This document shows, piece by piece, positions 1 through 64,000 of a DNA stretch of 64,000 nt. Source of the DNA: Candidatus Nanohaloarchaea archaeon (GTDB lineage Archaea > Nanohalarchaeota > Nanosalinia > Nanosalinales > Nanosalinaceae). The stretch covers positions 1-64,000 of the forward strand of contig JBDGRK010000003.1 in assembly GCA_042218075.1 (NCBI GenBank). Reading direction: 5' to 3'. Both the position numbers and the translations under genes were made by a program. Below the pieces are notes generated by a model that saw only the letters and a list, made by a program, of their open reading frames with translations, did no database searches and was not told the origin of the DNA. Numbering within the stretch: position 1 is the stretch's first letter; each line of letters begins with the position of its first letter.

Positions 1-2
1 AA

Positions 3-155
3 AGAGTAGAAGGCGCCGTCCCAAGCCTCCTACAGGAATTCCTTAAAATCTACACCGACCTCTACGCCGACCAGCCTACAAACCAGATCGCACTAGACTT
101 CAAGGTCTCACCCTCACAAGGAATGCCAAACTACCAGAAACTGCTTCAAGAATGA
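3..155 (+). CDS. C-terminal fragment of an unidentified protein (runs off window edge)
   Basis: Open frame RVEGAVPSLLQEFLKIYTDLYAD...QKLLQE ending TGA at 153-155. Confidence 0.4.
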   Translation, partial: RVEGAVPSLLQEFLKIYTDLYADQPTNQIALDFKVSPSQGMPNYQKLLQE

Positions 156-231
156 GATTGAAAATATAGTCGTAGGTAGAAAAAGGGATACAGAAATTCT
201 GAATTCAGTCCATAACAAGTCCTCGGTACAG

Positions 232-975
232 TTAAGGAGCATACTGAACAAGTCTCTCCATAAAGAAGAGAATCATCAGATAAAGCCCCAATGTTAAGCT
301 GTATGCCTTAATTATACCTTCTGCATATTCTTTCAGGAACTGGATGGATAATCTACTTTGGACAGGTTCTTTGATTTCAACATCAATTCCATCGGATATA
401 TGGCTCTTCACTCCTTCAACATGTGCATCTCCAACAATAGCTAATACTGGTTCATCTTCATCGTTTACTGGTTCTTCAATCTTCTTGGCCATGATTCTAT
501 CTCTATTCTTCTCACCATCATTCATTCTCATATTGTAGATTCTGAGGGTAAGCAAAGGAATTAGTATTGAGAGGAAGAGTAATGTAGCACCAAATATTGT
601 CCGGTTCCAATAAATCCCTACTGCCATGCTAATTAGAAGGACAAAATAGAAGGTTAGAGCTGCTGTGAGATGTAGATACCAGGGAGCATTTCTTGAAAGG
701 CTGTAGTCTGTCTCTCTTGTGAACTTGATTTCAGCATCTTGGCTCCTTGCCAAGTCTATTAGAAGGTCGCTGGATTGGTAGATTGGAGACATAATCCAGT
801 CAAAAAGTGCAAATACCCAGAAGAGCCAACTTTCATGAACTGCATATGTCTGCTCAGATTCAGGGTCTCTGCCTTCTAATACCAATGCTGAAACGCCTTC
901 AGTCAATATATCCCTCTCTTCAATTTGGTCTGCACTACTGTTATGGAATTCTCCTTTCAGTATAACATCTGCCAC
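232..975 (-). CDS. TraB-like membrane protein
   Basis: Two central TM helices; RDRIMA and AIVGDAHVEG resemble TraB-family RD..MA and VVGAxH motifs. Confidence 0.5.
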   Translation of the reverse strand: MADVILKGEFHNSSADQIEERDILTEGVSALVLEGRDPESEQTYAVHESWLFWVFALFDWIMSPIYQSSDLLIDLARSQDAEIKFTRETDYSLSRNAPWYLHLTAALTFYFVLLISMAVGIYWNRTIFGATLLFLSILIPLLTLRIYNMRMNDGEKNRDRIMAKKIEEPVNDEDEPVLAIVGDAHVEGVKSHISDGIDVEIKEPVQSRLSIQFLKEYAEGIIKAYSLTLGLYLMILFFMERLVQYAP

Positions 976-976
976 T

Positions 977-1345
977 TCATATCCACCCCATTCCTATTAT
1001 GAAAAGAAGTAATCCTGCTCCAAAAAGAACCAAAGACTTCTCAGTATCATGCCTCCAGTTAGCAACCATCTCATTCATTGCATATGTACCAATAACTATG
1101 ATTATTCCAGCTATCGCCAGGAAATTTATTTGCAAAGAGATAGCTTTCCAGAAGTAATGAATTGGAGGTGTAAAAGCTCCTACAAGAAGAACTCGTCCAA
1201 TCAAAAGACCTAAAGATTGCTCCTTCGAAGTGTATGAGCCACCAGCTAATATCCCGTTATTTCCAGCATAGAAAATATATCCTCCTACAATTGAAGTAGT
1301 AATACCTGTCAAAATCAGAGCAGTGTTATTTGCAATAAAACCCAT
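977..1345 (-). CDS. Hypothetical membrane protein (about 4 TM)
   Basis: 122-aa hydrophobic ORF abutting the downstream gene. Confidence 0.65.
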   Translation of the reverse strand: MGFIANNTALILTGITTSIVGGYIFYAGNNGILAGGSYTSKEQSLGLLIGRVLLVGAFTPPIHYFWKAISLQINFLAIAGIIIVIGTYAMNEMVANWRHDTEKSLVLFGAGLLLFIIGMGWI

Positions 1346-1420
1346 ATATTCTGATACTCCCCTCTGTCAAATATTGAGGTAGAATAATCTTAAACCAATT
1401 TTCACATTAATCCTGATTGT

Positions 1421-1837
1421 ATGGTATTTGGCCTATTGAATAAGTTAGGAGGTATTGGAGATGCCTATGATAACTGGAAGCAGAGAAGAAAGAGGTCTAA
1501 TCCCGTTTTTGATGTTCATTACCTGAGGCCGGAAGTAGGAGATGAAAATCATTTAAGAGGAGCATTAAAGGTAGCCATCCGGAACCAAAGTGACCGTGTA
1601 TTCACCATTCAAGATGCAAATGTCAAACAGGTAAATAGAGAGGATGTAGTCCAGAGAGGAGGTATAGACTCCTTGGAAATTGAACCTCACAAGTTCATAG
1701 ATATTAGATTAGACTTCAGATATAGAGGTGAAGAAATATTCAATGACGGTTTCAACAAGGCAGTTTTCAGCTATTATTTAGAAGATGAGAAGGGTGGAGA
1801 AGGGTGGAGAATGGAGAGAACAAACTGTGGAATATGA
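1421..1837 (+). CDS. Hypothetical protein
   Basis: 138-aa ORF with an upstream TTAAA box; AT-rich. Confidence 0.6.
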   Translation: MVFGLLNKLGGIGDAYDNWKQRRKRSNPVFDVHYLRPEVGDENHLRGALKVAIRNQSDRVFTIQDANVKQVNREDVVQRGGIDSLEIEPHKFIDIRLDFRYRGEEIFNDGFNKAVFSYYLEDEKGGEGWRMERTNCGI

Positions 1838-1869
1838 ATCAGATGATGGAATAGAAACCATCTAAAACC

Positions 1870-1923
1870 CTCGGCAGTTCCCGCATCCCTATGAAATGTG
1901 GAGATATGCGATTGGCAGGACCC
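1870..1923. repeat. 54-bp direct repeat, copy 1 (ends in the last 11 nt of a tRNA 3' end, minus strand)
   Basis: 48/54 identical to 2922-2975 by manual alignment. Confidence 0.9.
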
Positions 1924-1968
1924 CCGACTACTGGTAATTATTTATAACAAGAGAATCTATTCAAATCT

Positions 1969-2835
1969 ATGGTATCAAGCAAAGGCAAGTTTTTAGCACT
2001 TGCAATGGTCTTGATGTTAGCAGTTGCTCCTGTAATGGCTGATGAGCACCTGAATGAGACGGATGAAGACGATTCAGATGTTCCAGAAGACGACTCGGAC
2101 ATGGATAGCGATGAAGACGATGATAACGAGACCGAGGAGGAAGAAGCTGAACTGGAGAATGACACAGAAGACGATTCAGAAAAAGACGGAACTGACAACA
2201 GCACTGAACTCGTCATCACCAAATCAGAAGCGGAAGAAACAGCAAGAAATGCACTATCCGACAACAACTGGACGCTTGAAAGCTCCAGCACCCATGAAGA
2301 TGACGGGTACTACCGCTTCAGATTCATAGTTTCAGGTGAAGACGCAGAAGCAGAAATCAGGGTAGATGGCTCATCCGGAGAAATCTTCAGACATGAAGAA
2401 GAACTCGAAAAGGAAACAGAAGGAAAAGAAGAGAACGAATCAGAAGTAGAAGAGCTTGAACGAGTAGAAGTTCAGAATCTTCAACAGGCGAAGGACAGAA
2501 TTGAGGAGCTTCGAGGAATGGTAATGGACCTGAGAAGAGAAGTTGCCGAGCTTGAAGCAGAAGATTCAGAAACTGATTCAGAGAGCGAGGTAGAGTTAGA
2601 GAGAAGGAATGGCGAAACAGAAGTAGAAGCCAAACGAGAGTCTGGTGAACAGGAAACTGAGGCAGAAGTAGAACAGAGAACAGAAGAAGGTGAAACAGAG
2701 ACTGAAGCTGAAGTTGAACAAAAAGAACCATCTCAAAACTCTGAAGAAGCGGTTAACGGAACACCAGGAAATCAACAGGCACAGGAAAGAAGACCTGGAT
2801 TCGTCTCAGACCTCTTGAGCGGTTTCTTTGGCTAA
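1969..2835 (+). CDS. Secreted acidic PepSY-domain protein with coiled coil
   Basis: Signal peptide; ITKSEAEETA...YRFRF...EIRVDGSSGEI matches the PepSY pattern; D/E-rich. Confidence 0.75.
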   Translation: MVSSKGKFLALAMVLMLAVAPVMADEHLNETDEDDSDVPEDDSDMDSDEDDDNETEEEEAELENDTEDDSEKDGTDNSTELVITKSEAEETARNALSDNNWTLESSSTHEDDGYYRFRFIVSGEDAEAEIRVDGSSGEIFRHEEELEKETEGKEENESEVEELERVEVQNLQQAKDRIEELRGMVMDLRREVAELEAEDSETDSESEVELERRNGETEVEAKRESGEQETEAEVEQRTEEGETETEAEVEQKEPSQNSEEAVNGTPGNQQAQERRPGFVSDLLSGFFG

Positions 2836-2921
2836 CATCAACACTTACTCTTTCTTCTTTTTATCCGACCCACAATTTGCAAAAATAACGCGGTAATATA
2901 ATTCAACCACTTGAAAAGTTT

Positions 2922-2975
2922 CTCGGCAGTTTCCGTATCCCTATAAAATCCGGAGATATGCAATTGGCAGGACCC
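2922..2975. repeat. 54-bp direct repeat, copy 2
   Basis: Matches 1870-1923 and continues into a tRNA T-arm fragment. Confidence 0.9.
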
Positions 2976-2992
2976 GGATTTGAACCGAGATC
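2965..2992 (-). other. Orphan tRNA 3' fragment (att-like scar), isotype undetermined
   Basis: Minus strand CTCGG-TTCAAAT-CCGGG-TCCTGCCA = T-arm plus acceptor 3' strand; no 5' half nearby. Confidence 0.75.
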
Positions 2993-3070
2993 CGGAAGTA
3001 TTAGGACAAGATGTAAAAGAGTATTCTGTTAACACTTGTATACATCTGCGCACCGAAATATAGCCGTATA

Positions 3071-3108
3071 TGCGGCGTCCGGGATTTGAACCCGGGTTAC
3101 GGAACTTG
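3071..3108 (-). other. Orphan tRNA 3' half (Gly-like), att-like scar
   Basis: Minus strand CAAGTTCCGTAAC-CCGGG-TTCAAAT-CCCGG-ACGCCGCA; related to but distinct from the adjacent tRNA-Gly. Confidence 0.8.
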
Positions 3109-3156
3109 TGGAGTAATACAGATATTTATCTTAAATCCAAAAACTAAGTTTTAGCT

Positions 3157-3909
3157 ATGCCTTCTGAAGAAGAAATTTCCCGAATCCGAAAATATGCATC
3201 CGAAGGCTACTCTGTCAATTACATAATGAAAATTTTGGATATTCCCAAATCAACAGTCTACTATCACTTAAAAAAAGAGGTAGGTCAGAAGCAGAAAGAG
3301 AATTCCATCGAAATACCTGAGGAATCGGAAATTATTGGCGAAATATGTGGGGTATTTGCCGGAGATGGAAACTACTATTATGATGAGAAGAAATGCGAAT
3401 ACAGGATCAAAATAATCTTGAACTAAAAAGATAAGTACTGGAAAGAACTTTCCGAATTATTGGAGAAAAACTTGAAAAAACCTACACATGTCCGCCAATA
3501 TGGTAGTAAAAAGATTCTGGATTATTCGTCAAAAGCCCTCTATGAAGAACTGAACTCTCAACTTCAATGGAAGGATGGAAACAAATCATCTACTGTAAAA
3601 CTTTTGGACAAAAATTACGATAGAGATTTCAAAATTGGATTTTTGAGAGGGTTGCTAGATACAGATGGGTACTTGGCTCCAGAATGTAGAAAATATACTT
3701 TAACAAGTATAAGCAGAGATTTGATTTTTGATTCCGTGGGAATTCTAGATGAATTAGGAATAGAAAATCGTAAGAGAGAATATGAAGACGAGAGAAATAA
3801 TCGAGAGAAACTCTATTTTCTTGAAGTTTCAGGAAACAGTGCTGTTGATTTGAACGAGCAAATAGAGCCTAGAAATCCTAAAAGAAAATGTAAACTTGCG
3901 AGATTATAA
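3157..3909 (+). pseudogene. Free-standing HTH + LAGLIDADG homing endonuclease with one in-frame stop
   Basis: N-terminal HTH (LDIPKSTVYYHL); motifs ICGVFAGDG and FLRGLLDTDG; ORFs 3157-3426 and 3460-3909 share a frame, separated only by TAA at 3424-3426. Confidence 0.85.
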
Positions 3910-3998
3910 TGCGGTGTGGGGGACTCGAACCCCCGTTACCACCAAGTTGCGTCTCAAGACTTGGCAAGGTGGTGTCGTAGCCGCTGGACCAACACCGC
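3910..3998 (-). tRNA. tRNA-Gly(GCC) with 17-nt intron at 37/38 (3945-3961)
   Basis: Cloverleaf GCGGTGT...ACACCGCA; anticodon GCC at 3965-3963; canonical bulge-helix-bulge (BHB; TTGC/GCAA helix, 3-nt bulges). Confidence 0.95.
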
Positions 3999-4035
3999 GT
4001 TCCTATGAAAAATCGGCTGGTTTACAGTTAAAAAC

Positions 4036-4968
4036 TTGACTTTTGAACACCTTCCTGTGAGAGACCTGATCATAATCGGAGGAGCTTCAGCCGCTCAATC
4101 CGCGGCGATTTACGCCGTAAGGAGCGGTATGGATGTTCTCGTGATTGCGGACGATTATGGCGGCCAGATAAACAACACCGATGTTGTGGAGAACTACCTT
4201 GGCTTCAAGTCGATCTCGGGTCCTGATCTCGCTGATGAGTTCCTGGAACACATGAGGGACTACGACGTGGATGAAAAGCAGGACGAGAGAGCTTTAGATG
4301 TGAGGAAAGAGGATGGAACTTTCGAGGTCGAGACCGAGTCTGGCGAAGTCTTCGAATCCTACTCTGTGATAATCGCGACAGGAGGTCACAGGAGGAAGCT
4401 AGATGTCCCGGGCGAGGAAGAGTTCGAGAATAAGGGAGTTGCCTACTGCGCTGTCTGCGACGGACCTCTATACCAGGGAGAGGAGGTTGCGGTGATAGGT
4501 GGAGGCTACGCGGGGACCGAGGCAGCGGTATACCTTTCCGATATCGCTAAGAAAGTTTACGTGCTTAGCCGTTCAGGTGTTCTGAAGGGCGAGGATATTA
4601 CTATACAGAAAGTGAAGCAGGCGGAAAACGTAGAGGTGCTGGAGCAGGCGCTGACGCAGGAGTTCTACGGCGATAATCTTCTGCAGGGATTGAGGTACGA
4701 GCAGGACGGCGAGATCAAAGACCTGGAAGTTACCGGAGCTTTCATCGAGATCGGTACAGTTCCAAACTCGGATATCACTGGTCTGGTGGAAAAGACTGAG
4801 GGAGGATACATAAAGACCGACAAGAGGCTGAGGACAGGAGTCGAAGGTCTTTACGCCGCGGGAGATGTTGCGGACTGGGGAGAGCAGCAGCTCGTGGTTA
4901 CTGCGGGACAGGGATGCCAGGCGGCTTTACATGCTTCCGACTACGTAAAGGAGCAGAAAGCCGATTAA
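4036..4968 (+). CDS. trxB: Thioredoxin reductase
   Basis: VENYLG, IIATGG, CAVCDG active site, GGGYAG, GLYAAGD; start may be GTG 4057. Confidence 0.92.
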   Translation: MTFEHLPVRDLIIIGGASAAQSAAIYAVRSGMDVLVIADDYGGQINNTDVVENYLGFKSISGPDLADEFLEHMRDYDVDEKQDERALDVRKEDGTFEVETESGEVFESYSVIIATGGHRRKLDVPGEEEFENKGVAYCAVCDGPLYQGEEVAVIGGGYAGTEAAVYLSDIAKKVYVLSRSGVLKGEDITIQKVKQAENVEVLEQALTQEFYGDNLLQGLRYEQDGEIKDLEVTGAFIEIGTVPNSDITGLVEKTEGGYIKTDKRLRTGVEGLYAAGDVADWGEQQLVVTAGQGCQAALHASDYVKEQKAD

Positions 4969-5056
4969 TCAAATCTTTGGTATTGAGAAAATATTTTTGA
5001 AGATTTCAAGTTTTTAGAAAAGTTTTTTATATTTCTTGCCGGTAAAATAATGTTTT

Positions 5057-5467
5057 ATGAGCGAAGACAATTGTCTCCATTCGGAGCAGATTTCGGATCA
5101 CTCGGAAAACCTGAAGACTCTCAGGGATGAAGAACCTGACTACAGCTCAACTGGGGCGGAGCTTATTGAGAAGTTTGAGGAGAGGCTGGAATCGCAGGTG
5201 GATGAGGAAAAATATCTTCCCGACGTTTTTAGTGTCGCGAACCTTGCTCTGAAGCTGGGTCTATGCATCATAGAGAACACGGATGAGGACGCTATAGAAC
5301 TCAGGAACAGGATCTGGCTGCAGCAGGGCGAGAATGAAAAGCTAAAGGAGTCGCTGGTGGAGGAGATGAAGCAGGAGATGGCCACCTACGATCTGGATAA
5401 CTTGGAGGAACTCCCCGCGGAAGAAGTTTACGAGCTCTACAGCAAGCTGAACGAATGCAGGGAGTGA
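5057..5467 (+). CDS. Hypothetical acidic protein
   Basis: 136-aa ORF with host-like composition. Confidence 0.6.
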   Translation: MSEDNCLHSEQISDHSENLKTLRDEEPDYSSTGAELIEKFEERLESQVDEEKYLPDVFSVANLALKLGLCIIENTDEDAIELRNRIWLQQGENEKLKESLVEEMKQEMATYDLDNLEELPAEEVYELYSKLNECRE

Positions 5468-6106
5468 TCAGATCAAATTTTCTTCTTTCATCCTGGATTT
5501 AACTAGCCTGAAAATCTGTTCGTGTCCATCTTTGAGCGGGTGTACACCATCCCAGAGATTTTCTTTCCACTTGCTTGATTCCAGTCTATCGAAAAGAGGA
5601 ATGAACTTGACGTTTTTCTCAGAACACATTTCTTCTATAATCCTTTCGTACCTTTTTACCTCATCGTTCCGATAAGCCCATTTCTCGTCCCAAGGAGTTG
5701 GATCTGTCCTTAATTCATCAACCGGTGTCAGACCAACGAAAATTAGATCCTCTGGAATATCTTTGGGTTTATCAATTATCTCCCTTAAGTTTTTCCTGAA
5801 GTTTTTCTCCCCGACTTTATTTTTGTCTGAATTAACCTCAAGCTTTGAGTCGTTTATTCCTACCTGGATTAAAACCAGATTATCGTGTTTTCTATTTCTC
5901 CACTCTATCTCCATACCAATCCTTTTCTTTAATTCTTCTGTAGTTTCGCCGCCAAACCCTAGGTTGAATACTTCAAACCATTCTTGCCCGTTAGTATCTA
6001 TTGTACGCTGGTGGAGTTCTTCAGCCAGCATTCCTCTCCAACCTCCGCCAGTATCCCAGTGACCTGAGGCAATTGAATCTCCAAAAACCAGTATATTCAT
6101 ATACAA
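5468..6106 (-). CDS. GDSL/SGNH hydrolase
   Basis: FGDSIA, NLGFGG, GIND and DGVHP blocks. Confidence 0.9.
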   Translation of the reverse strand: MYMNILVFGDSIASGHWDTGGGWRGMLAEELHQRTIDTNGQEWFEVFNLGFGGETTEELKKRIGMEIEWRNRKHDNLVLIQVGINDSKLEVNSDKNKVGEKNFRKNLREIIDKPKDIPEDLIFVGLTPVDELRTDPTPWDEKWAYRNDEVKRYERIIEEMCSEKNVKFIPLFDRLESSKWKENLWDGVHPLKDGHEQIFRLVKSRMKEENLI

Positions 6107-6152
6107 GGGTTACCGGTAACGGGATAAAATATTAACTTTTGAAATTGGCTTC

Positions 6153-6404
6153 ATGACCAAGAAAGAGACCAAGATGTCAAAGTGTGTCTTCTGCGGGAAG
6201 CAGGCGACAAAGAAGAACTCGAAGGGACAGCCGGTATGCCGCGAACACAGGCAGAAAGAGCCGAGGGATGTTGCGTGTCCTGAATGTGGTATGCCGATGG
6301 AGATCAGGGAGGGGAGGTACGGATTTTTCTGGGGCTGCGAGGGCTACCCGCAGTGCGACAAGACCTATCCAGTGGAGGCGCTGGCAGAAGAAGATGAAGA
6401 TTGA
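6153..6404 (+). CDS. Small zinc-ribbon protein (topoisomerase C4 zinc-finger-like)
   Basis: CxxC...CxxH plus CPECG...GRYGFFWGCEGYPQC. Confidence 0.8.
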   Translation: MTKKETKMSKCVFCGKQATKKNSKGQPVCREHRQKEPRDVACPECGMPMEIREGRYGFFWGCEGYPQCDKTYPVEALAEEDED

Positions 6405-6464
6405 TTAACTGGATCTGGCGGCTGAATTTGTGTTAATCTTTATGCTCTCCGTTCTCCGATCCTT

Positions 6465-6977
6465 CTATTTCTCATAATTACTGTAATTCTCCGGATCGAT
6501 GCCTTCTGGTGCCTCTCCTCTTTCTCGATGTTCTATTGATTCGTAGACTCCCCCGGATTCCTCCCATTCAGCGATTTTTCTCATTACCTCGAAAATATCA
6601 TAGGGCTCTTCCAGCTTCATTGGCTCTTCCTGGGGATAACGAGAGTACTTCAGGAAAGTTTCTCCGTTTTGACCTCTTTCAATCCTGTACTCTTCACCTT
6701 CAGAACTATTTATCGAGACAACTCCTGAATCTTCATCCAGCTCTACATTATATTCCAGATCTATACTGAAATTACCATCCAGAATTTCTGCAAGTTCTTT
6801 AAGCGAATCAGCATGCGGGAGTTCTGTTCCGGTATTACTATCCAACATTCTACTCCAAGTTTCCAGAGAATGCTCAACTGTTTCTAACAGATAAAATTTT
6901 CCAGCTGAAGTCTCAGCTCTCAGGTTTACTCCCATCTGGTTGTAATTAGTTACTTTACTGTTAAAAATTTTGACCAT
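6465..6977 (-). CDS. Hypothetical acidic protein
   Basis: 170-aa ORF; start may be the second Met. Confidence 0.55.
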   Translation of the reverse strand: MVKIFNSKVTNYNQMGVNLRAETSAGKFYLLETVEHSLETWSRMLDSNTGTELPHADSLKELAEILDGNFSIDLEYNVELDEDSGVVSINSSEGEEYRIERGQNGETFLKYSRYPQEEPMKLEEPYDIFEVMRKIAEWEESGGVYESIEHRERGEAPEGIDPENYSNYEK

Positions 6978-7032
6978 AGGATCAGCCTCTTCAACCTATT
7001 TAAGAATCCCAAGAATACCTGTTACTTATTGT

Positions 7033-7168
7033 GGGCCCGTAGCTCAGCCCGGACAGAGCGAGCGGCTTCGGAACCTCAAGTTTTTCGCCAGAAAACCGGG
7101 GAACAAGAAAATCTTCGATTTTCGCAGAAGACACCGCTAGGTCCAGGGTTCAAATCCCTGCGGGCTCG
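7033..7168 (+). tRNA. tRNA-Arg(TCG) with 61-nt intron at 37/38 (7072-7132)
   Basis: GGGCCCG...CGGGCTCG acceptor; AGCGG/CCGCT anticodon stem; TCG at 7068-7070; CTTC/GAAG splice helix. Confidence 0.93.
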
Positions 7169-7170
7169 TA

Positions 7171-7692
7171 TTAATCTTGTTCGGAAATGTTTTCTTTTTT
7201 GTCTTCCTCTCTGAAGTACTGGTCGATATTTTTGATCATTTCTCCGGGGGTTTCGTAAGTTGAAGCTGATATCTCTTTATCGTAGAAATCCTCAGCTATG
7301 GCCAGACCCAGACCTGAGTAATTTGCCATCATGTCTGTTGGATCCGGGTTGTTGTCCCACCATATCTCCTTACCTCTCCACCCTAGATAGGTTGTCAAAG
7401 CGATCGCTGTCCCGTATTTAAGAGCAGATTTTTCTTCCATCCCTATTTTATTGAATCCATCTATCACATAGTGAGCACAGCCATAGGTAAATAGTGCGTG
7501 GAGTGGCTTATCCAGGGCTTTCCCAGAAGCCTTTGAAATAGGATCATAGTCAGTGAATTTTTCGGTCAACTGGAGAACAGTACCCGTCAAAACCGATCCT
7601 CCAGGAAACCAGTTAGATTTCAGTAGTTCCTTTCTCGATTGTTCCTTTGCCTCATTATAGGAATTCCTGATCTCTCCATCAATAGAAACCAT
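7171..7692 (-). CDS. Hypothetical membrane-associated protein
   Basis: 173-aa ORF; DKxLH...KE...D.xAN pattern reminiscent of YfiM/VanZ-like proteins. Confidence 0.55.
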   Translation of the reverse strand: MVSIDGEIRNSYNEAKEQSRKELLKSNWFPGGSVLTGTVLQLTEKFTDYDPISKASGKALDKPLHALFTYGCAHYVIDGFNKIGMEEKSALKYGTAIALTTYLGWRGKEIWWDNNPDPTDMMANYSGLGLAIAEDFYDKEISASTYETPGEMIKNIDQYFREEDKKENISEQD

Positions 7693-7865
7693 TGGTATTG
7701 TTTGATTCTAAAAATTCTTTTCAATCGAGAGCAAGATTTTCCTGATTTATTTTATAAAGATGAAGAAGTTAATCTGGTTTGTGGAAAATCTTTATGTTAG
7801 GGATGAGGCGGATAGCAAACTTCTTCATCCAGAAGATCCATTCGATCAAAGAGTTGGTGTTTGTG

Positions 7866-9065
7866 ATGGCTAATGAAGAAGAGAAATCGGACGTGAAGAA
7901 AGAGAAGAAAAATAAAGAAAGCAGCGGGAAAAGACAGAGGATCCAGTTCCCACAGTACTTCCAGCAGCAGACCCAGCAGAGAGCAAATCCTCATGGCACA
8001 AGCCTGAAGACTCCTGTTCTGAGAGGCGTAGTTATCTCTGAATACGACGGTGACAGGGTATGGGTTGAGGCAACCGGAAACATGAAAGGCAGGTACGGGG
8101 TGGAGATTCCTAACGGTTACTCTCCAGAGGATTTCACCCCGGGAACGGAGGTTGCGTTGAATCCAAACAACTTCAAGGTCACCGATATTGTAGGTAAGGG
8201 CAAGGACGCCGAGTTCGATCCCGTGGATACGGATGTTAGCTTCCAGGATGTGGGAGGCCTTGACAACGTGATAAGATCGCTGAAATCAAACGTTGGAGCG
8301 CAACTTGATAACGATAAAAAGCGGAAGATAGAGGAGTGGGGGATGCATCTTGACAAGAGCATTCTTCTGATAGGAAAGCCCGGAACAGGTAAGACACACC
8401 TTGTTAAAGCTTTGAGTAATGAGTACGATGCGGAAATGTTCATGGTGAACGGCCCCCAGATGGTGGAAAAATTTATTGGAGAGGGAGCCAAGAAAGTGAA
8501 GAGGCTGTACGAGCAGGCCAGAGCTTCTGATAGGCCTTCGATCGTATTTATAGATGAAATAGATGCTATTGCGAAGAAGAGGCTGGACGATAGAAGGCAT
8601 GGAGGGGAGGAAGTTGAGAGAACAATGAGCCAGCTTCTCTCCGAACTTGATGGTCTTGACACCGAGGAGGATTCGAATGTGATCTCCGTGTTCGCGACAA
8701 ACAAGCCAGACGTTATGGATCCTGCACTCCTTAACAGGACCAGCGCAATCGAGGTACCGGTGCCGGAAAGGGAGGCCAAGAAAGAGATTCTTCAGGTACA
8801 CACCAGAAGAATTGATCTGGAGGATGGACTTGACGTTGACCTGCTGGTTGACCAGCTTGAAGAAGATTTCACAGGGAGAGATATACAGCAGATTGTGAGA
8901 CAGGCGGCTGTTAACGCTCTTGAATCCACGGAAAATGTGAGAGATGCGAGAGTGGCATCCGAAGACTTCGCGGAAGCAATCCAGGACCTGAAAGATGGCA
9001 ACATGGGAACGGAGAAAGACTTCCTCGCAGGAGAGAACTTCCATCCGGAAGAAATGTTTGCCTGA
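7866..9065 (+). CDS. pan: Proteasome-activating nucleotidase-like AAA+ ATPase
   Basis: OB-like PGTEVALN; Walker A GKPGTGKT; pore loop KFIGEG; Walker B IFIDEID; EVERTMSQLLSELDG; C-terminal MFA (HbYX-like). Confidence 0.75.
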   Translation: MANEEEKSDVKKEKKNKESSGKRQRIQFPQYFQQQTQQRANPHGTSLKTPVLRGVVISEYDGDRVWVEATGNMKGRYGVEIPNGYSPEDFTPGTEVALNPNNFKVTDIVGKGKDAEFDPVDTDVSFQDVGGLDNVIRSLKSNVGAQLDNDKKRKIEEWGMHLDKSILLIGKPGTGKTHLVKALSNEYDAEMFMVNGPQMVEKFIGEGAKKVKRLYEQARASDRPSIVFIDEIDAIAKKRLDDRRHGGEEVERTMSQLLSELDGLDTEEDSNVISVFATNKPDVMDPALLNRTSAIEVPVPEREAKKEILQVHTRRIDLEDGLDVDLLVDQLEEDFTGRDIQQIVRQAAVNALESTENVRDARVASEDFAEAIQDLKDGNMGTEKDFLAGENFHPEEMFA

Positions 9066-9776
9066 TCAATCTTCGAATTTTTCCCTCTCAGTTTCCCACT
9101 CGGGATGAGGTTGTCCGATTCCCTTAGTAACGTGATCTATCATCTTCTCGAGTTTCCTCTCTTTTTCAAGCGTGGAACTCGAAGTCAGGAATTCTTGCGC
9201 CAGTTTGTACATGTAGCCGTCGAACTCTTGGAGTTTCTCAATCCTGTAATTATCCTTAACAGGAACGACTTCCTTCTTCCTGTAGATTATTTCAAGCAGG
9301 TAATCAAGGAGCTCGTGCATTGAGTACCTTTTCTGGCCGACATCATCCATCTTCTCAAGGTCTTTCTGCCTGTCCCAGATATTGTAGAGAATCCTGTTTT
9401 TCTCTGATTCCGATATTCCAAATTCCTTTTTTTCCTGCTCTGCTACTTCTATAACCTCATCGAAAGCATTATCCCTGTCATAACGGATATCAATATTCTC
9501 CATCCACCGGACCATATACCAGGAATCCTTCTTTCTTTCAAAATAGTGCTTGGCCCATTTCAGGGAATTGAAGAATTTTTCAATTGTTACATTATCAACT
9601 TTTTCAGTGACCCTTTTCCTCCATTCTCCTTCTACTATAATATAGATATCCAGATCATTGTGATCTCCGTCGGGATCTCGAGCATAACTTCCAACTATAC
9701 CTACAGCTCTGACATCGTCTCTCTTCTTCAATTCTTCAACTCTGTTTTCCACAAACTCTTCAGTTATTTCAACCAT
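9066..9776 (-). CDS. Minimal nucleotidyltransferase (Pol beta superfamily) with helical C-terminal domain
   Basis: IVGSYAR...DLDIYII motif. Confidence 0.8.
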   Translation of the reverse strand: MVEITEEFVENRVEELKKRDDVRAVGIVGSYARDPDGDHNDLDIYIIVEGEWRKRVTEKVDNVTIEKFFNSLKWAKHYFERKKDSWYMVRWMENIDIRYDRDNAFDEVIEVAEQEKKEFGISESEKNRILYNIWDRQKDLEKMDDVGQKRYSMHELLDYLLEIIYRKKEVVPVKDNYRIEKLQEFDGYMYKLAQEFLTSSSTLEKERKLEKMIDHVTKGIGQPHPEWETEREKFED

Positions 9777-10671
9777 CCAGCTTCGCCTCCAGTAATTCTC
9801 TGGATTCTCCAGCGTCTGCCTTTCCGTTCGTCGCCTGCATTACCTGTCCGATAAAGAAGTTCATCGCCGAATCCTTTCCCGACCGGTAGTCTTCAACTGC
9901 ATCAGGGTGATTCTTGACTATCTTATCGATGACTTCTTCCAGCTCAAAACCCTCCTCTTCAGGAAGCTCTCCGGAATCGGCATACTCCTCCATCAGTTTC
10001 TGAAGGTGTGTCTCGTCCTCCGCCCTCTCCAGTATTTCCTTCTTCAGTTCATCTTCAGTATCAATATCGTGTCTCTCATGTGATTCAAGCAGTTCCAGCA
10101 CCATATCTTCATCAAAACTATCTGAGAGTTCCAGGAATGTTCCCCTGTAACCTTTATCCACGATAAACTTGGCGGATCTCTCTTCAAGACCTCTTTCTTC
10201 AATCTCCATGTAATCATCTCCATTTGATACAACCAGATCTCTTACCTCTAAATCGAAATCTTCCCTCTTGACTGCATCACTGAAATCCCCCGAGTCAAGT
10301 ATGACACCGATCTTCTCGTCTCCGGTGGTGTGGGAAACTCTATCCTGCTCAAATATCCTTTCGTCAACCAGATGTTTCAGATCAGTGGAGAAAGGGTGAA
10401 CAGTACCTGATTCAAACCCCGTGATTTTTCTCGATTCCTCAGGCGAAACCATGCGATACTCCTCTCCCAGTTTGCTCTCCGAGAGTTCCCTGTCCCCCGG
10501 TATCAGGACGTGAAAATTCTCGCCTCCAGCCTCGATTATCAGCGATTTGACAATCTGGGAAGTCTCAAGCCCCCTCTCCCTGGCAGCGTCGTCACATGCC
10601 TTAGAGGGATTATCCTGCTCAACTGTCTCGTATTCGATGCCGAGTTCATCCAGCTTCCTGTCGGCTTTCAT
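9769..10671 (-). CDS. YbaK/ProX editing domain fused to a GatB/Yqey C-terminal domain
   Basis: N-terminal QIVKSL, TGFESGTVHPF; C-terminal AVEDYRSGKDSAMNFFIGQVMQATNGKAD, similar to the tail of the neighbouring GatB. Confidence 0.85.
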   Translation of the reverse strand: MKADRKLDELGIEYETVEQDNPSKACDDAARERGLETSQIVKSLIIEAGGENFHVLIPGDRELSESKLGEEYRMVSPEESRKITGFESGTVHPFSTDLKHLVDERIFEQDRVSHTTGDEKIGVILDSGDFSDAVKREDFDLEVRDLVVSNGDDYMEIEERGLEERSAKFIVDKGYRGTFLELSDSFDEDMVLELLESHERHDIDTEDELKKEILERAEDETHLQKLMEEYADSGELPEEEGFELEEVIDKIVKNHPDAVEDYRSGKDSAMNFFIGQVMQATNGKADAGESRELLEAKLDG

Positions 10672-11045
10672 TCTCTTTCCTCATCTGGAACTGTCTTTCC
10701 GTTTTCATCCACGTATCTAACATGATTTTCCTGTTCCGGGTACCAGGAAGGTTTACTTATCAGCAGTATTTCCATATCTCCCAGGTAGTAAACTTTTGTC
10801 CCGGGTTCAGCCACAATAAGGTCTCCCTCCTCAACTTTTTTCTCCTCTCTATCAATGTAGAAACTTCCCTCTCCAGAAATTACAAAGTAGTAGAAAGTGC
10901 ATTCTTCATTGTAGTATTCCTCAAGATGGCCTTTTTCAGTCTTCTCAAGCAGTATATCTAACTCATCTGTTTCATCTCCCAGGTAATCCCAGAACTTAAC
11001 ACCAAATTTCTCAAAATTTTCCGCATCCTCTTTCGAGACTTTCAT
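10668..11045 (-). CDS. Cupin-domain protein
   Basis: YYFVISGEGSFYID...EGDLIVAEPG. Confidence 0.8.
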   Translation of the reverse strand: MKVSKEDAENFEKFGVKFWDYLGDETDELDILLEKTEKGHLEEYYNEECTFYYFVISGEGSFYIDREEKKVEEGDLIVAEPGTKVYYLGDMEILLISKPSWYPEQENHVRYVDENGKTVPDEERE

Positions 11046-12451
11046 TCTATCTCTTCCAGAATCTTCTCTCGGGCGGTTTTCGGATCAGCCTTTCCATTCG
11101 ACTCCTGCATCACCTGTCCAACCAAGAAGTTTACCGCTTCCTCATCTCCTGATCTGTAGTCCTCTACAGCTTTATTTTTCTTCTCTAAGACTTCTGACAC
11201 AATTTCATCTACCTCAGATTCTTCTGCCTTGAGAAGATCCTGCTCCTCAATTATTTTTTCAGGATGGCGATTTTTTTCTACAATCTGCCTCAGCACTTTC
11301 TCTGCGTTTCGATCAGATATCCTATCCTGTTCTATCAGTTCGATCACTTTTTGTATCCATTCAACATCGATTCCTGATTCTGCATAGCTCATCTCATTGT
11401 AGTTCAGAGTCTTCCGCAGTTCACCGGTCATCCACGAAGCGACAAGCTCCGGGTCGTATTCGTCTGACAGTTTTTCGAAATCTTCAGCCATTTCCTGCTC
11501 CACTATCAGTGATTCTACAAGTTTGTCTTCCAGTCCGTATTCCTTCTTGAATCTCTCAAACTTCTCGTGGGGCAGTTCGGGTATTTCCTCCCGGATCCTC
11601 TGCCTGAAGTTTTCATCCATCTCCTGTCTGGTCAGGTCGGGCTCGAATATGTAACCGTAGTCCTCCTCCGTCTCCTTCTCTCTCAGCATCTCCGTCGCCG
11701 CGAGCTCCGAGTTGTAGTTCCGTGTCTGCTGCTCTATCTCCCTTCCTCTCCTCTTCAGCTGTTTCTGCCTCGACAGCTCGTAGCTCAGTGCTTTCTCTAC
11801 CTCGGATGTTCCCGTGATGTTTTTCACCTCTATTTTCTCTCCTCCCTCGATGGAAATGTTGGCGTCGCTCTTGATCGTGTATCTGGATTCCGGCTCGTAG
11901 ATGCCTAGATACTGCAGTATCCGGGAGAGCTGCTGAAGGTATTCTCTTGCCTCCTCCGGCGATTTAAAGTCGGGTTCGGTCACAATCTCCAGTAGAGGAG
12001 TTCCCGCCCTGTTGTAGTCGACAAGTGTGTAGTCGGAGTCCGATATAGATCCTCCCTTATGCTCCATCCTGGCCGGGTCTTCCTCAATATGGAGCCTGGT
12101 TATCCCGATGTTTATTTTTTCACCCTCAACCTCTATCTCGATCTCTCCTTCCTCTCCCACAGGTATCTCGTACTGGGTTATCTGGAAGTTCTTGCTCATG
12201 TCGGGGTAGAAGTAGGTCTTCCTGGAGAAGAAGACTTCACCGTTTATCCTGCACTGGAGAGCCATTGAGGTCTTTGTAGCGAGTTCCAGGACTTTTTCAT
12301 TCAGTCTGGGCTTCGATCCTGGATGTCCAAGGCATATCGGGCAGACATGGGAATTCGGCTCTTCCGCTTCCTCGTTGGGACAGCCGCAGAAAAGCTTGCT
12401 GGAAGTGTCAAGCTGAACGTGAGTCTCCAGCCCGATCTTTACCTCGGTCAT
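11042..12451 (-). CDS. gatB: Asp/Glu-tRNA amidotransferase subunit B
   Basis: IGLETHVQL, RKTYFYPD, HIEED, DYNRAGTPLLEIVTEPD, EVKN. Confidence 0.97.
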   Translation of the reverse strand: MTEVKIGLETHVQLDTSSKLFCGCPNEEAEEPNSHVCPICLGHPGSKPRLNEKVLELATKTSMALQCRINGEVFFSRKTYFYPDMSKNFQITQYEIPVGEEGEIEIEVEGEKINIGITRLHIEEDPARMEHKGGSISDSDYTLVDYNRAGTPLLEIVTEPDFKSPEEAREYLQQLSRILQYLGIYEPESRYTIKSDANISIEGGEKIEVKNITGTSEVEKALSYELSRQKQLKRRGREIEQQTRNYNSELAATEMLREKETEEDYGYIFEPDLTRQEMDENFRQRIREEIPELPHEKFERFKKEYGLEDKLVESLIVEQEMAEDFEKLSDEYDPELVASWMTGELRKTLNYNEMSYAESGIDVEWIQKVIELIEQDRISDRNAEKVLRQIVEKNRHPEKIIEEQDLLKAEESEVDEIVSEVLEKKNKAVEDYRSGDEEAVNFLVGQVMQESNGKADPKTAREKILEEIE

Positions 12452-12492
12452 GTTCTCCTTTAAGCTCTGGTAAAGTTAAAAATCTGGACCGG

Positions 12493-13953
12493 TCAGTAAT
12501 CTCTTGTCCATACAAATTCTGCAAGTTCCCTGTACTTGTCAGCGGCATCAGACTTGATCACATTCATTTCCTCAAGCTTATTGATCGCCTGATCGGCCTC
12601 CTCAAGGTAACCCATTATATACTCGCTACAGTTCTCCTCGTAATTCTCCATGACCTCGTTCAGCCATTCGGTCTCCCAGTCTCCTTCCATTCTTTCCGGA
12701 AGACTGACCCCGATTCTATCCGCCATTTCAGTCCATTCTTCCTTTACCCGGTCATAGGTGCCGTCAAAAATATTCAGGAACATATCTGAGTATTTTTCAC
12801 CCTCTTCTTCCCTCAGTACTTTTTTGGTGACTATCGCCGGGAACGTGTTCTTCCTGTTGACCACATCAGTTATGGATTTACCGATCTCTCCCGAGTTGAA
12901 TATCTCGTTTGCGTCATCACCCGCCTGGAAGAGGAAGTTGAACCTGTCAATGTAAGTGTTGAAAAGTTCTCTAACTCTGCCTCCGTCAACTTCATCACTG
13001 TAATCCAGAAAGGTCTCCACTATCGGTTCTACTGAGGCCTTGAAAAGCGCTCCGGTCTTCTCGTCTATGACCTCCTTATAATCCTCCATTTCAAAATCCC
13101 TGAGATCTGTATCCTCATGTTCCAGGTCCTTCTTCTGTCCTATGCTCAGGTCTTCATCCGACTTATTGGTTATATTCAATGCCCGACCCGGAATATCGTA
13201 ATCCAGTTCAGGGCTATCCTGTCCTGAATTCATCACCTGGCGGCCCCAGGATTCAACTATATCTCCAACCAGCGTGGTCTGATCCCAAGAATCTCTTCCA
13301 TGCAAAAACCTGCTGAAAACCCTGCTGCTTTCACCGTTCCTCCTCTTATTGTCGCCATCCATTTGATCGTCTTTTATCAGCGAGGGTGCGTGTTTCATCT
13401 CGCCTCCCGCACCAACTATAGCCGAGAAGTAAGGGATTTCTCCGTCGAAAAGGGCGTAGCCTGTAAGTACCGAAAGGGTGGGCCTCAATCTCTTTCCTCT
13501 ATCTTCCCCTCTCATCAGGTATTCAATTCCCGAGGCTATACCCGCCTCGATCTTATCCTCGTAGAAAGTTCCCCCAAGTACTTCCTGGAAACTTATATCT
13601 CCTTTATAATTTTCACTCAGCTCCTCTCCCTTATTCATGAAGACATCGGTCATCTCACCTCTCCGGACTGCATCTCTTACCCTAGCATCTTCCGGGTTTT
13701 CAATCCCCATCTCCTCCTCGGCAAATCTTTCCACTATGTCCTGAGGATGTTCCAGGTTTAGAATGATGTTCCTGTACATAAAATCGTCTATAACTTCCTT
13801 GACTCCTTCAATCCAGCCTTCATCTTCCTTCCCGACCGGCGGTCTACCTTCTTCACTCAGAAGCCTTTCAATCTCTTCAAAACTGAAAGAAGTATCGTGT
13901 TCAATCTCTATACCCTCTCCAAGTGGATCACTCACAGAAAGGGTTTCTGACAT
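12493..13953 (-). CDS. Polyprenyl synthetase (trans-prenyltransferase) family protein, divergent
   Basis: GKRLRP, SLIKDDQMD...RR, GQKKDL, KTGALF, FQAGDD. Confidence 0.85.
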   Translation of the reverse strand: MSETLSVSDPLGEGIEIEHDTSFSFEEIERLLSEEGRPPVGKEDEGWIEGVKEVIDDFMYRNIILNLEHPQDIVERFAEEEMGIENPEDARVRDAVRRGEMTDVFMNKGEELSENYKGDISFQEVLGGTFYEDKIEAGIASGIEYLMRGEDRGKRLRPTLSVLTGYALFDGEIPYFSAIVGAGGEMKHAPSLIKDDQMDGDNKRRNGESSRVFSRFLHGRDSWDQTTLVGDIVESWGRQVMNSGQDSPELDYDIPGRALNITNKSDEDLSIGQKKDLEHEDTDLRDFEMEDYKEVIDEKTGALFKASVEPIVETFLDYSDEVDGGRVRELFNTYIDRFNFLFQAGDDANEIFNSGEIGKSITDVVNRKNTFPAIVTKKVLREEEGEKYSDMFLNIFDGTYDRVKEEWTEMADRIGVSLPERMEGDWETEWLNEVMENYEENCSEYIMGYLEEADQAINKLEEMNVIKSDAADKYRELAEFVWTRDY

Positions 13954-13979
13954 AGTTAACAGATAGACAGGTAAATTTA

Positions 13980-15350
13980 TTAAGAACTGAAGAATTCGTA
14001 TGCAACATCAAGTATCTTCTGTTCTTCGAAGTGGTCTCCGATAAGGTGGAGGCCGGTAGGCATTCCCTCTGAAGTCCCATTGGGAACCGAGATCATCGGC
14101 ATTCCAGCGAGGTTTGGCCCTACTGTTAGGGTATCCATCGCGTAGACTTCAGCTGGAGCCATCGACTCTGCCTCCTCTATCTCCGGTGCGATATTAGGCA
14201 TTGATGGAGACGCCAGAACATCGTATTCACTGAATGCCTGCTTGAACTGGTCTATAATTCTCTGCCTTACTTTAGCTGCTTTAATGTAATAGTCGTCCCT
14301 GTAACCGGCTTTCCTTGTATAAGTTCCCAGCAGTATTCTTCTCTTGACCTCCTCGCCAAAACCTTCTGATCTGATGCTTGAGAAGTAATCGTTGAAGTCC
14401 TCGAATTCCTCAGGATCTTTCTCCAAGCCGTACCTTATTCCCGAGAACTTGGCCAGGTTTGTCGAGGCCTCTCCCATAGCGAGAACGTAGTATGCGGGAA
14501 CAGCCACATCCCTGGAGAGAAGAGGCATGTCAACTATTTCAACCTCGGCTCCCATTTCCTCCAGTTTCTCCACTGATTCCTCAAAGTTCCGCCTGACTCC
14601 ATCCTCAATTCCTTCCAGTTCCACATACTGTTCCGGTATCCCGATCTTCATTTTATTCCTCTCGCGGAGGTTTTCCGAGTACGAAGGAACCACTCCTGAT
14701 GCGGTTGTCTGGTCTCTTGGATCTTCTCCTGCTATTACCTCGAGTCCTTTCGCCGCTCCCCATACACTCTTTGCGAGAACACCGATCTTGTCCAGCGAGT
14801 TCGCGTAGCTTATCAGCCCGCTTCTCGACACTCTTCCGTATGTGGGGGTTATGCCGACAACTCCGTTGTAGGCCGCGGGGTTCGTGATCGAGCCTCCCGT
14901 AGACTCTCCTATGGAGATTAAGGGATGGTCCGTCGCCGCCACGACCGCTCCGGCGCCTCCTGACGAGCCTCCAACAACTCTCGACTCCTCGTGTGGATTC
15001 CGTGGGGTTTCAAAGGCGCAGTTTGTAGAAAAGCTGCCGAAACCGAATTCGTCCTGGTTGGTCTTGCCGTAGAACTGCGCTCCCTCTCTCCTCAATCTCT
15101 CAACTACCGTCGCATTGAAGGCCGGCCTATAGTTTTTGATTATCTTCGATCCGGCTGAAGTTTCAGTATCCTCGGCGCAGATAGCATCCTTCACCACGAA
15201 AGGTATGCCTGAAAGCTCTCCGTCTCCGGTTTCTCCATCCTCTACAATCTTCCTCATGAAGCCGTATCTTTCGTTTTTTTCTTTCAAATCTCGCAGAAAA
15301 TCGCCTCGATCTATCTCCTGATCTCCCTCAACTGCATCTCTCAACTCCAT
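13980..15350 (-). CDS. gatA: Asp/Glu-tRNA amidotransferase subunit A
   Basis: Amidase signature GGSSGG...ESTGGSI, PTYGRVSRSG, EVKRRILLGT. Confidence 0.96.
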   Translation of the reverse strand: MELRDAVEGDQEIDRGDFLRDLKEKNERYGFMRKIVEDGETGDGELSGIPFVVKDAICAEDTETSAGSKIIKNYRPAFNATVVERLRREGAQFYGKTNQDEFGFGSFSTNCAFETPRNPHEESRVVGGSSGGAGAVVAATDHPLISIGESTGGSITNPAAYNGVVGITPTYGRVSRSGLISYANSLDKIGVLAKSVWGAAKGLEVIAGEDPRDQTTASGVVPSYSENLRERNKMKIGIPEQYVELEGIEDGVRRNFEESVEKLEEMGAEVEIVDMPLLSRDVAVPAYYVLAMGEASTNLAKFSGIRYGLEKDPEEFEDFNDYFSSIRSEGFGEEVKRRILLGTYTRKAGYRDDYYIKAAKVRQRIIDQFKQAFSEYDVLASPSMPNIAPEIEEAESMAPAEVYAMDTLTVGPNLAGMPMISVPNGTSEGMPTGLHLIGDHFEEQKILDVAYEFFSS

Positions 15351-15401
15351 AGACCCCTTTCAAAAACAGAAGCTTAAAAATTAAATTATCGTATTAAGTG
15401 T

Positions 15402-15435
15402 GTCAAATATAACTTTTAAACTGTCATTATTTGAC
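15402..15435. promoter_or_regulatory. 8-bp inverted repeat bracketing a TATA box
   Basis: GTCAAATA-N18-TATTTGAC around TTTTAAA, immediately upstream of the ORF at 15438. Confidence 0.45.
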
Positions 15436-15437
15436 TA

Positions 15438-16166
15438 ATGGTAGAATATCATTACATTACAGCCCTTTGTCCCGATGAGAGATTCGAATTTAATGTACCT
15501 GAAGAGTTTGAAATGGATTATTTTGTTCTTTTTAGTCAGGAGGGAATGGAAGTCAATCCAGACGATTTTGCAGAGGAAAGAATGGAGGAACTGAATTATG
15601 AACCTGAAACCTGCGTGAGAGAGATTGATCTCTATAATAACCTAAATCCAATGATTGCTTCAATCGAATGGATGATTGATCATGGAGAAGATAGATATTT
15701 CTTTGATCTATCAAACGCAGAGCATCCTGCAGCGGTCGGAATGGCACATGCAACTCATGCAATGAGGAGAGGAAAGCTATTAGATGCAATGCCTGGTGAA
15801 GATGGAAGCCAGATGTATGAGATAGAAGGTTTTCCGCTCGAGATGAAAATTCCTGTTTCGGAGCAGTCGCTGAATCTTTTGGAGGCTTACAGAAAAGAGG
15901 ATGGAAGAGGTGTGACTAAAGCATTAGCCGATATTGGTATAATCGATGAAGAACCTCCAGAAAAAGCAGAGGGGAAGAGGGAGAGAAAACAAATTCAATC
16001 AAATTATGAGAACTATAAGAGGAAGTTGGTGGAAGAAGGCTTTCTTGCCAGAAAAGGCAGAAGCAATATAGTAATTACAGAAAAGGGTGAAATAATTGCC
16101 AGACTTTTGGATGACGTGGGGGATGTAGAACGTCTCTTGGAAGCTTCTGGGATCAGTTCTATTTGA
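15438..16166 (+). CDS. Putative regulator: Rossmann/CARF-like N-terminus plus C-terminal winged HTH
   Basis: YFFDLSNAEHPAAVG resembles the Csa3/DUF6293 motif; KLVEEGFL...ITEKG wing. Confidence 0.5.
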   Translation: MVEYHYITALCPDERFEFNVPEEFEMDYFVLFSQEGMEVNPDDFAEERMEELNYEPETCVREIDLYNNLNPMIASIEWMIDHGEDRYFFDLSNAEHPAAVGMAHATHAMRRGKLLDAMPGEDGSQMYEIEGFPLEMKIPVSEQSLNLLEAYRKEDGRGVTKALADIGIIDEEPPEKAEGKRERKQIQSNYENYKRKLVEEGFLARKGRSNIVITEKGEIIARLLDDVGDVERLLEASGISSI

Positions 16167-16261
16167 TCGAAAATCATTATTGGTTTTTTTAGACTTGGAA
16201 ATAGATTGCTAAATCATCCGTCCACAGCTGTATATAATTGTATGAGAAGCAAGATGGTTAA

Positions 16262-16396
16262 TTAGTCCATCCCTACACATTTCCCGATAAAACTTGTCTC
16301 TCCACATTCGAGGCACTCGGGAAACAATGCCCTATAGCCCTGGAAGCTCATCTCTCCGCCGCATTCCGGGCATTTAAGGATTTTCGATTCTTCCAC
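16262..16396 (-). CDS. CPxCG small zinc-finger protein (44 aa)
   Basis: GTG start after GGTGA; MEESKILKCPECGGEM...CLECG...; below the ORF-track cutoff. Confidence 0.7.
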   Translation of the reverse strand: MEESKILKCPECGGEMSFQGYRALFPECLECGETSFIGKCVGMD

Positions 16397-16405
16397 GATT
16401 TCTGA

Positions 16406-19141
16406 TCACCTTATCCTGTATCTCAGCAGTGCAGCGATTCCTCCCATGTTCATCAGTCTCTGGCCTTCCTCGTGATCTGTTGAGATGATCTCCAGCTCGG
16501 AACCCATATCTTCAGCCTTCTCGGCCATCACGTCGACGATATCCTGGATCTCCTCAAGATTCATCTCTTCCCCACATTCATCGCACTCCACGCTCTCCTC
16601 AATCTCTGGTTGTTCCTCGAAAACTTCTTTCTCGTGGTCGTTCGGACACCTGTAAATGGCCTCGAAGTGATCAAAGTCCTCCGATATGAGAACAGTATCC
16701 ACCGCTCCCATCTCCATCGCCTTCATAACCGGTTCAAGACCGTACTCAGACTTCCCGTTCTCCTGCTTCAGGTTGTCAAAGAAATTCTTCATCAGCTGTT
16801 TCTCTTTAACAGCCTGCGAATCTTCGATCGCGTCCTCAGCCTTGTCTACAAGAAGGCTAAAACCCGCTTCTCCAGATGTATCAAGTGACTTGACATCGAT
16901 CACTTTCTCCTGAAGTTCCTGTTGAAGGTAGTCGTCTTCAACCAGCTTATCCTTGACGAATCCAGGCCCTCCGACAATTATTCCCAGCAGCTTGTCCTCC
17001 CTAGCTTTGTCAAGAAAAGCCTTCTTCGCGTTCTCCGCGATATCTCCGAGGAATGTCTTCAGCATCTCCTCTCTCAACCGGGCGAATCTCTGGGCCGAGT
17101 TGTGTACTACCAAATTGTTAGCTATGAAGTTCCCGGCCTCCACCGATATATCGACAACCTCTCTCTCCTCGAGCTTCTCTATAGATTTTATCTTGGTCGG
17201 CAGGAGAGCATTTTTGTGAATATCCTTCATTTCTTCCCTCAATTCGCCGGAGGATTCCTCTAATATGTTCCTCTGGAATGCAGTTTTGCTTATTTTCCTG
17301 TTTCCCTGCAGGTAGGTGTTTGCCTCCCAGTAATCTGAAATTTGAGATCCTTTCTGCTCGATGATTTCCCTTACCTTTTCCCCTCCCTCAAGAACCTGTC
17401 TATTGTTGCACCTGTCTTTCTCCAGGTCGCAGATTTTCTCCAGTTCTTCTTTTTTTCTATCACTGCTGAAACCTATCTTTTGCCTGAATTTTTGGAGTGA
17501 TTTAGCGTCGGTGATATCTACTGTATATCTTTTGTTGTCTGTATAGGGGTTTTCTGAATTATCGTATTCTCTGAGAGAGGAAATTATGCCCTGCTGCAGC
17601 AAAGCCGACTGTAGCTGCTGCATCAAAGTCTTATTATTTGCAGAAATTCCTACTCTGCTCCTGCTTTCCGAGCAGTGGCCTTCCGCGTCATAGAATCCTC
17701 CTATGAAGCTTTTCAGTATTTCTTCATCCGATCTGAGAATCTTTGCCGGTATTTCAGTATTTCTCGAGTCATTGATCTCCGGGAATTCGTTTTTCACGAA
17801 CTCTACCAGTGGTTTACCGAAGGCCCTGAGCCTGTAATAATTCTTGTCTTCTCTGAATTTGATACTTGTATCGCAGTCAAACTTTCTCTCAATAATGTTG
17901 CTGTAAAACTCCGCCAACTCTTTATCTCCTTCATGGAAGTTCAGCCTTTCTGGATCAAAACTGCCGTCTCCAGCGAAGTAACCCAGTATCCGTGACAGTT
18001 CTTCATCCAGTTTCTTCGGGAGCCTGTATTTCCGTGATCTGCAGTCGTACTGTGCAAATTCTAGAAAATTCAATCCAAGTTCCCTGCAGATCTTCTCAAG
18101 CAGTTCCCTTTTAACCGCTCTTTCACCCAGTTCTATCTTTGAAATCGCTGTCTGCGTGGCTCCAACTGCCTCTCCAAGCTCCCTCTGGGAAAAGCCATAA
18201 GATTTTCTTGCCTCCCTCAATTTTTCTCTCCCTTTCTCCGATATCAGAAAGGAGTTGCAGTACCTTTCCGGCGCAAGTAAACAGTCTTTTGAGCCGTTAT
18301 CCAGTTCACTGGGGAATATCAGGCTTTCTCCAACTTCCAGGTCTTCCACAGATTTTTTGGATAGTTCAGAGGTGAAGACCTCATGATCCTCCGACGCTAT
18401 CAGCTTTTTCTCTGGAAACTTTGTCTCTATCATGTGAACTTGCTTTTCCTCCCTCCACTTGTCCAGGACTTCGGAATCTCCTATCTCCATCGATTCCAGA
18501 TCCACTGACTTCACTGAATCTCCGACCTGAACCTCGCTGATTCTTTTCAGATTCCCGTCCGACATCTGGACCATTGTATCGGGATCAAGACACTGGCCCC
18601 CCGCCCGGGTCTTTCCCGGAACATTTGATTCCATGGTGTAAGCGGTCTTGATGCTGTTGCCCTGGAGGTAACCGATCGCTGCCTCGTTCTTGTCCGCCAC
18701 GATAAGACCGTATACGCGGTCGTCGACGATCATCTGCTTCAGGGGCTCCAGAACAAACTCCTTGTCGCACCTGTACCTCCTTGATTCGATAGGTTCCGGC
18801 GGAACTACTTCCCAGATCTCTATCTCCGGCCTTCCCTCTGTGTCCGATACGTTCCCGGAGAAGAATACCACACCGTTCTCCGGTGTCTCCTGTTCTTCCC
18901 GGACTTTCCTACCGATCTTACCGAGCGCATCCTGGACGTTTGTCCTGGTGTGCTTCGACTTGATGTTCTCAGCCTCGCTCTGCTCAGAGGTGATGAAGTC
19001 GGAAATCTTAGACATATCGTAGTCCGCTGGTATGTACAGGGATACGAGCTCGGTGTTCCTTCCCCTGATATCCTCCAGCTCCGAGATCAGCTTCTTCAGC
19101 TGGTACTTGTTCATAGAGTTCCCGTTGTTTTGCTCGGTCAT
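16406..19141 (-). CDS. prf1: Peptide chain release factor aRF1 containing an intein
   Basis: ELVSLYIP, NIKS, YRCD, GGQ|S, GGIAALLRY; exteins total 413 aa. Confidence 0.96.
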   Translation of the reverse strand: MTEQNNGNSMNKYQLKKLISELEDIRGRNTELVSLYIPADYDMSKISDFITSEQSEAENIKSKHTRTNVQDALGKIGRKVREEQETPENGVVFFSGNVSDTEGRPEIEIWEVVPPEPIESRRYRCDKEFVLEPLKQMIVDDRVYGLIVADKNEAAIGYLQGNSIKTAYTMESNVPGKTRAGGQCLDPDTMVQMSDGNLKRISEVQVGDSVKSVDLESMEIGDSEVLDKWREEKQVHMIETKFPEKKLIASEDHEVFTSELSKKSVEDLEVGESLIFPSELDNGSKDCLLAPERYCNSFLISEKGREKLREARKSYGFSQRELGEAVGATQTAISKIELGERAVKRELLEKICRELGLNFLEFAQYDCRSRKYRLPKKLDEELSRILGYFAGDGSFDPERLNFHEGDKELAEFYSNIIERKFDCDTSIKFREDKNYYRLRAFGKPLVEFVKNEFPEINDSRNTEIPAKILRSDEEILKSFIGGFYDAEGHCSESRSRVGISANNKTLMQQLQSALLQQGIISSLREYDNSENPYTDNKRYTVDITDAKSLQKFRQKIGFSSDRKKEELEKICDLEKDRCNNRQVLEGGEKVREIIEQKGSQISDYWEANTYLQGNRKISKTAFQRNILEESSGELREEMKDIHKNALLPTKIKSIEKLEEREVVDISVEAGNFIANNLVVHNSAQRFARLREEMLKTFLGDIAENAKKAFLDKAREDKLLGIIVGGPGFVKDKLVEDDYLQQELQEKVIDVKSLDTSGEAGFSLLVDKAEDAIEDSQAVKEKQLMKNFFDNLKQENGKSEYGLEPVMKAMEMGAVDTVLISEDFDHFEAIYRCPNDHEKEVFEEQPEIEESVECDECGEEMNLEEIQDIVDVMAEKAEDMGSELEIISTDHEEGQRLMNMGGIAALLRYRIR
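17099..18592 (-). mobile_element. Intein (498 aa) with XRE-HTH and LAGLIDADG endonuclease
   Basis: Starts CLDPDT, block B SEDH, motifs LGYFAGDG and IGGFYDAEG, ends VVHN followed by extein Ser. Confidence 0.95.
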
Positions 19142-19340
19142 GCCACTGCATACGTCTAGAATTCTTTTTAAGATGAACAGAGAAGGATTGAATGTTGGTT
19201 TTGTTTGACGGGTTATATTGAGTTAAAAAATAAATTTAATTGTTTAAAAATTGCAAATTAGCTGGAAAATATTTCAAGTCGAGTTTTTGATAATTTAAAA
19301 ATTTTTAATATTTTATTCTGGCTTAAAATTGTGAAATAGA

Positions 19341-19631
19341 ATGAAAATTTTTGAGGTCGAAGATATTTTTGGCAATATTATTGTTCTGACCAATGAAAGG
19401 TGGAATCATACCATAAGGCATAAGGTTCCCGGAATAGAGTCTCTAAAGAGATCACTGAGAAAACCGTATGAGGTCAGAAAGAGCAGATATGATGAATATG
19501 TTTTTCTTTATTATAGAAGGTTCTCCGGAAATTTTCTCAGCACTGTGGTTCAAAGTAAAGATGGATTTTTAATGACAGCCTACACAACTGATAAAATAAA
19601 GTAGGGTGAACTGGTATGGAAGCAGAAATGA
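19341..19631 (+). pseudogene. RelE/DUF4258-like toxin, probably truncated by TAG at 19602-19604
   Basis: LTNERWNH...LYYR...TAY pattern; reading through TAG gives a GELVWKQK tail overlapping the next gene. Confidence 0.55.
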
Positions 19632-19846
19632 TAAGGTAAGATGAAGAAGCCGACATTCTTTATCTGTGGTCTGAAAATCCCGAGGAAGTGGAAAATATAG
19701 TGAGCGAGGAGACTGGTGAAGAAATTCTGATCGAGAGGAAGGCTTCAACGGGAGAGAGGGTAGGTTTGACGATAATGCACTTTACTGAAAGAATAGATGC
19801 AGAAAAAGGATTGAATTTGAATGCTGAACTTACCGGAATAGCCTGA
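19616..19846 (+). pseudogene. DUF2283-family antitoxin with in-frame TAA
   Basis: SD GGTGA; MEAEMIR*DEEADILYL...GERVGLTI; TAA at 19637-19639 sits where the Tyr of the YD.EADILY motif is expected. Confidence 0.7.
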
Positions 19847-19848
19847 AT

Positions 19849-22455
19849 CTATTTCACGATCACTACCGATCTTTCAGTCTCCAGCATCTCTCCCTCTCCT
19901 GTGAACTCTCTTTCCTCCTCAACCTCGTACATCTCCGCGGGGATGTGATGATCTGCTGCGTAGAGCATTCCGGATTCGATGTTCCATTCCTGGTTTTCCA
20001 GCGCATCCTCTATCTCGGAGACATCGTCTCCAAACTTTGGACCTGCCTTCGAGTAGTCCAGCTTTATCTCCTTTATCCTGTCCTCAGTCTCTGGTTCTCC
20101 GTCTTTCAGCTTGAGGTTTTCTACGTGCATTACTTCCTGTATCGCTGCCTCAAAGCCCTCAATTTCCGCGTAGACGTGTACCTCTCCAATAGACTGGTTC
20201 AGCGCCATGCCTTTCTCGTTCTTGTACTTCCTCAGGGCTGAGATGACCTCCATCGCGGTCTCTCCTTTCTCGAGGTCGGCTTGGATCCCTTCTTTACCAG
20301 GCCATTTACTCCTGTGTATGCTTTCTTCTTCCTCGTACATATCCCTCCAGATCTCCTCAGTTATGAAGCAGATGAAGGGAGCGAATAGCTTCAGGAACTT
20401 CCTGTGGCATTTCTGGAGAGTGTACCTTGCGGCTAGATCCGCCTCTTCATCAAGCCTCTGCTTCGCAATCTCAAGGTAGTCGTCGCAGAACCGCTCCCAG
20501 AAAATGTGTCTTATCCTGTCTCTGGCTTTCGAGTACTCGTAGTTCTCCATCTTATCAGTGGCGAACTCGACCAGCTCGTCGACTTCCGCCAGCATCCAGC
20601 GGTCGATTTCCTCTAATTCTTCCTCCTCGATGTTCGGGAGGTTTCCTCCAGCTAGATCTTCAACCAGCTTCGAGGCGTTCCACAGCTTTCTCATGAGTCT
20701 TTCTCCAGTTCTCAATTCCTTTTTCTTGAAGGGGAAATCATCTCCAACCTTGGATCCCGCAGCCCAGTACCTTGCTGCATCGACCGGGAATTCTTCCAGG
20801 ACTTCTTCAGGTGTAACGACGTTGCCTTTTGATTTGCTCATTTTTTCCCTATTCTCATCCAATACATGACCGTGATTCATCGTTGCCTTGAACGGGACTT
20901 CTCCTGTATGCTCCATACATTTTACAATCGTATGAAAGAGCCAGAAACTGATGATGTCATGTCCTTCAGGCCTCAGATCAAAATTGTAAAGTTCAGGTCT
21001 CTCCATCTGGAATTCTTCTATTTCTTCATTCCAGTCCCAGTGGGCGTTTATCAGGGGAGTAAGGCTGGATGTCGCCCAGGTATCGAACACATCTTCTTCT
21101 GGGATGAAATTCGAGTTTCCGCATTTCTCACATTTTTCTATAGCGGGTTCATCTTCAATGGGATCGACCGGGAGGTTTTTCTTTCTGGCTATGACTTCCT
21201 CTCCACAATCTTCGCAGTACCATACCGGGAAAGGTATCCCAGAATCTCTCTGCCTGGAGATGCACCAGTCCCATTGAAGACCTTCTATCCAATGCTTGTA
21301 TCTCGTGTGCATTTTCTCGGGAATCCAGTCCATCTCCTCACCTGCCCTGAGGTATTTTTCCTTGTGGTCCAGAAGTTCTACGTACCACTGTTCCTTCACC
21401 AGGAACTCTATTCCCTCTCCACAGCGCTCGTGGACCTGAACCGTATGCTGAATCTGTCTCCTGTCAAGGAGATAGCCTTCCTCCTCTAGATCTTTGACTA
21501 TCGCCTCGGAGGCTTCCTCTGTGCTCATTCCCTCGTATTTTCCGGCTTCTCCAGTCATTGTTCCCGACTCGTCTATCGCTATCTTGAGGTCGAGATCGTG
21601 TGCCTGGTACCACTCTATGTCTGTCTGGTCCCCGAAGGTGCAGCACATTACAATTCCAGAGCCGGTCTCCATGTCTACCCTCTCGTCTTCCAGTATCGGC
21701 ACTTCTCTCTCAAAAAGCGGTACAATGGCTTTTTTCCCGACCAGCTCCTGGTTCTTTTCGTCCTCCGGGTGGACGAATATCGCTACGCATGCCGGCAGAA
21801 GCTCGGGTCTGGTAGTAGAGATTTTGATCGAGCCACCATCAGCGAGCGGGAACTCTATATCGTTGAAGTGGGAGTGCTGCTGGTCGTCCTCCGTCTCGAC
21901 CTGACTTATCGCTGTTTCGCATTCAGGGCACCAGATCGTGGGAGCATTTTTCCTGTATTCCCTTCCTTTTTCGTAGAGATCGATGAAAGAGAGTTGGGAT
22001 ATTCTCTGAACTCGCGGCTCTATTGTCTTGTAGGTGTTTGTCCAGTCATGGGATAGCCCCAGAGACTGCATGTTCTCTGTAAATTCTTTTTCGTATTCCT
22101 CACAGACCTGTCTGCACTTTTCCTGAAATTCTCTCCTTGTGAAGTCCTGATGCCTAATACCCAGTTCTGATTCTGTCAATCTCTCAGAGGCTATGCCATT
22201 GTCGTCGTAGCCGAATGGCTGAAAAACCTTCTTCCCTCTCATTCGCTGAAATCTTGCCTGGAAATCCTGTAATGTCTGACCGTATAGATGCCCCATATGC
22301 AGTGATCCGGAAACGGTGGGAGGCGGAGTATCTATCGAAAATACGTTTTCTCTATCAGTCTCACTGTCTCCCTGATATGCGTAGACCTGTTTTTCAACCC
22401 ATTTTTTCCTCCATTTTTCCTCGACTTCTTCCGCTCTGTATTCTCCTTCCGGCAT
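19849..22455 (-). CDS. valS: Valine--tRNA ligase
   Basis: IDTPPPTVSG, HMGH, DWCISRQR, KMSKS; likely start MPEGEY at 22455. Confidence 0.97.
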   Translation of the reverse strand: MPEGEYRAEEVEEKWRKKWVEKQVYAYQGDSETDRENVFSIDTPPPTVSGSLHMGHLYGQTLQDFQARFQRMRGKKVFQPFGYDDNGIASERLTESELGIRHQDFTRREFQEKCRQVCEEYEKEFTENMQSLGLSHDWTNTYKTIEPRVQRISQLSFIDLYEKGREYRKNAPTIWCPECETAISQVETEDDQQHSHFNDIEFPLADGGSIKISTTRPELLPACVAIFVHPEDEKNQELVGKKAIVPLFEREVPILEDERVDMETGSGIVMCCTFGDQTDIEWYQAHDLDLKIAIDESGTMTGEAGKYEGMSTEEASEAIVKDLEEEGYLLDRRQIQHTVQVHERCGEGIEFLVKEQWYVELLDHKEKYLRAGEEMDWIPEKMHTRYKHWIEGLQWDWCISRQRDSGIPFPVWYCEDCGEEVIARKKNLPVDPIEDEPAIEKCEKCGNSNFIPEEDVFDTWATSSLTPLINAHWDWNEEIEEFQMERPELYNFDLRPEGHDIISFWLFHTIVKCMEHTGEVPFKATMNHGHVLDENREKMSKSKGNVVTPEEVLEEFPVDAARYWAAGSKVGDDFPFKKKELRTGERLMRKLWNASKLVEDLAGGNLPNIEEEELEEIDRWMLAEVDELVEFATDKMENYEYSKARDRIRHIFWERFCDDYLEIAKQRLDEEADLAARYTLQKCHRKFLKLFAPFICFITEEIWRDMYEEEESIHRSKWPGKEGIQADLEKGETAMEVISALRKYKNEKGMALNQSIGEVHVYAEIEGFEAAIQEVMHVENLKLKDGEPETEDRIKEIKLDYSKAGPKFGDDVSEIEDALENQEWNIESGMLYAADHHIPAEMYEVEEEREFTGEGEMLETERSVVIVK

Positions 22456-22717
22456 TTTATCTTCCCTGTAGAACTGCTCGAGAGGCAATCTTAAAATGGT
22501 TTTTAGTCGGCTTGATAGAACTGTAGCTAGTTGTTTCAAGTTTCATGCAGAGATCAACTCCAGAAATATAAGACAGGACAAACCTGGTATCATGAAGACT
22601 GGCTCTACTGTTCCGAATTCCGCGGGTGAACAAAGCGTCCACCCTTCTGCCAGTCAAAACTCATGTATGCACAAGCTGTGCCAAAGAGTTTTATTTCTAT
22701 CCGATAAGCCTAGGTCA

Positions 22718-23521
22718 ATGAAAATCCTGGTTGTGGGTGACTGCCACGGCAAGATGCCAAGTATTCCGGATCAGGAATTCGACTTAATTCTATGCGTGGG
22801 AGATATCTGTGGCGGGACTGAAGAGATGCGTTCTGTGATGATGGATGCTATAGAGGATGAAAGGCAGTGGCATGAGATCGTGGGGGAGGAAAATGCAAGG
22901 CAGATGGTCCAGGAATCCATAAAAGAGGGAAGAGAGATACTTGAAAGGCTGGATGAGTTGGGGGTTCCGGTGCTTGTCGTTCCAGGCAACTGGGACTGGA
23001 CCGGTGAGAACTCGGAGTGGGAGTTTCTAGAGGCGAGAGGGTACCCTGGGATGCTTAAGGGAATGGAAAACATTGTCGACCTTAACCTTTCCAGCTTCAA
23101 AAAATCAGGATATAATTTCGTGGGCTACGGGCCCTGTCCCTCACCGGAACTACCACAGTACGAGCAGGATTTCCCGGGAGAGGAGGAATTGGAGGAGCTA
23201 AGACGGGAGTATAGGCAGAATAAACAGAAGCTAGCGGAACTGCTAGAAGAATCTGGGAATACTGTTTTGCTTTCTCACAATGTTCCGAATGATACCTCGC
23301 TTGACAGGATTGAGGATGAAGATAACCCTGAGTACGGTAAACATTTTGGCTCGATAATTGTCAGGGAGCTAGTGGAAAATTACCAGCCGGAGTACTGTAT
23401 CGCCGGCCACATGCACGAGGGAGAGGGTAAAGAGAGGTTAGGAAAGACTCTCTGCCTTAATACCGGGCTTGAGACAGTCTGGAACCTGGATACCGAAACC
23501 GGCGAGCTAAAAAAGATTTAG
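22718..23521 (+). CDS. Calcineurin-like metallophosphoesterase
   Basis: DxH, GD, GNWD, SH, GHMH motifs; start MKILVVGDCHG. Confidence 0.9.
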   Translation: MKILVVGDCHGKMPSIPDQEFDLILCVGDICGGTEEMRSVMMDAIEDERQWHEIVGEENARQMVQESIKEGREILERLDELGVPVLVVPGNWDWTGENSEWEFLEARGYPGMLKGMENIVDLNLSSFKKSGYNFVGYGPCPSPELPQYEQDFPGEEELEELRREYRQNKQKLAELLEESGNTVLLSHNVPNDTSLDRIEDEDNPEYGKHFGSIIVRELVENYQPEYCIAGHMHEGEGKERLGKTLCLNTGLETVWNLDTETGELKKI

Positions 23522-24291
23522 AAGTCGCCAAGCGACCTGTTACCCGGGTACTCCATTCCATCTTCGGCAAAAATAACTTTCGGTTCAATCTCTTGATCCA
23601 GCCATTCTTTCTGCTTTTCTAGATTCTGGTCCAGGAACTTGTAGCCGAAATGCGTGATTATCACCGTTGAAACATCCAGGCCTTCGACTATACTGGGGAC
23701 ATCGTCAAGAGAGGTGTGACCCTCTATCGAGCTGTTTCTCGGTCTCGCACAGTAAATAACAAGAGTGTCGCATCCGCTGTAAAAATTCGTGAGCTCCCCT
23801 GAGTACTCTGAATCAGTCCAGAAACCAACGGATTTACTTCCGTCTGATATCTTTAACCCCTGTGTCTTGGGATCCCCGTGGAACATCTGCTGGCTCTGTA
23901 TCTCGAGATCTCCGAATGCGTGACTCGATGCCTCTTCAAGTTTATCTACTCTTCCGCAGAGTTCCTGGTGGTAGGATGTTATCATCTTATCTATGTCGGC
24001 ATATCCTTCCAGGGTTGATTTGTTGGCGAAGATTGCTCCGGGTTTGTCATGTGACTGTGTCATCATTTCGATGAGAGCGTTTGCATCGTTGCAGTGGTCT
24101 AGATGACCGTGCGAGACTATCACTGCCTCTGTATCTTCTGGCCTGTGTTCTTGAGCCTGGATCAATGCTCCTGGACCAGGATCGATATGAACCTGGGTCT
24201 CATCTGTACAAAGAATGATCCCGCCCGTTTTCCTCCTCTGAACTCCTGTAACGTATCTCCCGCCTCCTGTTCCCAGGAATTTTAGCTTCAT
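23518..24291 (-). CDS. Metallo-beta-lactamase-fold hydrolase
   Basis: FLGTGGGR, IDPGPG, SHGHLDH, THFG. Confidence 0.9.
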   Translation of the reverse strand: MKLKFLGTGGGRYVTGVQRRKTGGIILCTDETQVHIDPGPGALIQAQEHRPEDTEAVIVSHGHLDHCNDANALIEMMTQSHDKPGAIFANKSTLEGYADIDKMITSYHQELCGRVDKLEEASSHAFGDLEIQSQQMFHGDPKTQGLKISDGSKSVGFWTDSEYSGELTNFYSGCDTLVIYCARPRNSSIEGHTSLDDVPSIVEGLDVSTVIITHFGYKFLDQNLEKQKEWLDQEIEPKVIFAEDGMEYPGNRSLGDF

Positions 24292-24337
24292 GGAATGCTA
24301 GGGAACAGTCACACTAATTAAGTTTTATTGTAACATT

Positions 24338-24664
24338 TTGTTTAAGGGGATCAAAATGTTCGAACTGGGATTTCCAAAAGAAATCAAGGAATTTGAGTCT
24401 AATGGCTCTGGATATTATAATTATGTAGAGTTCACATACTTTGACCCACATCACGAGGAATGGAAAGAAAAGGAGGCTGTCAAGGTAGATGAATCGCGCA
24501 ACTATATAGTTTATAGAATACAGCCGGGTGATTGGAATCCTGACACTTATACGAATAGGAAAGAGTTGAAGGAAGAAAGGGATTCGGTAGAAGTAGATAA
24601 GGTGGCGGCGAATATTGAATTGGAAGAATTTGTCAGCAGAATTCTAAACCAGCTGCATTCGTAA
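24338..24664 (+). CDS. Hypothetical protein
   Basis: AT-rich orphan ORF; start may be ATG 24356. Confidence 0.55.
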   Translation: MFKGIKMFELGFPKEIKEFESNGSGYYNYVEFTYFDPHHEEWKEKEAVKVDESRNYIVYRIQPGDWNPDTYTNRKELKEERDSVEVDKVAANIELEEFVSRILNQLHS

Positions 24665-24845
24665 ATTTGTTCTCAATCAGTGAAAACATTTATATGTTGT
24701 GATGAGTAAATAACAACATATGATGATGGTCGTCGACTCCGCATACAAAGAAGTGACATCCCAGGATGTAGAGAAACTGACCGAGAACTTCGAAAACCGG
24801 AACGTAAGACTCCAGAAAAAGAGTTTCCAGACTGGGTGATTTTTG

Positions 24846-25130
24846 ATGGAGATGGATAATGGAGGCTCTTGGATATCTATAGATGAATCTGAAGATTGTG
24901 AAGTTTTTGTACCCGGGTATATGGATGAACCTGAGATTGATTCCTTGATGATCAAATATGAAGGCACGGTCTATGAAGCCCGTATTAAAGGTCAAGAATA
25001 TGAGGTTCGTACCTTCGGTAATTTTAGATCTCAATCAAGTTACCTCGAGCAAGGTTCGGAGACTGAGGTCGCTGAAATCTTAGAGGAGGAATTTTTGGAA
25101 ACCCGTAAAAATCTCGTTCAAAATGATTAG
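24846..25130 (+). CDS. Hypothetical protein
   Basis: ATG 6 nt after GGTGA; preceded in frame by a 39-aa ORF (24720-24839). Confidence 0.55.
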   Translation: MEMDNGGSWISIDESEDCEVFVPGYMDEPEIDSLMIKYEGTVYEARIKGQEYEVRTFGNFRSQSSYLEQGSETEVAEILEEEFLETRKNLVQND

Positions 25131-25142
25131 GATCTTTCATCA

Positions 25143-25871
25143 ATGAATCTTGATTATGATGATCTGGAAAATATAAGACCTTTCGAGCGTGCAGCCGAAG
25201 ATAGAGGATATGATATCGGTGATAATTCAGGAGATATGGAAGTAGCAGAAAAAGATGGTGAAAACTTTATCATAAAATATATGGATAGGGAAGAGGCTGC
25301 ACTCTATATTCTGGCTGAAGAATTATCAGGTAGAATTACTGTAGATGTAAGGGTTCCACAAGTTTCTTATGATGAGGATAGAGGTGTTCTAATATCAGAG
25401 GAAGCTGGCGATCCCAGAGGAAGACTCCCTGAGGCCCAAAAGGCTACAGAATCTATTATTAACACATATGCTTTTGAATCTCTCATTGGCCAAGGAGATC
25501 TTAACAATAAGAACACTGATTACGATGGGCAAGGAATCTTTGCATATGATTTTTCGAATATAGGAAGAGATATCAGGCAGGTATATCCTGGCGCCAAAAA
25601 GGAAGCCGAGGAACTTGCTCAAGAACTAGGAGTAGATTCAAGAATTGACAGATATGATGTGATTGGAGAGAGGCTTTCTGAAATTGCTGAAGATACAGGT
25701 ATAATTGATGCAATGCATGAAGTTAGGCGAAGAGTTGGAGTAGTTCCCAGAAGTAATGAACAAATTTACGAAAACAAAATTCTCGCGAGGAGCGCTGGTA
25801 AAGATATATCTCCATCGCAACTACTTACTCCTGATTCATCATCTCACGATGACGCGGTAATCATAAGTTAG
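25143..25871 (+). CDS. Divergent HipA/PI3-4-kinase-like protein
   Basis: FIIKY, VPQV, LIGQGDLNNKN, AYDFS in kinase order. Confidence 0.5.
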   Translation: MNLDYDDLENIRPFERAAEDRGYDIGDNSGDMEVAEKDGENFIIKYMDREEAALYILAEELSGRITVDVRVPQVSYDEDRGVLISEEAGDPRGRLPEAQKATESIINTYAFESLIGQGDLNNKNTDYDGQGIFAYDFSNIGRDIRQVYPGAKKEAEELAQELGVDSRIDRYDVIGERLSEIAEDTGIIDAMHEVRRRVGVVPRSNEQIYENKILARSAGKDISPSQLLTPDSSSHDDAVIIS

Positions 25872-25879
25872 TGATCTTG

Positions 25880-27949
25880 TTATTTAACCTCACTCCCCAC
25901 TTCCATTTCTTCGTCTACCTCCAGCAGTTTTACCATCTCTCCATCCTCCGATTCGGCGGCGAGCATCATGCACTCGCTTTTCTCTCCTCTAAGTTCAGTG
26001 GGTTCAAGGTTCGCCAGCACCACTACCTTCCTTCCCTCCAGCTCCTCTTTCGAGTAATGGTTCTTCAGTCCTGCGCACGTCTGCAGCTCGGCACTCCCTA
26101 GATTCAGGCTGATCCTGTATAGCCTGTCCGCGTCGGGATGGTCTTCCACCGACTCCACTCTTCCGATCCTGATATCCATCTCCTGGAAATCTTCGAAGGA
26201 AACGGTTTCATCATTGAATTCGTGTTCATCTCCTCCCATCTCTTTCTGATACTCAGATGTGTCGATCTTTTCGAACAGTATCTCCCTTTCTCCCAGTTCG
26301 TGCCCGGCTCCAATCCTTTCCATGGCTTTCTCGAACTGGTCCGCAGTTTCGGAAGTATCGATTTCAAGCTCCAGCATCTCTGCTATCTTCTCACTGGATT
26401 CCGGAATAAATGGATGGAGCGTGGCCGCGAGGGCATCTATTATCTTCAGGCAGATGTATATTGTCTCTTCCCTCCTTTCCTCGTTGTTCCATGGCTCTTC
26501 CTCTGAAAGGTAGCGGTCGCCTGTTCTGGCGATTTCCAGTGCTGAATCAAGTGCATCTTTCACTTCAGGTCTTGAATCCGCTGGATCAAAACTTTTCTCG
26601 TAATCCTCCAGCAATTGCTTGATCTCTGCCATAATCTCTCTTTCCTCCTGCTTCAGATCGGCTTCAGGCACAGTATTATCAAACCATTTCTCCGCCAGCG
26701 AGAGAGTCCTGTTGACAAAGTTACCTACAGTATCGTTCAGAACGTTGTTTATTTCGTCCTCAAAATCCTGCCAGGAAAAGTTGGTGTCATGGTCTGTCGG
26801 AAGCATCCTTGCGAGGTAGAACCGCCAGTAATCAGCAGGGTAGTAATCCACGGCTTCATCTATAAAAATTCCTCTATCCCTTGACTTGGAGAATGCGCCC
26901 TCCTGCCACATCAGGTACTGCTGAATGAACTCGTACTCCGGCAATCCGTATTCTATATCCTCGTTCCTTGAACCCAAAAGCATCGTCGGCCATATAACGG
27001 TGTGGAATATAGCGTTATCCTTCCCAATCGAGTAGTATATCTCCGCTTGACTGTCCCAGTGTTTTTTCCACTCATCCGAATCCTCGAAAAACTCCCTCGT
27101 AAAGCCTATATAGCCTATTGGCGCGTCGAACCAGACGTAGAGAACCTTTTCCTCGTAGGTCTCCGGGTCGAGTTCCCCTATATCGAGATCGTCTTCTCTT
27201 ATCCTCTTGTTGACCCTCTCCACCGGAACCCTGAATCCCCAGTCCTGGTCTCTGGTGATGGATCTATCCTCCGCCTCTTCAAGATCGTGGAGCACTTGGT
27301 TCTCCATGTTCTCAGGTATCGGCTCCTCGTTTTCAATCCATTCCCTGATCTCCTGCCTGTATTCGTTGAGATCCAGGAAAAGGTGTGTGGTTTCCCGGAA
27401 CTCTATCTCAGTACCCCCGCAGATCTGGCACTCCGCACTATTTATCTCCTCTGGTTCCACCAGCTTGCCGCAGTCGTCGCACTGGTCGCCTCTCGCCAGT
27501 CCACCGCAGTGTGGGCATTTTCCCTCGATATAGCGGTCGGGCAGGAACCTGTCGTCATTCCTGCAGTAGGGCATGGTCTGCACCCTCTGCTTGATCAGAC
27601 CTCTGCAGTATAGCTCCTCGAACATGTCATGTGTCTGTTTCCTGTTGTATTTGCTGTGAGTGTCTGAGAAGATTGAGAAATCCACGTTAAGGCTGTCGTA
27701 AGCTTCCTCGACTTTCCGGTTCTGCTCATCCTTGATCTCCTCAGGAGCTACACCTCTCTCGATCGCCTCGAGCTCAAGCGGGGTGCCGTGAACGTCTCCC
27801 CCGCAGATGAACTCGTTATCGATTCCCTTCAGGTCGAAGTACCGGTGCAGTAGTTCCGCTGGAAGCACACTCCCTGCCATGTTTCCGAGGTGTGGCACGC
27901 CGTGAACATACGGCAGCGCGGATGTAACCGTAACTTTTCTTTCTTCGAT
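25880..27949 (-). CDS. metG: Methionine--tRNA ligase with C-terminal tRNA-binding domain
   Basis: TSALPYVHGVPHLGN, zinc knuckles, YVWFDA, FSKS, OB-fold tail; frame extends to ATC at 27949, preceded by in-frame TAG. Confidence 0.95.
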   Translation of the reverse strand: MEERKVTVTSALPYVHGVPHLGNMAGSVLPAELLHRYFDLKGIDNEFICGGDVHGTPLELEAIERGVAPEEIKDEQNRKVEEAYDSLNVDFSIFSDTHSKYNRKQTHDMFEELYCRGLIKQRVQTMPYCRNDDRFLPDRYIEGKCPHCGGLARGDQCDDCGKLVEPEEINSAECQICGGTEIEFRETTHLFLDLNEYRQEIREWIENEEPIPENMENQVLHDLEEAEDRSITRDQDWGFRVPVERVNKRIREDDLDIGELDPETYEEKVLYVWFDAPIGYIGFTREFFEDSDEWKKHWDSQAEIYYSIGKDNAIFHTVIWPTMLLGSRNEDIEYGLPEYEFIQQYLMWQEGAFSKSRDRGIFIDEAVDYYPADYWRFYLARMLPTDHDTNFSWQDFEDEINNVLNDTVGNFVNRTLSLAEKWFDNTVPEADLKQEEREIMAEIKQLLEDYEKSFDPADSRPEVKDALDSALEIARTGDRYLSEEEPWNNEERREETIYICLKIIDALAATLHPFIPESSEKIAEMLELEIDTSETADQFEKAMERIGAGHELGEREILFEKIDTSEYQKEMGGDEHEFNDETVSFEDFQEMDIRIGRVESVEDHPDADRLYRISLNLGSAELQTCAGLKNHYSKEELEGRKVVVLANLEPTELRGEKSECMMLAAESEDGEMVKLLEVDEEMEVGSEVK

Positions 27950-28043
27950 CTAAGACACCTGTTAAGTTAGGCACTCTAAACTTTCTTTAAACTACCAGAA
28001 AAACTTCGGATTTAAAAGATTTCTATACTTTTCAATTTACGAG

Positions 28044-28886
28044 GTGCCTATCTGGACAGATAACCAAAGGTTAGCGCATAATCTTGAAGATTCTGTAAAA
28101 CCTGAGACCCATAATATCCAGTTTATCGCGGACTATTCCAAGAGCAGGAATCTATCGTTTTCAGAGGTCAAGCAGGTCCTCCGGAGCAAGATCCCAGGTC
28201 TTTCCGTGGACACTCTCTCAGTACCCCCATTCAATACGGTGGCCGCAGGATTTGTGCTTGAACAGCTCGGCTTTCATATCCCTAATCCTGACAACTTTCT
28301 GATCTACGCCAACGTAGCTCCGAGAGATGACAGTGATGTTCCGAGGAAGGATAACGAGGGAGAGCCTCTCGTTTTTGTCCGGCTGGAGAACGATGTTCCA
28401 ATCGTGACCACCAGGTCCGGATTTATACTTTCTTTCGTGAAGCCATGGATTGAGGAGGCGAGAGAAATGGATGTAAAGAGAAACGGCAGCCAGTTCAGGT
28501 CCAGGGATATTTTCCCTGAAGCGGTGGAGAGAGTTTTGAAGGGAGAGGAACAGGAAATAACCTCGAGCCAGCTCGATCCGGATGAGATCCCTGATAGACC
28601 TGAATACCGGATAGCTTACATAGACGGCTTTGGCAACCTCAAGACCACGATCAGGGAATCGGAGGTCGAGGGGAAGCATGGAAAAAATGTGGAGGTCTGT
28701 GTTAATGGAAGAAAGATGATAATGGAGAGAGCCGATGGAATCTTCGGAGTTGAGCCGAGAGATAAAGTTTTTGCTCCAGGGTCTTCCGGCGGTAGCGATC
28801 CCTATATGGAGATAGTGAAGAGAGGAGCGTCCGTGGAATCAGAGATAGGCGGTGTAGAGCCCGGCGACCGCATTCAACTCAGATAA
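28044..28886 (+). CDS. SAM hydroxide adenosyltransferase (DUF62)-like protein
   Basis: FIADY, SQFRSRDIF, YIDGFGNLKT. Confidence 0.8.
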   Translation: MPIWTDNQRLAHNLEDSVKPETHNIQFIADYSKSRNLSFSEVKQVLRSKIPGLSVDTLSVPPFNTVAAGFVLEQLGFHIPNPDNFLIYANVAPRDDSDVPRKDNEGEPLVFVRLENDVPIVTTRSGFILSFVKPWIEEAREMDVKRNGSQFRSRDIFPEAVERVLKGEEQEITSSQLDPDEIPDRPEYRIAYIDGFGNLKTTIRESEVEGKHGKNVEVCVNGRKMIMERADGIFGVEPRDKVFAPGSSGGSDPYMEIVKRGASVESEIGGVEPGDRIQLR

Positions 28887-29646
28887 CCCTTCTCTTCAGT
28901 TTTGCCAGGCTTGAAAGACCGAAGTCGGGTCTCTGTATTTCCTTCGATTCCTTCAGTACTTCCTCATCTATCTCACCAGAGAAAACCGCGACAGTTGTCA
29001 TCCCGAGCCTGTTGCCTGTCTCAATATCTTCGAGGCGGTCGCCTATCATCACCGATCTTCCGGGGTAGAAGTCGAAGTAGTCCTCGAATACCTCTCTGAA
29101 TTTGTCACTCGGCTTTCCAACCATTTCAGTGCTGCCAAACTCTTCAAGGCAGCGGTTGAAGCAACCCTGGTTCGGTGTCACTCCCTTCGATGTCCTGAAA
29201 TATGTTTCACTCCCGCAAAGTATTGCCTCGCCTTCTTCCATTATCCTCATAGCCTTCCTGGCCTTGCCGTAATTGAAACCTCGGTCGAAGCCTGAAACAA
29301 CGGTACTCGAGTCTTCATTCACTTCTATGCCTCTATCATCCACTTCGCTAACCAGTCCCTGCTCACCTATCACGTAGCACTCAGTGACGTTTTTCTCAGA
29401 AAGCCTCTCACCTGCCACGTACGCTGACGTGAGTACCTGCTGTTTCTCCGCCGGTATACCCATCCGGGTCAGTTTCTTCGCGTACTCCTGCCTGTTGAGT
29501 AAGGTATTGTCTGTGTGGAAGTAAACGTTTTTTCCCGCCTCTCTCAGTGAGTCCACGAGGTCGGCGGCACCTATAATAAGTTCATCCCAGTTCCAGAGCG
29601 TTCTGTCGAGATCGAAGAAGAAACTGCTGTAATCGTTGACGTCCAT
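28879..29646 (-). CDS. HAD-IIA hydrolase (NagD-like)
   Basis: FDLDRTL, GKPS, MIGDRLEDI. Confidence 0.88.
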   Translation of the reverse strand: MDVNDYSSFFFDLDRTLWNWDELIIGAADLVDSLREAGKNVYFHTDNTLLNRQEYAKKLTRMGIPAEKQQVLTSAYVAGERLSEKNVTECYVIGEQGLVSEVDDRGIEVNEDSSTVVSGFDRGFNYGKARKAMRIMEEGEAILCGSETYFRTSKGVTPNQGCFNRCLEEFGSTEMVGKPSDKFREVFEDYFDFYPGRSVMIGDRLEDIETGNRLGMTTVAVFSGEIDEEVLKESKEIQRPDFGLSSLAKLKRRVI

Positions 29647-29678
29647 GCACACTGATAAAATGTTTAAAGCTCTTATAC

Positions 29679-30647
29679 GTGTCTATGGCCGGGATCGAGG
29701 AAGCTGCGCGGGAGCTCAAGAAGAGGCAGTCGATGGGTAAGGATCTTGAAGAGAAGTTTAAAGGAGTAGAGAGGATAGCTGAAGGTCCTGTAGTGAAGGA
29801 GTCTGTGATGTCCAGGAAGGTAGATGAGATTAAGCCACAGAAAGTTGCGGGAGTTGACGGGGGAATTTCCAGGAGGAGCTACTCTCATGGGGAGGTTGTC
29901 GCGACAAGGGCGGTGGCGGCGGTATTTAATTTCGGGGAGGACGGTGTTGAATCTGAATACATACCGGGTAAAAATCCTGAGCCTGATTTCAAGGTTCTGG
30001 ATGCTGTCGACAGGGATAGCGTGGAATCAGCCGCAGAGAGGGAGAGGCTTGAGAAGGAGACTTCAGTCGCGGGGAAGGCCATAGACCGGGCTGGAAGAGT
30101 TTTCATGGATGGATCTGTAGTTCCCAGCTATTCAGGCGAATCTGGAGTTATCCGGAAGTATGAGAGCCTTTTCCGGGAATCGAGTATGGGTCAGCTTGTG
30201 GGTGTGGTGGAGGATTCTCACGGATTGAAGACCTCTGAACTGATCAAGGAAAAACTTGGTATCGATGTCGGGAGAGTGAGGGACACCTTGATGATGGATG
30301 CGATACTTGAGGAGGGGGAAAGGAGCTTCGTGAGGCGTTACTCGAAAGGCCCGGTAGAGCATCCGGTGCTGAAGAAGATGGATGACGATCTGGTTGAAAA
30401 AATTCATACTTTTTACATAAAGATCTCGAAGAAGGATCTTCCTCTTAGGATCGATTACTTTGGCGAGGTTGAAGATGCTGACAGAATCGCGGGAGAGCTC
30501 AGCTTTATGGCTTCTTCACCCAGCTACACTGTACCATCGCCGGTGGTGGAGGCGGATCGTAGGGCCAAAATCGAAGGGAAGGTGCTTGAAAGGCTTGAGA
30601 GAAGATTCAATCCTGGGCTCAAGCGAAGGAACAGAAGAAGTTTCTGA
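29679..30647 (+). CDS. nurA: NurA 5'-3' nuclease
   Basis: VAGVDGG, FMDGS, VEADRRA. Confidence 0.8.
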   Translation: MSMAGIEEAARELKKRQSMGKDLEEKFKGVERIAEGPVVKESVMSRKVDEIKPQKVAGVDGGISRRSYSHGEVVATRAVAAVFNFGEDGVESEYIPGKNPEPDFKVLDAVDRDSVESAAERERLEKETSVAGKAIDRAGRVFMDGSVVPSYSGESGVIRKYESLFRESSMGQLVGVVEDSHGLKTSELIKEKLGIDVGRVRDTLMMDAILEEGERSFVRRYSKGPVEHPVLKKMDDDLVEKIHTFYIKISKKDLPLRIDYFGEVEDADRIAGELSFMASSPSYTVPSPVVEADRRAKIEGKVLERLERRFNPGLKRRNRRSF

Positions 30648-30685
30648 TCGCCACCTTTTTTTGACCTCTGAACCAAATCTTTCCC

Positions 30686-31171
30686 ATGGCCCGGTTGAAA
30701 GAAGCACTGTTTGTATCATTAGTCATGCTTTCGGCTCTCCAAGGTGCATCAGCCTCGATTCAGCATGAGGTAAGTCATGAATACTCCAGCGTAATAACCT
30801 ACATCAATAGCACGGAGACGTTTCTGGTAACTGTAAAGAATACCGGCTCAGATAGGAGAGAGCTTCGGACCATTATAGAGAATGTAAACGCCTTCTTCAA
30901 CGCGGAGGGTGATGACAGGGTTGAATACAGTCTCAATGCGGGAGAAAACAGGACCTTCCGGATAACCCTGGCTCCCGATGAGGTCAAAGATGCTGACATG
31001 AAGATAGTTACCCATAACAAGGATTTACAGATAAATACAACCACAGTGATACCGGTGACTATTAGACAGAATCCTGCTTCTTACCAGAAAAGACAGGCTC
31101 CCGGGATAGGATTCATTCATGTCATTCTTCTGGCGGGGTCGTCTCTCTTCCTCTATTGTTCACGACTCTGA
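30686..31171 (+). CDS. Secreted/surface protein with C-terminal PG-type anchor
   Basis: Signal peptide, Ig-like core, APGIGF + TM helix (PGF-CTERM-like). Confidence 0.65.
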   Translation: MARLKEALFVSLVMLSALQGASASIQHEVSHEYSSVITYINSTETFLVTVKNTGSDRRELRTIIENVNAFFNAEGDDRVEYSLNAGENRTFRITLAPDEVKDADMKIVTHNKDLQINTTTVIPVTIRQNPASYQKRQAPGIGFIHVILLAGSSLFLYCSRL

Positions 31172-31334
31172 CTATGTAGCCCGCCACCCTGTTCCTGAGT
31201 TTCTTCGACTCGAACTCATCCATTTCCTTGAGTTCCTGCTTGTTCTCATCGAACTCCTCGGAGAATCTCTCCGGGTCTGCTTCAACCATGTCCTTGGCGA
31301 GCCTCTTGATGTAGGTCTGTCTTACCCTGCCCAT
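31122..31334 (-). CDS. rps17e: 30S ribosomal protein S17e
   Basis: MGRVRQTYIKR...FDENK...SKKLRNRVAGYI. Confidence 0.95.
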   Translation of the reverse strand: MGRVRQTYIKRLAKDMVEADPERFSEEFDENKQELKEMDEFESKKLRNRVAGYIVRVVNNRGRETTPPEE

Positions 31335-31409
31335 AAGGTGCAACGATTTCACAATCTTCTTAAATAGGGGGATGGTAGCAGCTTTAAATCCGGGATGATA
31401 AATGAAAAC

Positions 31410-31694
31410 ATGGCAATCAGGAGACTGGTACTGGATATCTTGAAGCCGCATGAACCCAGCATAATTGAGTTGACCAGAAGCATATCAGAGCTTGAGAACG
31501 TCAGAGGCGTCAATTCCTCCCTTTTAGAGGTGGATGAAGAGGTGAAGAACTTCAAGGTTACGGTAGAGGGAGAGTTCGTGTTGGGAGAAGTAAAAAATTT
31601 GGTGGAAGAAGCTTCGGCCTCTATACACAGCATAGATGAAGTTGCGATGGGTGAAAAACTTGTCGAGAAGGTAGAAACTCCGCAGGACAGATGA
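31410..31694 (+). CDS. DUF211 family protein
   Basis: IRRLVLDILKPHEP...SIHSIDEV. Confidence 0.9.
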   Translation: MAIRRLVLDILKPHEPSIIELTRSISELENVRGVNSSLLEVDEEVKNFKVTVEGEFVLGEVKNLVEEASASIHSIDEVAMGEKLVEKVETPQDR

Positions 31695-32266
31695 GCTGGC
31701 TATCCGATCTGAGAGAAAACTGGAGGCGTGAGGAAGTAAGATCGATCTCAAGGAGATACTTTGTATCCAACGGGTTTGACGGCGCTCTGACAGCTATAGG
31801 TATAGCGGTAGGGGCTTTCCTGACAGGTATTGAAAGCGGCTTCCAGGTTTTCATGGTCGGGATAGGTGCGATGATAGGTCTATCCACTTCAGGTTTCTGG
31901 AGTGTATGGGAGATAGAGAAAGCTGAGAAGCTGGCGGAATTGAGGGATGTAGAGGATTCCATGCTGAGGGATCTTGAGGATACTAGGCTGCACAGTATTA
32001 AGAAGCAGGGAAGAGCCATTAACGCAGTGATGAGCGGTCTTGGACCGGCTCTGGTCATGGTACTCGCTCTTTCACCTTTTGTTTTTACAGGGTTTCTGTC
32101 CGGCTACCAAACCACTTTAGTGTCGATCGGAATAGGAAGCTTGCTGCTTTTCGGGTTCGGATCTTACATGGGCAAGATTTCAGGAAGAAAGTGGTACATC
32201 GCGGGTACGAGAATGGGGCTGGCAGGTATCTTTGTGGCTTTGCTCAACTATTTTCTCCCGGGATAA
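31691..32266 (+). CDS. VIT1/CCC1 family transporter
   Basis: RRYFVSNGFDG; TM pattern; typical partner of DUF211. Confidence 0.88.
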   Translation: MSWLSDLRENWRREEVRSISRRYFVSNGFDGALTAIGIAVGAFLTGIESGFQVFMVGIGAMIGLSTSGFWSVWEIEKAEKLAELRDVEDSMLRDLEDTRLHSIKKQGRAINAVMSGLGPALVMVLALSPFVFTGFLSGYQTTLVSIGIGSLLLFGFGSYMGKISGRKWYIAGTRMGLAGIFVALLNYFLPG

Positions 32267-32328
32267 GATCGGTTTATAAAAGTTCCTCCCGCTCTACTGT
32301 TTATAGTTCAAAGGAGGTGAGTTTTAGT

Positions 32329-32520
32329 ATGAAAGGCGAAGTTAAGTTCTTCCACGACAAGAAGAAGTACGGATTTATAGTGACCGAAGATCTGGACGAC
32401 GATCTTTTCTTCCACGTGAGCGATCTCGAAGGAGATTCGATCGAGGAAGGAACTGAAGTCGAGTTCGAGCAGGAAGAAGGCGACAAAGGACCAAAAGCAG
32501 TCGACGTAGTCGTTGCTTGA
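32329..32520 (+). CDS. Cold-shock protein
   Basis: GEVKFF, KYGFI, FFHVS, KGPKA; strong SD AGGAGGTGA. Confidence 0.95.
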   Translation: MKGEVKFFHDKKKYGFIVTEDLDDDLFFHVSDLEGDSIEEGTEVEFEQEEGDKGPKAVDVVVA

Positions 32521-32619
32521 GGTCTCTCAGTTAATTCTGAGTTTTTGATTCCATCAAATTTTCTCCATTCTATTTTCATTTTCCGAAAGTTTCTTGATAA
32601 TATCAACTGATTTTTAGGT

Positions 32620-33339
32620 ATGACAGAACAACTCTACCTACCGGACAACGAGTACCAGAAAGAGTTTGATTCAAAAGTTTCCAAGTCAGGGGAGCAGGAC
32701 GGATATATCTGCCTGGAAGAAACCCTGTTCTACAAAGAGGGTGGTGGTCAGCCCGCGGATCATGGAAAGATAAGCTGGGATGGTAAAGAAGCAGAAGTAA
32801 CAGATGTTCAAAAAGAGCATGGAGAGATAAGACATTACATTGACGGCGCTGTTCCAGAGGCGGGAACAGAAATTCACGGAGAAATTGACTGGAGTAGAAG
32901 ATACAGGCACATGAGGATGCATACCGCCCAGCACGTGCTTTCCTGGGTTGTCCTCAACATGTACAACGCCTCGACTTCCGGAAACCAGATTCATGAGTAT
33001 TACTCAAGGATCGACTTCAAGCCTGTAGATCTTTCAGAGGAAGAGGTTGAAAAGATCGAGAAAGCAGCAAATTCGCTCATAGAGAAAGAACTGGAGGTTG
33101 AGAAGAAGTTTATGCCCCGTGAGCAGGTGGAGCGATCAGTCAAGGAGGGAAGGACCAATCTTGATATAATCCCGGACAGCATCGATCCCCTGAGAGTAGT
33201 GGTAATCGGTGAGGAAGACCTGTGTCCATGTGGAGGAACACATGTCGACAGTATCGACGAGATTGGAAGAATAGAGATCACCGATAGAATTTCCAAGGGA
33301 GCAAACGTGGAGAGACTGGAGTTCGAGCTTGAAAGGTGA
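32620..33339 (+). CDS. alaX: Alanyl-tRNA editing protein AlaX
   Basis: GGGQPAD, HTAQH, CPCGGTH. Confidence 0.92.
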   Translation: MTEQLYLPDNEYQKEFDSKVSKSGEQDGYICLEETLFYKEGGGQPADHGKISWDGKEAEVTDVQKEHGEIRHYIDGAVPEAGTEIHGEIDWSRRYRHMRMHTAQHVLSWVVLNMYNASTSGNQIHEYYSRIDFKPVDLSEEEVEKIEKAANSLIEKELEVEKKFMPREQVERSVKEGRTNLDIIPDSIDPLRVVVIGEEDLCPCGGTHVDSIDEIGRIEITDRISKGANVERLEFELER

Positions 33340-33847
33340 TTTTGTAGATCATATCTCTTTTAAGGTGAATAATTTAGAATACCATGAGGCAGGGGAAGAG
33401 TTTCGTGAAGGAACAAGGATGTATGATGAAGCAGTTGTGGGCAAATTCAACCTGATGCTTAATGATCGGAAACCCTACTCTGGAATGCCCTATAAAATAA
33501 ATCTTTCAGAATCAGCTTTCAATCTATTTCAAATCTACGAAAAATCTGAGCAGAACATTTTCGAGGGTTATGTCTTGACTTGTGTATGTGGCGTTAAAGA
33601 GTGTGCGAAGGTTAAATGGAGGGTTAAGCAGAAAGGAGGAAAAATGAATATTGAAATGTCTGATAATTTGGATAATGAACACGGCGTCTACAGTGTAGAT
33701 AAAAAAGACTATTTGAAGGAACTTTCATCATTATTAACAATTTTGATTGACTTCACATCATCCAGGGGTATTTCTGAAGTTAATGGAAGAGATGTAGATA
33801 TTTTTCAAGAAAAAATAGAGAAAATAACTGATTTGAGGCGGAAATAA
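33329..33847 (+). CDS. Hypothetical protein
   Basis: AT-rich ORF with CxCGxxxC. Confidence 0.55.
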   Translation: MKGDFVDHISFKVNNLEYHEAGEEFREGTRMYDEAVVGKFNLMLNDRKPYSGMPYKINLSESAFNLFQIYEKSEQNIFEGYVLTCVCGVKECAKVKWRVKQKGGKMNIEMSDNLDNEHGVYSVDKKDYLKELSSLLTILIDFTSSRGISEVNGRDVDIFQEKIEKITDLRRK

Positions 33848-33871
33848 TAGTTTCGCTCATTAGCCATTATT

Positions 33872-34738
33872 CTACTTCAAGTATTCCTCCAGAAACTTCA
33901 TCGGAGCATAACCGTAACCGGCGTCCTGGTGCCAGTTCAGGTTGAGGTATTCTTCCGGAGAAACCCATCTATAGTTCTGGTGCTCCTTTGAAAGCTCAAC
34001 CTCTCCCTCCCAGTCCTCGCAGAAGATTATGAAGGTATCCACGCTGTTTTCCTCCTCAACCTCTTCCCTTACAACATCCTCCATCTCGCCCAATCTCAGG
34101 CCAGTTTCTTCTTCAATCTCTCTTCTTGAAGCCTCGAATCGGTCATCGGCTGCCTTGAACCTTCCTCCAGGGAGCTCCCATTTTCCAGCCATTCTTCCGT
34201 AAAGAGTATACTTATGTCCGCTGTGGATCTTGTCTTCAGCTGTCTTCTGCACGGCCAGAAACTTCCCTTCCTCATTCTGTATCAGCAGCTTTACCACTTG
34301 GATTCCGTCTCCCTCACCGTAATTTTTATCCGATTGCCTGTAATCCTCGAGAAACTCTATAACCGGTATAATGTACGAAGCATCTCTGTGCCAGTCGAGC
34401 TCTCTTGCCTCCCCCTTTTCAATCCATCGGAAATCCTGGTGCTCATCGCTGAGCTCTATCTCGCCTGAAATCTCATCGCAGAACATCACGAAACATTCCA
34501 GGACTTGTTCATGCTCGATCTCCAGCCTAACAAGATCCTCCAATCTCTCTATCTCGAGCCCGGTCTCCGCTTCAATTTCTCTCCTGCCAGCTTCGAAACG
34601 ATCCTCTCCGTACTCCATCTTCCCGCCCGGCTGCTCCCATCTATCTCCCATGAAATCATATTCGGGTGATTTCTTCAGCATCAGCAGCTCTCCATCATCG
34701 TTCTGGATCAATAGTTTAACTACTCTTGTCTTATCCAT
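33872..34738 (-). CDS. Tandem double-NUDIX hydrolase
   Basis: Two Nudix boxes (PGG...RREIEAETG and PGG...RREIEEETG). Confidence 0.9.
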   Translation of the reverse strand: MDKTRVVKLLIQNDDGELLMLKKSPEYDFMGDRWEQPGGKMEYGEDRFEAGRREIEAETGLEIERLEDLVRLEIEHEQVLECFVMFCDEISGEIELSDEHQDFRWIEKGEARELDWHRDASYIIPVIEFLEDYRQSDKNYGEGDGIQVVKLLIQNEEGKFLAVQKTAEDKIHSGHKYTLYGRMAGKWELPGGRFKAADDRFEASRREIEEETGLRLGEMEDVVREEVEEENSVDTFIIFCEDWEGEVELSKEHQNYRWVSPEEYLNLNWHQDAGYGYAPMKFLEEYLK

Positions 34739-35113
34739 TCAGAAATCACCTGATTCTGTCTCCACTTTACTGCATTTTTCTCTCAGTTCCTCATCCAGTG
34801 TCGCCAGTTTTTCTCCATGCATCCTGGCTAAATAAATGAAGGAAGCATCGTAGAATGCTATTTCTTTTTCACCGGCAATTTCCATAGTTTCCTGCCTGTC
34901 AGCTTTCCAAATTTCTATCTCTTTCTCAATCATATCAAGCAACTCGAGTAATTCCTCTTGTTCCTCCTGTTCGATCTGTTCAAGAAGTGTATGCTGCTTC
35001 CAGATAATGTTGCTGACTTCGTAGAATGCGAAGTCAAGTGTTTTCGAGCCAAAAAGTTGCTCAACTTCTCCCTCCTCTATAGATTTGAAGATAAAGCTTG
35101 AGTCAGCTATCAT
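34739..35113 (-). CDS. vapC: VapC PIN-domain toxin
   Basis: ADSS, YEVSN, FYDASF, LATLD. Confidence 0.88.
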   Translation of the reverse strand: MIADSSFIFKSIEEGEVEQLFGSKTLDFAFYEVSNIIWKQHTLLEQIEQEEQEELLELLDMIEKEIEIWKADRQETMEIAGEKEIAFYDASFIYLARMHGEKLATLDEELREKCSKVETESGDF

Positions 35114-35328
35114 CTATTCTCACGATCTTCCCGGATGGACTTGACGATTTCCTCATCACCTATATCCAGCTTTCTGCTCAAATCTTCAGCCTTCTCTTCA
35201 ATCTTTTCACGCCGTCTTCTTTCGATCTCCTCTTTTAAAGCTTTCCTGATAACCTCACTGACTTCTATGTTTTCTTCCGAAAGCCTGTCCTTCAGCTCGT
35301 CTGGAACCCTTGCAGAGACGGTCGCCAT
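35110..35328 (-). CDS. vapB: VapB/CcdA-like RHH antitoxin
   Basis: MATVSARVPDELK...SEVIRKAL...IREDRE; overlaps vapC by 4 nt. Confidence 0.85.
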   Translation of the reverse strand: MATVSARVPDELKDRLSEENIEVSEVIRKALKEEIERRRREKIEEKAEDLSRKLDIGDEEIVKSIREDRENR

Positions 35329-35416
35329 AACTGTAAACAAAAATGTAATACTTAAATGTTTTACGTCAAGAGTTTTTGGCCGGGGATTATTGAACATTGG
35401 CCTGATTTCTAAATAC

Positions 35417-35779
35417 ATGAATGAAGGAAGTCATTTAATTTGGGAAAATTATAGAGATTTTCTGACAGAGTTTGGCTCGGACGATTTTGAAAAAATACAA
35501 TCAAAATTGAACCCGGAAGGCAGGGTGTTGGTAAGCTATCCAGACGGTAGAAGTAGCGTGTGGACAGAAGAAGTGCTTTCCAGATATGAAGATCTGAAAA
35601 ACAGTTTCGGGAATCCGGATCAGTACATTTGTGAGACACATAACGGTTCTAAACTTGTTTATGTTTCAGATGATGGAGAATTGCTCTTCTCTGTCTATGA
35701 ATCAGGAATTGAGTCCGGCATAAGTGGTTCGATCTCTGAATGGCTACGGTTTATCGGTGAAGAACTCCTTTCAACTTGA
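35417..35779 (+). CDS. Hypothetical protein
   Basis: Acidic 120-aa ORF from MNEGSH. Confidence 0.5.
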   Translation: MNEGSHLIWENYRDFLTEFGSDDFEKIQSKLNPEGRVLVSYPDGRSSVWTEEVLSRYEDLKNSFGNPDQYICETHNGSKLVYVSDDGELLFSVYESGIESGISGSISEWLRFIGEELLST

Positions 35780-37561
35780 TCACTTCTCGTAGTACTCTCC
35801 CTTCTGTCTCTGCTCACGGTCTTTCTGGCTTTCGGGTTTGTTGGCTCTCATCCTTCCGGAATCGGGGTCCTTCCTGAATGTTATTCCAACTTCCTCCAGG
35901 AATCGGTCCATCGCATCTCCGATCTTCTCCGGCTCGGAACTACTTCCCTTCACTCCAGGCTCGCCGCTGAATACCATTCCACGATCAGCGACGTAATCCA
36001 GGAACATCAGGTCGTGGTCGATTACCATTAAAGGTTTCTCAGTCTTCCTCGCGAACTTCTTCAGCATCTTGCCGAGCTCTACCCTAGCCTCAACGTCGAG
36101 GTAGGCAGAGGGCTCATCCAGCAGGTAGACTTCCGCATCCCTGGAAAGGCAGATCGCGATCCCGACTTTCTGGAGCTCTCCTCCTGAAAGATCTTCGAGG
36201 TTGTTTTCGTAGAGCTTCTCGATCCCCAGAGGCTCTGCGATCCTGTTCTCGAACCTCTTCGATTCAATATCCGCATTTTTTGATAGAGCCTCTTCCACGG
36301 TCTCATCCTTGGCCTCAAGGTACTGCGGCTTGTAGGAGATCAAAACATTGGTAGATTCGCCTTCATCCGGCTCTATGCCTCCAGCCATCATCTTTGCGAA
36401 CACGGTCTTGCCGAGGCCGTTCTCACCGAAGATAGCCAGTATCTCTTCCTGATGGAGTTTCCCTTCTCTGGTCTCGAGCTCAAACTCTCCCTGACCGAAA
36501 TCCTTTGAGAAAGAAGGAAACTCAAGCACAGTCTTATTCTGCTCCACCCTGCTTCTCTTTGTACGATCAAACTTGATCTCGTCAGATCGGAAGCGGACAT
36601 TGTCGGAGGGAAGATAGCCCTCAAGGTACCGGTTTATGCCCTCCCTTGTCGACAGAGCGTTCGATACCATTCCGTAACCAGCAGGTTCGCCGTAGAATAT
36701 GTGTATAGAGTCCGATATCAGGTCGAGTGTCGCGAGGTCGTGCTCTACTGCCAGGACTTTTTCATCATCCAGCTTCCTGATCTCCCTGCCTGTCTCCAGT
36801 CTCTGCCCCACATCCAGGAAGGAGGAGGACTCGTCGAACATGTATAGATCCGCGTCATGGAGAAGTGTCCTGGCTATCGCCACCCTCTGGAGTTCTCCCC
36901 CGGAGAGGTTTTCCAGCTGCCTGTCAAGCAGATGACCTAAATCCAGCCTCTCCACCATCTCTTCGGCTTTTCCTCCTGAATCCTGCAGGAAATCTCTCAC
37001 CTTCCCATCGAACACCTCTGGAAGCCTTTCCACCTGCTGTGGCTTATAGGCTGATTCGACCTCGCCCTCCGAGAGAGCCTCGAAGTGGTCCTGGAGCCCT
37101 GTCCCGCGGTACTCCCTGACTATCTCTTCCCATCCGGGAGGACTCTCCCAGTTCCCGAGGTTGGGTTTGATCTCTCCTGACAGGATTTTGAGTGATACCG
37201 ACTTCCCGATGCCGTTCTCCCCGATCATTCCCACGGACCTACCCTTCTCCGGCGTGGGAACCCCGTAAAGCCTGAAGGAGTTCTCGTGGAACTGGTGGAT
37301 CTTATCCCCCTGCTCGAAGGGAAGCTGAATCATCTTGATCGCTCCCTCATGGGGGTAGCGGTTGATCGCCATCTTGTGGGACTCCATCACTTTCTCATCG
37401 TCGATGTGGAGCTCCTCGTTCTCGTCCAGGTAGAATCCTCCATCCTGGCCCGACCTGTTTAGAGGGTCGTACTTGATCACCGTCTCCCTCGCAAGATCCG
37501 GCTCGATCTTCTCCTGGTCTATGGCGACAATGAACTTCTTCGAGTTTCTGTCCGTTGACAT
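35780..37561 (-). CDS. rli: Ribosome-recycling ATPase ABCE1/RLI
   Basis: Two nucleotide-binding domains (GENGIGKS, LSGGELQR; GENGLGKT, LSGGELQK), YKPQ, ITFRKD, RANK. Confidence 0.95.
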   Translation of the reverse strand: MSTDRNSKKFIVAIDQEKIEPDLARETVIKYDPLNRSGQDGGFYLDENEELHIDDEKVMESHKMAINRYPHEGAIKMIQLPFEQGDKIHQFHENSFRLYGVPTPEKGRSVGMIGENGIGKSVSLKILSGEIKPNLGNWESPPGWEEIVREYRGTGLQDHFEALSEGEVESAYKPQQVERLPEVFDGKVRDFLQDSGGKAEEMVERLDLGHLLDRQLENLSGGELQRVAIARTLLHDADLYMFDESSSFLDVGQRLETGREIRKLDDEKVLAVEHDLATLDLISDSIHIFYGEPAGYGMVSNALSTREGINRYLEGYLPSDNVRFRSDEIKFDRTKRSRVEQNKTVLEFPSFSKDFGQGEFELETREGKLHQEEILAIFGENGLGKTVFAKMMAGGIEPDEGESTNVLISYKPQYLEAKDETVEEALSKNADIESKRFENRIAEPLGIEKLYENNLEDLSGGELQKVGIAICLSRDAEVYLLDEPSAYLDVEARVELGKMLKKFARKTEKPLMVIDHDLMFLDYVADRGMVFSGEPGVKGSSSEPEKIGDAMDRFLEEVGITFRKDPDSGRMRANKPESQKDREQRQKGEYYEK

Positions 37562-37598
37562 AATCTATCATGGAATTCGCAATCTTAATATTCAATGG

Positions 37599-37862
37599 TC
37601 AGAAAAGACCGGAAAATTCTTCTCTTGCCCTGCTCTTTACTTCATCGAATTCCTCGGCTATTTTTTCTCCCTTCTCTGTCCTCTTGCCGTACTCGAGAAT
37701 ATACCTGTATGAACCGGCGCTTGCCGCGGTTACATTGGCTGTACCAATTGCACCGGTACCTGTTTTATGCCCGGCGATTGCACCTAAAGTAAATCCCAAT
37801 GCGTAGTAAGCCCAGATGTATCCGTCTCTTATATCCAGATGTTCTTCGGAGATAGATGACAC
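37599..37862 (-). CDS. Hypothetical small membrane protein
   Basis: 87-aa ORF between two core genes on the same strand. Confidence 0.5.
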   Translation of the reverse strand: MSSISEEHLDIRDGYIWAYYALGFTLGAIAGHKTGTGAIGTANVTAASAGSYRYILEYGKRTEKGEKIAEEFDEVKSRAREEFSGLF

Positions 37863-37865
37863 CCT

Positions 37866-38372
37866 CTACTCAAAGCTCAGGCTGTACTCTTCCTCGGTTA
37901 TCTCCGCGATTATATTCTCAAATTCTTCGACGGAGAGGTTGATCTTCCCCTCGTACTCCTCGTCGACGACAATCTTCTTGCTCTGTCCCTCCGGCGAAAA
38001 GACGGTGTTAATGGATTCAACTTCTGCAGGACTCAGGAGACCCTTGATCGTGTCTATGTCGTCCTCGGCTTTTTCCACTACGCGTATCGATTTCCCTATC
38101 CTGTCGGCAACTTCCTTCACAATATCGCCGCTTCTTCCCACTACTTTTGCGCCGTCTCCCTCGGCCGTCACGATCACGATCACGTTCTCGGCCTCGAAAA
38201 CTTTAAGGATTTCAGAGTCCTTCAGCGAGGCGTATTCCGAGCTGAGATCGTGTAGGATCCTTGAGACCTCTATATCTGTCTCCGTTATCTCTCCGTCCTC
38301 GAGCTTCTCCTCGCACATGCTGCATAGCTCGTCCTCGCTCTTGACGCATACGTTGCAGATTGGAGTCTTCAT
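37866..38372 (-). CDS. Zn-finger + KH-domain protein (archaeal NusA-like)
   Basis: ICNVC...LCSMC; VVGRSG KH loop; IRVVE. Confidence 0.8.
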   Translation of the reverse strand: MKTPICNVCVKSEDELCSMCEEKLEDGEITETDIEVSRILHDLSSEYASLKDSEILKVFEAENVIVIVTAEGDGAKVVGRSGDIVKEVADRIGKSIRVVEKAEDDIDTIKGLLSPAEVESINTVFSPEGQSKKIVVDEEYEGKINLSVEEFENIIAEITEEEYSLSFE

Positions 38373-38425
38373 GTAAAGACGGGTGCTACCAAGAATTAAA
38401 TAGGTGGACGATCGCTGTTCTGGTA

Positions 38426-38569
38426 ATGACTGTATTCGAACTCGAAGATGGAGATCAGGAGATTGGAAGATTGCTTGGAAAGTATGCTGAAGTGAAGGCT
38501 ACTAAAAGTGCTGATGGACCCGGTTATGTAGTAGAATTTTACGCAGAACAGGGATTTTTAGGAGATTAA
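38426..38569 (+). CDS. Small hypothetical protein
   Basis: Short acidic ORF MTVFELEDG... Confidence 0.35.
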   Translation: MTVFELEDGDQEIGRLLGKYAEVKATKSADGPGYVVEFYAEQGFLGD

Positions 38570-39081
38570 TCCCTTATAACTTTCCTGATCAGTTCAAGGG
38601 AATCCAGGAATCCGACTATACCCACCATAAGTACCGCGTAGAAAAGGTAGAAAGAGTTCAGGTAAGTGAGCAGGATTCCAAGTGCCAGGATTCCGATCCA
38701 TACCTTTTCTCCCAGCCTCAGACCATAGTTTTTACTCATTCTGGACGAGATTTCCCTATTCAGTAACATTGCCAATGAGATCGAAGCAAGAGAAAAGAGC
38801 CCGACCAGTCTCGTGACGGAGCTGTGGAGCGAGACAGTGGATACCGCGATCACTGGAACCATGAGATTGCTTACTGATTCGACTACCTTCCTCCATGTAT
38901 TCCTCCCCTCCTTGAGTATCAGCTTCCTGTTGTATCCCAGGATCAGGTAAGCAGCTATAGTTCCCAGTGCTGAGATGAACCCCATTCCTGTATCTGTAAA
39001 CTTCAGCGCGAGGGGAGAAGCCGAAAGTATTATTGATAGGGTTCCGAGAATCGTTATGAAGTAGTTTCTCACAGTTAACAA
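38566..39081 (-). CDS. Membrane protein (possibly degenerate CDP-alcohol phosphatidyltransferase fold)
   Basis: About six TM helices; no catalytic Asp motif. Confidence 0.55.
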   Translation of the reverse strand: MLTVRNYFITILGTLSIILSASPLALKFTDTGMGFISALGTIAAYLILGYNRKLILKEGRNTWRKVVESVSNLMVPVIAVSTVSLHSSVTRLVGLFSLASISLAMLLNREISSRMSKNYGLRLGEKVWIGILALGILLTYLNSFYLFYAVLMVGIVGFLDSLELIRKVIRD

Positions 39082-39109
39082 TCCTGTTCAAGTGTTAAAC
39101 TTTTTCCGG

Positions 39110-39216
39110 TCTGAGAAAATAAAAGAAGATTTAAGACCTCCGCTAAGGGGGGAGGGGAGTGTGACGGTGACCAGAGAGCCTTTTTGACCCTCTGATCCCG
39201 AACACGGAGGTCTTAA
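39110..39216 (-). ncRNA. Structured RNA element in the ftsZ 3' region followed by a U-rich terminator tract
   Basis: 12-bp perfect outer inverted repeat (39131-39142/39205-39216); inner 12-bp hairpin with three G-U pairs on the minus strand; C-rich single strand. Confidence 0.6.
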
Positions 39217-39262
39217 GGGGGTGTGAAAGGGGAATATTAGATAATGGTAAAGTGAAAGGGAA

Positions 39263-40330
39263 TCAGTTCTCGATTACCTCGATTCCCAGGTCGTTGACGT
39301 CTCCGCTGACTTCCGTTTCGTGTTGCTCTTCCACGTCTCCGAGGACGTATGGTGACTCCACGCCTGTCACGATTGAGATCACCTGGAGCTTTCCTTCAAG
39401 CTCATCCTTGACTCTCGCGCCCCAGATCACCTGGGCCTTGTTGTCGAGGTGTCTCTTGACTTTCTGGCCCACCTCGTTGATCTCGTTCAGGGTCAGGTCC
39501 TGTCCTCCAGCGATGTGGATTAGAGCTCCATTCGCTCCTTCGAACTCCACGTCGAGCAGAGGATTGCTCAGCGCCTCGTGGATTGCTTCTTCTCCCTTGT
39601 TGTTGGTGTCGCTCTCTCCGTATCCCACTACAGCTACACCTCCTTCGTTCATGATGGTCTGGACGTCTGCGTAGTCGAGGTTGACGAGTGAAGGTTTTGA
39701 GATCGTTTCAGTCACGCCCTTGATCATCGTTGTAATCAGTTCGTCCGCGACTCCAAAGGCCTGGTCAAGAGGCATGTCTCCAGCAATATCCAGTAAGCGA
39801 TCATTCTCAATCACGATCGCGGTGTCTACGTGCTGTCGCAGCCTGTAGAGGCCATCCTCTGCCTTGCTCATCCTTGCACCTTCAATCTCGAATGGCATCG
39901 TGACTGTTCCTATAACTATGCAGTCCTCCTTCTTCGCGATCTCAGCCAGTACCGGAGCCGCACCAGTTCCTGTTCCTCCGCCCATTCCGGCTGTGAGGAA
40001 AACCATGTCAGCGTCCTTGAAGAGCGATCTGAGTTCAGCCCTGTTCTCTTCGGCCGATCTTGCTCCTTTCTCAGGTTCTCCTCCTGCTCCGAGACCTTTT
40101 GTGAGGTCTCTTCCCACGAGAATTTTTCGATCAGCAGAGCTCATCTCCAGGTGCTGCTTGTCGGTGTTGATCGCGACAGTGTCAGCTCCGTCGACCTCCT
40201 TGTTGTGGATTCGGGTAACCTGGTTGTTTCCAGCTCCTCCTATTCCTACAACAAGGATTCTAGCATCTTTTACATCATCGAGGTTTTCGACTTCGTTTTC
40301 GGATTCGGTATTATCGATTAGGGATTCCAT
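39263..40330 (-). CDS. ftsZ: Cell division protein FtsZ
   Basis: GIGGAGNN, INTD, AGMGGGTGTG, VNLDYADV, IWGA. Confidence 0.98.
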   Translation of the reverse strand: MESLIDNTESENEVENLDDVKDARILVVGIGGAGNNQVTRIHNKEVDGADTVAINTDKQHLEMSSADRKILVGRDLTKGLGAGGEPEKGARSAEENRAELRSLFKDADMVFLTAGMGGGTGTGAAPVLAEIAKKEDCIVIGTVTMPFEIEGARMSKAEDGLYRLRQHVDTAIVIENDRLLDIAGDMPLDQAFGVADELITTMIKGVTETISKPSLVNLDYADVQTIMNEGGVAVVGYGESDTNNKGEEAIHEALSNPLLDVEFEGANGALIHIAGGQDLTLNEINEVGQKVKRHLDNKAQVIWGARVKDELEGKLQVISIVTGVESPYVLGDVEEQHETEVSGDVNDLGIEVIEN

Positions 40331-40345
40331 AGTATGATCACGCGA

Positions 40346-40530
40346 TAGTTATGCCTAACCTTTTTAAAGCGGCATAGCTAACTCTACGATAGAACCCAAA
40401 GCCCAATTTGATACGATACATTCCCCGGATTCAACGCCCAAGTCGAATCCGATAGTCAAACAAACTCGCGCCCAAACGAGTTTGAGTCAACATGTCAGGT
40501 TCGTGCGCCCAAACACGAACATGTAAACTT
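40346..40530 (-). ncRNA. Putative ftsZ 5' leader RNA with four UUGGGC-loop hairpins
   Basis: Loops at 40401, 40436, 40470, 40507 (+ strand GCCCAA), each closed by a different stem; fifth hairpin at 40346-40380. Confidence 0.75.
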
Positions 40531-40554
40531 GTAACCTATAATTTTCTAACCCTG

Positions 40555-40640
40555 TTTATAAAAGTTTGCTAAAACTCGGCTCTCTCGCTGTTCATACCTA
40601 ATGAACACTGAACAGTTCACGCCAGTTCATAACTGTTTAT
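40555..40640 (-). promoter_or_regulatory. ftsZ TATA box and upstream GTTCA/TGAAC operator array
   Basis: TTTTATAAA on the minus strand at about 40555-40563; palindrome TGTTCAT-N5-ATGAACA; GTTCA-like sites at 10-bp spacing. Confidence 0.55.
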
Positions 40641-40671
40641 CAAAAACGTTTTTTCCCTAAAGATCGTTTCA

Positions 40672-41157
40672 CTATAATGTAAAAAAACTGGCCGGTTGAT
40701 AGTTCTCTGCAAAATGCTCTATTCCCTCTTCTGCTCCTGGATCAGGCGATAGTAGCCGGTATGCTTCCAGGTCATCGGGCATAAATACCAGAATGTAATC
40801 GTTATCGTCATTCCATTCCAGATGCAAAGCTTCTCTCGGTAGGTTTCCTCCAACTGCCTCACGCTTCAGCTGATCGAAACTTTCATATTCCCCAGAAAAA
40901 CTGAAATCACATCTTTCCAGGTTCTCCACAGCATCACCTACTATACAGGAAAAGGCTTCCTGTCTCTTCAATAAAGCAGTATATTCATCGCCGTATACCC
41001 GACTATCAATAGAAGCCTCTTCCAGAAGGTCATTTACTTTCCTGGGTTTGGCGACTGAGACTTCTGCACCAGATCCACTCCTATCCAAGTCAGGATTTAC
41101 CCAACCATTAACTTTTTCTCCGTAGTTATCATGGATAGTTTTAGACATTCGCAACAC
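40672..41157 (-). CDS. Hypothetical protein
   Basis: Acidic orphan ORF; start may be ATG 41148. Confidence 0.55.
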   Translation of the reverse strand: MLRMSKTIHDNYGEKVNGWVNPDLDRSGSGAEVSVAKPRKVNDLLEEASIDSRVYGDEYTALLKRQEAFSCIVGDAVENLERCDFSFSGEYESFDQLKREAVGGNLPREALHLEWNDDNDYILVFMPDDLEAYRLLSPDPGAEEGIEHFAENYQPASFFTL

Positions 41158-41204
41158 AAAACATTTCCTGAAGCTTCATATATCTGATCTTTCCTATCCA
41201 AGAT

Positions 41205-41483
41205 ATGGTCGACGTAGAGGAAGTTGAAGATATCGCCGAGAACGCAAGGATCGAACTTCAGGACGGTGAGGCAGAGAAGTTTGCGGAAGAGTTCGAAGAA
41301 ATTCTTGATACTTTCAACACTCTGGAAAAGATAGATACTGAAGACGTTGAACCAGCATTCCATCCGGTAGATACCGATCCCGAGGCCAGAGAAGACGAAG
41401 TAGAGCAAACGCTGGGGATAGAGGAAGTTTTCAGGAATACACAAAATGTGGAAGAGGAACATTTCAAGGGTCCCTCGGTATGA
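41205..41483 (+). CDS. gatC: Asp/Glu-tRNA amidotransferase subunit C
   Basis: IAENARIEL...IDTEDVEP...REDE...FKGP. Confidence 0.92.
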   Translation: MVDVEEVEDIAENARIELQDGEAEKFAEEFEEILDTFNTLEKIDTEDVEPAFHPVDTDPEAREDEVEQTLGIEEVFRNTQNVEEEHFKGPSV

Positions 41484-42067
41484 GTCTACAGGTTTCCAAC
41501 CTGGCGGAAGGGACGGATGATTTCACCGGTAATGTATGGTGCGTGAAGAATGGGGAAACTGTTTTGATCGATGTTGGCACAGGTGATTGCTGGCGGCATA
41601 TAAGGGAGCTTGATACTGTTGACAAGGTTTTCATTACTCATTCCCATTACGATCACGTAGACAATCTACCAAAAGTTGATGACAGGTTCAATCCGGAGAT
41701 ATACGCTTTCGAACCGGAAAACCTTCCAGTGGACTCTAGACGGGTTAAAGATGGGGAGAAAGTTGAAATTTGCAGCCTCGATTTCAGGGTGATCCATACG
41801 CCAGGACATAAAGACGATTCTATATGCATTTACTCGCCCGATAGAAAAGTTTTGTTCGCGGGAGATCTTATCTTCCCGCAGGGCGGCTTCGGCAGGACCG
41901 ACCTCGAGGAAGGTTACAGGGAAATTCTGATACAGTCTATCGAAAAGATCGCGAAAAGGGATGTTGGGGAAATGTATTGCGGTCACGACCCTGCCTCAAC
42001 AGAGAATGTAAATGAAGATATCGAAAAGTCTCTGGAGCAGGCAAGAAAGAGAGAACCGAAATATTAA
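41480..42067 (+). CDS. MBL-fold hydrolase (glyoxalase II-like)
   Basis: THSHYDH, HTPGH, FAGD, GRTD, CGH. Confidence 0.9.
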   Translation: MSLQVSNLAEGTDDFTGNVWCVKNGETVLIDVGTGDCWRHIRELDTVDKVFITHSHYDHVDNLPKVDDRFNPEIYAFEPENLPVDSRRVKDGEKVEICSLDFRVIHTPGHKDDSICIYSPDRKVLFAGDLIFPQGGFGRTDLEEGYREILIQSIEKIAKRDVGEMYCGHDPASTENVNEDIEKSLEQARKREPKY

Positions 42068-42730
42068 TTACAGTTTTTCCAGTAAAACCCTGTGCAGATT
42101 TTCCAGGTTCCTGTAGAGTAAGAATCCGGCAACAATACCTCCGATCAAGACTGCCACAGCGGTCGAAAGGCTATCTATCTGTGTTGCGTAAACCATGAAC
42201 CTGTCCGAGGCCCACCAGCCCAGCATTCCCAGGAAGAAGTTTCTGGGTATCATTCCCACGAAGCTCCAAGTACCGTACTGCTTCCAGTCCATCCTGAAAA
42301 GACCTGCTGAGCCTGAAACAAGTGAGAGCGGTACTACAGGGATTAGCCTGAAGAGGGCCACGTAGTATTTTTCTTTATCCGAATCGAAAAAGTCCTCCAG
42401 TCTGTCGATATCTCTCTCAGATACATCGATCCATTTTCCGTACCTCGAAATTGCGGGTCTGCCGCCGAAAAAGGCCATGGAATAGACAAAGTAAGAGCTG
42501 ATGACCGAGGCGATAGAGGCAGGTATCGAAACAAAGAAGAAAACCTGGATTGACGCGTTCAGCCAAGAATCCGCACTGATTATCAGGTCGGTTGCGCCTG
42601 CGGCCATCGGAATCGCGGGTGAAGGTATCGGAACAATAATTTCCTCGATCACCGCTCCCAACATCACAGCTAAAACCCCATGCTCCGAGATCAACTGGAG
42701 CAGTGTGGTCATCAGGTTTTCAAATACCAT
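42068..42730 (-). CDS. DedA/SNARE-associated membrane protein
   Basis: EEIIVPIPS, GGRP...YGKW, RLIP, SAG. Confidence 0.9.
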   Translation of the reverse strand: MVFENLMTTLLQLISEHGVLAVMLGAVIEEIIVPIPSPAIPMAAGATDLIISADSWLNASIQVFFFVSIPASIASVISSYFVYSMAFFGGRPAISRYGKWIDVSERDIDRLEDFFDSDKEKYYVALFRLIPVVPLSLVSGSAGLFRMDWKQYGTWSFVGMIPRNFFLGMLGWWASDRFMVYATQIDSLSTAVAVLIGGIVAGFLLYRNLENLHRVLLEKL

Positions 42731-42768
42731 AGTTTAAGCTGTCTCTCCCAGACTAATAAGCTAAATGA

Positions 42769-44244
42769 TTACACAAGTGAAATCAGGTAATCGATGAAGC
42801 CGGAAAGAAAGTCCATGAAACCGTAATTCTGGAGGTCCCCTGAGGTCCTGTTCACAATTATTCTCCGTCCATCAGTACTCCTGTTTCTTTCGGGTACTTT
42901 GATTTCGTTTATCTGGAGTTGCTCAGATGACCTGTCCGGTATTCCGGTATAGTACGGATAATCGTACTTATTTACGTTGTCCAGGCAGTCTTCAAACTTT
43001 TCTCTCGAATCATACTTGCAGGGGGTGAGATCCAGGTGATCAGAAAGAATATTCCACTTTTCCCCTGGTGATTCAATTTTCCTGGATACTTCAAGATCTG
43101 AGTAAAGATCTCTCACCGAGTTGTTGTTCGCGACGTAGTTCCGGATAATCAGGTGCGAGTAGGCGTAACCGAACTGCCTGAAATCCGGGAAATCCTGAGG
43201 ATTCCACCGCTCCATGAAATCCCGATCATTCTGGTAATAGCTCCAAAGCTTCTCTTTACTTCCCTGTGAAGGAACTGTGTAGATATAGGTGGTTCCCTGC
43301 TTCTTAACCCTGAATTTCTTCTCCTCGCCGAAAAGCTCGGCAGGACCCACATCGGTCTTTCCCTGGCTATAGAGTCGATGCTTCATCAGGTATTCGGTGT
43401 ATTCAGCCACTCCCTCATCAAGATACGAGGATTTCGTCCTGTCCCATCGCAGGAACCTGTCGTTTAGCCCGTGAACGGTCTCGTGGGCAAGTATCGGCAG
43501 ATGGTTTTCATCCAGGTCATTCCTGAGAGTTAGAGTTCCCGCAGTGTACTCTCCCGCGCTCCACCTGTTGACGGTCTCGTTGAAGCTTTTATCATCCATA
43601 ACCGCGACAGGGAATTTTTCAAACTGCTGTACCAGTCCCGTGGTTCCGACCGATAGACGGTATGCCTTCTCAGATTTTTCTCGTTTCGGACCGAAAAACT
43701 CGTAGTATTCAGTCTTCTTTCCCTCCCCAAAGTTTACGCGAAAGTTTGTAGGACCTTCGCCGGAGAACCTGAATTCCTCGCCGCGGAAAGAGGTGTTGAA
43801 CCCGAAACCAATCCATCCGGATATCAGATCTTCTACATGGAAAACTCCTGTTGTTTTCTCTCCCTTGAAGCTGGGAATCGAGAACCGCCTGTAATGAAGG
43901 TCGCGGTAGATTTTCTTTGCTTCCCGGTCTATCCTCATCTGTATCTTTACAGTCTCGCGTCTCCTGGGCTCTCCCCTGTTAGTGGTTATAGAAAGACTGT
44001 TACCGTTCTTCTCGTAATCCTCTATCTCACCAAGGCTGTCCTCCACCCTGAGTATCTCCGCATCCTCGGGAAGGTTCCAGCTCAATCTCCATCTTGATAC
44101 CGGGCAGGGATTATTGCATTCAAGCTCTACAGTCGTATTCATCAGTATCTTATCCCGATAGACTTCTCCCCTGTACTGTATCTCAGCCGCTGATAAAGTG
44201 GAGAGAAGGATCAGGACGAGAACTGTTAACGTTTTCCTGTACAT
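42769..44244 (-). CDS. Secreted gluzincin (M1/MA-like) metallopeptidase
   Basis: Signal peptide; AHETVH...LDEGVAEY. Confidence 0.75.
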   Translation of the reverse strand: MYRKTLTVLVLILLSTLSAAEIQYRGEVYRDKILMNTTVELECNNPCPVSRWRLSWNLPEDAEILRVEDSLGEIEDYEKNGNSLSITTNRGEPRRRETVKIQMRIDREAKKIYRDLHYRRFSIPSFKGEKTTGVFHVEDLISGWIGFGFNTSFRGEEFRFSGEGPTNFRVNFGEGKKTEYYEFFGPKREKSEKAYRLSVGTTGLVQQFEKFPVAVMDDKSFNETVNRWSAGEYTAGTLTLRNDLDENHLPILAHETVHGLNDRFLRWDRTKSSYLDEGVAEYTEYLMKHRLYSQGKTDVGPAELFGEEKKFRVKKQGTTYIYTVPSQGSKEKLWSYYQNDRDFMERWNPQDFPDFRQFGYAYSHLIIRNYVANNNSVRDLYSDLEVSRKIESPGEKWNILSDHLDLTPCKYDSREKFEDCLDNVNKYDYPYYTGIPDRSSEQLQINEIKVPERNRSTDGRRIIVNRTSGDLQNYGFMDFLSGFIDYLISLV

Positions 44245-44296
44245 GCGCAGTGTTTGCCGGGGAAGGAATAAAAGAACTTTTACAGTCATAATCGGT

Positions 44297-44884
44297 ATGT
44301 CGGTACTTTCTGATAGGGATATTGAAAGACTCATAAGGCATCATAACGCTGTAAGAGTCGATGATGGACCTGAACCCAACTTCGACCTCCAGCTCGGTCC
44401 TTCTTCATTCGATTTGAGGCTGGGTTACGAGTTTGGAATACTTGAGACTAGGAGGATAGAGGCAATTGACACACGAGACATGGAGGAGTATTCGGATATC
44501 CAGGAAACCGTGAGAAAATCGCCGGAGGAGGGCATGGTGGTCCACCCGGGTGAATTCGTTCTGGGGACAACACTGGAAATTCTGAAGGTTCCTGACGACA
44601 TGATAGCAAGGATAGAGGGCAGGAGCAGTTACGCCAGGCTTGGACTGATACCTCATGCGGCTGCAGGTTTTGTTGACGCGGGATTTGAGGGCGCTATTAC
44701 CCTTGAAATCCAGAACCTCGGCAACGTGCCGATCACCATCTACCCTGAGGACAGGTTCTGCCAGGTGGCATTCGAAAGGATGACCTCTGAGGCGGAGAAT
44801 CCTTACGGCGAGAAAGAAGATTCGAAGTACATGAACCAGGAGGGCGCCACCGGATCAAAGCTGGACAGCGAGAAGAGGGAGTAG
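44297..44884 (+). CDS. dcd: dCTP deaminase
   Basis: LSDRDI, SSFDLRLG, EGRSSYARLG, GFVDAGFEGAITLE. Confidence 0.95.
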   Translation: MSVLSDRDIERLIRHHNAVRVDDGPEPNFDLQLGPSSFDLRLGYEFGILETRRIEAIDTRDMEEYSDIQETVRKSPEEGMVVHPGEFVLGTTLEILKVPDDMIARIEGRSSYARLGLIPHAAAGFVDAGFEGAITLEIQNLGNVPITIYPEDRFCQVAFERMTSEAENPYGEKEDSKYMNQEGATGSKLDSEKRE

Positions 44885-44890
44885 GAAGAC

Positions 44891-45628
44891 GTGAAACCTG
44901 CTGACTGCCACTGCCATTTGGACTTTGACAGTTTCGATGGGGATAGAGAGCAGGTTATAGAGAGAAGCCGTGCCGAGCTTGAGTTCGTGGTCAACGCTGG
45001 AAGAGATCCCGAAAGCAACAGGAAATCACTGGAGCTCGAGAAAAGCTACTCAGGTTTCGTAATTGCGAACCTCGGATTACATCCAACCCACACCGATCGC
45101 TTCTCCGAGGTGGAGTATGTTGTAGAGCAGGTGAGGAAGAACGATCCCGCCGCGATTGGAGAGATAGGATTGGATCATCATCACGTTACCGATTCTGAAA
45201 CCCGGGAGAGACAGGAAAAAGTTTTCAGGCAGATGCTGGAACTAGCGGAGGAGCTGGGGAAGCCGGTCGTAGTTCACTCCAGGGAGGCGGAGCAGAAAGC
45301 TGTTGAAATACTTGAGGAACATTCTGTGGATGCAATGCTGCACTGCTTCAACAGAAATCCGGATCTTGCGGAGAGAGCCTCTGAAAACTTCATGATCGGG
45401 GTCACGACACAGGTTCTCTATTCCGGTAAAGTCCGCGAGATCGTTGAAAGAGTAGATTTGGATGACTTGCTTCTCGAGACGGATTCCCCTTTCCTCTATA
45501 GGGATGGAAGAAACGAGCCAGTGAATGTATTGAAGTCTGTGGAGGAAATTGCTGAAATAAAAACTTTAGACGGACAGCAGGTGGTTAAAGCCACAACTGG
45601 AGCAGCTAAAGAGTTTTTCAATCTATAG
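44891..45628 (+). CDS. tatD: TatD-family DNase
   Basis: DCHCH, GLHP, GEIGLD, VHSR, LHCF, ETDSP. Confidence 0.93.
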   Translation: MKPADCHCHLDFDSFDGDREQVIERSRAELEFVVNAGRDPESNRKSLELEKSYSGFVIANLGLHPTHTDRFSEVEYVVEQVRKNDPAAIGEIGLDHHHVTDSETRERQEKVFRQMLELAEELGKPVVVHSREAEQKAVEILEEHSVDAMLHCFNRNPDLAERASENFMIGVTTQVLYSGKVREIVERVDLDDLLLETDSPFLYRDGRNEPVNVLKSVEEIAEIKTLDGQQVVKATTGAAKEFFNL

Positions 45629-45670
45629 AATTCCGAAAATATTTTAATACCAGATAAAAATTTCAATCCT

Positions 45671-46246
45671 ATGATAGAGGACGACGATAATTCTGACATT
45701 ATTGAGGGTGTTGACCTGACAGGCGAAAGCTACTCTGTAAAGCAGAGCATGGTGAGAAACGCCTACAGTGTGCTGGATTCTGAAGGGAGTGAAATACTGG
45801 AGACCAAGCAGAAGCTCTTCAAGATGAAGGAGGAGTTTCCCTTCCTTGATCCGGATGGCGAGGAGGTTTTCAGGGTAAAGGCAGCACAGGTAATGGATAT
45901 TTCAGGGGATTATTCTATTACAGATCCTGAGGGAGAGGAGCTTGCTGTACTTACACAGGATTTCACGATACTTACCCATAGGTGGAGGATAAAGGATTCA
46001 GGAGGAAAGCTTCTGGCAAAGGTGGAGAGCAGGGGAAAAGTTGTTGGGTTGCTGAGGTTTCTCTCGGATATCTTCCAGCTCCTGCCCCACAAGTATACTA
46101 TTGAAGATGAGGGAGGAGAGGAGATCGGGAGTATAAAGGGAAAACTCGGCCTGAGGGATCGCTACGTAATCAATATTGGAGATATAGACAAAAAGGAAAT
46201 CGTGCTCGCAGCAGCCATAACGATCGATGCTCTGGAAGGAAACTGA
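45671..46246 (+). CDS. LURP-one/scramblase family protein
   Basis: VKQ...KQKLFKMKE...RDRY...AITID pattern. Confidence 0.8.
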   Translation: MIEDDDNSDIIEGVDLTGESYSVKQSMVRNAYSVLDSEGSEILETKQKLFKMKEEFPFLDPDGEEVFRVKAAQVMDISGDYSITDPEGEELAVLTQDFTILTHRWRIKDSGGKLLAKVESRGKVVGLLRFLSDIFQLLPHKYTIEDEGGEEIGSIKGKLGLRDRYVINIGDIDKKEIVLAAAITIDALEGN

Positions 46247-46290
46247 GGACTCCAAGAATCTCTTTATAATTTGGGCTGGAAATTAATACT

Positions 46291-46755
46291 ATGGTGCTCG
46301 AAAAATTCAAGGATAAAGTGAAGAGAAGGCCGGATGTGGCCGTTTATGTCGATGGGCCTAATGTCATAAGAAAAGAGTTCGACCTTGATCTCGACAGTTT
46401 GAGGGAAAAAGTTGAAGAATTCGGCAACATAAAGATAGGTGAGGTATTCCTGAACCAGTACGCCTCAGAGAAACTGATCGAGGCGATAGTCTCTCAAGGT
46501 TTCGAGGCCTCCCTAGGACTGGGGGGCGAGAAAGACAAGGAGAGCGACGTTGACGTTTACATGGCGGTTAATGCGATGGAGGCGGTATACAACGATGATA
46601 TAGATGTTATAGCGATTGTGACGAGGGATGCGGATTTCCTGCCGGTGATCCAGAAGGCGAAGGAAAAGGGGAAAGAGACCGTTGTTATAGGCACGGATCC
46701 CGGGTTTTCGACTGCGCTACAGAATGCAGCAGATAATGTACTGGAGCTGGAGTGA
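46291..46755 (+). CDS. NYN-domain protein (TIGR00288-like)
   Basis: YVDGPN, DVDV, TRDADF, GFSTALQNAAD. Confidence 0.9.
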   Translation: MVLEKFKDKVKRRPDVAVYVDGPNVIRKEFDLDLDSLREKVEEFGNIKIGEVFLNQYASEKLIEAIVSQGFEASLGLGGEKDKESDVDVYMAVNAMEAVYNDDIDVIAIVTRDADFLPVIQKAKEKGKETVVIGTDPGFSTALQNAADNVLELE

Positions 46756-46758
46756 GTT

Positions 46759-47070
46759 ATGGCGCCGATAAGACCGAGCATCATAAGTATGTTTGATATT
46801 CTCGCGGGCTTTCTACTGCTCTACACAGAGTCAGCTGTACCATCAGGGTTCGCGAAGATACACGCCAGCTTCCTGATCTTCAAGGGAGTTATCACCCAGT
46901 TTCCAATACCCCCGATACCGCCGCTTTTCATCCTCGGAAGCATAGCAGATTTAATTTCAGCCGCTATCATCTTTACCGGTAATCCGCCGTTTCTTGCGGG
47001 CTACAAGGAAATTATAGCTCTTTTCCTGTTCCAGAAGGGTCTATTCGGTTTCATGACAATGCTCAGTTAA
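46759..47070 (+). CDS. Small membrane protein
   Basis: Hydrophobic, with internally repeated D(I/L)...KG units. Confidence 0.65.
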   Translation: MAPIRPSIISMFDILAGFLLLYTESAVPSGFAKIHASFLIFKGVITQFPIPPIPPLFILGSIADLISAAIIFTGNPPFLAGYKEIIALFLFQKGLFGFMTMLS

Positions 47071-47228
47071 GCCCGGTAATGCCTGATAAGCTCTTCCACC
47101 ATCCTTTTCTTCAGGGCTCCTGAATCAGTACCCGAGTCTAACCGTTCCAGGACCTCTTCCAGTTCGCTGACCTTCTCTTCGTCCGGTAATTCCTCGAAGT
47201 CCTGAGGTAGTTCTGACTCTATCTCCAT
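47067..47228 (-). CDS. Small hypothetical protein (53 aa)
   Basis: MEIESELPQDFEELPDEEK...; starts 1 nt after the upstream stop; host-like codons. Confidence 0.55.
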   Translation of the reverse strand: MEIESELPQDFEELPDEEKVSELEEVLERLDSGTDSGALKKRMVEELIRHYRA

Positions 47229-47229
47229 C

Positions 47230-47709
47230 CTATCTTCCGAGCTGTTCCAGGTTCCTGTTTATCCTTTTCAATAGTTCGATTATCTGCTGGTTCTGTGACT
47301 TGAGCTCTTCAATACCTTTGCTGCTTTCAGCCACAGAATCACGTCTATTTCTGTCTGCCTGTCTCTGCTTGTTCTGGAGTCCTGCGTTCTCCATCTCTCT
47401 CCTTGTCTGATTACTTACCTGGGGTCTCGCGCTTCCCTCCTGCGGTCTTCCTGCCTGAGCGTTGGGGTGCTGGTCCTGAGTCCTTCCCTGGCGCATGGTA
47501 TCGCTTGAGGCCGAATCTGGCTTCTGTCTGCGCTGGCTCCGGGGCTGGTTCCCTGAATTCGATCTCTGGCTTCCAATATCCCCTCCAGTATCCGGATCGG
47601 AATCGAAAGAATCGCCTGTATCGAATGAATCCGTGGAGGGCCGCGATCTGTTTCCAGATCCTGAAGAACCCCTGTCGAGAGTATCTTTTATATCATCGAC
47701 AAAACTCAT
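47230..47709 (-). CDS. Disordered protein with C-terminal coiled coil
   Basis: S/D/Q/R-rich low complexity, then IEELKSQNQQIIELLKRINRNLE. Confidence 0.7.
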   Translation of the reverse strand: MSFVDDIKDTLDRGSSGSGNRSRPSTDSFDTGDSFDSDPDTGGDIGSQRSNSGNQPRSQRRQKPDSASSDTMRQGRTQDQHPNAQAGRPQEGSARPQVSNQTRREMENAGLQNKQRQADRNRRDSVAESSKGIEELKSQNQQIIELLKRINRNLEQLGR

Positions 47710-47800
47710 GCTCTAAATAAATATTTTCCGGTTGAAAAGGTTTCCCCCTACTGACTGTTACTTAGTGTATTTTAAGTAGAGCCAGACCCAACTAGAAGCT

Positions 47801-49447
47801 ATGAGCGAAGGCTCCCACCAGATGCCCGAGTTCGGCCATGTCTTCGAGGTGTACGATGAGGATGATGAGGAAGAGACGCCTCCGCCTGGAGAGGGACTGA
47901 GGGAGAAGATCAGGAAGGGTGAGATAAGAGATCTGGAAGAGCTGAAGGAAGTGAACCCTGAGGGATACTTCCTCAGACCGATAATGGGGGATCCGTACAA
48001 GACTGTAAAGATAAAGTCAGGTACCCAGGGAACACCCATAATGTTTATACTCAGCGCGGCAGACAAGTTTGATGACGACTGGGACTGGACTTCCGAGAAG
48101 ACCGAGGACAAGTTCTTCTTCTCGCCTAGAAGTAACATGCACAACGAGTTCACCCAGAGGAGGCAGCAGGCCGAGCAGAACGTCAGGCAGGCGATGCAGG
48201 GACTTGAGCAGCTCAGGAAGGACAAGCACATGCTGCAGCATGATATCAGGAAGCTCAGGAGCAAGGCAGAAGACATGAGGACTGGCGAGGAGACAAGTAT
48301 AAAGGGCGATTTTATTGAGCTGGTTGACGGTGCAGGGGGAGCAGGCCAGCAGGGCGGAGACGAGGCCTCTCTGAAGTTCTACAGGGACCAGAACTTCTAT
48401 CCCTCGATCGTGGCGGACTTCAACGAGATGGATTCGGTCGAAAACCTTGAGGGAGACGGACCGCTCGCCGACCTACCTGAGAACGAGAAGGCTATACTGA
48501 AGAAGAAGTACACGATGTACGAGAAGTGGAAGGATCTCTACGGCAGCGAGATCCAGAGGAAGCTTGAGGATCTGAAGAAGGAGTTGAGAAGGGTTGAGGC
48601 AGCACTGGAGGAGCAAAAGCAGCAGATAGCCCCCTATGTGAGGGACCTGGTGATGATCAATGAGAAGAGCCAGGAGGATCTTGCTGCTGATATAACGAGA
48701 TACATGACTTTCGAGGGATACTCCACAGAGTTCAGGCAAGTCGAGTACATCTGCTACCAGCCCTTCGAGAACGAGGAGGGCAACCTTGAGAGGGTTGAAG
48801 ATGAGGATGAAGCTACTCATTACCAGGTCGTTTACCTTCACTGTGTCCATGTAAATATAACAGGTGGAGAGGAACCCAGGACTCCCAAGGAGGGTCCGAC
48901 TGTGGCCAAGGTTTACTGGTTTCCAGCGATAGTCGACAAGTTTGTGTTCGAGCGATTTTTCCAGCAGAAGATTGAGAGAAAGGCCAACAAGTTCGAAAAC
49001 CTGATGAAGGATTACACTGGAAGCTTCGAGAACGATGAGGGAGAAGAGTTCAGGGAGAAGAGGGAGGCTGCAGGACTCCCGGTCAGGGAGCTGAGGCAGA
49101 AGGTGGGCGAGAAGCTGGATGAGAGACCTCCTCTCGAGTTTTCTTCGACAATAAGGAGGATAGAGGATGGATTTGAATCACCTTCAAAGATAGCCGAGGA
49201 ATATGGAGAAGAGTACCTGGAAGCGGTCGACGAGCTTCTTGACACGAGCTACGCAGTGGAAGAGGAGAAAGGTCCTGAAACCGTCTCCAAGTTCCAGAAG
49301 AAGCTGAAGGTTTTCACTGGCAAAACTGACGATTACTACATGAGTGATGAACAGATGAGCGAGAACTTCCGCGACTTCACTGGCAAAATCAAGTTCAACT
49401 ACTACTGGGATTTCAAGCTCAATTTCGGAATGTACACTACGAAATAA
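47801..49447 (+). CDS. Uncharacterised coiled-coil protein with XRE-like HTH
   Basis: Two coiled coils; REKREAAGLPVRELRQKVG...STIRRIEDG; strong host codon bias. Confidence 0.8.
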   Translation: MSEGSHQMPEFGHVFEVYDEDDEEETPPPGEGLREKIRKGEIRDLEELKEVNPEGYFLRPIMGDPYKTVKIKSGTQGTPIMFILSAADKFDDDWDWTSEKTEDKFFFSPRSNMHNEFTQRRQQAEQNVRQAMQGLEQLRKDKHMLQHDIRKLRSKAEDMRTGEETSIKGDFIELVDGAGGAGQQGGDEASLKFYRDQNFYPSIVADFNEMDSVENLEGDGPLADLPENEKAILKKKYTMYEKWKDLYGSEIQRKLEDLKKELRRVEAALEEQKQQIAPYVRDLVMINEKSQEDLAADITRYMTFEGYSTEFRQVEYICYQPFENEEGNLERVEDEDEATHYQVVYLHCVHVNITGGEEPRTPKEGPTVAKVYWFPAIVDKFVFERFFQQKIERKANKFENLMKDYTGSFENDEGEEFREKREAAGLPVRELRQKVGEKLDERPPLEFSSTIRRIEDGFESPSKIAEEYGEEYLEAVDELLDTSYAVEEEKGPETVSKFQKKLKVFTGKTDDYYMSDEQMSENFRDFTGKIKFNYYWDFKLNFGMYTTK

Positions 49448-51903
49448 TGGGAAAATACATACTGGGAAGGCTGAAAGAGAAGTTTGAAATCGGAGAGGAG
49501 GAGAGCCAGGAAGGCTTTCCCGACATGAATTATATTGTGGGTAATACAACGGGTAAAGATATTGGAGGGGAACCAAAAGTCCTTCACAGGAGAGTTGGAA
49601 GATTTGCTCAACTCGGAGGGAGCGTGGCAGAAATACTTATCGATAATCCTGCGACCTTTCAGGTTGAAAGAGAGGGGCTGCTTAATGTGCTTGAACAACT
49701 AAATTTGGATGCCTCTTTCCATGGTGATGCCAATCTAGGTTTTACAGCCGCCTATGCGACGAGAGCACAGGGGGTCAATTACGGATACAATTTAGCCCAC
49801 AGGTATTTCACGAGATTTCTTGAACAGCTTGCGAGTTTCAAGAGTGTAGTTGACAGAGGGGAATACAGATTTGAAACTGAATACGTGAATATGCACGCTT
49901 CAACAGCTCAGGCACCGCCTTTAGAGGAACAAATCCCCAGCGACAAGGTAATGGATCCTTTCGGTTACCCCTTGAGCAATGTAAGCGACCAGAACGGCGG
50001 TAAAAAAGTGAACATCTATGCCAACAAGGATTTCATGGAAAAAATAGTTGAATTCCTCCTTATACCTTATGTAAGAGATGTTGAAGTTTATCAGGGTCTT
50101 TCCCAAATTAATGAGAAGTTTGAGAGGGAATGGCAGGATTGTAGAGAGGATGAATTGAATAAAAAATGGGGTAATCTGCGGGGAGAAATTAAAAAGAAAG
50201 CTTCTGTTATACAGAACTCAAGACGAGTAGATCAGGAGATTGATTACGAGTTTGAATCTGAGGCAGAATCAGTAGAAATAGGGCCCATTAACCCTGAGGA
50301 GGATTTTGAAGAAGCGGCTCAGGAGCCTCCAGAAATTGAAAATCTTCGGGATATTTTCAGAAATGTTACAAGCCTTGTCAGGAGAGTTAGAGAGGTGAAA
50401 GAGAACAAATCGGTCGAGCAGAATTTTGGTGGGGGGAGGATAACTTACAATCTTGAGGATGATTACGATGATATTATCGGGAAGCTCGAAAATGTACTTG
50501 ATGAACTCTGGGAAGGAGAAGATGGTCTAAATTTCGAGGCTAAACAGAGCGCTCTGATAAATACTATTGACTATCTCCAGCAGGATGATATACTGGAAGA
50601 TGCTGCCGATGAAGGTATAAAGGAGGTTGCCGGGAAAGCTTTCGCCTGTAAAGAAGAGTTTGAAGGAATTCCAGAGGAAAGATTTCAGCGTTTTTTGGAG
50701 AAGACGAGAGCCGGCCGACAGGTAGAAAGAGAAATGGAGAAGGAATCAACTGCTTATTATCGTTTAATTCCAATCTGGTTAAGATATTCAGATCAGGATT
50801 ATGGTGAAAAACATCCTGGATGGGACGAACTGAAGTTCATCTGGGATACTATTGTAGGAAATAATGAAGACTATGAAAGCTATTTTGAATCAAGAGAGAA
50901 GTTCAGGGAAGCCCTTTCAGAAGACAAAGATTTTAGATCCGATATTACTGCAGCTGTAGGTTCTGCGTACTTGTGGGGTCATTTTACCCAGAGAGAAACG
51001 GATTTTGAATCCGACAAGCCTCGTGGTCCAGAGGAATGGGAGGGAGATGTAGATGAGTGGACTTCTTCTCATGATAAGTGGACTTGGGTGGAGTATATGA
51101 ACCAGTACGGATTGACAGTTAATATAGAATCAATGTATGGAGATCCAAGCAGTATTCTTAGATTGTGGAGGCCAAAAGATATTGCTGTAGCCTGTAGAGC
51201 AGTGAATAGAACTGCACAAAAACAATTTGAGGGATGGGAGCAGGATGAATATAGAGGACCATTTACCAAATTTACGATCGACCTCGAACACACAGCTTCA
51301 TTCGGTGTTGATCCAGAGCGGGAAATAGAAATCTTCTTCGATCAGGAAAGGGAACTTGCAGAGTCAGGTGAGATTGATGTTGAACCTGAGAAAGCTGTTT
51401 CTGATATACTGAAAACTTACCACCTGACAAAGCCCGGATTTGAACAGACAGGAGGTGTAGGTCACAGACATGGCCCTTTCAGCAGAGGTGATACAGTGCT
51501 CTATAGATATCTCTACAATCTCGTGGAGGCAGGTTTCTGCCGGAATCAGGATGATCCTGGAATAGTGATGTTTGAAATTGGAGGAGATTATCAGGAGGAG
51601 ATTTACATGATAAGAATAGCCATGAACATGATAGAACTTGGGATAGAGCCTGAAGAGGTGAAGGCCGAGAATGTGGATCCTTCAAAGGATCGCTACGAGG
51701 ATGAAAGGGAGGCTTTACTCGCAAGATTCTTCGGGCTCGATAAGCCCAACGTTGACAGGGAGTGGGCCAAGATCGAGGAGCACGCCTTTGACCCGCTTGA
51801 CGGATTGCTGGAGGCGGAAGGCTTCGACAATACCTATTCCGGCGGAGCGGCGCTGGAAAACGAGAACCGTCCCCAGGAATGGAAACAGGAAGAGTTCAAG
51901 TAA
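49447..51903 (+). CDS. AP-endonuclease-2/xylose-isomerase-like TIM barrel with large helical insertion
   Basis: Metal-ligand strands in order: SFHG, NMHAS, NIES, TIDLEH, YHL, HRHGP, MFEI; TAATG overlap with the upstream gene. Confidence 0.65.
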   Translation: MGKYILGRLKEKFEIGEEESQEGFPDMNYIVGNTTGKDIGGEPKVLHRRVGRFAQLGGSVAEILIDNPATFQVEREGLLNVLEQLNLDASFHGDANLGFTAAYATRAQGVNYGYNLAHRYFTRFLEQLASFKSVVDRGEYRFETEYVNMHASTAQAPPLEEQIPSDKVMDPFGYPLSNVSDQNGGKKVNIYANKDFMEKIVEFLLIPYVRDVEVYQGLSQINEKFEREWQDCREDELNKKWGNLRGEIKKKASVIQNSRRVDQEIDYEFESEAESVEIGPINPEEDFEEAAQEPPEIENLRDIFRNVTSLVRRVREVKENKSVEQNFGGGRITYNLEDDYDDIIGKLENVLDELWEGEDGLNFEAKQSALINTIDYLQQDDILEDAADEGIKEVAGKAFACKEEFEGIPEERFQRFLEKTRAGRQVEREMEKESTAYYRLIPIWLRYSDQDYGEKHPGWDELKFIWDTIVGNNEDYESYFESREKFREALSEDKDFRSDITAAVGSAYLWGHFTQRETDFESDKPRGPEEWEGDVDEWTSSHDKWTWVEYMNQYGLTVNIESMYGDPSSILRLWRPKDIAVACRAVNRTAQKQFEGWEQDEYRGPFTKFTIDLEHTASFGVDPEREIEIFFDQERELAESGEIDVEPEKAVSDILKTYHLTKPGFEQTGGVGHRHGPFSRGDTVLYRYLYNLVEAGFCRNQDDPGIVMFEIGGDYQEEIYMIRIAMNMIELGIEPEEVKAENVDPSKDRYEDEREALLARFFGLDKPNVDREWAKIEEHAFDPLDGLLEAEGFDNTYSGGAALENENRPQEWKQEEFK

Positions 51904-51974
51904 ATTATTTACTCAAGAGTAACAATAATTCAGTAAAGTTTTTAAGGGTGAGGGTTCAACCTTTAGACGTGACC

Positions 51975-53231
51975 ATGAGTTCTAAAGAAAAAATGAAGGA
52001 GATGCGCGAAAAGTCCAAGGAGAGAAGAATGGAGGCTGCTGAAGAATTTTCAGATAAACTGGAGGAAAAACTGGGCGATAAACTGAAGGTAGTAGCTGTC
52101 TGGGGCAGTGTTCCTCAGGGTGAGCACGGATACGACTCTGATATTGATACACTTGTAATTCTGGACGATACCAAGCTGAAGAAAGATGTTCCGAAAGATG
52201 CACGGAAGAAGATAAGAAAGAAGGTAAACGACGCGGCCAAAGAGACTGATGAACGGATCACACTCCAGTACTTCCCATTTCTTACAGAGTTCTGGGACTC
52301 TCTCAGGAAGGGAGAACCGCTAGCGATTGAGGCGGTCAGGAACGGTGAACCCGTGTACGATACAGGTATATTCATGCCCGCGAAGCGTCTCCTGGAGAGG
52401 GGAAAGATCAAGGCCACTCGAGAGACTGTAAAGAAGAGGTTGAAGATGGCCGCGGCGGGATACAAGAAAGCGGAGAAAGACTTCAAGCAGTCGATCCCCC
52501 ACAAGCTGGAGCAGGTTATGGCTAACGCCGGACAGGCACCCATAATGCTAGTTGGCAAAAATCCGCCAGCAAAGGAGAAAGTTCCGGATACCCTTGAAGA
52601 GATGTTTGTGGAGAAGGATATGCTTGAGCCTGAATACGTGGACATGGCCCAGGACCTGTACGACTTCGGCAACAAGGGAGAGAAGGAATCCGATAAAGTC
52701 AAGGGAGAAGAAGTGGAGGAGCACCTTGAGAAAGCTGACGACTTCGTTAGGAGGATGCACAAGCTTGTATCCCAGCTTGGAGCCAAGAAGAAGGTCAAGA
52801 ATATAGTGGACGATTACAAGAGGTTCCTGAAGGCTAACGTTGCGATGCTGAAATCCCAGGGGATTGAACCTCCCGAAGACAGAGATGATCTGCCTGAGGT
52901 TGTCAGGGAAGAACTTGAAGTCGATGAAGACCACATGGAGATGTTCGAGAAGTGGGAGCAGATCATCGAGAAGGTCAAAGACAAGGATATGGAGGAAGTC
53001 AACGACAAGGAGCTCTACGAGCTGAAGCAGGATACAAAGGAGTTCGTCTCGAAGGTCGGAAAGGACCTCAAGGAAGCCAAGGAGGAAGAGAAGGAGGCCG
53101 AACAGATGACTCCGGAGATGGATACTTCTTCAATCGCCCAGGCAGCAGATACTGAGGATATGGTGCCCAACCTGGAGGAGAAGGCGGAGCAGGAAGTAGA
53201 GTCAGATGAAGAAGAGGAGAAAGAGGAATAG
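51975..53231 (+). CDS. Nucleotidyltransferase (MNT) with HEPN-like helical domain(s)
   Basis: VWGSV...SDIDTLVILDD followed by helical bundles and an acidic tail. Confidence 0.8.
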   Translation: MSSKEKMKEMREKSKERRMEAAEEFSDKLEEKLGDKLKVVAVWGSVPQGEHGYDSDIDTLVILDDTKLKKDVPKDARKKIRKKVNDAAKETDERITLQYFPFLTEFWDSLRKGEPLAIEAVRNGEPVYDTGIFMPAKRLLERGKIKATRETVKKRLKMAAAGYKKAEKDFKQSIPHKLEQVMANAGQAPIMLVGKNPPAKEKVPDTLEEMFVEKDMLEPEYVDMAQDLYDFGNKGEKESDKVKGEEVEEHLEKADDFVRRMHKLVSQLGAKKKVKNIVDDYKRFLKANVAMLKSQGIEPPEDRDDLPEVVREELEVDEDHMEMFEKWEQIIEKVKDKDMEEVNDKELYELKQDTKEFVSKVGKDLKEAKEEEKEAEQMTPEMDTSSIAQAADTEDMVPNLEEKAEQEVESDEEEEKEE

Positions 53232-53580
53232 AATTCTTCCGGGTTCTTTTCTTCTATTTCAGTTGTCAAAGATTATATCTTCTCCGGTCGAGCCTTTGTT
53301 CAGGTAGTGGACTTTTGGACGGTATATGATATCGATACAACTAAAGTTTCTTCACCAGTTATCCTTTCGTATTCCTCCAGAACTCTTACCAGGTCTTCAT
53401 ATACTTCAAGGGATCCTAGGGCAACTAGCGCGTCAAAGCTGCTTTTTCATTGAAGGAACGTACCTGTCGTTTGCTGTATTTCTGGCTCTCCAGCATCCTC
53501 GATAGAGACATGTTCTCACTTCAATATAACAACTTTAAATAATCGCCTAGCTCGATATTCATAGACTACAGCTAAAGTTA

Positions 53581-53703
53581 TCAATCAGTTGAAACTGTTT
53601 CACCGCATTTGATGCATTCCTTTAATCCGGTTTCATCTTCCACGAACTCGTGGCCTCTTGCCCTGTAACATTTTCCGACTTCACGTGCAAATCCTCCGCT
53701 CAT
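53581..53703 (-). CDS. Small putative zinc-binding protein (40 aa)
   Basis: C-x5-H...CIKCG. Confidence 0.45.
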   Translation of the reverse strand: MSGGFAREVGKCYRARGHEFVEDETGLKECIKCGETVSTD

Positions 53704-53833
53704 TAGATTATCAAATTTGGATGAATTCAGTTTATAATGAAGCGGGAAAGATGCCGGAAGTTCCGCCAAACCTGAAGGTTTTTGAAGATGGAAGTTTTCT
53801 GTCTTCCCACAATCAATTATACGTCCGAAAGGC

Positions 53834-54241
53834 ATGTATTTAGTGATGGCTATTGAAAGAGTACTCTACATCTGTACCGGGAACAGTTTCAGGAGTCCTG
53901 CGGCCGAAGCCCTGACAAGGAAGTATTATCCTGATCTGGAGCTTGAATCGGCTGGTACTGAAGCTACCGATCACATCGCCAAGAACATGAAGAGACTGCT
54001 GACTGAAGAAGGTGCGATTCAGTACGTTAAACCTCAACCGGACCAGGTTTCTGAAAGAGCAGTTAATCAGGCGGACAGGATCGTCTGCATGATGCCTGAG
54101 CACAGGGAATTTCTAATGGAAAACTTCGATGTAGAGGAAGAGAAGATCCAAGTCTGGAACATAGAAGATCCGATCAGGCCGCATGTGAGTGTTAGTGAAG
54201 CTTTTGAACAGATTGAAAATGAGGTAAAGAATTTATTTTGA
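53834..54241 (+). CDS. LMW phosphotyrosine phosphatase / ArsC family protein
   Basis: CTGNSFRS P-loop, SAGT, WNIEDP. Confidence 0.9.
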   Translation: MYLVMAIERVLYICTGNSFRSPAAEALTRKYYPDLELESAGTEATDHIAKNMKRLLTEEGAIQYVKPQPDQVSERAVNQADRIVCMMPEHREFLMENFDVEEEKIQVWNIEDPIRPHVSVSEAFEQIENEVKNLF

Positions 54242-54263
54242 AACTATCAACTATTAAACGAAT

Positions 54264-54968
54264 TCACTGTCTTATGTCACCCGCCCATTTTTCTATAAGT
54301 TCTTCGTGCTCATTTTCATCGTCAATATTTTCCCTTATTTCTTCTGCTGTGACTTCAGGTTCTCTCGTCTCTATTTTATCTTCTCCACGTATGATATCAT
54401 CAAAATTGTAGACTATCCTATCTGCGTAAATCATTATTTCTCTCAACGACTGCATTTTTGAAAAATCATCCTTGAAGCGGGAATTCACGAGTCTCAGGTC
54501 ATCGTATATAGTATCGGTTCCCATCCTATATTCCCTATTTCTTACAGTTCCTCTATTATTGTTTTCTGCTATTTTCCTTAACCTTGTCTTTCTGGATTCT
54601 ATTTCCGTTACCATTTCCTCTATCGTTCTCTCCTCCCAAAAATTCTCCTCTACTTTTTCTACTTCAAAAGTTAGGGTTTCTTCAATCTCGTGTCTCAACT
54701 TATTCATTTTTGGCACATATTTCCTAATTACTTGAGATATTTCCCTACCTTCTTCATATTCTCGACCTGCATCTACCATCAAGTGGTCTATAGCTTTGGT
54801 ATAATTGTTTAAATCCTCGAAAATTTCCGGGCTCGCATCAGCCACAATTTCAGTATAGGATTGCACCAATCCCTTGAAGTCTCTCAGATACCTTATCATT
54901 TCATCCCTGCTTCTTCTATCCGCATTCCTTTCATTCGGTCTTCTTCTGTCATCCCGGTCATCGAGCAT
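54264..54968 (-). CDS. Hypothetical helical protein
   Basis: 234-aa AT-rich ORF with own TTATA promoter. Confidence 0.6.
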   Translation of the reverse strand: MLDDRDDRRRPNERNADRRSRDEMIRYLRDFKGLVQSYTEIVADASPEIFEDLNNYTKAIDHLMVDAGREYEEGREISQVIRKYVPKMNKLRHEIEETLTFEVEKVEENFWEERTIEEMVTEIESRKTRLRKIAENNNRGTVRNREYRMGTDTIYDDLRLVNSRFKDDFSKMQSLREIMIYADRIVYNFDDIIRGEDKIETREPEVTAEEIRENIDDENEHEELIEKWAGDIRQ

Positions 54969-55062
54969 GAGCCTGGTTTAGTTATTAAGGTATAATAACT
55001 TGACTGAATAAGTCTTGAGAAATTATTTTCAAGATTTCTAAACCTCTCCTACAATTAGTAAA

Positions 55063-55692
55063 TTACTCCTCTTCCTGCATCTCCTTGATCTTTTTCATCC
55101 GGAAAGTTTCCTCTCTCGCGGATTCTTCGAGTGACTGGGAGACCATGTCCAGTGCATCCTTGAACTCCGGTATGACCTTGTGCTCCAGCGCGTTGACTCT
55201 CCTCTTGGTCTTCTCTATCTCTTCCAGCAGCTTCAGTATCTTTGTCTGGGTTTCCGCCGCTTCTACAACCTTCTCCAGCAGTTCTTCATACTTCTCAGCG
55301 ACTGAATCCACTCTTGAAGTCGCGGAAGTCATACCATACTCTCTCTCCATGATGGTCCTAGAGATTCCCTCCGACTCAATCTCCGGTACGACAACTCCCA
55401 TGATATTCCTTGTATCTGAATTAATCGTGGGTTCAGAATTTACTGGGAAGGCGTTTGACTTGACGATGTCCTCACCGTCGTAAACTTTCGCCAGAAGCAT
55501 TTTCAGCCTGGCTTCGGAGTAGAGGCTGGCTAGCTCTTCGTTCACCTCCCTCGCCTCCCCGGCGATTTCCATGAATTCGTGGATCAAGCCATCACGCTTC
55601 TTCTCCAGTATCTCGTGGCCGTTCTCCGCGAGTTCAATCCTCTCCTTCAGCCGTAATTCTTCCGAACGCGTTGGTTTAACATCCTGGCTCAT
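55063..55692 (-). CDS. atpD: A-type ATP synthase subunit D
   Basis: VKPTR, GHEILEKKRD, NIMGV, KTKRRVNALE. Confidence 0.96.
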   Translation of the reverse strand: MSQDVKPTRSEELRLKERIELAENGHEILEKKRDGLIHEFMEIAGEAREVNEELASLYSEARLKMLLAKVYDGEDIVKSNAFPVNSEPTINSDTRNIMGVVVPEIESEGISRTIMEREYGMTSATSRVDSVAEKYEELLEKVVEAAETQTKILKLLEEIEKTKRRVNALEHKVIPEFKDALDMVSQSLEESAREETFRMKKIKEMQEEE

Positions 55693-55964
55693 ATAGTTTC
55701 ACCTATTTCCGAAATTCTATCCAGGGTATATCCTTCAGGTAACTGGATATTTTCTACCACTGTTGTTTTTTCCTTTTTCCTGAACACACCATGCATCTCT
55801 TCTGTCATTTTCATTCTATAGGCTCCGTTTTTTCCTACTCTGAGCTCTATTTCATCGGCTGATTTTACTTCACTTACATCCTCTCCGTCTTCTGAAGCCC
55901 TGTAAAAATCTTGGGCGTAGCGAACCGGAATTTCATACCTTGATGTATCCGAGAGCTTGATCAT
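55689..55964 (-). CDS. Orphan ORF between atpB and atpD
   Basis: ATG 4 nt after the atpB stop; ATGA overlap with atpD. Confidence 0.6.
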   Translation of the reverse strand: MIKLSDTSRYEIPVRYAQDFYRASEDGEDVSEVKSADEIELRVGKNGAYRMKMTEEMHGVFRKKEKTTVVENIQLPEGYTLDRISEIGETI

Positions 55965-55968
55965 CTTC

Positions 55969-57357
55969 CTATTCGAAGCTAGGACCCCGGTTTTCAAGGT
56001 ATTTTTCCCTGGTTTCAGGATCGATTCTCGTCAGCTCTGATTCCGGTAGTAGTGAAAGCAGGTCCCAGGAAAGCGATAGCGAATCGTTGATGTCGCGGTT
56101 CTCCCTGTATCCTTGCCCGACAAAGTGCTCCTCGAACTTTTCCGCGAAGTTCAGGATTTTCTCGTCTTTCTCCGATAGAGCGTCCTCCCCGACGATCGCC
56201 ACTAGATCTCTGAGTGATTCTCCCTCGGCGTACATCGCGTAGAGCTGGTCGGAGACATCCGGATGGTCCGCTCTCGTGTAGCCCTTTCCGACTCCGTTGT
56301 CCATCAACCTTGATAGCGAAGGTAAGACGTTGATCGGTGGCTGATGTCCCTTGTTCTGCAGGTCACGATCCACGACAATCTGTCCCTCCGTAATGTAACC
56401 TGTGAGGTCAGGGATGGGATGCGTTATATCGTCGTTGGGCATTGTCAGTATCGGGATCTGGGTAACTGATCCCTCCTCGCCCTTGATCAAACCCGCTCTC
56501 TCGTAGAGCTGCGCGAGATTGGTATACATGTATCCCGGGTATCCTCTCCTTCCCGGAACTTCCTCTCTCGCAGCTGAAACTTCTCTGAGGGCGTTGCAGT
56601 AGTTGGTCATGTCGGTAAGGATTACCAGCACCTCGTATCCCTTCTCGAATGCAAGGTACTCTGCGGTCGTGAGTGCCATCCTTGGCGTGATGATCCTCTC
56701 CGGAGCGGGATCCGAGGCCTTGTTCAGGAACACCACGGATCTCTCTAGGGCTCCTGTCTCCCGGAACTCCTCGATGAAGTCTTGGGATTCTTCCTCGGTG
56801 ATTCCCATGCCCGCGAATACTACAGCAAACTCCTCATCCTCTCCCTGAACATCCGCCTGTCTCGCAATCTGCATCGCAAGTTCGTTGTGCGGTAATCCGG
56901 AACCCGAGAATATAGGCAGTTTCTGGCCCCTGACCAGAGTGTTCATGACGTCGATACTTGAAATTCCCGTCTGGATGAAGTCCTCAGGGAGTTCTCTGGA
57001 GTAGGGATTGATCGCCTCTCCGATAATGTCTCTTTCCTCATCCGGGATCACTTCCGGACCGTCATCAATCGGGTTGCCTGTACCGTCTAGGATCCTTCCC
57101 AGGAGATCTTCAGTTACCGGCATCTTCACGTTCTCGTTAAGGAATCGGACTGATGCGTCCCGTCCGATTCCCCTTGTCTCCTCGTAGACCTGTACGACTA
57201 CTACATCCTTCGAGGTCTCAAGGACTTCTCCCTTCTTGACCTGCCCATCAGGGGTCTCAACTTCCACAATATCTCCATATGCTATATCGTCGGTTTTCTC
57301 GACATATACCAGAGGTCCTTTGACCTCGTTGATCGTCTTGTACTCTTGTTGTGTCAT
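55969..57357 (-). CDS. atpB: A-type ATP synthase subunit B
   Basis: [41 protein letters not shown]. Confidence 0.98.
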
Positions 57358-57373
57358 AGTATCTGTTTCACCC

Positions 57374-57787
57374 TCAGTTTTCAGTAAAATCTCCTATTAT
57401 TTCTGCAGAAATTTCTAATTTGGTTTCGACTTGATCGTATTTATCTTCCAATTTCTTATCCAATTTTCTGGCCAATTCTTTTGCTTCCATGTAATTACCT
57501 TCCCTTAGATATCTTTTGAGATTTCCCGCTTCTTCAACATCTGTACGCTCAACAAGATCCTCGAGAGGCGACTCTAATAGTTGTTCAGCTACTTTGCTTG
57601 ATACTTCTTCAGAACTTAATATTCTTGCTATCTGGCCGTCTGCATAGGTGGCTGGATATTCAGGATCAAAACCCGCATATAGTTCCACTATTTCTTCATG
57701 CGGGCCTATAAGTTCTTTGGAAGGTGTCCTCAACTTTCCATCACCCTTGAACTCCTTCTTGAATGTCATATTCGTTTTCATCATCAA
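57374..57787 (-). CDS. Orphan ORF between atpA and atpB
   Basis: Acidic, AT-rich; start uncertain. Confidence 0.55.
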
Positions 57788-58058
57788 GCTTTTCTTCTCT
57801 CACTGAATCCATATCTCCCTGGCTTGTGGAAGTAGTTGACCTGTCCAGAGGAAGTAGGTCTATATGGTATTGATCTTCTAGAGTTTCTACAACCGCAGCT
57901 ACAGACTCCCAGTCCCGGTCATCAATCTGTCTTTCAAGTGTTTCCACCATCCCAAGACATAGATCTTCTACTTGACTCACTAACTCATCTGTATAAGTTT
58001 CATCCCTGCTGTATCTCTCCGAAAGATGTCTGGCATAGGGTACAGTTTCCACGCTCAT
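57741..58058 (-). CDS. Orphan ORF between atpA and atpB
   Basis: ATGA overlap with the atpA stop. Confidence 0.6.
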
Positions 58059-59818
58059 TCCTCAACCACCTCTCTGAATTCTTTCTCCATCTCTTCTCTA
58101 ATCTCGTCCCTTAATTCCTGGTAGTTTTCCTCGAACTTGAGCTCGGAAATCCTGTTGGAGGCATCCAGGGAGATTATATCCTCTACAAGAGCACCCTGTT
58201 CAAGTGCTTCATAGGCCTGGTCCGCCCACTCTAAAATCAGCTCCAGTATCTCGAAGGTTTTCTCCGGGTCCGAGTACTGGTCTACTTCGTGGAACGCATT
58301 CTGCTGCAGGTAGAACTGCTTTATCATGGTTCCTATCTCAAGAGTCAGTCTCTCCCTGTCCGGAAGCGCGTCTTTACCCACTAGCTGGACAGTCTCCTGC
58401 AGCTCTCCATCCTTCTGGAGGATATCTTTCATCCTCTGGATATTGTCCGACCATTCAGAGTTAACTTCTCTCTCAAAGTAATTGGATAGCATCTCCGAGT
58501 AACCCGAGTATGAGTCATCCCAGTTGATCGCGGGGAAGTGCCTCTTCTCTGCAAGATCTGAATCAAGAGCCCAGAAGTTTTTAACCACTCTCAAAGTGTT
58601 CTGGGTTACCGGTTCTGAAAAGTCTCCGCCCGGCGGTGAAACAGCGCCGATAATCGACACCGATCCGGGTTCCTCAGGTCCCAGCGGTTCAACCCTTCCA
58701 GCCCTCTCGTAGAACTCCGCGAGCTTTGAAGCCAGGTAGGCGGGAAAACCTCTCTCGCCGGGCATCTCTTCAAGCCTGGATGAGATTTCTCGCATCGCCT
58801 CCGCCCACCTTGAAGTGGAGTCCGCCATCAGCGCAACATCGAGACCCTGGTCGCGGAAGTACTCGGCGATAGTTATCCCGGTATAAATCGAGGCCTCTCT
58901 CGCCGCAACAGGCATGTTGGAAGTGTTCGCAATCAGTACCGTACGGTTGATTATCTTGTCGCCGGTCTGCGGATCTTCCAGCTCCGGGAACTCTTCCAGC
59001 ACTTCTGTCATCTCGTTTCCTCTCTCCCCGCATCCGATGTAGACGATTATATCGGCGTCCGCAAACTTCGCGAGCGACTGCTGTGTCACCGTCTTGCCTG
59101 ATCCGAAAGGTCCCGGGATTGCTGCTGTACCTCCCTTCGCAAGAGGGAAAAGTCCGTCCAGAACTCTCTGTCCGGTTATCAGCGGAATTTCAGGTTTCAG
59201 GTCGTCTTTAACCTCTCTTGACTCCCTGATCGGCCATTCCTGCCTCATCGAGACTTCCTCGCCATCAACGACAGCAACTGTATCTTCAACAGTAAATTCT
59301 CCCTGCTTTATCTCTTCAACTTCTCCCTCAATACCGGGAGGAAGCATTACCTTGTGTTCGCCGTACTCCACCTCGGTCAAGCCGAGAACATCTCCGCCTT
59401 TCACGTACTTGCCTTCCTCCGTCTCTGGCTCGAACTCGTATTTTTTTTCCGGGTCGATTCCCGGTGCGTCTTCTCCCCTTGAGATGAATGCTCCGGTCTT
59501 CTCCTCCAGATCCGGTAGAGGTCTCTGTAGTCCATCGTAGATCGATCCAAGCAGTCCGGGTCCTAGCTCAACTGAAAGAGGTTGCCCGGTGTTTTTAACC
59601 GGTTCTCCCGGCCTTATGCCCGTAGTTTCCTCGTATACCTGTATGTACGTTTTATCTCCCTCTATCTGGATGACCTCGCCCATCAGTCCTTCCTCTCCTA
59701 CCTGGACGACGTCGTTCATCTGCGGGTTCATATCTTTTGCTATAACCACCGGTCCCGCCACCTTGTAGATTTCGCCTTCAGATTCTGATTGTTCGATCTG
59801 CTTCTGAGATTGTGCCAT
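58055..59818 (-). CDS. atpA: A-type ATP synthase subunit A (no intein)
   Basis: [35 protein letters not shown]. Confidence 0.98.
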
Positions 59819-59868
59819 TTTAACTTACACCCTAGTATTCTTTACGAAAACACTTTCCATGCATTTTT

Positions 59869-60177
59869 TCATGAAATATCTACCCCGATTACTTTCTGGA
59901 TTTTGTGCTGTAGCTGTGCATCCTCCGCAGTCTCTGAGAGCGTGACAACGACCGGATCCACCGATTCGTTAACCCTTCTTCTCAACCTGTCTGGAAGCTT
60001 TTTCACATCCGATTCCTCCGCCACCAGGATTCCCACATCATCTCTTTCTATAAGCTCTTCAATTTTCTGTTCATAGTTTTCAGTTCCGAAGACTTTCTGG
60101 ATTCCCGCCAGCTGGAAGCCCAGAGTGAACTCCTCTTCGCCTATAACTGCTATAGATTTCCTGTCATCCTTATCCAT
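59869..60177 (-). CDS. atpF: A-type ATP synthase subunit F
   Basis: IAVIG...GFQLAG...IGVDI. Confidence 0.93.
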   Translation of the reverse strand: MDKDDRKSIAVIGEEEFTLGFQLAGIQKVFGTENYEQKIEELIERDDVGILVAEESDVKKLPDRLRRRVNESVDPVVVTLSETAEDAQLQHKIQKVIGVDIS

Positions 60178-60189
60178 CTATGATCAACC

Positions 60190-61185
60190 TCAAGCTGTCA
60201 CCAGGTTAGATCTTATCGTATCAAGGTTTTGGATTTCAGTTTCCTTTGCACGGATCAACATCCTCAGGTTTTTCACTTCGATCATCTTCGCAACTATAAA
60301 TCCGAAAATCGAGGTTACTCCGAGAGGTTCCGTGTGAAGTGATCTCAGGGCTGTCCTCAACCTCTCTACCTCCAGTCTGTGCTCCACTTCTTCCAGGTTA
60401 CCTGGCTTTTCAAAGCTTATATCCTCGCATTCTTCCACCGCCTCTACAGCAGCTTCAAGACTCTCTGATTCTATAACTTTTTCAACACACGTCGATACCT
60501 CAGGAGATACAAGCCACTCCCTGATCTCTTGCTTCATTCCATCCTTCTTCAGCCTGAGTGCTATCTTCAGGTTCTCGTACTCCATTTCCTTTCTCACGAA
60601 CCGGCTGAACCAGATGCTTTCTGTTCCCTCCGCCATCATCGACATCTCCTTGAAGTATGCCCTGTCAAGGTCTCTTTCCACTTTCTTGACTTCCGAATAA
60701 TCCTCTATTTCTTTCTGGTAGTCAACTTCCGATCCTGGAAACTCTATTGAAGAACATATTTCCTCTACAGACTTCTCCGAGAGGTCCATCAATCCCTCCA
60801 CCGAATAGTAACCGACCGGAACAAGAAGATCCTCGATGTTTCCCCTCTCACCTCCCTTTTTCCATCTCAACAACCTCTTTATACTGAGTATATCGTACCT
60901 TCTCAGGAAGGAGTTGATCAGAGGTTCCAGGGAGTCAGGTGATATTTCTATAAGCTCGCCCATCATCCTCGAAATATTCCTCATCAGCGCCAATTCCACC
61001 AGTTCCATTCCATCATGGTCCGACCCAAGTTCATCAATATCTTCCTTGTACTCTCCCTCTTCGAGATTCCTTGCTATCTCGCTAGGACCCATCTTTACCA
61101 GTCTATCGTAATCCTCCTTCTCCAGGAGTTTGGCTCTCTTCGCGCTAATTCTGGCATACATGTAGGGATAATCAGTCTTCAGCAT
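60190..61185 (-). CDS. atpC: A-type ATP synthase subunit C
   Basis: YPYMYARI...LL...EVKNLRML; start MLKTDY. Confidence 0.9.
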   Translation of the reverse strand: MLKTDYPYMYARISAKRAKLLEKEDYDRLVKMGPSEIARNLEEGEYKEDIDELGSDHDGMELVELALMRNISRMMGELIEISPDSLEPLINSFLRRYDILSIKRLLRWKKGGERGNIEDLLVPVGYYSVEGLMDLSEKSVEEICSSIEFPGSEVDYQKEIEDYSEVKKVERDLDRAYFKEMSMMAEGTESIWFSRFVRKEMEYENLKIALRLKKDGMKQEIREWLVSPEVSTCVEKVIESESLEAAVEAVEECEDISFEKPGNLEEVEHRLEVERLRTALRSLHTEPLGVTSIFGFIVAKMIEVKNLRMLIRAKETEIQNLDTIRSNLVTA

Positions 61186-61186
61186 T

Positions 61187-61723
61187 TCACTCACCAAAAA
61201 GCGTTTCAGCCACCTCTCTGCGGTATTTCTGCCTGAATTCTTCCAGTATTTTGTCGAAAGTGAAGCTCTGTCGTCTCTCTCCGTCTTCCGAGACAACTAC
61301 TATTCCTTCAACATCTGTTTCTCTGAATTCTTCATCCACAGCTTCCTCGAAACCCGGAGATCCTTCAATTCTTCCCACTTCGAACTCGACCTTCTCCATG
61401 CATCTCTCTACAAATTTCTGCCTGTCGCCTCTTGAAAGGTTTTCCAGGTATTCCCTGAAGTTTTCGAACACTTCGTCAATCTTCTGCTGTTTTGCCTCCA
61501 TTTTTGCCTCTTTTGCCTTCATCCTGGCACTTGAAAGGGTCTTCTTCCTCATCGATTCCTTTTCCTGCTCCAGTTTCTCTTCCTCATGCTCTCTTATCTC
61601 CTGGGCTTCTTCCTCTGCTTTTTCGATAATTTCGTCTCTCTCGTTTTCTGCTTCCTTTCTGATTTTTTCGGCCTTCTTCTCGGCTTCTTCCAAGATTTCC
61701 GATTTGATCTCCTGTAGTCCCAT
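61187..61723 (-). CDS. atpE: A-type ATP synthase subunit E
   Basis: MGLQEI..EILEEA coiled coil; GIVVVSEDG...TFD...LF. Confidence 0.9.
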   Translation of the reverse strand: MGLQEIKSEILEEAEKKAEKIRKEAENERDEIIEKAEEEAQEIREHEEEKLEQEKESMRKKTLSSARMKAKEAKMEAKQQKIDEVFENFREYLENLSRGDRQKFVERCMEKVEFEVGRIEGSPGFEEAVDEEFRETDVEGIVVVSEDGERRQSFTFDKILEEFRQKYRREVAETLFGE

Positions 61724-61748
61724 AGTATCACGTTAAATAAAGTGGTTG

Positions 61749-61767
61749 AAGGGGCGTTTGCCCCCTT
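61749..61767 (-). terminator. GC-rich hairpin immediately downstream of atpK
   Basis: Minus strand AGGGGGC-AAAC-GCCCCTT. Confidence 0.45.
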
Positions 61768-61770
61768 GAT

Positions 61771-61989
61771 TTAGATGAATCCCGCTGCGACCAGCGCGAC
61801 CACGAACCCGAAGATAACCATGGTCTCCGGGATGACTGTAAGCACCAGCACCTGTCCGAACAGACTGTCGTCTTCAGCGATTGCTCCAACACCGGAGCTT
61901 CCGATCTTAGCCTGTGCCCATCCTGTTCCGATAGCTGCCAGTCCCACAGCGATTCCTGCACCGATCATTGCGAGTGGTTCTCCTGCCAT
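61771..61989 (-). CDS. atpK: A-type ATP synthase proteolipid subunit K (c)
   Basis: Single helical hairpin; GLAAIG...IPETMVIFG. Confidence 0.95.
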   Translation of the reverse strand: MAGEPLAMIGAGIAVGLAAIGTGWAQAKIGSSGVGAIAEDDSLFGQVLVLTVIPETMVIFGFVVALVAAGFI

Positions 61990-62074
61990 TCAAATTTCAC
62001 CTCTCTTCTTTTGTTTTGATTTCATGTTGATTTTCACCTAGAGTATTCTTTTATGGTCATCGTGAAAGATTTCA

Positions 62075-63901
62075 TCAGATTTCCCTCGCACCGAAAGGAG
62101 AGTACTTCTTTCCTCCTCCCTCGTAAAATTTTGAGAACATCTCCACGTAGTGGAGGCGGATTCCCTGAAGGAATCCTTCCATGATTTTGATGAAAGTGTT
62201 GAAGCTGTGGCCCACCATCAGCATTAGAACCCCTGCAGCAATCCCCAGAAGACTGCCTGTGGCGAACAACGGATGAGCGAAGGCATTCACAACTTTTGCC
62301 AGTGAAAAAGCCGCCACCGAGACCCCAAAAAGCCTCAGGTAGGAAAGCACGTTCGAAAGCAGCGAAGGTATCTCGATTACTCCTGCTATTCCCTCTCCCA
62401 GGTAAAGCAGTATCACCGCGACAGCGAACACTGGTGCTCCAGCCTTCAATCCCAGGAAGAACGCCAGAGCGACAGCGATCTCCAGCAGCAACCAGCTTCC
62501 CTTTTCCAGGAAAGCTTCTCTGAAGCCGTGCTTCACATGTTCATTATAAAATCCGAGGAGATATCCGGCGTTTATGTGGATTATTCCTATAAGTGCCGAC
62601 AGCTGGAAGACCTGCGACCAGTGGGCGGAACGATGGAATAGAATAGGGATTTTCTCGAACAGGTGGATGCCCGTGGCCTTTGCCAGTTCCGAGTGATGTC
62701 CAAATATGATGTAACCAAAAGCGTCGCCGTATATCAACCCGAATATTATCGTGGCGACGGAAGCGTACATTAGAGACCTGAAAATCTTCTCCGCCTCTGG
62801 AAAGAACCTGTAGCCCGCGTAGAAAACCGCCAGAGATGAAAGACCGTAGCCCGCATCCCCTATCATGAAGCCGAAGAACAGCGGGAAGGTAAGGAAGATT
62901 ATAAACGATGGGTCCAGCTCATTATATCTTGGAACAGACATAAGGTCGGTGAGAGATTCAAAGGATCTTACAGGGCCGGGATTTTGGTGCTTAACCGGGG
63001 GATTTTCTCCCTCAATCTTCTCCACGTGGATTTTTCCTTCAGTCTCACCTGCAAGCTCCTCCTCCATCTCACTGAACCTCTCCGCAGGTATCCATCCCTC
63101 TGCCACGAACGTTTCTTCAGTAGTACCGAACTCCAGCGGTGCTTCAGCCTTCTCAACCTTCTCCGCCAGGAATTCTTCGGCCTCTTCAAGCTCGGGCCTC
63201 CACTTCCCAGCCAGGTTCTCCAGACTCTTCCTTTTTTCCCTCTTCTCCTTTTCGAAAGATTCAATCTCTACCTGAATCTTCTCAATTATTTCCGAAGGGC
63301 GACCATCAAACTCCGAATCTACAACACCAAATTCCTCGATTGATGCATCTCTTACAGCTTTCTCCCTGTTCTCTCCTTCCTGGAAGAAAACAACCTCTGC
63401 TTCTTCTCCCTCCAAAACTTCGTATCTTTCATCCGGCATTTTTTTACTGAGTGTCTCCAGGTCGATCCTTCCCACGAAGCAGTCAAGCTCCCTGGTTCCT
63501 TCAAGGTCACGGTACTCGATGCCAGCTCCCTCCAGCTTCTCGAAGTATTCTCTCTGCTCCTCCAGCTTTGCAATACTGTTATCGATAGCAGAAATCTGCT
63601 CCTCTAGATCATTTACCTCCTGGTTTAGCTCCGGGATATTTTCCTGTATCTCGGCTATTGTTCTTCCGCTACCTGATTCTCCCTCTACCTGGGGAAGCTT
63701 TGAAATCGTCGAACGGAGATCAACAATAAGCTGGGATACTTGCTCCGCTTCCTCAAGACTTTCTCCTTTTTCAAGATCGCCATCGTAGTTTTCAATATCC
63801 AGTAGCTGCATGGAGTGAAGCCTCTCCACTACCGGCCTGAGATTCTCTTTCAGTCCAACTATTGAAACCTTCTCCATCTCTGCAGGTCTGATAAATTTCA
63901 C
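62075..63901 (-). CDS. atpI: A-type ATP synthase subunit I (a)
   Basis: PRYNELDP, FGFMIGDAGYG, SNVLSYLRL, IRLHYVEMF. Confidence 0.96.
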   Translation of the reverse strand: MKFIRPAEMEKVSIVGLKENLRPVVERLHSMQLLDIENYDGDLEKGESLEEAEQVSQLIVDLRSTISKLPQVEGESGSGRTIAEIQENIPELNQEVNDLEEQISAIDNSIAKLEEQREYFEKLEGAGIEYRDLEGTRELDCFVGRIDLETLSKKMPDERYEVLEGEEAEVVFFQEGENREKAVRDASIEEFGVVDSEFDGRPSEIIEKIQVEIESFEKEKREKRKSLENLAGKWRPELEEAEEFLAEKVEKAEAPLEFGTTEETFVAEGWIPAERFSEMEEELAGETEGKIHVEKIEGENPPVKHQNPGPVRSFESLTDLMSVPRYNELDPSFIIFLTFPLFFGFMIGDAGYGLSSLAVFYAGYRFFPEAEKIFRSLMYASVATIIFGLIYGDAFGYIIFGHHSELAKATGIHLFEKIPILFHRSAHWSQVFQLSALIGIIHINAGYLLGFYNEHVKHGFREAFLEKGSWLLLEIAVALAFFLGLKAGAPVFAVAVILLYLGEGIAGVIEIPSLLSNVLSYLRLFGVSVAAFSLAKVVNAFAHPLFATGSLLGIAAGVLMLMVGHSFNTFIKIMEGFLQGIRLHYVEMFSKFYEGGGKKYSPFGAREI

Positions 63902-64000
63902 CTACTGGAACTCATCTTCAAACTTTTGCCACAAGAAATCTTCCGCTTCATCAACTTGTGAGGACCCGGTCTGTCTCAGTTTTTCTGCTTCTCCTCTTCC
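63902..64000 (-). CDS. atpH: C-terminus of A-type ATP synthase subunit H (partial)
   Basis: GRGEAEKLR...VDEAEDFLWQKFE* directly upstream of atpI; assigned mainly by position. Confidence 0.7.
   Translation of the reverse strand, partial: GRGEAEKLRQTGSSQVDEAEDFLWQKFEDEFQ

Follow-up and report, generated by a model that had tools for sequence, protein, structure and literature searches.

The only aRF1 gene found in the genome of this nanohaloarchaeon (Candidatus Nanohaloarchaea archaeon, assembly GCA_042218075.1) is interrupted, immediately after the catalytic GGQ, by an insert at positions 17099-18592. The insert is a class-1 intein of canonical type: it has the Hint fold and two LAGLIDADG motifs, and a helix-turn-helix (HTH) of XRE type is inserted into it. 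Positions are those of the window, by which we mean the whole 64,000-nucleotide stretch of contig JBDGRK010000003.1 that was analyzed. Most likely, the aRF1 intein is a selfish homing element with constitutive splicing: we assign a probability of about 0.8 to a genuine class-1 homing intein that splices to yield a 413-aa aRF1, cuts empty alleles, and is selfish rather than regulatory. The anatomy and fold of the element, the conservation of its catalytic residues, the finding of a single aRF1 and the patchy distribution were computed here, and from these we infer that the intein splices, cleaves DNA and homes, and that regulation is absent.

The interrupted aRF1 gene and the anatomy of its intein

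The gene, its exteins and the parts of the intein are located as follows:

16406..19141, minus strand: precursor gene of aRF1; 911 codons followed by a stop codon (16406-16408)
18593..19141, minus strand: N-extein, residues 1-183, whose C-terminal end is the catalytic GGQ (18593-18601); TIGR03676 positions 1-174
17099..18592, minus strand: intein, 498 aa, from Cys1 to His497-Asn498 (Pfam, AlphaFold2 model, Foldseek)
18263..18592, minus strand: Hint domain, N-terminal lobe (intein residues 1-110), containing Cys1 of block A and S67-x-x-H70 of block B (18374-18394); beta strands at 7-94 in the model
18056..18220, minus strand: XRE-type HTH (Pfam HTH_3, PF01381), intein residues 125-179, separating the Hint lobe from the endonuclease
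17393..18019, minus strand: LAGLIDADG homing-endonuclease domain, intein residues ~192-400 (PF14528, 2 stretches)
17960-17989, minus strand: LAGLIDADG motif 1, ILGYFAGDGS (D209)
17678-17707, minus strand: LAGLIDADG motif 2, FIGGFYDAEG (E304)
17099..17215, minus strand: Hint domain, C-terminal lobe (intein residues 460-498), containing D481 of block F and H497-N498 of block G; beta strands at 463-497 in the model
16409..17098, minus strand: C-extein, residues 682-911, whose first residue is the +1 nucleophile Ser (SAQRFARLRE...); TIGR03676 positions 174-402

The precursor scored 429.7 bits against the aRF1 model TIGR03676 of NCBIfam (cut-off 234.7) and also matched the Pfam domains eRF1_1, eRF1_2 and eRF1_3. 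It carries the NIKS motif (18956-18967, residues 59-62), the YxCxxxF motif (YRCDKEF, 18755-18775, residues 123-129) and the GGQ at residues 181-183. As the two TIGR03676 matches adjoin at model position 174, zero host residues were lost or gained. The insert translates to exactly 498 aa with the edges ...KTRAGGQ / CLDPDT...NLVVHN / SAQRFARLRE, the slash marking each junction, and subtracting it from the 911 residues leaves 413 aa, colinear with a normal aRF1. This length falls within 411-416 aa, the range of most full-length intein-less nanohaloarchaeal aRF1s among the 120 listed of 189 matches (E <= 1e-40), and the empty alleles of the intein-less relatives that were fetched read GGQ/SAQRF in 10 of 11 cases and SQQRF in the other. 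The preliminary description, which had placed a full-size intein directly after the GGQ and expected a normal aRF1 upon its removal, is thus borne out on both points, down to the exact edges.

That the insert is non-functional, whether as a chimera of the assembly or as a dead insert that breaks aRF1, is extremely improbable. Although the assembly is of metagenome type and has 40 contigs, the reading frame runs unbroken across the 911 codons, the full set of splicing residues is present, and the same architecture recurs in 67 other database clusters. Moreover, an identical allele was present in the contigs of a second study, two of which span the junction between intein and C-extein with zero differences, which is evidence against an assembly artefact.

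Within the precursor, Pfam matched Intein_splicing (E 2.3e-17) and Hint, LAGLIDADG_3 in two stretches (E 3.3e-21), and HTH_3 at precursor residues 308-362 (E about 2.4e-12 to 7e-12; 45.6 bits versus a gathering cut-off of 23). We aligned 42 inteins that occupy the same GGQ/S site in several DPANN phyla, and the splicing-domain residues C1, T57, P60, H70, D481, F489, H497 and N498 were invariant in all of them. Block B reads S67-E-D-H70, position 67 being S in 33 of the 42 and T in nine, and the residue following the intein is Ser. The endonuclease residues G208-D209-G210, A303-E304-G305 and K380 were likewise invariant (42/42), and the HTH was present in 38. The endonuclease domain was better conserved than the Hint lobes, both within Nanohaloarchaeota (52% versus 43% identity) and outside (40% versus 30%). 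An XRE-type HTH and two intact LAGLIDADG motifs, which had been recognized from the sequence alone in the preliminary description, are backed by domain matches, by GDG and AEG residues without variation, and by the fold of the model.

The AlphaFold2 model of the intein (pLDDT 93.1, pTM 0.89) shows five helices at residues 119-183, the HTH region. Its top Foldseek matches were the inteins 7qss, 7qsu, 2cw7 and 1dq3, with TliVMA (7qss) best (E 6.4e-24, TMt 0.75), followed by PI-PkoII, PI-PfuI, PhoVMA and PI-SceI, all of them bifunctional inteins; PI-PfuI was also the best PDB profile match (E 1.4e-35). The endonuclease core aligned with I-DmoI and I-Tsp061I at TMt 0.65-0.71. As in the aRF1 intein, a two-motif LAGLIDADG endonuclease interrupts the Hint domain in TliVMA (7qss), PhoVMA (7qst), PI-PkoII (2cw7) and PI-PfuI (1dq3), with Foldseek E values of 6.4e-24 to 4.2e-16, whereas the hosts of these solved inteins are V-ATPase A, DNA polymerase and ribonucleotide reductase rather than aRF1. 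They also differ in offering no match to the XRE-type HTH, and sequence identity to the solved archaeal bifunctional inteins is 13-18%. In the PDB profile search, the HTH segment (profile positions ~116-190) matched only XRE and controller proteins (C.BclI, HipB, 434 repressor) and no solved inteins.

In the mechanism that we propose from these features, the 911-aa precursor would lack an intact GGQ loop to insert into the peptidyl-transferase centre. At the Gln183-Cys184 bond, Cys1 would form a thioester; the N-extein would then pass to the +1 Ser, Asn498 would cyclise with the help of His497 and Asp481, and an O-to-N shift would create a native GGQ-S peptide bond. The product would be a normal 413-aa aRF1, which could then be methylated by the HemK-related methyltransferase encoded in the genome (128 bits versus a cut-off of 87). 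The freed intein would act as a site-specific DNA endonuclease, its DNA recognition probably extended by the HTH, and would cut intein-less aRF1 alleles at the conserved GGQ/S coding sequence, where repair would copy the intein in (homing). At cytoplasmic salt, splicing would most likely be efficient and constitutive, and the element selfish, not regulatory.

Translation termination and possible conditional splicing

The host is a tiny, salt-loving nanohaloarchaeon with a genome of 1.1 Mb. At a completeness of 92%, it yielded no second aRF1, though another copy may lie in the missing part. Its other eRF1-like genes encode one Pelota and one VLRF1-type protein, and by Pfam both lack the stop-codon-reading module of aRF1. 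With only one aRF1 found, termination should depend on splicing, as the preliminary description had claimed for all termination in this organism.

It had also suggested that such dependence could serve as a global switch, with salt, redox or host contact gating splicing and thereby the supply of mature aRF1 and all termination post-translationally. Such a regulatory switch is not supported by our results, and we regard it as improbable. In its favor, no second aRF1 gene was found in the 92%-complete genome, and other inteins do splice conditionally, including a salt-dependent one of Halobacterium salinarum (Reitter et al., 2016, as cited in PMC10663303). With its pI of 5.2, the intein is acidic and therefore probably needs high salt to fold; however, salt dependence is expected of any protein in a salt-in halophile and is therefore not by itself a switch. 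The cysteines speak against a redox trap: Cys1 is the only invariant one, the eight others in the window's intein are not conserved, and the 42 aligned inteins show no conserved second Cys able to trap Cys1, the best candidate being C169 (28/42). Further evidence against a switch comes from about 50 of 63 related species, including four of four congeners, that do without the intein. Across the genome, 37 Intein_splicing matches fall in about 15 long frames, corresponding to about 20 inteins in about 15 genes, a number that fits a selfish load and does not fit a purpose-built regulator.

Like the aRF1 intein, known conditional inteins such as that of RadA in Pyrococcus horikoshii and the salt-dependent intein of H. 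salinarum reside in essential proteins of extremophilic archaea; in contrast to them, no conserved regulatory feature was found for it across the 42 aligned sequences. We think it quite doubtful that splicing depends strongly on salt or redox within the real range of the cell and throttles mature aRF1 and termination in this host-dependent nanohaloarchaeon. The aRF1 intein represents a simple test bed for whether an essential translation factor of a salt-in halophile can be spliced conditionally.

Distribution, probable homing and possible long residence

Inteins at the same aRF1 site were detected in 67 of the 73 other matches (database clusters), in DPANN archaea. An aRF1 match was obtained in the genomes of 63 nanohaloarchaeal species; the gene was clearly split in 10 of these, probably split in two, uninterrupted in 50 and undetermined in one; none of the four congeners had the intein, and five genera were polymorphic. 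A search of DPANN aRF1 for the site and for empty alleles, as advised in the preliminary description, therefore returned both in abundance. The DPANN GGQ/S inteins, for example those of Candidatus Nanohalobium and Nanohaloarchaea MAGs (P0003, the same as L015, and P0006, the same as L012), share the host, the site and the combination of Hint, HTH_3 and LAGLIDADG with the window's intein, and those of nanohaloarchaea have similar lengths (498-524 aa). Within its own family, the window's intein shares 53-62% identity, versus 31-34% with the other nanohaloarchaeal aRF1 intein family. Database labels on these relatives read only 'LAGLIDADG family homing endonuclease' or 'helix-turn-helix domain-containing protein'.

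The proposal of an endonuclease that is perhaps still homing receives indirect support: the catalytic D, E and K residues are invariant (42/42), conservation is highest in the endonuclease domain, and presence is patchy even among congeners. Against this stands the alternative of a resident intein, which splices but has long been inherited vertically, its patchiness resulting from repeated precise losses and its endonuclease being inactive or without remaining targets. We consider this alternative unlikely, though deserving of serious weight, since much of the data would agree with vertical inheritance over a long time, accompanied by losses. The intein nearest to that of the window is only 62% identical, the window's intein has a long end branch (0.42), and the divergence of inteins rises with that of exteins (r = 0.92). 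The GC3 of the intein (0.516) lies inside the range of the window genes (0.552 +/- 0.073, 29 ORFs), the exteins being GC3-rich (0.75 and 0.61), so that nothing indicates a recent import and GC3 seems ameliorated. The AU test for incongruence between intein and extein trees was marginal (p = 0.037).

A same-species empty allele was also not found, which is in keeping with residence. No contig joints that skip the intein occurred in the contigs of three runs, contigs being prone to drop rare variants, and in a 5.8-billion protein set the best intein-less match was 77% identical over the C-extein, among the 120 of 189 matches listed.

On the other hand, the invariant catalytic residues and the conservation of the endonuclease domain are at odds with an inactive endonuclease, and intein presence changes repeatedly among relatives. 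In a 21-row tree of the exteins, comprising all 10 complete intein-bearing genes and 11 of the 50 empty genes, the intein label needs six changes, four of them forced by strongly supported branches; the number of changes is inflated, since the empty rows were partly chosen as same-genus partners. When labels were shuffled on this tree with its hand-picked empty rows, 117 of 500 shuffles needed as few changes as observed, indicating that intein presence is hardly clustered. At least four to six presence/absence changes among 21 close relatives, with five polymorphic genera, weigh against residence. In the established view of the homing cycle, the precise loss of an intein should occur less often than homing.

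The ratio of intein identity to extein identity varies widely from pair to pair. For the window and L015, intein and extein identities are 62% and 82%, while they are nearly equal for L012 versus L015 (78% and 80%) and L011 versus L014 (72% and 74%), which suggests later transfer and argues against residence. Between L050 and L103 (another phylum), exteins are 92.9% identical and the intein is present in just one. Overall, we favor a selfish element that would still be able to home. Its HTH-plus-LAGLIDADG endonuclease would target a coding sequence that ranks among the most conserved in archaea, and such a highly conserved target may explain the spread across DPANN phyla.

Known inteins and the glutamine of the GGQ

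The mechanism of the aRF1 intein is ordinary, and the element is a selfish one of a known sort; it is the host and site, the GGQ of the sole class-I release factor, that are apparently unpublished. Our literature search for inteins in aRF1, eRF1 or release factors, and for inteins of DPANN, Nanohaloarchaeota or Woesearchaeota, returned no relevant paper. To our knowledge, InBase lists no aRF1 intein. In Bodo saltans virus, the published inteins reside in polymerases and not in eRF1.

The main text of Novikova et al. (2016; PMC4760082) describes few inteins in translation components and a clustering in replication and repair proteins, and lists 15 cases in other translation factors (archaeal aIF2). 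The aIF2 inteins also interrupt a core translation factor, but factor and site differ from GGQ/S of aRF1. The terms 'release factor', 'eRF1' and 'aRF1' have zero occurrences in that main text. The question of whether the site was already catalogued, raised in the preliminary description, thus receives a divided answer, as GGQ/S inteins are abundant in public sequence data and no paper describing them was found: the aRF1 site is frequently occupied in related archaea, yet apparently without a printed description.

Outside the genome of the window, we observed two clades of Aenigmatarchaeota in which GGW or GGM replaces the GGQ in the sole aRF1, and the Gln methyltransferase is missing from these clades. 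On a bolder and improbable reading, long residence of the intein family at GGQ/S would have helped the change from Gln to Trp or Met in Aenigmatarchaeota, via selection on the residue at position -1 of the intein. If true, an aRF1 with GGW or GGM and no Gln methyltransferase bears on the old question of the purpose of the GGQ glutamine, and this observation may outweigh the aRF1 intein in importance.

An intein in the GGQ loop of the only detected aRF1

The aRF1 precursor was encoded by a single uninterrupted frame of 911 codons, and its translation placed an intein of 498 residues (CLDPDT...NLVVHN) between ...NVPGKTRAGGQ and SAQRFARLRE:

16406–19141, minus strand, aRF1 precursor gene
17099–18592, minus strand, intein

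Pfam assigned three eRF1 domains, Intein_splicing (E 2.3e-17), Hint, HTH_3 (E 7e-12) and LAGLIDADG_3 in two stretches (E 3.3e-21) to the 911-aa product, which scored 429.7 bits against the NCBIfam equivalog TIGR03676 (cut-off 234.7). On the genome, TIGR03676 matched in two pieces (model positions 1–174 and 174–402), and since these abut at model position 174, the insert neither removes nor adds host residues. Minus the intein, the protein had 413 aa and contained NIKS, YxCxxxF and GGQ; among the 120 listed of 189 intein-less nanohaloarchaeal aRF1 proteins (E <= 1e-40), most full-length ones had 411–416 aa. Contigs from a second, independent study bridged the intein/C-extein junction without differences. 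The preliminary description of a full-size intein directly after GGQ, in an otherwise normal aRF1, is thus borne out. The DNA flanking the gene was markedly AT-rich (GC 0.29–0.43 vs 0.49–0.56 in the exteins), and two opposite-strand frames lacking a Pfam match, perhaps small mobile or orphan genes, lay on either side:

15438–16166, plus strand, open reading frame of 242 aa
19341–19604, plus strand, open reading frame of 87 aa

We aligned 42 full-size inteins from this site, comprising that of the window, nine from other Nanohaloarchaeota, and a further 32 belonging to Aenigmatarchaeota, Woesearchaeota, Nanoarchaeota and unnamed DPANN MAGs. Invariant columns included Cys1, block-B His70 (S/T-x-x-H), block-F Asp481 and His497-Asn498 for splicing, and G-D209-G (motif 1), A-E304-G (motif 2) and Lys380 for the endonuclease. 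The XRE-type HTH and the two intact-looking LAGLIDADG motifs initially reported were both recovered. The endonuclease domain was the best conserved part, its identity to the window being 52% within the phylum, where the N-terminal Hint lobe reached 43%; outside the phylum the two values were 40% and 30%. An AlphaFold2 model built from this alignment (pLDDT 93.1, pTM 0.89) predicted a beta-rich N lobe (residues 7–94) and C lobe (463–497), a five-helix bundle (119–183) and an alpha/beta endonuclease core. Its best Foldseek match was TliVMA (7qss, E 6.4e-24, TMt 0.75), followed by further bifunctional inteins, namely PI-PkoII (2cw7), PI-PfuI (1dq3), PhoVMA (7qst) and then PI-SceI, while I-DmoI matched the endonuclease core; a PDB profile search agreed (PI-PfuI, E 1.4e-35). 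Profile positions of about 116–190 matched XRE-type regulators only (C.BclI, HipB, 434 repressor) and no solved intein. The HTH is therefore an additional module in this family of inteins, found in 38 of the 42 aligned members and missing from 431-aa inteins of Woesearchaeota and from mini-inteins of 135–141 aa.

The genome (1,103,323 bases, 40 contigs, 92% complete, 1.2% contamination) yielded no second aRF1 and only two other eRF1-like matches. One was Pelota, in which eRF1_1, eRF1_2 and eRF1_3 were matched but GGQ was lacking. The other was a VLRF1-type protein with a charged, coiled-coil-like N-terminal region, for which Pfam gave only release-factor matches of the eRF1 domain-2 type and did not detect eRF1 domain 1; it probably acts as a peptidyl-tRNA hydrolase in ribosome rescue rather than as a second aRF1:

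contig C2 of the window's genome (G000), 38111–39007 (fetched locus L004, 1372–2268), minus strand, VLRF1-type protein of 298 aa (PF18859, 52.9 bits, GGFSQ loop)

Because no second aRF1 was found, all termination depends on splicing, as first proposed, with the reservation that 8% of the genome is missing from the assembly. The HemK-related methyltransferase family methylates the GGQ glutamine, and a member was encoded in this genome (128 bits, cut-off 87).

Distribution and mobility of aRF1-site inteins

Inteins at this site are abundant in public assemblies, where they are labelled only "LAGLIDADG family homing endonuclease" or "helix-turn-helix domain-containing protein". A full-text literature search returned no paper describing the aRF1 GGQ|S intein; the large census of Novikova et al. 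(2016; PMC4760082) notes that translation components contain few inteins, and its main text does not mention release factors. A near-length search returned 73 other proteins from Nanohaloarchaeota, Aenigmatarchaeota, Woesearchaeota, Nanoarchaeota and Diapherotrites, of which 69 were intein-bearing aRF1 and four were inteins of other hosts. The 69 junctions comprised 60 GGQ|C, five GGW|C, one GGY|C, one GGM|C and two fragments. Within the window's phylum, 63 of 70 species genomes had an aRF1 match: ten were clearly split at model position 174, two probably split (one half on each of two contigs, or the C half only), 50 uninterrupted and one undetermined. Presence was polymorphic within five nanohaloarchaeal genera (g1, g3, g13, g16, g18), and all four congeners of the window's organism had an uninterrupted gene. 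The 11 fetched empty alleles read GGQ|SAQRF or GGQ|SQQRF and differed from occupied ones around the insertion site by synonymous changes only.

In other DPANN lineages, the GG(Q/W/M)|S site also held mini-inteins and HTH-less inteins, which are stages expected of a homing cycle (protein matches P0026, P0032, P0034 and P0039, about 555 aa; loci L059, L077, L091, L092, L093 and L105; L051, L073, L075, L078 and L087). Loci L040 and L051 carried a DPANN-type aRF1 intein despite being titled "uncultured Methanosarcinales archaeon" and "Candidatus Paceibacterota bacterium", and these records are probably mislabelled or contaminated bins.

On an extein tree of 21 rows (all ten complete intein-bearing genes and 11 of the 50 empty ones, chosen by us and including the four congeners), the intein label required six changes, and strongly supported branches made four of these unavoidable. 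Shuffled labels needed as few changes in 117 of 500 trials, so intein presence was hardly clustered. Intein/extein identity ratios were uneven, at 62/82 for the window and its closest intein-bearing relative and 78/80 and 72/74 in two other pairs, and exteins of the Aenigmatarchaeota loci L050 (with intein) and L103 (without) were 92.9% identical. This patchiness, the uneven ratios and the conserved endonuclease fit a homing cycle still under way in the family. For the window's own copy, we place the probability of active homing at roughly 0.6, given several signs against recent movement in its lineage: its nearest intein was only 62% identical and it sat on a long end branch, its GC3 was that of an ordinary resident gene, and no same-species empty allele turned up in contigs of three runs or in the protein collection, whose best match reached 77%. 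Divergences of intein and extein were also correlated (r = 0.92), and extein data conflicted only marginally with the intein-tree clade of the window, L012, L015 and L010 (AU test, p = 0.037). An intein that has settled and no longer moves would account for these signs, and we regard it as possible, if rather unlikely.

Conditional splicing and intein load

Conditional protein splicing is documented for other inteins, including a salt-dependent haloarchaeal one (PMC10663303, citing Reitter et al., 2016). The suggestion that splicing acts as a conditional switch on termination nevertheless appears very improbable here: nothing in the sequence suggests it, Cys1 is the only conserved one among nine cysteines, and the intein is absent from most relatives. 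With a pI of 5.2, the intein is acidic and therefore probably needs high salt to fold, which is common to all else in a salt-in halophile and hence makes no switch. Moreover, the 1.1-Mb genome carries many inteins, and that of aRF1 appears to be one selfish passenger among them. We counted 37 Intein_splicing and 38 LAGLIDADG_3 matches, distributed among about 15 long reading frames, and N-terminal matches gave an estimate of about 20 inteins, a very high density at this genome size; three of them lie in one frame of 2348 aa. Examples in G000 are:

C2, 28347–33254, intein-bearing locus
C13, 8780–12049, intein-bearing locus
C14, 30911–34276, intein-bearing locus
C36, 136405–139263, intein-bearing locus
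C23 (the window's contig), 100570–101646, intein-bearing locus

A short frame in the window may encode a homing endonuclease that stands alone instead of forming part of an intein:

3625–3864, plus strand, LAGLIDADG_3 match (45.9 bits) in a 160-aa open frame

GGW and GGM release factors in other genomes

Seven non-GGQ matches prompted us to fetch the best 80 loci (L026–L105) from species-representative genomes for alignment A1. The 78 parsed loci comprised 33 GGQ with intein, 24 GGW without, eight GGW with and 13 GGM with intein, so that the "universal" GGQ of aRF1 was replaced by GGW (32 loci) or GGM (13 loci), with or without an intein (for example L062:1501–2715, L026:1501–4233 and L083:1501–4041). 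These rows belonged to Aenigmatarchaeota wherever the title names a phylum, many titles reading only "uncultured archaeon". In a tree of 71 exteins, for which the trait residue was masked, GGM formed one clade (SH-aLRT 99). Another clade (SH-aLRT 99) had 32 rows, of which 30 were GGW and the other two were nested GGQ rows on long branches. Thirty of the 80 loci were outside the tree: 22 GGQ rows, mostly from records with Woesearchaeota or Nanoarchaeota in the title, that failed the C-extein filter of at least 200 aa, and eight partial or unparsed.

The GGW/GGM gene was the only full aRF1 in four of four genomes tested, once on a 1.1-Mb contig, and a search of five genomes (these four and one GGQ) for a bacterial-type RF domain was negative. 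HemK-related TIGR00537 exceeded its cut-off in none of eight GGW and none of four GGM genomes vs six of eight related GGQ genomes, whose seventh scored 79 bits, just below the cut-off of 87; genome completeness is not given and the kin are not independent. A literature search returned no paper joining GGW, release factor and GGQ, and nothing for GGQ in Aenigmarchaeota/DPANN. These clades may outweigh the window's intein in interest. NIKS and YxCxxxF were kept. In many of these proteins the spliced sequence is GGWSQ or GGMSQ, reminiscent of the GGxSQ loop described for VLRF1 (Burroughs and Aravind, 2019); seven GGW rows, however, have SAN or SAS at that place.

Follow-up and report, generated by a model that had tools for sequence, protein, structure and literature searches.

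A cysteine-free former Fe-S domain on the sole ABCE1 of a nanohaloarchaeon and its relatives

The locus described here raises the question of whether ABCE1, the ATPase that recycles ribosomes, can remain a working protein once its N-terminal domain has lost every cysteine. Sections of two papers describe ABCE1 in all archaea and eukaryotes and its FeS domain as essential (PMC6088178, PMC8153317). In the canonical protein, eight cysteines in the motifs CX4CX3CX3CP and CX2CX2CX3CP are described as ligating two [4Fe-4S] clusters (PMC6088178), which are reported as a known target of oxidative stress (PMC3442406). The ABCE1 gene studied here lies in a 64,000-nucleotide stretch of nanohaloarchaeal DNA, hereafter the window. 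A literature search, judged partly by titles and the starts of abstracts, found no prior description of a natural Cys-free ABCE1, or of the state of ABCE1 in nanohaloarchaea. The clusters of ABCE1 are among the reasons why Fe-S biogenesis is indispensable in eukaryotes, and to our knowledge their actual role has never been settled.

The gene encodes the only ABCE1 ribosome-recycling ATPase of this organism. Its coding sequence occupies positions 35780–37561 on the reverse strand and comprises 593 codons and a stop in the list of open reading frames. A sequence-only reading of the window had named the protein ABCE1, and this was borne out by the NCBIfam RLI equivalog NF009945 (690 bits against a cut-off of 469, with residues 11–592 covering profile positions 4–589 of 592) and by P. 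abyssi ABCE1 (3bk7), which is co-linear over the full protein (residues 9–591 to 19–605, E 7.9e-160). The translation contains intact Walker A, LSGGE signature, Walker B Asp-Glu and H-loop His motifs in both nucleotide-binding domains (NBDs), all encoded on the reverse strand. In NBD1, Walker A spans residues 114–121 (G114–S121; 37199–37222, aligned with Walker A of 3bk7) and the signature residues 219–223 (36893–36907), followed by Walker B D243-E244 and H274 of the H-loop. The corresponding elements of NBD2 are residues 379–386 (G379–T386; 36404–36427, from the alignment to 3bk7) and 458–462 (36176–36190), followed by D482-E483 and H516. The ABCE1-specific body is also present, since the NBD1 helix-loop-helix insertion, hinge 1 and hinge 2 can be found in both the 3bk7 alignment and the AF2 model. 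This full-length model (pLDDT 86.4) superimposes on the FeS-less ABCE1 crystal structure 1yqt with a TM score of 0.92 (rmsd 2.2 Å, 520 columns) and on 3bk7 with a TM score of 0.82. The possibility of a second, Cys-bearing copy was pursued in the genome (G000, 92% complete), where one match exceeded the cut-off and the next best scored 76 bits. Membership of the ABC-F family (NF000355, 161 bits against a cut-off of 380) and identity with EttA (NF008775, 113 bits against 599) were both rejected. The partners of ABCE1 in ribosome splitting are encoded as well, aRF1 within the window and Pelota on contig C17.

The N-terminal former Fe-S domain, or head, comprises residues 1–81 (37319–37561, reverse strand), as delimited by the translation and by profile matches to 6tmf_d and 3bk7. 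The sequence-only reading had placed at 37320–37561, i.e. residues 1–81, a domain that kept its length and scaffold while losing all cysteines; the residue string on which it relied is present letter for letter, and cysteine is absent from the head and from all of residues 1–113, up to the first Walker A. The HMMER alignment to the FeS domains of 6tmf_d and 3bk7, the residue table and the translation show that none of the eight ligand cysteines is kept. In the remnant of the first motif (residues 19–33; 37463–37507, reverse strand), C1–C4 are replaced by I19, A24, V28 and D32, and in that of the second (residues 58–70; 37352–37390, reverse strand) C5–C8 are replaced by V58, S61, A65 and Y69; this second remnant also has one extra residue, H62, which is invariant in all 28 sequences of our alignment A1. 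The single cysteine of the whole protein is C471, in NBD2. Two in-frame stop codons lie immediately upstream of the start, and a hidden Cys-rich N-terminal extension is therefore excluded. Given a genome-wide cysteine content of 0.85%, zero cysteines over about 80 residues are not unusual alone; the signal is the replacement of all eight otherwise invariant ligand columns, consistently across the clade. A protein without these residues cannot bind two [4Fe-4S] clusters through cysteine, and this ABCE1 is therefore very probably cluster-free.

The descent of the head from the FeS domain is indicated by a profile of the Cys-free domain, which matches the FeS domain of S. solfataricus ABCE1 (6tmf_d, residues 3–86, E 1.1e-5) and that of P. 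abyssi (3bk7, E 2.3e-4); 11 of the 12 PDB sequences that it finds at E<=10 are ABCE1. A single-sequence search of the PDB with the head alone gave nothing at E<=10, and Fer4_RLI (PF04068) and Fer4 (PF00037) are missing among the 13 Pfam families that match this ABCE1 at E<=1. The secondary structure of the head is predicted as strand-helix-strand-strand-helix-strand in both the domain-only and the full-length AF2 runs, with low confidence (pLDDT 63.7 for the domain alone and 57–73 in the full-length model). With this low-confidence domain model, Foldseek returned no PDB structure at E<=0.001, ranking 3bk7 first (E 0.23, TM 0.35) and ferredoxins next, and the best Z that VIA-align reached against 48,161 chains was 3.8, to generic strand-helix sandwich folds.

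The Cys-free head is a clade-wide state. Among 30 ABCE1 sequences of relatives, 28 are Cys-free at the eight ligand columns, and four relatives have no cysteine anywhere in the protein. The phylum is represented by 70 genomes, and ABCE1 was detected in 56 of them at E<=1e-30; Fer4_RLI was matched in only 2 of the 70. Of 120 protein clusters drawn from several sources, 118 lack cysteine ahead of Walker A, among them proteins labelled by those sources as Ca. Nanohalobium constans and Ca. Nanosalina. One genome of the phylum, G028, has an 8-Cys ABCE1. All 151 sampled haloarchaeal genomes match Fer4_RLI, and 80 of 80 haloarchaeal loci carry nine cysteines and both Cys motifs; because haloarchaea keep the Fe-S domain, salt adaptation is ruled out as the explanation of the cysteine loss. 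ABCE1 is missing altogether from a sister family, f3 (0/10 genomes, completeness 80–93%), which retains aRF1 and Pelota in the 4/4 genomes tested. Bacterial RRF, as a substitute, was found in 0/5 genomes of this family. A phylum with such a family is thus apparently able to live without ABCE1.

The head is under purifying selection, and its conservation equals or exceeds that of the ATPase body. Its majority-residue fraction is 0.79 in columns 10–81 against 0.75 in the remaining protein, its dN is lower than that of the rest of ABCE1 in six of seven pairs, and omega is 0.08 for the head and 0.125 for the rest in the sole pair with unsaturated dS. Of the 20 invariant columns in the 95-residue N-terminal alignment, 17 fall inside the head, including D32, P33, L34, N35, R36, V58, M59, H62 and P70; E60 and H52 are nearly invariant among the Cys-free sequences of A1. 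The P33-x-x-R36-S37 motif (37451–37465, reverse strand) is retained, P33 and R36 being invariant in A1 and position 37 being Ser or Ala. In the profile alignment, P33, R36 and S37 line up with P25, R28 and S29 of the S. solfataricus protein, residues described as touching uS12 in the post-splitting complex (PMC7196836). On the side of uS12, the residues that they meet, Q76 and H100, correspond to Q69 and H93 in the protein encoded by this genome, so that the contacts of the head to uS12 are probably retained; the cantilever glutamate (E83) is kept. The rRNA contacts listed for S. solfataricus ABCE1 in part of the same source (PMC7196836) are partly lost, with K15, E19 and K59 replaced by L23, T27 and N67.

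The explanation that we consider quite probable is that this is a working, single ABCE1 whose head derives from a two-cluster FeS domain and is now a cluster-free, metal-free structural module serving the canonical mechanism. We infer that the head holds no metal of any kind, that its fold is new and that splitting activity persists. On this reading the clusters, though long considered indispensable to ABCE1, are probably no more than scaffolding. The head would survive as a metal-free structural wedge, in which the former ligand positions are mostly hydrophobic (I19, A24, V28, V58, A65 and Y69) and in which D32 and H62, at the sites of two former ligands of the ferredoxin-like cluster, probably pair together. 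The ribosome-facing surface is kept, with its P-x-x-R-S contact to uS12 and with E83 of the cantilever, and the mechanism would therefore be canonical: ATP-driven closure of both NBDs would swing the head into the subunit interface, beside aRF1 or Pelota, and the head would then dock on the 30S subunit at h44 and uS12.

How the clusters may have been lost is suggested by one-cluster forms within the phylum. The ABCE1 of G007, of family f1, has cysteine at C1, C2, C3, C7 and C8, with Asp, Val and Ala at the other positions and the inserted His, and in the metagenomic sequences P0131, P0133, P0134 and P0135 C1, C2, C3 and C8 are always cysteine while C7 is Cys or Ser. Like the Cys-free forms, the one-cluster forms have Asp at C4, Val at C5, Ala or Met at C6 and the inserted His; unlike them, they retain the four ligands C1, C2, C3 and C8, and G007 still matches Fer4_RLI. 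These four, according to what is reported of the work of Barthelme et al. in 2007, ligate the ABCE1-type cluster, and C4–C7 are said to ligate the ferredoxin-like one. Since D32 and H62 are also found in the one-cluster forms, both arose together with the loss of the ferredoxin-like cluster. The Cys-free families f1 and f4 share D32, V58 and H62, whereas at C1, C2, C3, C7 and C8 they differ, with I, A, V, A and Y in f1 and V, V, A, I and I in f4. A quick tree of the ATPase body places G007 inside f1 (SH-aLRT 99), in a basal polytomy within that family, and f4 in a separate clade (95). In an AU test, a topology that unites all Cys-free forms in one clade is rejected (p 0.0198, for a group named after inspection of this quick tree). 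The intermediates point to a stepwise loss that was completed separately in two families. The ferredoxin-like cluster (C4–C7) would have been lost first, in the common ancestor of f1 and f4, and the ABCE1-type cluster (C1, C2, C3 and C8) later, separately in f4 and within f1.

The same conserved residues could be read as metal ligands. The head might still bind metal through residues other than cysteine, which would leave ABCE1 cluster-free and not metal-free; a mononuclear Zn or Fe site formed by D32, H62, E60 and H52 (or M59) could, for example, have replaced the ferredoxin-like cluster. D32 stands in place of ligand C4, and the extra residue H62 lies beside C6, a ligand of the same former cluster. 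Neither varies among the Cys-free sequences (28/28), both have equivalents in G007, P0131, P0133, P0134 and P0135, and the invariance of M59 and near-invariance of E60 and H52 would suit such a site. The pattern also fits a simple pairing of Asp with His, or a polar contact in the interior of the domain, however; H52 is missing in G015-like sequences as well as in the one-cluster forms, and the domain matched no metal-site family. We regard a non-cysteine metal site as unlikely.

It is quite unlikely, in our estimate, that the head is instead a decaying relic whose function as a wedge has been lost, for instance in a protein that acts only as a 30S anti-association or initiation factor and is heading towards a loss like that of f3. 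The existence of that ABCE1-less family with its aRF1 and Pelota, together with the low confidence of the AF2 model of the head, would be compatible with decay. Against it, the head is no less conserved than the ATPase body and has a low dN, its length, the uS12-contact residues P33 and R36 and the cantilever residue are invariant, and the ATPase motifs are all intact. No truncated or head-less full-length ABCE1 was present among the 30 genomic sequences.

The metal-free structural head also has to be set against the cause proposed by the sequence-only reading, namely that a reduced symbiont lost its Fe-S assembly and was forced into iron-independent recycling. The Fe-S proteome is indeed very small, with one radical-SAM gene, no match to Fer4_RLI or Fer4 anywhere in G000 and no CxxCxxCxxxC motif among 1441 crude ORFs of the genome; by the same searches, a separate FeS-domain protein acting in trans was rejected. 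The assembly machinery, however, is encoded: an intein-bearing SufB (689 bits against a cut-off of 346), SufS (480 against 475), SufC (277 against 213) and a SufD-like protein, which at 194.6 bits is below its cut-off of 222 and scores 188.7 bits with Pfam SUFBD_core. Among other Fe-S proteins, the cluster ligands are intact in Elp3 (CxxxCxxC), Dph2 (three cysteines) and XPD (four cysteines). For PriL, to which the sequence-only reading had pointed, the profile PF04104 had no match in G000; nanohaloarchaea are described as having a fused short primase (PMC3914693). The predicted correlation of Cys loss with loss of suf genes runs the opposite way in the phylum, with SufB in 49 of 50 f1 and 6 of 8 f4 genomes and none found in G028, the genome with the 8-Cys ABCE1. 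That reading was right that this ABCE1 cannot bind two clusters through cysteine; its cause is contradicted by the SUF genes, so that a forced loss is very unlikely. Nothing was found that speaks for a faulty assembly or annotation, a pseudogene or contamination, and such an artefact is scarcely credible, as the frame is intact across 593 amino acids and the same state recurs both in genomes of the family that consist of one contig and in 118 of the 120 independent protein clusters.

If the loss of the clusters was favoured by selection, our leading guess is the shedding of an oxygen-labile and iron-costly cofactor from an abundant, essential protein in an organism with so small an Fe-S proteome. 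An Fe/Mn superoxide dismutase, missing from both G007 and G028, is present in 42 of 50 f1 and 4 of 8 f4 genomes, which is a loose and kin-dependent correlation. Against an oxygen or iron economy, the clusters persist in all 151 genomes sampled from the aerobic haloarchaea.

Among the nearest known systems are members of its own orthologous family. Canonical ABCE1, or Rli1 or RNase L inhibitor (3bk7, 6tmf, yeast 3j16 and 5ll6), has co-linear twin NBDs, helix-loop-helix and hinges, and its head agrees with ours in length, in position and in the P-x-x-R-S motif; the cantilever Glu is likewise shared. The protein described here differs in having none of the eight ligand cysteines, a single inserted His in the second motif and no match to Fer4_RLI or Fer4. 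The ABCE1 of haloarchaea, the class of the likely hosts, is of the same acidic, salt-adapted type and shares the habitat, yet retains its Fe-S domain. Clusters are likewise absent from the laboratory FeS-less constructs 1yqt and 3ozx, whose ATPase body is structurally the same as in our protein (TM 0.92 between 1yqt and the AF2 model), and from Cys-to-Ser mutants of Rli1. Such constructs and mutants are reported to be defective or lethal; they delete or destabilise the head, whereas the nanohaloarchaeal head has been retained, remodelled and conserved. EttA and other ABC-F ATPases resemble it as soluble, ribosome-binding twin-NBD proteins without Fe-S, but they belong to another family and have no N-terminal head domain.

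Beyond the single protein, a broader picture has perhaps slightly less than an even chance of holding: a natural series leading from the 8-Cys ABCE1 of G028 through one-cluster forms to cluster-free forms, reached independently in two families, with f3 lacking ABCE1, and with a head that has become a new metal-free fold doing the same mechanical job. An ABCE1 that is canonical apart from a conserved head without clusters, together with living one-cluster intermediates, is a natural experiment, and because the cultivated Ca. Nanohalobium constans has the same form, the question is directly testable. If the protein splits ribosomes, the clusters would be scaffolding and not chemistry, and the substitutions would show a route to an oxygen-proof, iron-free ABCE1. 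If the series is real, the clusters would be structural only, and translation in archaea and eukaryotes could bypass a dependence on Fe-S biogenesis that is supposed to be universal.

The gene for ABCE1/RLI lies on the minus strand of the window (35780–37561) as an open frame of 593 aa, directly preceded at its 5′-end by two in-frame stop codons. It scores 690 bits against NCBIfam NF009945 (ribosome biogenesis/translation initiation ATPase RLI; cut-off 469), can be aligned over its whole length with P. abyssi ABCE1 (3bk7; E = 7.9e-160), and retains Walker A, the LSGGE signature, the Walker B D-E and the H-loop His in both nucleotide-binding domains. A full-length AlphaFold2 model computed from 27 Cys-free sequences (mean pLDDT 86.4) matches the crystal structure of FeS-less ABCE1 (1yqt; TM 0.92, rmsd 2.2 Å, 520 columns) and 3bk7 (TM 0.82). 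ABCE1 is single-copy in the source genome G000 (1.10 Mb in 40 contigs, 92% complete), where the next best family match reaches only 76 bits.

The N-terminal head domain (residues 1–81; window 37320–37561), formerly the FeS domain, contains no Cys, and the sole Cys of the whole protein is C471. Neither Pfam Fer4_RLI nor Fer4 matched the protein at E ≤ 1, or anything else in G000, and phmmer with the head alone found nothing in the PDB. A profile of 28 Cys-free heads nevertheless recovered FeS domains from two solved ABCE1 proteins, those of S. solfataricus (6tmf_d, residues 3–86; E = 1.1e-5) and P. abyssi (E = 2.3e-4), and 11 of its 12 PDB sequences at E ≤ 10 were ABCE1. In the profile alignment, the first four ligand positions are occupied by I19, A24, V28 and D32, and the second four by V58, S61, A65 and Y69, with H62 as one extra residue.

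Two AlphaFold2 runs agree on strands at residues 10–14, 43–45, 51–53 and 75–79 and helices at 21–31 and 55–68, predicted with a confidence of only 57–73; the first helix would contain former ligand positions 24 and 28, and the second helix positions 58, 61 and 65. Insertion of H62 gives the second motif a spacing of i, i+3, i+7, i+11, which would place its residues on a single helix face. Fold searches with the model returned no significant match. We infer that two amphipathic helices could pack a hydrophobic core where the clusters once were, with D32 and H62 possibly pairing in place of the ferredoxin-like one.

Sequence comparisons show the head to be under selection. The majority-residue fraction is 0.79 in its columns 10–81 versus 0.75 in the remaining protein, and dN is lower in the head than in the rest in six of seven pairs (the exception, L010–L011, gives 0.048 versus 0.033). 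In the sole pair usable for omega, dS being saturated in most, the head has 0.08 and the rest 0.125. D32, P33, L34, N35, R36, G38, V58, M59, H62, P70 and E83 are among the invariant residues. In the archaeal post-splitting complex, P25, R28 and S29 of the FeS domain touch uS12 Q76 and H100, R2, K15, N17, E19 and K59 contact rRNA, and N70, E74 and E76 belong to the cantilever (PMC7196836). The profile alignment makes P33, R36 and S37 the equivalents of P25, R28 and S29, and E83 that of E74. In the uS12 of G000, the partner positions are occupied by Q69 and H93, which is weak support given that uS12 is highly conserved in any case. Several of the rRNA contacts have changed: K15 to L23, E19 to T27 and K59 to N67.

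ABCE1 was detected at E ≤ 1e-30 in 56 of the 70 genomes of the phylum set, some of these matches being fragments without the N-terminus; 52 of the 56 exceed the family cut-off. Fer4_RLI was matched in only two of the 70, G007 (family f1) and G028 (f5). The ABCE1 genes of 30 relatives were read (f1, 24; f4, five; f5, G028 alone). At the ligand columns, 23 of the 24 f1 proteins have I(L)/A/V/D and V/A(S)/H/A/Y, and all five f4 proteins have V/V/A/D and V/E(S)/H/I/I. The ABCE1 of G007 retains Cys1, Cys2, Cys3, Cys7 and Cys8, and both motifs are complete in that of G028. When the best 120 protein clusters were retrieved with the head as query, 118 lacked Cys ahead of Walker A, and the other two had one Cys elsewhere. 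Where a source names the organism, it is a nanohaloarchaeon, the partial P0026 (labelled Aenigmatarchaeota) being the one exception, and Ca. Nanohalobium constans and Ca. Nanosalina, as the sources name them, are among those with a Cys-free head. Among 1.84 billion representatives, a search with the profile yielded only 21 proteins at E ≤ 0.001.

Whereas ABCE1 in nanohaloarchaeal families f1 and f4 mostly lacks the Cys motifs, haloarchaeal ABCE1 keeps them: Fer4_RLI was matched in all 151 haloarchaeal genomes sampled evenly across the class, and 80/80 ABCE1 loci from many genera, a set biased by its Cys-bearing query, have nine Cys and both motifs. P0144, in the P0122 cluster, is a 206-aa truncated Cys-free fragment of f4 type (head and start of NBD1), whose source record is a 3.5-Mb contig of the haloarchaeal genus Haloplanus; it may represent a symbiont-to-host transfer.

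Cys1, Cys2, Cys3 and Cys8 are all retained in G007 and in four metagenomic proteins (P0131, P0133, P0134, P0135), which share D at Cys4, V at Cys5, A or M at Cys6 and the inserted His, with Cys or Ser at Cys7. Barthelme et al. reportedly showed in 2007 that Cys1, Cys2, Cys3 and Cys8 ligate the ABCE1-type cluster and Cys4–Cys7 the ferredoxin-like one. If this assignment holds, these five proteins would be one-cluster intermediates. A review (PMC8153317) supports only the two kinds of cluster, ABCE1-type and ferredoxin-like.

D32, V58 and H62 are common to f1, f4 and the intermediates, and the other five positions all differ between f1 and f4. In a quick tree built on columns 96–593, with the head left out, f4 forms a clade (SH-aLRT 95), as does f1 including G007 (SH-aLRT 99), and G007 belongs to an unresolved polytomy at the base. 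A tree constrained to hold all 28 Cys-free sequences in a single clade is worse by 30.6 log-likelihood units (p-AU 0.0198, on the quick tree and for a group picked after seeing it). The pattern is most simply explained by a single loss of the ferredoxin-like cluster and separate losses of the second one, in f4 and within f1; recombination of the head is a possible alternative.

Salt is ruled out as the cause of cluster loss because haloarchaea retain their clusters. The sequence-only reading had linked the missing cysteines to a possible loss of Fe-S assembly in a reduced symbiont, a cause which is refuted by the SUF genes of G000. SufB (826-aa frame; L046 5842–8322, G000:C15:71841–74321, plus strand) scores 689 bits (cut-off 346), its match split by an intein-like insert, and the SufB match of G006 is split in the same way. 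The same contig carries a SufD-like gene (TIGR01981, 194.6 bits, below the 222 cut-off; Pfam SUFBD_core, 188.7 bits) and SufS (480 bits, cut-off 475), which runs past the contig end; SufC (277 bits, cut-off 213) was located at the end of contig C4. Client enzymes also keep their ligands: Elp3 (628 bits) has CxxxCxxC at residues 164–171, Dph2 (204 bits) has Cys 67, 175 and 302/304, and the FeS segment of XPD/Rad3 has four Cys. The cysteine loss is therefore specific to ABCE1. The XPD/Rad3 gene (L046 1391–4753 on G000:C15, plus strand) contains an intein interrupted by one in-frame TAA, which leaves ORFs of 219 and 869 aa, with the four cysteines intact downstream; the TAA may be a sequencing error or mark a broken gene.

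The Fe-S proteome of G000 looks tiny, with Elp3 as the one radical-SAM gene, no match to Fer4 or to classical PriL, and 1441 crude ORFs all lacking a CxxCxxCxxxC motif. SufB was found in 49/50 f1, 6/8 f4, 1/10 f3 and 0/1 f5 genomes. Radical-SAM enzymes occur in G028 and most f3 genomes (up to 18 in f3 genus g23), but searches there found neither SufB nor SufD; these genomes, including G028 with its eight-Cys ABCE1, must use another Fe-S assembly system.

Fe/Mn superoxide dismutase is present in 42/50 f1, 4/8 f4 and 3/10 f3 genomes and absent from G007 and G028, and the aerobic-type SUF system is distributed similarly. Both distributions are consistent with an oxygen-exposure link, as a loose correlation among kin genomes that are not independent. 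The clusters of Rli1 are reported to be a target of reactive oxygen species (PMC3442406).

Two reading frames directly downstream of ABCE1 (together 34739–35418, minus strand) resemble a VapBC-type toxin-antitoxin pair: one is a PIN-domain gene of 124 aa, and the other, a small ORF of 102 aa on its upstream side, overlaps it. On the upstream side of ABCE1 lie a gene with a Cys-pair N-terminal segment and a NusA-like KH domain (37866–38372) and FtsZ (39263–40330). The partner release factor aRF1 is a 911-aa frame (16406–19141, minus strand), broken between eRF1 domains 1 and 2 by an intein that carries both a LAGLIDADG and an HTH domain.

In the open-access articles searched, we found no treatment of ABCE1 in nanohaloarchaea or DPANN and, in work on the ABCE1 Fe-S cysteines, no natural Cys-free form. 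Family f3, of the same order as the source, had ABCE1 in none of its ten genomes (G026, G029, G031, G033, G035, G037, G039, G041, G042 and G043; 80–93% complete), and the best family matches in the five searched individually were generic ABC ATPases (≤94 bits, cut-off 469). Bacterial RRF was found in 0/5 f3 genomes tested, and aRF1 and Pelota are present in all four tested for them. An archaeal family without ABCE1 would be remarkable in its own right.

Follow-up and report, generated by a model that had tools for sequence, protein, structure and literature searches.

Targets of the bacterial protein CsrA/RsmA, including the RNAs CsrB and RsmZ and several mRNA leaders, present GGA in hairpin loops within an A(N)GGA context, and they combine unrelated stems with one short G-containing loop word and multivalent binding. 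The iron-responsive element (IRE) of animals has a CAGUGN loop and a bulged C in its stem; in such untranslated regions (for instance, with five IREs per mRNA), a fixed 6-nt loop on free stems is read by one protein, IRP, with effects on translation or stability. Phage lambda nut/boxB sites are short leader hairpins with loops recognized by a protein that works with NusA, and T-box leaders comprise a specifier codon and a T-box pairing with the acceptor end of a tRNA, followed by a terminator/antiterminator. In Archaea, we know of few cis-regulatory RNAs and of none for cell division. Halobacteria and other archaea possess a dedicated control element directly before the FtsZ2-type gene, in the form of the cdrS-ftsZ2 operon. 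PMC7439475 reports CdrS from all major groups of archaea but DPANN, and PMC8303175 suggests post-transcriptional control of haloarchaeal ftsZ2. Here, we describe an array of RNA hairpins with a common G-rich loop that precedes one ftsZ paralogue throughout the Nanohaloarchaeota sampled and shares features with each of the first three systems.

The window, i.e., the whole 64,000-nt stretch of a Candidatus Nanohaloarchaea contig that was analyzed, carries ftsZ on the minus strand at 39263 to 40330 (355 aa; Pfam Tubulin and FtsZ_C; TIGR00065, 399 bits), with its ATG at 40330. The 341 nt located 5' of the gene lack a credible ORF and consist, in 5'-to-3' order and all on the minus strand, of GTGAACAG-like boxes, a TATA box, four hairpins, a small hairpin, an inverted repeat, GTGATC, and the ATG. 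The distal TATA box (P1), a TATA-like TTTTATAAA, is located at 40555 to 40563. Between this box and ftsZ, four TTGGGC hexamers occupy 40401 to 40512, and each of them is the loop of a hairpin, at 40512 to 40507, 40475 to 40470, 40441 to 40436, and 40406 to 40401, with a spacing of 37, 34, and 35 nt. The UUGGGC loops are carried by an 8-bp stem in hairpin 1 (H1; 40499 to 40520), a 9-bp stem in H2 (40461 to 40484), which is the unit with the highest sequence conservation, a 10-bp stem in H3 (40426 to 40451; 11 bp if read as 40425 to 40452), and a weak 5-bp stem in H4 (40396 to 40411), the position of which is variable among relatives. They are followed by the small hairpin UUCUA-N3-UAGAG (40382 to 40394) and by an inverted repeat, referred to as hairpin 5 (40346 to 40380), around the A-rich box TTTAAAAA (40361 to 40368). 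On re-reading, the coordinates and sequences of hairpins, loops, and TATA box given in the initial annotation of this DNA were correct. More than 65 nt separate the array hairpins from the start codon, which they do not sequester. The Shine-Dalgarno-like GTGATC (40336 to 40341) is found 5 nt before the ATG; this word and GGTGAT are enriched 10 to 19 nt before the start codons of the same genome, and 26 of 52 related leaders have a word of this kind no more than 22 nt from the ATG. GTGATC is presumably complementary to the 3' end of 16S rRNA, for which the assembly contains no gene. Upstream of the distal promoter, a cluster of GTGAACAG/CTGTTCAC-like boxes (40585 to 40640) has counterparts, recognized by eye, in the corresponding position of relatives from several families, where it falls into a divergent gatC-ftsZ promoter region; these boxes are candidate transcription factor sites of the ftsZ promoter.

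The comparison set comprised 70 Nanohaloarchaeota genomes from one order and five families (f1 to f5). The ftsZ loci were collected from 30 related genomes, 39 nanohaloarchaeal public records, and 9 genomes of other families; 17 duplicates were dropped, yielding 52 distinct upstream regions, and 9 extra loci were read by eye. At least two sense-strand TTGGGC hexamers are found upstream of ftsZ in 27 of the 30 loci from the related genomes (with one GCCCAA in total) and in 44 of the 52 distinct regions, across all of which GCCCAA likewise occurs only once. The remaining eight regions have UGGGA or GUGGGAC loops in place of TTGGGC. Conservation of the loops in relatives, which had been set beforehand as a condition for the RNA reading, was observed. 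Arrays are present in all five families. Counting stems of at least 5 bp, one hairpin per leader is found in 2 leaders, two in 5, three in 13, four in 21, five in 10, and six in 1; thus, 45 of the 52 leaders have at least three G-loop hairpins and 20 have fewer than four, and the position of H4 is taken by zero to three further G-loop hairpins in relatives. Eight of the nine extra loci have arrays with YUGGGC(A) loops, and the single f5 genome has three UUGGCG hairpins. A loop-blind scan of the 52 regions (stem of at least 5 bp, loop of 4 to 10 nt) returned 1200 hairpins, in which TTGGGC was the commonest loop (79 hairpins; GGGC, 34; AAAGG, 26; CGGGCA, 20; GTGGGA, 7), and loops containing GGG numbered 210 versus a single one containing CCC. 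In the leaders, 125 of 167 TTGGGC hexamers are loops on stems of at least 5 bp, compared with 3 of 120 elsewhere in the genome under study. The longest ATG-initiated ORFs in the 52 leaders range from 0 to 59 aa and are inconsistent with one another, and nine leaders have no ATG at all, which bears out the earlier reading of the region as noncoding.

Searches of Rfam 15 agreed with the claim that no known RNA family is involved. The region from 40200 to 40800 gave, at an E value of up to 10, only a chance snoRNA match inside the ftsZ coding sequence (12.7 bits; threshold, 80); the whole window at gathering scores gave two tRNAs only, and the loci of nine relatives gave no match at an E value of up to 0.1. 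No published description of an ftsZ-leader hairpin array was found in the literature searched. Like CsrB/RsmZ and CsrA-bound leaders, the array combines unrelated stems with a short, shared, G-containing loop word. Unlike in CsrA targets, its main loops (UUGGGC, CGGGCA, and GGGC) have no GGA, which appears only in the GGGA type (8 of 52 loci) and there in a G-rich context; CsrA is bacterial, no match of the CsrB/RsmZ type was returned by Rfam, and CsrA (PF02599) had no matches in the 92%-complete assembly, whereas a control search found it in Escherichia coli, Bacillus subtilis, and Thermotoga maritima. The array also differs from the CsrB/RsmZ sponges in being tied in cis to one gene. The fixed 6-nt loop, the free stems, and the location in an untranslated region recall IREs, but the loop word is another, the stems have no C-bulge, the organism belongs to a different domain of life, and the protein partner is putative here. 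Both this locus and cdrS-ftsZ2 have a dedicated element directly before an FtsZ2-type gene; there it is a small, co-transcribed ribbon-helix-helix gene, whereas here it is about 200 nt of noncoding structured RNA with no conserved ORF. The likeness to lambda nut extends to a NusA-like KH gene situated 3' of ftsZ in family f1, although this synteny is not phylum-wide, no sequence likeness to boxA/boxB was seen, and nothing ties the array to transcription elongation. As for T-box leaders, there was neither an Rfam T-box match nor a terminator hairpin with a U-tract.

Covariation was evaluated in a set of 20 genomes with uniform loops, in which all six loop letters are invariant in H1 to H3. Pairing in H1 was counted on anchored windows, the MAFFT alignment of whole leaders having misaligned this hairpin: 161 of 200 stem cells pair in the 20 relatives versus 111 ± 4.9 in shuffles (0 of 1000 as high), base pairs 1 to 5 are 100% paired, and pairs 2 to 4 from the loop each occur with three or four pair types. 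In H2, the five pairs beside the closing pair are invariant in all 20 genomes, the closing pair, U-G in 16 of them, is U-A in the other 4, and covariation in the outer pairs takes the form of A-U to G-C changes. H3 is paired in 91% of its cells, with compensatory changes in 6 of 10 pairs and a covariation score of 0.414 versus 0.165 in shuffles (0 of 500 as high) and 0.004 to 0.079 in slid controls. Unguided, RNAalifold produced three hairpins, each with a 6-nt loop, and found 12 of 22 pairs to be compensatory. The strand is indicated by the pairs themselves: 137 of 1309 stem pairs are G-U, the mean stem (Watson-Crick plus G-U) measures 7.6 bp and drops to 4.9 bp as read by the opposite strand, and the leaders contain 287 GGG but 9 CCC. 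In the small hairpin, 88% of cells pair among 45 relatives, and one-sided changes from U-A to U-G fit the sense strand; neither this hairpin nor the other motifs of the 3' block have a second copy in the genome. Invariant loops on differing stems, with G-U pairs that work on the sense strand only, had been read from one sequence and hold as a conserved RNA structure among the relatives. Covarying sense-strand structure directly 5' of one orthologous gene, one of two features expected of a structured cis-regulatory leader, is thus present; the other, transcription as part of the mRNA, is predicted from the conserved promoter spacing and the scarcity of T runs described below. We consider it very likely that the structure and its conservation are real. 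The arrays form a new, structured, and uncatalogued RNA family tied to ftsZ, with a function that is proposed.

TTGGGC is a rare word in this DNA. It occurs 11 times on both strands of the window, compared with 23.3 ± 4.6 in shuffles, and 4 of these 11 copies lie within one 112-nt stretch on the same strand; genome-wide, there are 124 copies in the 1.10-Mb assembly against a hexamer median of 437. The stems around the four local copies have 8, 9, 11, and 5 bp, whereas only 3 of the other 120 copies have a stem of at least 5 bp (6, 5, and 5 bp). The Poisson estimate of the chance of at least three further copies in 112 nt is 4e-8 per site and about 5e-6 across all 124 sites. The sense-strand fold has an energy of -65.0 kcal/mol, compared with -55.8 ± 4.1 in shuffles (z = -2.2; 5 of 200 shuffles at least as low), and its centroid contains H1 to H3 with their 6-nt loops; the antisense fold has -50.2 kcal/mol (z = -3.2). 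It is the comparison of related sequences, rather than the single-sequence fold, that decides in favor of structure.

The initial annotation had envisaged a genome-wide regulon of stem-UUGGGC-stem elements, which was not borne out, as no array or long-stem copy occurs away from ftsZ. A covariance model built from hairpins 1 to 3 gave 38 matches in 37 of the 70 genomes, one per genome except for two in a single genome, in which ftsZ is split into two pieces. Thirty-seven of these matches are directly 5' of ftsZ, and the last is in a genome without an ftsZ match at the threshold applied (E value of up to 1e-110), at which eight of the 70 genomes have none. The 33 genomes without a covariance match include all six of genus g2 (one of the GGGA type) and most of the other families; in those fetched among them, variant arrays were recognized by direct reading. 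Three TTGGGC spaced 20 to 45 nt apart occur at 51 places in 29 genomes, 50 of them at ftsZ and one elsewhere without hairpins, and the reversed-pattern control gave 4 matches. The genome under study has no second cluster, either of TTGGGC hairpins or of looser GGG[CA]-loop hairpins; its singletons of TTGGGC on 5- to 6-bp stems are few, lie in or beside ORFs, and follow no pattern, and single G-loop sites elsewhere are indistinguishable from chance. The second FtsZ paralogue of the same genome, on contig C36, is preceded by a plain region of 68 nt. Against FtsZ homolog 1 of Methanocaldococcus jannaschii, the C36 paralogue scores 415 bits and the leader-bearing FtsZ 340; because the former is nearer, the leader-bearing gene is probably the FtsZ2-type paralogue, an assignment made from bit scores rather than from a phylogeny.

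The distal TATA box noted earlier in the single sequence is of a kind conserved in 49 of the 52 distinct regions, where it lies 203 to 351 nt before the ATG. From this box to the 5' base of H1, the distance is 38 to 57 nt in 43 of the 49 (median, 46), and this tight spacing, set against the loose distance to the ATG, indicates that the array is tied to the distal promoter. TATA-like hexamers peak 26 to 35 nt before start codons in the genome under study, so most of its mRNAs should be leaderless, and the same offset applied to P1 would place the start of a long-leader transcript at 40529 to 40535 (minus strand), 9 to 15 nt before H1. Archaeal termination is signaled by runs of at least five T. 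Such runs occur in only 3 of the 52 leaders, compared with an estimated chance expectation of about 12, and as they are nearly absent, nothing should stop transcription before ftsZ.

The 3' block offers a second possible start. The initial annotation placed a fifth hairpin just before ftsZ; its inverted repeat is present, but its pairing is weak and it encloses a TATA-like box that had not been considered. The A-rich box TTTAAAAA is conserved phylum-wide, in all families, and lies 36 to 48 nt before the ATG in 37 of 45 f1 loci, near the usual TATA position; at the same place, one relative has another TATA-like word, TTATAAA. Around the box, the stem pairs at 66.5% and covaries weakly, an alternative pairing reaches 64%, and an operator palindrome around a promoter is an equally good reading of this weak stem. 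The block could thus be either an RNA domain or a proximal promoter (P2) with a flanking operator, or both; a promoter close to the gene may serve ftsZ by itself, and the array could then belong to a distinct or alternative RNA. In the form of this idea that we weighed, two units exist: the distal promoter drives a separate array sRNA, serving as a sponge or decoy or interfering across the proximal promoter, and ftsZ is expressed as a short-leader mRNA from the TTTAAAAA box. We consider this arrangement rather unlikely, as 49 of 52 leaders lack any run of at least five T between the array and the A-rich box, which should let distal transcripts enter ftsZ, the position and orientation of the array before ftsZ are kept in every genome examined although a sponge acting in trans would need neither, and sequence conservation 3' of this box far exceeds what a promoter would need.

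What the loops contribute is best seen in the lineages where they have changed. The loop word is UUGGGC or a lineage-wide variant (UGGGA, CGGGCA, or UUGGCG), and the variant is common to all hairpins of a genome: the 8 GGGA-type loci have 18 GGGA hairpins and no GGGC hairpin, and the 44 GGGC-type loci have 153 GGGC and 3 GGGA hairpins. On the FtsZ tree, the loop switched at least three times, a number that is uncertain on a single-gene tree. Since the loops change together and one lineage has UUGGCG, a shared reader of all loops of a genome is the best explanation; these concerted changes favor an evolvable, sequence-specific partner, e.g., a protein or a fast-evolving RNA, and speak against a role of structure or G-quartets alone as well as against a conserved rRNA or tRNA as partner. 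This bears on the proposal that the structure acts alone and has no specific partner, either as a 5'-terminal stabilizer against 5'-to-3' exonucleases or as a K+-dependent ion sensor in which four GGG loops form G-quartets. The cytoplasm of salt-in halophiles is very K+-rich, H1 would lie about 10 to 15 nt from the 5' end deduced from P1, and at least four GGG tracts are present here, for which the near absence of CCC leaves no internal pairing partner. A canonical G-quadruplex is made of four tracts of at least three G joined by loops of about 1 to 7 nt; the GGG tracts of the array are 34 to 37 nt apart, each inside a hairpin loop, and do not conform to an intramolecular quadruplex of this kind, although a noncanonical quartet formed between loops is conceivable. 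Conservation also extends beyond GGG to all six loop letters of H1 to H3, a plain stabilizer needs no conserved loop, the UUGGCG lineage has no GGG, and the 20 leaders with fewer than four hairpins fall short of four loops. Together with the joint switching of loops within genomes, these observations make a role of structure alone doubtful, and we rate it below the two-unit arrangement.

Partnership with another RNA by kissing loops, for instance with the anticodon loop of a glycine tRNA or with a small RNA, is improbable. A GGN glycine codon is present in every loop variant (UUGGGC, CGGGCA, GUGGGA, and UUGGCG), UUGGG could base-pair with a CCCAA anticodon loop, and the window contains a tRNA at 3910 to 3998 whose anticodon loop, UUGCCAA, could base-pair with UUGGC in the UUGGCG variant. 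Against this, no tRNA-Gly(CCC) is among the tRNAs detected (16 by Rfam and 23 by ARAGORN, detection being poor in this intron-rich genome), and the only glycine tRNA recognized, with the same poor detection, is that for GCC; no GCCCAA cluster occurs in the genome except at the acceptor stem of tRNA-Lys, concerted loop change is hard to square with a conserved tRNA, and no evident logic joins a glycine tRNA to ftsZ. Eight ORFs at 37599 to 42067 were scanned against Pfam and/or NCBIfam and those at 35780 to 37561 and 42068 to 42730 were named from their translations, and no Orc1/Cdc6 origin-binding gene was found among those scanned or named. A DNA-level element (transcription factor palindromes, cruciforms, a replication origin, or a recombination site) is very improbable, although every hairpin is an inverted repeat in DNA within a promoter region that is divergent with gatC in relatives, given that half-sites differ among the hairpins of one genome and show compensatory substitutions, that the conserved part is the nonpalindromic center, that the 137 G-U pairs become A-C mismatches on the other strand with the shortening of stems described above, and that, of the ten ORFs at 35780 to 44334, those scanned or named (all but the one at 42769 to 44334) include no Orc1/Cdc6.

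Nearby genes were considered as the putative reader of the loops. The KH gene downstream of ftsZ, named as a candidate in the initial annotation, matches the NusA-like family PRK06418 over its full length and encodes a general archaeal protein; it is present in 65 of the 70 genomes and linked to ftsZ in only one of five families, f1. In f2, f3, and f4 the two genes are on separate contigs, and in f5 about 5 kb lie between them; the KH gene was set aside as the partner. The cold-shock gene put forward with it is a single gene at 32329 to 32514, 8 kb away. A 161-aa ORF upstream, considered as a regulator, was also set aside, as it occurs only in the genome under study and relatives carry a divergent gatC in its place.

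In our main reading, to which we assign a probability of about 0.5, the array is a protein-binding regulatory leader of ftsZ mRNA; we infer transcription as a leader, protein binding, and the regulatory outcome. The distal TATA box would drive a structured sense-strand RNA, and, as no terminator intervenes before ftsZ, this RNA would most likely be the approximately 200-nt 5' leader of the FtsZ2-type ftsZ mRNA. Its 5' half would be the hairpin array, with four hairpins here and one to six, mostly three to five, in relatives, in which stems are free to vary as long as pairing is kept and loops display one G-rich word. Each loop would be a docking site for the same sequence-specific factor acting in trans, which is most probably a protein and possibly an oligomer, and binding of this factor would set the amount of FtsZ via mRNA stability or translation. 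The multivalent platform proposed earlier persists as a conserved array with a shared loop, with protein binding as its candidate function. Several points weigh against the leader model: a factor devoted to one mRNA would be unusual, ftsZ may come mainly from a short-leader transcript without hairpins that starts at the proximal TATA-like box, the distance between the hairpins and the start codon leaves no evident route to translational control, and more than a third of the leaders (20 of 52) have fewer than four hairpins. A more specific version is tentative, and we regard it as possible rather than probable: the leader may be a dedicated FtsZ2 RNA device, found nowhere else, in which the array counts molecules of a single RNA-binding protein that co-evolves with it (perhaps a division protein, or even FtsZ) and thereby couples FtsZ synthesis to cell state in the CdrS-less Nanohaloarchaeota.

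The array is strongly backed by covariation, occurs across the phylum, and is restricted to one gene, which is essential. Hairpins 1 to 3 span about 100 nt, small enough for pull-down, probing, and reporter work, and make the array a concrete bait for an archaeal sequence-specific RNA-binding protein, while the lineage-wide switches of the loop word provide a natural specificity-swap experiment. If the more specific version, a protein-counting device, is true, Archaea would have in the array their first class of cis-regulatory RNA for cell division, as well as a counterpart of the multivalent hairpin-loop systems represented by CsrA or IRP targets. The array also gives a handle on the timing of division in ultra-small symbiotic archaea, which lack CdrS, a protein reported to be missing from DPANN (PMC7439475).

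The loop word of the array of four UUGGGC-loop hairpins in the ftsZ leader (40520-40396, minus strand) is scarce in the genome as a whole. TTGGGC/GCCCAA occurs in 124 copies against a hexamer median of 437, which places it at rank 170 of approximately 4,190, among the rarer hexamers; related TTGGG words are likewise low, so this rarity need not mean that the loop word is avoided. Four TTGGGC/GCCCAA copies fall within 230 nt at a tRNA-Lys(CUU) gene interrupted by a 98-nt intron (contig C10 of the same assembly, 62344-62571), where additional copies of the acceptor-stem word are located on either side of the gene; these extra words may represent a leader-trailer pairing or a duplicated end. Two further intron-bearing tRNA genes lie in the window, at 7033-7168 on the plus strand and at 3910-3998 on the minus strand. 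The latter encodes a glycine (GCC) tRNA whose intron follows the anticodon loop UUGCCAA, and its anticodon was misread by ARAGORN as four-base. tRNAs are poorly detected in this genome, Rfam recovering 16 genes and ARAGORN 23, and a 16S rRNA gene was not found anywhere in the 92%-complete assembly.

The second FtsZ paralogue (369 amino acids; contig C36, positions 1751-2860 of the collected sequence L093) lies downstream of an open reading frame (ORF) at 1029-1682, a putative FKBP-type peptidyl-prolyl isomerase judging by its sequence. The 68-nt spacer between them carries a TATA-like box and no hairpins, and no small ribbon-helix-helix gene is found upstream of this paralogue in L093. One of the sequences collected (L039) comes from a public bin whose label is that of a marine bacterium, Colwellia; its contig carries a nanohaloarchaeal, 87%-identical ftsZ with a leader the same as that of L010, and has probably been mis-binned.

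The relatives have gatC on the opposite strand, its start 240 to 500 nt away from the ftsZ ATG; only the window's genome has a 161-amino-acid ORF (40672-41157, minus strand) between gatC and the ftsZ leader, with no match in Pfam or NCBIfam. A number of partly palindromic boxes resembling GTGAACAG / CTGTTCAC are located at 40585-40640 on the minus strand, 20 to 80 nt ahead of the distal TATA box; they occupy the same place in relatives from several families (L002-L023, L026, L085, L090, and L092). The boxes are candidates for transcription-factor binding at the ftsZ promoter, which in the relatives is part of a divergent gatC-ftsZ promoter region. At the other end of the leader, a comparison of all loci shows the first 9 to 12 nt of the ftsZ coding sequence (ATGGAATCC...; 40319-40330) to be near-identical in most of the phylum. 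This conservation of the 5' codons exceeds the needs of the protein, and the first codons could be part of the regulatory element or of the ribosome-binding region.
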